From positions 1 to 13,045 of the forward strand of contig JAYWEM010000036.1 of NCBI GenBank assembly GCA_043779265.1: DNA of 13,045 bases, written 5' to 3'. Positions 1-13,045 of this stretch are shown here, in pieces. Under the pieces are notes generated by a model. It had not been told where the DNA came from and did no database searches. It saw only the letters and a list, made by a program, of their open reading frames with translations. This stretch comes from a bacterium. Its GTDB lineage: Bacteria > Eisenbacteria > RBG-16-71-46. A program made the position numbers and the translations under genes. Numbering within the stretch: the first letter of the stretch is position 1; the number at the start of each line of letters is the position of its first letter.

Positions 1-108
1 GGTGTTCGACCGGATTCCCAGCGGCCCCCATTCAACGGCGATCTGGCGCGACAGCATGTGGACGCCCGCCTTGCTGGGGCTGTAGGGGCCGGCATTGCCG
101 ACCGGTTC
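1..108 (-). CDS. Internal fragment of a short-chain dehydrogenase/reductase (SDR); partial, runs off the window start
   Basis: Manual translation of the minus strand 108->1 gives EPVGNAGPYSPSKAGVHMLSRQIAVEWGPLGIRSNT, with the SDR YxxxK catalytic motif followed by the typical (L/I)AxEWGPxGIRxN segment. Not in the ORF track. Confidence 0.75.
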
Positions 109-109
109 G

Positions 110-1087
110 GCCGATGTGATCCACGCCGAGTCGGCGCGGGCATCGGAGTTGGCCCTGTCGCAGTTGGCGGGCGAACTCTCTCGCCGCTTGAGGGCGATCG
201 ATGATCGCCTCCGCGACGCACTGGCCGAGACCGAGGCGCGCGTGGATTTCGCCGAGGATGTCGGAGGTGTCGAGGTGCCGCCCCACGTGCGGGCCGAGAT
301 CGCCGCGCTCGCCGAGGAACTCGAGGCCATGCTGGCGGGCAGCGCGTTCGCGCGTGCGGTGCGAGAGGGCGTGCACGTTCCGATCGTCGGGTTGCCTAAT
401 GTCGGCAAGTCGTCGTTGTTCAACGCTCTGCTCGGCGAATCGCGGGCGATCGTGACCGCCGTGCCCGGGACGACGCGGGACCGCGTGAGTGAGGCGATCG
501 AGTTGCATGGCGTGCGCGTCACCCTTTCCGATACGGCGGGCGTCCGCGAGACCGACGATGTGGTCGAGTCCGAGGGCGTCGAACGAGCGATCGGTACGCT
601 CGCCGGTGCCGCGTGCGTCGTGTGGGTGGTCGACGGCAGCCAACCGCTCTCGAAGGCGGATCGTTCGTTGGGCGAGAGGCTCGCTCGAGCGCGCGTCGTG
701 GTGGCGCTGAACAAGGCGGACCTGCCGAGCGTGACGCCTCGATCGGCGATCGAGGCGCTGATTCCGGACGCGGTGGATGTGATCGAGGTCTCCGCGACGA
801 GGGCGGGCGGGGTCGAGGCGCTGCGCGCCCGTCTGGCCGAGACGGTCGGTGGCGACCCCCATGCAGCCCTGGGGGCGGCGGTCGCCAATGCACGGCATGC
901 CGAGGCGCTGACGCGTACGGCGGGAGCGCTGCGCCGTGCGGGGGCCGTGGCGGCCGATGGCGCGCCGGGTGAGATCGTCGCGCTGGAGCTGCGCGAGGCG
1001 CTCGCAGCGTGCGGCGAGGTGACCGGAGAGGGACTGGGCGAGGACATGCTGGATCGCATCTTCGGCCGCTTCTGCATCGGCAAATGA
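110..1087 (+). CDS. mnmE: tRNA modification GTPase MnmE (TrmE), 5'-truncated
   Basis: ADVIHAES helical region, G1 [10 protein letters not shown], switch PGTTRD, G3 DTAG, G4 NKAD and the C-terminal FCIGK motif. The N-terminal domain is missing: in-frame TAG at 83-85, and homology starts at about 110. Confidence 0.93.
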
Positions 1088-3042
1088 GCGCGCCGACGAC
1101 TCCGCGTGGGTTGGATCTGGGGCCCGCCCCGGGCGTGCCCGTCGAGGCGCTGCCGCTCGATGCCGAGGCGGCGTCTCACCGTTCCGGGCACTTCGACGTG
1201 GTCGTGGTCGGTGCGGGTCATGCTGGCTGTGAAGCGGCGCATGCCGCGGCGCGCATGGGGCTATCGGTTGCGCTGTTGAGCGTGCAGATCGGCGACACGG
1301 CGAAGATGTCGTGCAACCCGGCGATCGGCGGCGTGGCCAAGGGGCACATGGTGCGCGAGCTCGATGCGATGGGTGGGTTGATGGGCCGCATCACCGATTC
1401 GGCCGGCATCCAGTTCAAGGTTCTCAACCGCGGCCGCGGGCCTGCGGTGTGGTCGCCGCGGGCGCAGTGCGACAAGCGCGCCTATTCGGCCGTGATGCTC
1501 GATGTGCTCGTGGCGACGCCCGGCCTGTCGTTCGTCGCCGGAACCGCCGAACGTGTGCTGATCGCGGCCGATGGATCCGCGGAGGGGCTCGAGCTGTCCG
1601 ATGGCCGCCGCCTGATGGCGCGCGCGATCGTGATCACGCCCGGCACGTTCCTCGACGGCGTGATGCACGTGGGCGAGCGGCGTGTCCCGGGTGGTCGGAT
1701 CGGGGAGCATGCGGCGCTCGCGCTCAGTCGTTGCCTCGGAGACCTCGGGCTCGAGCGAGGGCGGCTGAAGACCGGCACGCCGCCTCGGCTGCACAAGGGC
1801 AGCATCGACTACGCGGCGTGCACCGAGGCGCCGGGCGATGAGCCGCCGCGGCCGTTCTCGCATTGGACCGAGCGGCTCGAGTTGGACCAGGTGCTGTGCT
1901 GGACGACGCATACCAATGCCGCGACGCATGCGGTCATCCAGAACAACATCGCGCGCTCGCCGCTCTATTCGGGCGGCATCCAGGGGGTGGGGCCGCGTTA
2001 CTGTCCCTCGCTCGAGGACAAGGTGGTCAAGTTCCCCGAACGTACGTCGCACCATCTGTTCCTCGAGCCTGAAGGCCGCGAAGTGGATGAGATCTACGTG
2101 AATGGCGTCTCGACGAGCATGCCCGAGGACGTGCAGCTGGAGTTCCTCCGCACGATCGTCGGCCTCGAGCGCTGCGAGATGATGCGGCCCGGTTACGCCG
2201 TCGAGTACGACTTCGTGCTGCCGCACCAGCTCGACCACACGCTCCAGGTGAAGCACGTGCCCGGGCTGTGGTTGGCGGGGCAGATCTGCGGCACGTCGGG
2301 CTACGAGGAAGCTGCGGCGCAGGGCTTCATCGCAGGCGTCAATGCGGCGCGGCGTGTACGACGTGAGGCAGCGTTCGTGCTGAGACGCGACGAGGCCTAC
2401 ATCGGCGTGCTGGTGGACGACCTGGTGACGCGCGAGCATCGCGAGCCCTACCGCATGTTCACCTCGGCCGCCGAGCATCGACTGCTGCTTCGCGCCGACA
2501 ATGCGGATGAGCGTCTGGCCGAGAAGGGCCACGCGATCGGATTGCTGAGCGATGAGCAGTTGGAGCGGGTTCGTGCCCGCTATGCCGCGATCGAGGCGGA
2601 GGAGTCGCGACTCTCGCGTGTCTCGGTGCGGCCCGCGGGCGAGACGGGGCGCTCGGGCCTGACGGCTCGCGATTGGCTCGCGCGACCCGAGGGTTCGTAC
2701 GCGGGGCTGGCCTCGCTCCAGGCCGCTCCCGAACTGGCGGAGGCGGAGGGCGAGGCGCTGGAGGTGCGCATCAAGTACCGCGGCTACATCGAACGCCAGG
2801 CACGCACTGCGGCGCGCGCGGCAGCAGCCGAGTCGATGGCTCTGCCCGAGGCGCTGTGGTCGGGCGATCTGCGCGGCGTGTCCCATGAGGGAGCGGAGAA
2901 GCTGCGCCGGTGGCGGCCGGCCTCGTTGGCGCAGGCAGGGCGCATCGCCGGGGTGTCGCCGTCGGATGTTGCGGTGCTCATGGTGCTGGCGCGTCGTTCG
3001 GAACAGCCCGCCTCGGCGGGTGCGAGGCATAGTCGCGCGTGA
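1084..3042 (+). CDS. mnmG: tRNA uridine-5-carboxymethylaminomethyl modification enzyme MnmG (GidA)
   Basis: [15 protein letters not shown] motif, [58 protein letters not shown] at 1084 overlaps the mnmE stop (ATGA). Confidence 0.97.
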
Positions 3043-3397
3043 CGCTCGTGAACACGGTATCCACCGTGATCCCATCGCGTTGGAGCATCAGGCGCCCGTA
3101 GCGTTTTGAGGTGTGGGTGACTGCGGAATCCCTGTGGGCGAACAGCGAGTCGATCCGTGTCGCGACCACGCGATGCTCGGTGATGATGCCCCAGTCGTGG
3201 AGGATCGCGGCGCGCTTCTCGTCTCGGTCCAGGACCTCGCCGTGTTCGTCGCCGACGGAATCGTTCTCGACCTGGAAGTCGGGAGTGAGTACCGAGCGAT
3301 GCGCGTCGAAGTCCTCGCGCCTGGTGGCTTCGTTGCGTCGGGGGTGCTGGGCTTCGATCCCGCGACTCGCGACGCCGGACGGGCGATCGCGCCACAC
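2978..3397 (-). pseudogene. Degenerate or truncated NTF2-like (SnoaL/DUF4440-type) gene remnant, antisense between mnmG and rsmG
   Basis: The minus frame has coding-like GC3 codons and reads GIEAQHPRRNEATRREDFDAHRSVLTPDFQVE...TRIDSL...DSAVTHTSKRYGRLMLQRDGITVDTVFTS, resembling an NTF2-fold helix/helix/strand pattern. Possible GTG start at 3397 with GGAG upstream. The 3' end runs into mnmG. Family assigned by eye. Confidence 0.45.
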
Positions 3398-3475
3398 ACT
3401 GGGACACTCCAGGGGCCGCAATCGTCGGAGACGAGCGGGCGGGCCGCGGCAGGTGTGAGGTGCGGTGAAACCAGC

Positions 3476-3490
3476 TATGTTGCGGGCATG
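3476..3490 (+). promoter_or_regulatory. Candidate -10 element (TATGTT) 6 nt upstream of the rsmG ATG; possible leaderless promoter
   Basis: TATGTT at 3476-3481, then GCGGGC and ATG at 3488, with no SD sequence. The same TATGTTGCGG 10-mer occurs in the parA promoter. Confidence 0.35.
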
Positions 3491-4243
3491 TTCCCACCCA
3501 GAGGGCGGCAGAAAAGTGGGCGTCCGGCCCCGCCCAGGACGCAGAGACAGGCACCGGATCCGCGACGCAGTCGGGTCGATCCCGGCGTGCTCATCGCCAG
3601 GCAGCGCTGGTCGCTCATCGAACCGCTGGTTCCGGGCGACGATGCCGCGCGTGCGGAGTCGCTCGGCAAGCTCCGCGAGTACGGCCGGATGTTGCTCGAT
3701 TGGAATCAGGGCGTCTCGAACTTGATCTCGAGACACGACGAGCTTCGCCTGGTCGAGCGGCACATGCGCGAGTCGATCGAGCCCGCCCGCATTCTGATCG
3801 ACTCGGGCTGCAAGCGTTTCGTCGACTTCGGGTCGGGAGCCGGGCTGCCCGTCATCCCTCTGCTGCTGTGCGGCGTGGGCGAGCACTGGACCGCGGTGGA
3901 GTCGCGCCGCAATAAGACGTTGTTCATGCGTAAAGTCAAGCAAGACATGAAGTTAGAGAATATCAACATCGTGACGAATCGGCTCGAGGTGGCGATCGGA
4001 GAGGATTCCGCGGCGCTGGCGTGCGATGGATTCACGTCGCGCGCCACGATGACGCTCGGGCCGACGCTCGAGATGGCCAGCCTGATCGTCGAGTCGGGCG
4101 GCAAGGCGTTCCTGTGGAAGGGCAGCAGCCATGAGGAGGAGCGTGCACAAGGCGAGGCGGAGTGGAGCCAGAGTTGGAAGTTCGAAGGCGCTCACGCGAT
4201 CGGCGAAGGCCCGACAGTAGTCTGTGTATTCGCAAGGCTATAA
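3488..4243 (+). CDS. rsmG: 16S rRNA m7G527 methyltransferase RsmG (GidB)
   Basis: WNQGVSNLIS, RHMRES, SAM motif VDFGSGAGLP, VESRRNK, TSRA, WKG. Canonical position between mnmG and parA. Start taken as ATG 3488; the longer ORF-track start is unlikely. Confidence 0.92.
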   Translation: MFPPRGRQKSGRPAPPRTQRQAPDPRRSRVDPGVLIARQRWSLIEPLVPGDDAARAESLGKLREYGRMLLDWNQGVSNLISRHDELRLVERHMRESIEPARILIDSGCKRFVDFGSGAGLPVIPLLLCGVGEHWTAVESRRNKTLFMRKVKQDMKLENINIVTNRLEVAIGEDSAALACDGFTSRATMTLGPTLEMASLIVESGGKAFLWKGSSHEEERAQGEAEWSQSWKFEGAHAIGEGPTVVCVFARL

Positions 4244-4269
4244 ACGTTTTACTGATATTTGAAACGACA

Positions 4270-4285
4270 GGTTCCACGTGGAACA
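4270..4285. promoter_or_regulatory. parS: parS centromere-like site
   Basis: GGTTCCACGTGGAACA, containing the perfect 14-bp palindrome GTTCCACGTGGAAC. Matches the bacterial parS consensus TGTTNCACGTGAAACA and lies upstream of parA. Confidence 0.9.
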
Positions 4286-4291
4286 TGATGC

Positions 4292-4321
4292 TTGAGTGCG
4301 CTGCATGGACACTGGTATGTT
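4292..4321 (+). promoter_or_regulatory. Putative sigma70 promoter for parAB
   Basis: TTGAGT (4292-4297), 18-bp spacer, TATGTT (4316-4321), with an extended -10 TG at 4313-4314. Confidence 0.5.
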
Positions 4322-4451
4322 GCGGCCCCACAGCGAGTGCTGTTCGCCTCCTCGCCTGTGCTCACCGCACACCTTCGCAGGGCCGGCTGAGCCTCACGGC
4401 CCCGCATTCCTCCCCCGCAGCGCCGGAGTCGCGCGCGTAGAGAGTCAGGGA

Positions 4452-5213
4452 ATGGGACGCATCATCTCCATCGCCAGCCAGAAGGGCGGCGTAGGGAAAA
4501 CGACGACGAGCATCAATCTGGGGGCTTGCCTGGCGCAAGAGGGCAAGCGTGTCCTCCTGGTCGACATCGATCCGCAGGGCAACTGCACCAGTGGCGTCGG
4601 GATCAACGGCAACGATCAGCGCAATACGATCTACGAGGTGCTGATCGGTCAGGCCGAGATCGAGCAGGCGATCCTGCCCACGGCGCTGAGCACGCTGGAT
4701 GTGCTGCCCGCTGGACAACGGCTCTCCGGGGCCGAGGTCGAGCTGGTCGGGATGATGGCTCGCGAGATCAAGTTGAAAACGGCGCTGAGCCGGATCCGCG
4801 ACCGCTACGACTACATCCTCATCGACAGCCCGCCTTCACTGGGGCTGTTGACCGTGAACTCGCTCACGGCCTCCGACTCGGTGATCATCCCGCTCCAGTG
4901 CGAGTATCTCGCGCTCGAGGGGCTGACGCAGCTCATCGGAGCCATTCGACTCGTACAGGACCATCTGAATCCGGGCTTGCGCATCGAGGGCGTCCTGCTC
5001 ACCATGTTCGACGCGCGGCTCTCGCTCTCCAAGCAGGTGGCGGACGAGGCGAGGAAGTTCTTCTCCGACCGTGTCTATCGGACGGTGATCCCGCGCAACG
5101 TGCGATTGAGCGAGGCGCCATCGTTCGGTAAGCCCATCGTGCTCTACGACCCGCATTCAAGCGGGGCAGACAGTTATCGTGAACTCGCTCGAGAGGTGAT
5201 CGAACATGAGTAG
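4452..5213 (+). CDS. parA: Chromosome partitioning ATPase ParA (Soj)
   Basis: Deviant Walker A QKGGVGKTTT, VDIDPQGN, IDSPPSLG, PLQCEYLALEG, IPRNVRLSEAPSFGKP. ATG at 4452. Confidence 0.96.
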   Translation: MGRIISIASQKGGVGKTTTSINLGACLAQEGKRVLLVDIDPQGNCTSGVGINGNDQRNTIYEVLIGQAEIEQAILPTALSTLDVLPAGQRLSGAEVELVGMMAREIKLKTALSRIRDRYDYILIDSPPSLGLLTVNSLTASDSVIIPLQCEYLALEGLTQLIGAIRLVQDHLNPGLRIEGVLLTMFDARLSLSKQVADEARKFFSDRVYRTVIPRNVRLSEAPSFGKPIVLYDPHSSGADSYRELAREVIEHE

Positions 5214-6096
5214 GAAGGTGCTTGGCAGGGGGCTCGAAGCCCTCATCTCGCCTGCAACAGCCGCCGAGGCCGCGTCGGGTCGAACAGCCGTGGCGGAAGC
5301 TCCGGCCATGCCCGTGCAGGGAGGCGTCGCGAAGCTCCCCACCGGGTCCATTGGCACGAACCCGTTCCAGCCTCGGCGTCGCTTCGATGACGAGTCGTTG
5401 GGCGAGCTCGCGGACTCCATCCGGGCGAATGGCATCATCCAGCCGGTGCTCGTCCGCCGAATCGGGCCTGACGACTTCCAGCTCGTGGCCGGCGAGCGCC
5501 GCCTGCGGGCCGCGCACCTGGTCGGGCTGGAGACCGTGCCTGCCATCATCCGCGATTACGACGACCGCGAGATGATGGAGATCGCGCTCATTGAGAACAT
5601 CCAGCGCGAGGACCTCAACCCGATCGATGAAGCCCGTGCCTACGAGGCGCTGATCGAGAAGGTCGGCCTGACCCACGAGCAGCTCTCCGAGCGCGTCGGC
5701 AAGCAGCGCAGCTCCATCTCGAACAGCCTTCGCCTGCTTGGCCTGCCGCCCGAGGTGCTGGAGATGGTTTCACGTGGAACACTCTCAGCTGGAAATGGTA
5801 GAGCGTTGTTGGGACTCGAGAAGCCGGGAGACGTTCTCTCGGCGGCCCGCTACGTCGTCAACAAGGGATTCTCGGTCCGGCGGACCGAGGCGTTCGTTCG
5901 CCGCCGTCAACGGACCGTCCACTCGCGGCCGCGCAAGGCCAAGCTCGAGGGCTCGGGTGAGTTCGAGACCAAGCTCCAGCAGCAGTTCGGCACCCACGTT
6001 GTCATCACCCCTGGCCGCAAGGGTGGCAAGGTGGAGTTCGAGTTCTACAGTCAGGAGGACCTAGAGCGATTGCTCGAGGCGTGGGGCGTCCTCTAG
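5206..6096 (+). CDS. parB: Chromosome partitioning CTPase ParB (Spo0J)
   Basis: N-terminal LGRGLEALI, NPFQPRRRF, GIIQP, arginine patch AGERRLRA, ENIQREDLNPIDEA, HTH. Overlaps the parA stop. Confidence 0.96.
   Translation: MSRKVLGRGLEALISPATAAEAASGRTAVAEAPAMPVQGGVAKLPTGSIGTNPFQPRRRFDDESLGELADSIRANGIIQPVLVRRIGPDDFQLVAGERRLRAAHLVGLETVPAIIRDYDDREMMEIALIENIQREDLNPIDEARAYEALIEKVGLTHEQLSERVGKQRSSISNSLRLLGLPPEVLEMVSRGTLSAGNGRALLGLEKPGDVLSAARYVVNKGFSVRRTEAFVRRRQRTVHSRPRKAKLEGSGEFETKLQQQFGTHVVITPGRKGGKVEFEFYSQEDLERLLEAWGVL
5766..5781. promoter_or_regulatory. parS: parS site inside the parB coding sequence
   Basis: GGTTTCACGTGGAACA, near-consensus parS, encoded with locally atypical AT-rich codons (GTT TCA CGT GGA ACA). 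Confidence 0.88.
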
Positions 6097-6207
6097 CCTC
6101 GCATCGCCTTGGATAGTGTTCCGGTGCAGCGTCGGGTGAACGGATCACCCGGCCCGAGTGAAGTGGCCGGCAGCCGGCGTCGATGGATCGACTCGATGGG
6201 AGGCCCC

Positions 6208-6600
6208 ATGTTCCGAAGCAAGCAAGCGCCTGAGGAAGCCCCGCCGGCGATCACCGTCATCGGAGTGAGCTCGAGCTTCCGGGGCACGATCATGGTGACC
6301 GGGACTCTCCAGATCGATGGCGAGTTCGACGGCGACATCCTCAATTGCGATCGACTCGAAGTCGGGGAGCACGGAGTCATGCGCGCGGATGTCGAGGTCA
6401 AAGAGGCCCTCGTGAAGGGCAAGGTCGTCGGCAACATCCGAGCGCTCGGGTCGATCGAGATGAAGTCGGGCTCGCGGGTCGAGGGCGACGTCTCGGCCGT
6501 CAACGTGATCATGGAGCCAGGAGTCTTCTTCTCGGGCCGCTGTACCATGCTCGAGGGAACCGCGGGGGCAGTCCTGCTCGGCGACTCGCGCGGAAGGTGA
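6208..6600 (+). CDS. Bactofilin (polymer-forming cytoskeletal protein, DUF583)
   Basis: TVIGVSSSFRGTI...LQIDGEFDGDI...LEVGEHGVMRADV...VKGKVVGNI...VEGDV...MEPGVFFSGRC beta-helix repeats. GGAGG RBS at 6199-6203 before ATG 6208. Confidence 0.9.
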   Translation: MFRSKQAPEEAPPAITVIGVSSSFRGTIMVTGTLQIDGEFDGDILNCDRLEVGEHGVMRADVEVKEALVKGKVVGNIRALGSIEMKSGSRVEGDVSAVNVIMEPGVFFSGRCTMLEGTAGAVLLGDSRGR

Positions 6601-7901
6601 GCCGAGCGGGCGAGCAGAGTCCAGCCACGAAGTGTCGGCCGAGGTTGTCATCTGCCCTCTCCACGCTCGCGTGTATAGTTCTAACGTGTTGTTGCGCTAT
6701 CCGTTGTAATGCGTCATCAGCGCATATCGATACGCTCTCCCACGTCACGTTGGATGGCGCCATCCTGATGACACTCCCGGTCAGCGGGCCCGCCGTGGAC
6801 ACGTCGGGCGTCTTCATCCTCGACACCGGGGCCGGCTACCTCGCGCTGGATGAGGCATTCGCGAAGGCGATCGGCTACCGCGCGGGAGCCAGCGGTGACG
6901 CCACCATCCGCTTCCTCGGCGAACCGCTGCCCAAGTTGGGACTGGGAACTCTGACACGCGAACAGATCGAGCCCGTCCTGGCGCTCGATCTCACCGACGT
7001 GCGCGCCGCCACCGACCGACCCGTCGTCGGACTGTTGGGAGTCGACCTCTTCCGAGACGACGCGATCGTCATCGACGATGATCAGGGCGAGTTGCTTCTA
7101 GTCCGTGGCGGCGAACGGATCGCATCGGCCGACCCGATCGTCCGCTCGCAGGCGCGACTCGCTGATGTGCTGGGCTCGGACGCGCAGCCGATGCGATACG
7201 AGCGGATCGGTGACGGGAAGATCGCGCTCCGTGCGACGATCCCGGGGGCCCGCGACACACTCCTCCTGATCCTCGACACCGGCGCGACGAAGACCGTGCT
7301 GTTCGAACGATGGCTGGCCAAGGTCGGCAACCCAGAGCGCGAATGGCATGCCCTCAAGGGGCTGCGGGCGCCGACTCTGTATGGCGACGTCCCGCTCCGG
7401 CTCGTCCGCGTGCCTCGCCTCTCGCTGCTTGGCGGAACGCGGCCCCTGACGGTCGATCGGATGGATGCGGGCGTCATCCAAGGTGGCCTCGCCGAGGCTC
7501 TCAATCGCGCTCTCGACCGCGACATCGCCGGCCTCCTCGGGTTCAGCTTCACGCGCCGGTTCCGTCTCGCGATCGACTTCCGCGAACGCGTCCTGTGGTG
7601 GTCGCCGCGCTCGGTCGGGACCGACCATCGCGAGTTCGAGCACTCGAGCGTGGGGCTCCAATTGAAACGGGACACGAAGGGGATCCGGGTCGTCTCCGTC
7701 GCCTCGGGCTCTCCCGCAGCGCGAGCCGGCATCCGGGCGGGCGACTTGATCCGCGCGCTCGACGGCACTTCGGTCGATGCGCTCAGCATGGATCGAGTGG
7801 GGATGCGCCTGGAGGGTCGTCCCGGAACCACCGTGCACCTGACGCTCACCCGTGGGCATCGCACCTACGAGCGCACGGTGACGCGTGTCCGACTCCTCTG
7901 A
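6597..7901 (+). CDS. Exported retropepsin-like aspartyl protease with two DTG domains and a C-terminal PDZ domain
   Basis: FILDTGA...GLLG and LILDTGA...GLLG tandem retropepsin motifs; PDZ GLQL...VASGSPAARAGIRAGDLIRALDG; hydrophobic signal-like N-terminus. Start uncertain (GTG 6597 overlaps the bactofilin stop). Confidence 0.8.
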   Translation: MSRAGEQSPATKCRPRLSSALSTLACIVLTCCCAIRCNASSAHIDTLSHVTLDGAILMTLPVSGPAVDTSGVFILDTGAGYLALDEAFAKAIGYRAGASGDATIRFLGEPLPKLGLGTLTREQIEPVLALDLTDVRAATDRPVVGLLGVDLFRDDAIVIDDDQGELLLVRGGERIASADPIVRSQARLADVLGSDAQPMRYERIGDGKIALRATIPGARDTLLLILDTGATKTVLFERWLAKVGNPEREWHALKGLRAPTLYGDVPLRLVRVPRLSLLGGTRPLTVDRMDAGVIQGGLAEALNRALDRDIAGLLGFSFTRRFRLAIDFRERVLWWSPRSVGTDHREFEHSSVGLQLKRDTKGIRVVSVASGSPAARAGIRAGDLIRALDGTSVDALSMDRVGMRLEGRPGTTVHLTLTRGHRTYERTVTRVRLL

Positions 7902-8844
7902 CGCCGCGCGGCGCCGAGTTGCCGCCGGACGTTGGTACATCATCGCCGCGGCCATGTTCTGGGGGCTCAGCGCGACGCTCGCGAGATTCGTGTTCCGCGA
8001 TCGGCAGGTGCCCCCACTGACGGCCGTCGAACTGCGGCTCGTCTTCGCCCTTCTGGTGCTCGTGCCCTGGATGCTCGTGGCGAAGCGCGGTTCGTTCCGC
8101 ATCGTGAAGGCGGACATCGGCTACTTCATCATCCTCGGCTTGTTCGGAGTCGCGGCGGTCCAGGGCAGCTACTACTTCGCCATCGCGAGGCTCGGCGTCG
8201 GTCTCGCCATCCTGATCCAGTACCTCGCCCCATCGCTCATCGTCGTGTGGGACCTGCTGCGGGGTCGGCGCGTGAAGGGCGTCATCTGGGGGTCGATCAC
8301 CTGCGCCCTCGTCGGCACGGCGCTCCTGGTCGGCGCGGTCGAGCCGGGGGCTCTGCGCGCGGATCCGCTCGGCTGGGTCGTCGGCTTCGCCAGCGCCTTC
8401 ATCTTCGCCTTCTACATCCTCTACACCAAGCGCGGCCTCGCACGCTATCCGTCGGAGACCGTGCTCTTCTACACCTTCACGATCGCAGCGATCTTCTGGG
8501 CGATCATCACGCCGCCGTGGACGATCCTCCAAGCCGGCTATCCGCCCGAACTGTGGCTGATGTTCCTCGCACTCGGACTCTTCTCGACCCTCGTGCCCTT
8601 CGCACTGTTCAACATCGGACTCCATCGAGTGGCTCCGGTGGAAGCCGGCATCCTCGCGACGAGTGAACCCGTCATCGCGGTCGCAGCGGCGGCCCTGCTG
8701 TTGGGTGAGTCTCCGAGCCCCATGCAACTCATCGGAGCGCTGCTCGTGCTCGCGGCGGCGATCATGGCCTCGATCGGCGGCACGCCGCCTCGGCCCCTCA
8801 GCGCTTCGCCGGACGAGCCGCGCGTGACCAACGCGCCCCACTGA
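7885..8844 (+). CDS. EamA/DMT family transporter
   Basis: About 10 hydrophobic helices in two EamA repeats: AAMFWG, LAILIQYLAP, EPVIAV..ALLLGE..QLIGALLVL. Confidence 0.88.
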   Translation: MSDSSDAARRRVAAGRWYIIAAAMFWGLSATLARFVFRDRQVPPLTAVELRLVFALLVLVPWMLVAKRGSFRIVKADIGYFIILGLFGVAAVQGSYYFAIARLGVGLAILIQYLAPSLIVVWDLLRGRRVKGVIWGSITCALVGTALLVGAVEPGALRADPLGWVVGFASAFIFAFYILYTKRGLARYPSETVLFYTFTIAAIFWAIITPPWTILQAGYPPELWLMFLALGLFSTLVPFALFNIGLHRVAPVEAGILATSEPVIAVAAAALLLGESPSPMQLIGALLVLAAAIMASIGGTPPRPLSASPDEPRVTNAPH

Positions 8845-8940
8845 GGCCCGGGCGCACGCTCGTCACGTGAACAGTCCCGCGTCGTTCTCCCATCGGGTGC
8901 ATCCAAAGCACAAGCCGCCCGAACCCTCGTGGAGAACCCG

Positions 8941-9717
8941 ATGAAAATGCGCCCCCTGGCTCACGATAACGGCTCACCGCATGACGAACCGCACGTGCAG
9001 ATGGTCTCCGTCGCCGAGCTCCCGACGCAATTCGGGCAGTTCCGTGCCGTCGCGTTCACTCCTGATGAACGAGGCGATGAGCACATCGCCATCGTCCGAG
9101 GCCAGGTGCGCGACCAGAAGGACGTGCCCATCCGCATCCACTCGGAGTGCCTGACCGGGGATGTCCTCGGATCGCTTCGGTGTGACTGTCGCGAGCAACT
9201 CATGGGCTCGCTCGAGATGTTGGGCGGCATGCCGATGGGTGTGCTGCTCTATCTCAGGCAAGAGGGCCGCGGCATCGGGCTGACCAACAAGATCCGCGCC
9301 TACGCACTGCAGGACAGTGGGCACGACACCGTCGAGGCCAACCACCTGCTGGGGTTCGGCGATGACGAGCGCAACTACCGAGTGGCGGCCGAGATGCTGC
9401 AGGCGCTCGGAGCCACGAGCGTGCGCCTGTTGACCAACAATCCGCGCAAACTCGATGGCCTGCGCGAGCACGGCATCCGAGTCGTCGGACGGATCCCGCT
9501 CGTCATCTCACCGACGCGGCACAACGCTGGCTATCTGCTCACCAAGCAGAAGCGCTCCGGGCACTGGCTCAATATGGTCGAGCGACCAGCGAATCACGAG
9601 CCGACGAAGAACGAAGCCAAGGAGACGAGCCTCGCGCCAGCGGAGGCAGGCGGTTCGGGCCGCGTGGTCACTGCCGTCCTTCCTCCCAAGCTAAGAGGGC
9701 GGAAACGGCACGCCTGA
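8941..9717 (+). CDS. ribA: GTP cyclohydrolase II (monofunctional)
   Basis: LPTQFGQF, RIHSECLTGDVLGSLRCDC (Zn-binding Cys), YLRQEGRGIGL, LLTNNPRK, YLLTK..RSGH. GGAGA RBS before ATG 8941. Confidence 0.94.
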   Translation: MKMRPLAHDNGSPHDEPHVQMVSVAELPTQFGQFRAVAFTPDERGDEHIAIVRGQVRDQKDVPIRIHSECLTGDVLGSLRCDCREQLMGSLEMLGGMPMGVLLYLRQEGRGIGLTNKIRAYALQDSGHDTVEANHLLGFGDDERNYRVAAEMLQALGATSVRLLTNNPRKLDGLREHGIRVVGRIPLVISPTRHNAGYLLTKQKRSGHWLNMVERPANHEPTKNEAKETSLAPAEAGGSGRVVTAVLPPKLRGRKRHA

Positions 9718-9723
9718 GAAGTT

Positions 9724-9779
9724 CGCCGGCCATGACGCGCGAGAAGCGTGTGCACAGATGGTGTGCGCCATGGCCGGCG
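9724..9779. repeat. GC-rich inverted repeat / hairpin A
   Basis: CGCCGGCCATG (9724-9734) pairs with CATGGCCGGCG (9769-9779); the stem extends inward with a G-U pair on the minus strand. Confidence 0.75.
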
Positions 9780-9828
9780 TGAAGTTCGCGGTCCGTGCGG
9801 ACGACTCACCCCCGAGGAGAGCGGGCGC

Positions 9829-9878
9829 GAGTGCCACACAGCGGACCGCGATAGCGTCCGGACCGCTGCGTGGCACTC
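9829..9878. repeat. Long imperfect inverted repeat / hairpin B starting at the TnpA-like stop codon
   Basis: GAGTGCCAC-A-CAGCGG-A-CCG ... CGG-A-CCGCTG-C-GTGGCACTC. The A/C mismatch becomes G-U on the minus strand. Confidence 0.75.
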
Positions 9879-10353
9879 AACTGGCTGCTGCCCACGCCTC
9901 GGAGTGCATGGGGTCGCTCGGGTTCCGATGGGTGTGGGCCAGACGCGCGCGCGTCTTCTCGAGTCGGAGCGGACTGACGGTCTCGACCGCATAGCGCTCG
10001 TCCCACAACAGATTGCCTCGCATCCAGACACGCAGCTCGGGGTGATCGAGCATGAGCGTCATCGTCGTGCGGCCCTTCATCTCGCGCACCGCACTCGCGA
10101 TGCTCTGAGTGGGGCGAAGCGCCATCAGCACATGGACGTGGTCGTGACCCGAGACCACCTCGATCAGTTCGTAGCCGCGGTCCTCGCACGCCTGCTCGAT
10201 CAACCGATGCAGCGACTCGAGATGGCGCTCCTTCAGGACGGGCCGACGGCCCCGCGTGCTCCAGGTGACGAGGTAGTGAAGCTGACTACGGTAGACGGGC
10301 TCCCAACGATCCATCAGTGCGTCCTTCACCTGCGGCGCCAGATCGAGTTCCAC
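9877..10353 (-). CDS. tnpA: IS200/IS605-family Y1 (HUH) transposase-like protein lacking the catalytic Tyr
   Basis: LHYLVTWSTRGRRPVL, HUH motif DHVHV (H72/H74), ..EMKGRTT.., HPEL, LLWDERYAVETVS all match TnpA. The helix that normally carries YxxxQ reads LEKTRARLAHT. AGGAGG RBS 7 nt upstream of GTG 10353. Confidence 0.85.
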   Translation of the reverse strand: MELDLAPQVKDALMDRWEPVYRSQLHYLVTWSTRGRRPVLKERHLESLHRLIEQACEDRGYELIEVVSGHDHVHVLMALRPTQSIASAVREMKGRTTMTLMLDHPELRVWMRGNLLWDERYAVETVSPLRLEKTRARLAHTHRNPSDPMHSEAWAAAS

Positions 10354-10379
10354 GGTGCCACCTCCTGCGGGGATTTCGG

Positions 10380-10393
10380 TGAACAGATGTGCA
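10380..10393. promoter_or_regulatory. Putative LexA (SOS) box upstream of the TnpA-like gene
   Basis: TGAAC-AGAT-GTGCA (minus strand TGCAC-ATCT-GTTCA), one mismatch from the palindrome in the lexA promoter, with the same ACTGCACA flank. Confidence 0.65.
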
Positions 10394-10403
10394 GTGCGGG
10401 GGT

Positions 10404-10437
10404 GAGAAGAACGGGAGCGAGTGCGACTCGCTCCCGT
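10404..10437 (-). terminator. Perfect 12-bp hairpin after lexA; probable intrinsic terminator or attenuator
   Basis: ACGGGAGCGAGT-GCG-ACTCGCTCCCGT (10411-10437), followed on the minus strand by a weak pyrimidine tail TCTTCTC. Confidence 0.55.
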
Positions 10438-10451
10438 CGGGGGATCGTGGG

Positions 10452-11051
10452 TCAGCGGATCGTGCGCATGACGCCTCGCACCACACCCAGGATGTGGAAC
10501 GATTGCTCTGCACTGACGACGATCGGCTGGTACTTGGTATTGGCTGCGACGAGTTCGATGCGTCCGCGCTTCGGCTGGTAGTACTTGACCGTCGCCTCTT
10601 CCTCGAGCAGAGCCACGACGATGTCACCGGCGCTCGCCTCGGAACGCTTCTGGACCACGACGTAGTCGCCTTCGAGGATGCCCGCATCGATCATCGAATC
10701 GCCACGGACCTGGAGTGCGAAGAGGTCGCGCGTCTCGCCGAACAGTCCATCGAGCTCGAGCGAGCCCGAGAAGCTCTCCTCGGCGGTGATCGGCTGGCCT
10801 GCGGCGACGCGACCGAGGATCGGGATGCCGATCGCGGCGTTGTCGCGCCGGGTCGAGGCGATCCCTCGCGAGACGCCGCGCTTGATGCTGATCATCCCGG
10901 CTTTCTCGAGCATGTCGGTGTAGTAGCGGACGCCGTTGGTCGAGGTGATCTGGAACGCGACCCCGATCTCACGGATCGTCGGGGCCGATCCGCGCTCACG
11001 CCGGAACTTCTGGATGAAGCTGTGGATGTCTCGGGCTCTCTGATTGAGCAT
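10452..11051 (-). CDS. lexA: SOS repressor LexA
   Basis: wHTH APTIREIG...STNGV, cleavage site GRVAAG, catalytic Ser (GDSM) and Lys (ATVK). ATG at 11051 with GAGG/AGGA upstream; 199 aa. Confidence 0.96.
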   Translation of the reverse strand: MLNQRARDIHSFIQKFRRERGSAPTIREIGVAFQITSTNGVRYYTDMLEKAGMISIKRGVSRGIASTRRDNAAIGIPILGRVAAGQPITAEESFSGSLELDGLFGETRDLFALQVRGDSMIDAGILEGDYVVVQKRSEASAGDIVVALLEEEATVKYYQPKRGRIELVAANTKYQPIVVSAEQSFHILGVVRGVMRTIR

Positions 11052-11106
11052 GTCGTCCTGACCTCGTCGGAGAACTGGTCCGCGGCGCGGACCCGGCACG
11101 TCCGGC

Positions 11107-11136
11107 ACCGTAGTGCACGCTTGTGCAGTCCGTCAA
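11107..11136 (-). promoter_or_regulatory. lexA sigma70 promoter
   Basis: Minus strand TTGACG (11136-11131), 18-bp spacer, TACGGT (11112-11107). Confidence 0.65.
11114..11127. promoter_or_regulatory. LexA operator (SOS box) TGCAC-N4-GTGCA in the promoter spacer
   Basis: Perfect palindrome TGCAC-GCTT-GTGCA between the -35 and -10 elements of lexA. Fits the Fibrobacter-type box TGCNC-N4-GTGCA. Confidence 0.8.
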
Positions 11137-11434
11137 GAGGTTTTCCCGTGGGCCGGATCAGGCTCCGATCGGGCTTCGCCTGAAGCTCGTCGAAGGACCG
11201 CCGTCAGCGACCGGGAGCGGACGCCGAGTGGGAGGCGGCGCTGTTGCGGCACAAGGCTCGGGCGCAGCCACGGCCCATGGCATCACGATTGCTTTGGACC
11301 AAGGCGAGGCCGGAAGGCCTCGACCACGACGACGAGCAGCGGCACGTGTACCGGAGCTCGGAGGTTCGTCATCGGGGGCCGATCGTCCGAGAACGGTCGC
11401 CGCCGACTGCTCGTCGAAGTGGGAAATCGCAGGC

Positions 11435-13045
11435 TCAGCGCCAGTCGAACGTGAATCCCGCTGAGAAGTTCCTGGGAAGGCCCGCCTCGAAGTAGCGGCT
11501 GCTCACGCCATTGATGAACACGGATGACACATGGTCCTTGTCGAGCAGGTTGTCGCCCGAGACGAACGCCCGGACCGATCGGCCCGCCCACTCGCCGCGC
11601 CAATCGAGGCCCGAGCCCAGCACGCCGTAACGAAGGGTGCGCGCCGAGTTCGCATCATCGGCGAAGTAATCGGTCGCTCCCTCGAGGCTCGCCCGGATCG
11701 AGAACCCGCCGCCGACACGCACGTTCCCCGTGGTCGAGAAGAAGACGCCGGGGAGCCCGGGAACGCGCTTGCCCGCGAAGTCGCCCAGTTCGTTTCGGTA
11801 CTCGACGTACTCGTTCTCCGACACAGTCGTCGCGCCGCGCAGCGTCACCGAGTTGGTCGGCGTCCAGTCGAGGGCCAGTTCGAGCCCGCGTCGCCGCGAT
11901 TCGCCCGCCGTGAAGAAGTACGCGCCGCCATTGAACGGCACCACCTCATTGGCGACATCGATCCAGTAGAGCGCGGCGTCGTAGCGCAATCCACCGGCGC
12001 GCGTCTCGGCGCTGCCACGGATGCCGACCTCATAGGTCGTCGAGGTCATGGCATCGAGGAACGGATTGAGCCCAGTCGAGGTGTCGAACGGGGCGGGTGG
12101 GTCGATCTCATTGAACGCCGGCACCTCGACGCCACCGCCGAGCGCCGCGAACAGCGTGAAGTCCCCGCCGCGCCACGACAGCGCCGCCTTGGGCGTCAGC
12201 TGCGTGAACCGCTTGGCGTCATCGAGACGAGGAGTGATGCGGTTCTCGCTCAGGTACCAAAGGTTGTCATAGCGCACGCCCACCTGCGCACTCCACCGCT
12301 CGTCCAGGTCGATCTGCTGCTGGACGAACGCGCCCGCGCTGTTGGCTCCTTCACGCTTGTTCGCGACCACGGTCGTGCCGCGCACGCCCCCCGGAGCCAC
12401 GTTGTAGAAGAGGATCGCCCCGTCCTGCAGTGCCTCGTCGGCCCCGGCGCTCAATTGGCCGGTCATGCCGTTGCCGAGGGCCTGCTTCCACGACCACAGC
12501 GCGCTGCCGCCGACATGGAACCGCGTGAAGTCGCGGAATCGATTGCGCTCCGAGCGCTGGAGCACCTTGGGCTCGACGAATGCCGTGAGCGAGAGTTGCT
12601 GGGACGAGGTGAGTGCCTGCTCGAGTGACGCCGCCAGTCGTCCGATTCGGTTCAGCCGGCGTTCATCGCGTGTCACATAGATGGGATTGGCGGCGCTCGG
12701 GTCGGCCGCCAGCTCCGAGGCGGTGAGCGCGCCGGGGAACCGGTTCAGATTGCTCACGGCATCCGCCAGCAGGAGCAGTCGGCTGTTCTCGGCCAGAGGC
12801 ACGGCGAATCGCGCGTGCACCGAGGTCGTGAAGCTCTCGCTGTGATCGCGCCAACCCTGGAACGTGCTGTTGGCCAGCGTCACCGTGCCACGTCCGGCAC
12901 CGCTTACGAAGCCGTAGGTCCCCTGCTCGCGATGGAACCCGAACGAGCCGACGCGTTGCTCGAAACGCAGGAACGGCTCATCGAACGCAAGCGTCGTTCG
13001 TAGCTGGATGACGCCGCCCGAGGCGTTGCCATAGAGAGCTGAGGC
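11435..13045 (-). CDS. TonB-dependent outer-membrane receptor (5' part outside the window)
   Basis: Frame is open to the window end and starts ASALYGNASGGVIQL (end-of-plug motif). Beta-barrel features VGVRYD, TPKAALSW, YEVG, GLEL, DNLLDK and the C-terminal PRNFSAGFTFDWR. Confidence 0.93.
   Translation of the reverse strand, partial: ASALYGNASGGVIQLRTTLAFDEPFLRFEQRVGSFGFHREQGTYGFVSGAGRGTVTLANSTFQGWRDHSESFTTSVHARFAVPLAENSRLLLLADAVSNLNRFPGALTASELAADPSAANPIYVTRDERRLNRIGRLAASLEQALTSSQQLSLTAFVEPKVLQRSERNRFRDFTRFHVGGSALWSWKQALGNGMTGQLSAGADEALQDGAILFYNVAPGGVRGTTVVANKREGANSAGAFVQQQIDLDERWSAQVGVRYDNLWYLSENRITPRLDDAKRFTQLTPKAALSWRGGDFTLFAALGGGVEVPAFNEIDPPAPFDTSTGLNPFLDAMTSTTYEVGIRGSAETRAGGLRYDAALYWIDVANEVVPFNGGAYFFTAGESRRRGLELALDWTPTNSVTLRGATTVSENEYVEYRNELGDFAGKRVPGLPGVFFSTTGNVRVGGGFSIRASLEGATDYFADDANSARTLRYGVLGSGLDWRGEWAGRSVRAFVSGDNLLDKDHVSSVFINGVSSRYFEAGLPRNFSAGFTFDWR

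Follow-up and report, generated by a model that had tools for sequence, protein, structure and literature searches.

The gene at positions 9877–10353 (minus strand) of the analysed window, a 13,045-nt stretch of bacterial DNA, encodes a 158-aa protein that derives from the TnpA transposase of IS200/IS605 elements and lacks its catalytic tyrosine. We name this gene tnpL here and its three families f1 (to which the gene of the window belongs), f2, and f3. Comparison across genomes makes it very likely that tnpL has been domesticated and brought under LexA control.

TnpL retains the TnpA fold and lacks the catalytic tyrosine

The assignment of tnpL is based on its open reading frame, Pfam and NCBIfam profiles, and a predicted fold. 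The frame contains zero internal stops across 158 aa. TnpL matches Pfam Y1_Tnp with 79 bits (E 4e-22) and passes NCBIfam transpos_IS200 (78 bits, cut-off 55), and it does not reach the cut-off of REP_Tyr_transpos (38.4 bits, cut-off 80). With the structure model (mean pLDDT 79), the first Foldseek matches were the TnpAs of ISDra2 and IS608 (E 5e-10). The model superposes on a TnpA structure with a Z of 16.6 and an rmsd of 2.3 over 111 aligned residues, compared with only Z 10.1 for the RAYT structure 4er8. Sequence identity to the solved TnpAs is 21–28%, and a search of the ESM Atlas returned ordinary Y1_Tnp clusters only.

The D71-H72-V-H74 segment is intact in TnpL, with the HUH motif H72-V73-H74 encoded at 10132–10140 (minus strand). 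A family profile of 49 sequences aligns with ISDra2 TnpA gap-free through helix D, placing R137 (codon at 9943–9945, minus strand) in the column of the catalytic Y132, and T141 and H142 (9928–9933, minus strand) in those of Q136 and H137, respectively. The F of the Y132F mutant (PDB 2xo6) falls in the R137 column, which checks the register; unlike the profile alignment, a single-sequence phmmer alignment has a 4-residue gap in the helix-D region. The only Tyr residues of TnpL are at positions 21, 27, 61, and 121, and in no register does helix D gain one. The three conserved ones correspond to Y16, Y22, and Y116 of ISDra2 TnpA, none of which is the nucleophile. Furthermore, the TnpA motif YH..W..KYR appears as YLVTWSTRGR, in which the conserved His is replaced by Leu. 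Judged from its sequence, TnpL is not able to form a phosphotyrosine bond.

These results agree with the first-pass annotation, which had described an intact HUH motif, R137 and T141 at the Tyr and Gln positions, the change of YH..W..KYR to YL..W..RGR, an uninterrupted frame, and an AGGAGG ribosome-binding site. The latter lies at 10361–10366 (minus strand), 7 nt ahead of the GTG start, and is preceded by a conserved CCCCGC. It had also stated that no tnpB is present, and indeed none occurs in the window and none was found in the 92%-complete genome. Its statement that no minus-frame Tyr codon follows downstream needs correction, as there is one at 9851–9853, 24 nt past the stop, although Y121 is the last Tyr and the frame is not shifted. 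The N-terminal extension that it noted does carry WEPxYRS, a motif specific to the family and located on a predicted helix, but reaches only ~5 residues beyond ISDra2 TnpA.

Other accounts of the missing Tyr were considered and rejected. A frameshift is not the cause, since the next minus-frame Tyr codon is past the stop and far from helix D. Y21 does not qualify as a replacement nucleophile, as it is also present in ISDra2 TnpA and is Cys in 8 of 9 f3 orthologs. A RAYT register (H140 as the Tyr, N144-P145 as the NP) is contradicted by the best 120 of 911 matches, in which H140 is found in 48, N144 in 3, and P145 in 12.

The C-terminal A-x-A-S tail of TnpL (9880–9891, minus strand) is conserved and degron-like, and this conservation suggests that it may be a degron. 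The tag peptide of the tmRNA of this genome (G000:C71 c[15481,15833]) ends in ALAA; no clpX exceeded the cut-off in the 92%-complete genome.

Age of the tyrosine loss and erosion of the catalytic parts

Close homologues were represented by the best 120 of 911 matches, namely TnpL itself and 119 others that are 65–86% identical and, where names are given, mostly belong to Candidatus Eisenbacteria. Among the 35 genome orthologs, 30 could be scored for helix D (of the other five, three have no such helix, one is incomplete, and one carries a frameshift), and the control was formed by the 114 of 125 non-family representatives that extend over the tail. No Tyr occurs in helix D among the close homologues (0/119) or the scorable orthologs (0/30), whereas 96/114 non-family relatives have one. 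By these alignments, the Tyr loss in the tnpL lineage is old and fixed.

The remaining active-site residues are differently conserved among the families. R137 is present in all of the best 120 of 911 matches, H72 in 117, and H74 and H142 in 119 each, while the Gln ligand column (T141) is variable in the same sample. The f1 genome orthologs likewise keep H72 and H74 (both 23/23), H142 (22/23), and R137 (20/23). The weight that the first-pass annotation gave to the intact HUH motif thus holds for f1 but not for the other families, since H72 and H74 are retained in only 0/9 and 3/9 of the f3 orthologs, and H72 in 1/3 of the f2 orthologs. Helix D is missing in all three f2 proteins, whose chains stop just past W117. 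Outside f2, 30/32 orthologs have R or K at position 137. R90, P105, R108, and W117 do not vary across the orthologs (35/35), each of which also has K or R at position 93. On this comparison, the catalytic parts (HUH and helix D) erode across the sister families and the TnpA core persists.

Apart from these families, proteins of 250–300 aa with two Y1_Tnp domains in tandem were observed (P0145, P0147, P0148, P0155, P0158, P0161, P0164, and others), and some of them have one domain without the helix-D Tyr.

Distribution, copy number, and selection

In a sample of the phylum, profile matches were obtained within the order (probably Eisenbacteria) in 64/68 genomes (55/59 for f1, 6/6 for f3, and 3/3 for f2), and outside it in 3/82, all weak, of which the single readable one is a canonical IS200 TnpA. 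The four f1 genomes in which tnpL was not found are all fragmented, two of them being 94% and 97% complete. The genome of the window has a single Y1 match, tnpL itself. Across 91 genomes of the order, a Y1_Tnp match is present in 84, and 75 of these 84 have exactly one. TnpB exceeded its cut-off in 2/61 genomes, and in one genome (G071), tnpL is accompanied by matches to TnpA and TnpB that share a contig. One unpublished genome (G026) is counted among tallies such as those of tnpL presence (64/68 and 3/82), recA matches, Y1 copy number, and TnpB; claims beyond such tallies do not depend on it.

Two genomes deviate from the common pattern. The ortholog in G018 carries a frameshift and no longer has the operator described below. 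The three tnpL copies of G102 are whole syntenic lexA-tnpL-ribA-eamA loci and not insertions; two of these locus copies have frameshifts in several genes, and the assembly is likely mixed or error-prone.

Codon-based estimates gave omega values of 0.109 (GY) and 0.151 (MG) for tnpL in 22 f1 genomes, with 0.084 and 0.132 for lexA. For eight f3 genes, the values are 0.052 and 0.073 for tnpL and 0.036 and 0.060 for lexA. The NG86 medians are higher (0.30 in f1 and 0.46 in f3), and those of lexA are similar. TnpL distances track those of LexA, with a Mantel rho of 0.82 (n = 33), and of 0.46 in f1 alone (n = 22). A quick tree with 126 rows places f1, f2, and f3 on one branch among ordinary TnpAs (SH-aLRT 82). 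Collectively, tnpL is near-universal in one order, essentially single-copy, vertically inherited, and under a dN/dS in the purifying range (~0.11 versus 0.08 for lexA); as read from these rates, it is kept by selection. The view of a domesticated protein that is dead for Tyr chemistry, put forward in the first-pass annotation, is upheld: the orthologs do not keep YxxxQ, the codon-model dN/dS is 0.05–0.15 and not near 1, the gene is a single copy at a fixed locus instead of multiple mobile copies, and no other Tyr takes the place of the nucleophile.

A probable LexA operator and the SOS regulon

The lexA gene (10452–11051, minus strand), identified by Pfam and NCBIfam, lies directly upstream of tnpL on the same strand in all 53 distinct genomes with both genes, and one further locus is cut by the contig edge. 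Neither this neighbour nor the operator and cassette described below figure in the first-pass annotation. The Ala-Gly cleavage site and the Ser/Lys dyad of LexA are invariant in 29/29 aligned orthologs, and recA is present. A TG(C/A)AC-N4-GT(G/T)CA palindrome was found ahead of tnpL in 52/53 intergenic regions (43 exact, 9 with one mismatch), a count that is partly circular because the motif was derived from those regions. In the window, the probable LexA operator of tnpL (10379–10394, minus strand) has the core TGCAC-N4-GTTCA and is the top site of the genome scan. As independent tests, the scan, the recA promoters, and the dinB cassettes of f1 were examined. The scan, with a matrix built from relatives, gave 24 matches of at least 11 bits, led by tnpL, an integron integrase, lexA, DUF6504-dinB-DUF72, and mraZ, with recA in seventh place. 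At the recA promoters (28 of 30 loci; one unpublished and one short locus were dropped), the site occurs with one mismatch in 11/28 versus 0/112 control windows, and with at most two in 24/28 versus 19/112. The dinB cassettes of f1 have the operator at no more than one mismatch in 29/30 cases, and the remaining one is cut by the contig end.

Fibrobacter has a similar LexA box. The tnpL site matches 16 of 17 positions of the Myxococcus xanthus LexA box consensus, which LexA binds in gel shifts according to the accessible text of PMC9705874 and which is also tabulated in PMC2248561. Compared with that box, the putative LexA site of the tnpL lineage is more symmetric (TGCAC-N4-GTGCA). The conserved operator common to lexA, recA, and dinB suggests that tnpL is probably a member of the LexA (SOS) regulon, in which LexA would bind and damage would induce.

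The lexA gene has its own operator, TGCAC-N4-GTGCA (11113–11128, minus strand), between the -35 (TTGACG) and the -10 (TACGGT) of a promoter recognized by eye (11107–11136, minus strand). A consensus scan for promoters and terminators gave no site at all, including none for tnpL, and it missed this lexA promoter as well. Nor did it call the terminator-like hairpin between lexA and tnpL (10410–10438, minus strand), which has a weak U-tail here and T5 in most relatives. The 5′ leader of lexA contains a GTGCCRG motif with a short hairpin (11077–11099, minus strand). This motif is found at 37/42 f1, 3/8 f3, and 0/3 f2 lexA loci, at 0/8 lexA loci from outside the order that have this type of operator, and visibly in most f1 dinB-cassette leaders. 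The lexA leader folds no better than shuffles (z -0.11). In f1, GTGCC follows the -10 both of lexA and of the relocated DUF6504-dinB cassette (L113–L142), and this common leader may have been left by a duplication of the promoter or may serve as a target site.

Several other sites of the scan are recorded here. An exact operator lies upstream of mraZ, at the head of a division and cell-wall cluster (L044:2807-2820; G000:C179:34305), and points to a possible SOS control of cell division. Another exact operator precedes the integron integrase (L042:1007-2245; G000:C139:3230), with a TcmP/radical-SAM-pair gene and a second dinB paralog in divergent orientation. Weaker operator-like sites are found at a DEAH-box helicase (TIGR03817-like) and a DinB-superfamily (PF05163) gene (L047:472-3102; L046:2076-2594). 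The recA matches in seven frames of 580–817 aa end at model position 201 (G086:C429, G022:C1, G024:C26, G017:C15, G012:C5, G013:C47, and G005:C69), and RecA is probably intein-bearing in these.

Gene neighbourhood and origin of tnpL

The families differ in what follows tnpL. All 12 f2/f3 loci continue from tnpL into DUF6504 and/or dinB-DUF72. DUF6504 follows tnpL in 6/12, with a stop/start overlap in three f3 loci, and DUF72 follows dinB in 11/12, as far as the contig reaches. In f1, DUF6504-dinB-DUF72 is located elsewhere with its own operator, neither tnpL nor lexA lies within 1.5 kb of it (30/30 dinB loci), and no co-transcribed gene is found downstream of tnpL. Outside the order, lexA is directly followed by DUF6504 and/or dinB in 10/15 genomes without any tnpL match, several of them with the same operator. 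The lexA-DUF6504-dinB-DUF72 cassette appears to be ancestral, and sister orders have it without tnpL. The gene order suggests that, in the ancestor of the order, this cassette received an IS200-type tnpA between lexA and DUF6504. The inserted gene would then have lost the IS ends and the catalytic Tyr, gained its own LexA operator, and become fixed. In f1, the DUF6504-dinB-DUF72 part would later have moved off with an operator of its own, leaving tnpL beside lexA.

A strong hairpin (9829–9878, no strand assigned) lies past the tnpL stop, between the convergent ribA and tnpL. It is single-copy and its sequence is not conserved, and it is probably a terminator instead of an IS end. No conserved IS-end hairpins were found, the hairpins flanking tnpL being single-copy. 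No family of REP-like repeats was detected among 515 hairpins of the 92%-complete genome, in which the commonest 9-bp arm occurs four times and from which assembly can lose repeats; this search for REP and IS-end hairpins gave no cognate hairpin for TnpL.

Further observations concern the surroundings. The stand-alone ribA (window 8929–9717) between eamA and tnpL is present in some f1 genomes only. In one genus (L024–L028, L030), a conserved non-coding stretch of ~70 nt stands between tnpL and dinB in place of DUF6504; Rfam gave 0 matches on the window and two f3 loci (L024, L027). An mnmE-mnmG-rsmG-parA-parB-bactofilin cluster occupies window positions 95–6600. Clusters of the mnmE-mnmG-rsmG-parA-parB type are usually sited near the replication origin, and the lexA-tnpL locus may be origin-proximal given this cluster.

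Possible function of TnpL

As a domesticated and non-catalytic protein of the SOS response, TnpL would bind structured ssDNA at damaged forks, a binding role to which we give about even chances. Upon DNA damage, cleavage of LexA would allow tnpL to be expressed along with recA and dinB, as the shared operator suggests. TnpL keeps the TnpA core with the basic RE(K/R)G and P-x-LR...N..W segments, which by homology we take to be the hairpin- or DNA-binding face, and would act, probably as a dimer, as a non-catalytic binder of hairpin- or fork-like ssDNA at damaged forks. Arg137 may hold a phosphate at the spot of the former Tyr attack, and the bound protein would protect or present the DNA for processing by RecA and Pol IV. 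TnpA binds subterminal hairpins (accessible text of PMC6006769), and that of IS608 also binds fork-like DNA, Holliday junctions, and the beta clamp according to the available part of PMC5027513, traits usable by a damage response. On the other side, the genome search gave no cognate hairpin, and f1 keeps HUH and H142, which binding alone need not require. A more specific version, which we put forward tentatively and with clear doubt, is a fork-sensing adaptor that would keep the finding of fork-like ssDNA and of the sliding clamp, drop the chemistry, and serve the Pol IV-DUF6504-DUF72 damage-tolerance machine in this order. Since sister orders have the dinB cassette without tnpL, the Pol IV link may reflect the insertion site only.

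An SOS feedback regulator is rather unlikely but has several points in its favour. TnpL would bind a hairpin, of RNA or of DNA, in the leaders of SOS genes, such as the GTGCCRG-hairpin leader of lexA and the dinB cassette, or modulate LexA directly like small LexA co-factors, for which gp7 of phage GIL01 is a precedent (accessible text of PMC4551915), and the A-x-A-S tail would make it short-lived. In f1, f2, and f3 alike, the gene has kept its place beside lexA, including where the dinB cassette has departed, and the leader motif is common at f1 lexA loci and f1 dinB cassettes and absent at the eight outside-order lexA loci compared. However, this motif is scarce in f3 and missing in f2, the leader folds no better than shuffles and may be a promoter-duplication relic, and clpX is not over the cut-off in this genome. 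Tyr-independent chemistry in f1, with D71, H72, H74, and H142 binding a metal and R137 positioning a phosphate in a hydrolytic nuclease or end-processing reaction, would account for the near-invariance of the three His residues and R137 in close homologues and f1 orthologs, and we consider it improbable. The Gln ligand column is variable, and HUH (f3) or helix D (f2) is gone from orthologs that are syntenic, carry the operator, and are selected just as strongly, so the function common to the families needs no such site.

A guard against IS200/IS605 transposition during SOS, by poisoning active TnpA dimers or covering IS-end hairpins while ssDNA is abundant, seems quite improbable, and the dominant-negative inhibitor suggested in the first-pass annotation is disfavoured with it. 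TnpA active sites are built in trans by two monomers (accessible text of PMC3597680), and the apparent rarity of active elements in the order, seen in the Y1 and TnpB tallies, could be an effect of the guard. On the other side, the 75 of 84 genomes without any other Y1 gene have no resident target, outside-order genomes without tnpL also rarely match (3/82), G071 has its TnpA and TnpB matches alongside tnpL, and metagenome assemblies lose IS copies. In addition, TnpL is only 21–28% identical to solved TnpAs, and a wild-type/Y127F heterodimer is still capable of strand transfer, as given in the same part of PMC3597680. It is very improbable that tnpL is an IS relic, decaying or hitch-hiking, or that TnpL is a transposase active through another Tyr. 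The database label of IS200/IS605 transposase, the broken G018 ortholog, and the three G102 copies speak for such a reading. Against it, omega is near that of lexA, the G102 copies are complete syntenic loci, neither IS ends nor extra copies are found, no substitute Tyr is conserved, and f1 has no co-transcribed downstream gene to hitch-hike with.

Comparison with known systems

TnpL resembles the IS200/IS605 TnpAs (ISDra2 2xm3/2xqc, IS608 2vhg, IS200 2f4f, and 2ec2) in fold, size, the HUH motif (in f1), and the W..Y motif of strand 4. Unlike them, it has Arg/Thr in place of YxxxQ and Leu for the YH His, and its gene has neither IS ends nor tnpB, is one fixed copy of vertical descent, and carries a LexA operator. 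RAYTs (TnpA-REP) are domesticated Y1 enzymes with HUH and YxxxNP-type motifs, associated with REP repeats (PMC6006769 and PMC8266576, in their accessible parts). The HUH and Y motifs are common to all classes of PMC6006769, whose accessible text makes no mention of LexA or SOS. Like a RAYT gene, tnpL is a single-copy, host-kept Y1 HUH gene; in contrast, TnpL falls under the REP_Tyr_transpos cut-off, is closer in fold to TnpA than to 4er8, and has no Tyr and no REP family.

Dead accessory subunits are known in SOS mutagenesis, ImuA/ImuB being one case. Others are iRadA/PPB2 with PolB2 and UmuD′ with UmuC, and DUF72 accompanies other translesion polymerases (available part of PMC11791011). TnpL is like these subunits, as described there, in being a catalytically inactive protein whose gene belongs to a probably damage-inducible cassette together with those of a translesion polymerase and DUF72; it differs from them in having another fold, in that the cassette also exists without tnpL, and in being unlinked in f1.

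No description of a Tyr-less or LexA-controlled TnpA, of the motif, or of an Eisenbacteria SOS response was found in the accessible literature that was searched. Stages of the change can be seen in living families, with the Tyr lost, HUH lost, and helix D lost, and the insertion site is recoverable. The analysis also supplies a LexA box and a small regulon for an uncultured lineage, and it warns that genes of the tnpL type are miscounted as IS elements. As a small protein, TnpL lends itself to direct study in vitro.

TldR and other nuclease-dead domesticated TnpB/Cas12f proteins are RNA-guided transcription factors, according to the accessible text of 10.1101/2023.11.30.569447. Like TldR as presented there, TnpL comes from an IS200/IS605 gene, has lost catalysis, and now appears to be a host factor; unlike the TnpB-derived and RNA-guided TldR, it is the transposase itself, and no guide RNA was found. 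In the accessible sources, RAYTs keep the catalytic Tyr and the known dead IS200/IS605 domesticates are TnpB. If true, the fixation of a TnpA without its Tyr in the SOS regulon would represent a new route from a mobile element to a host repair factor.
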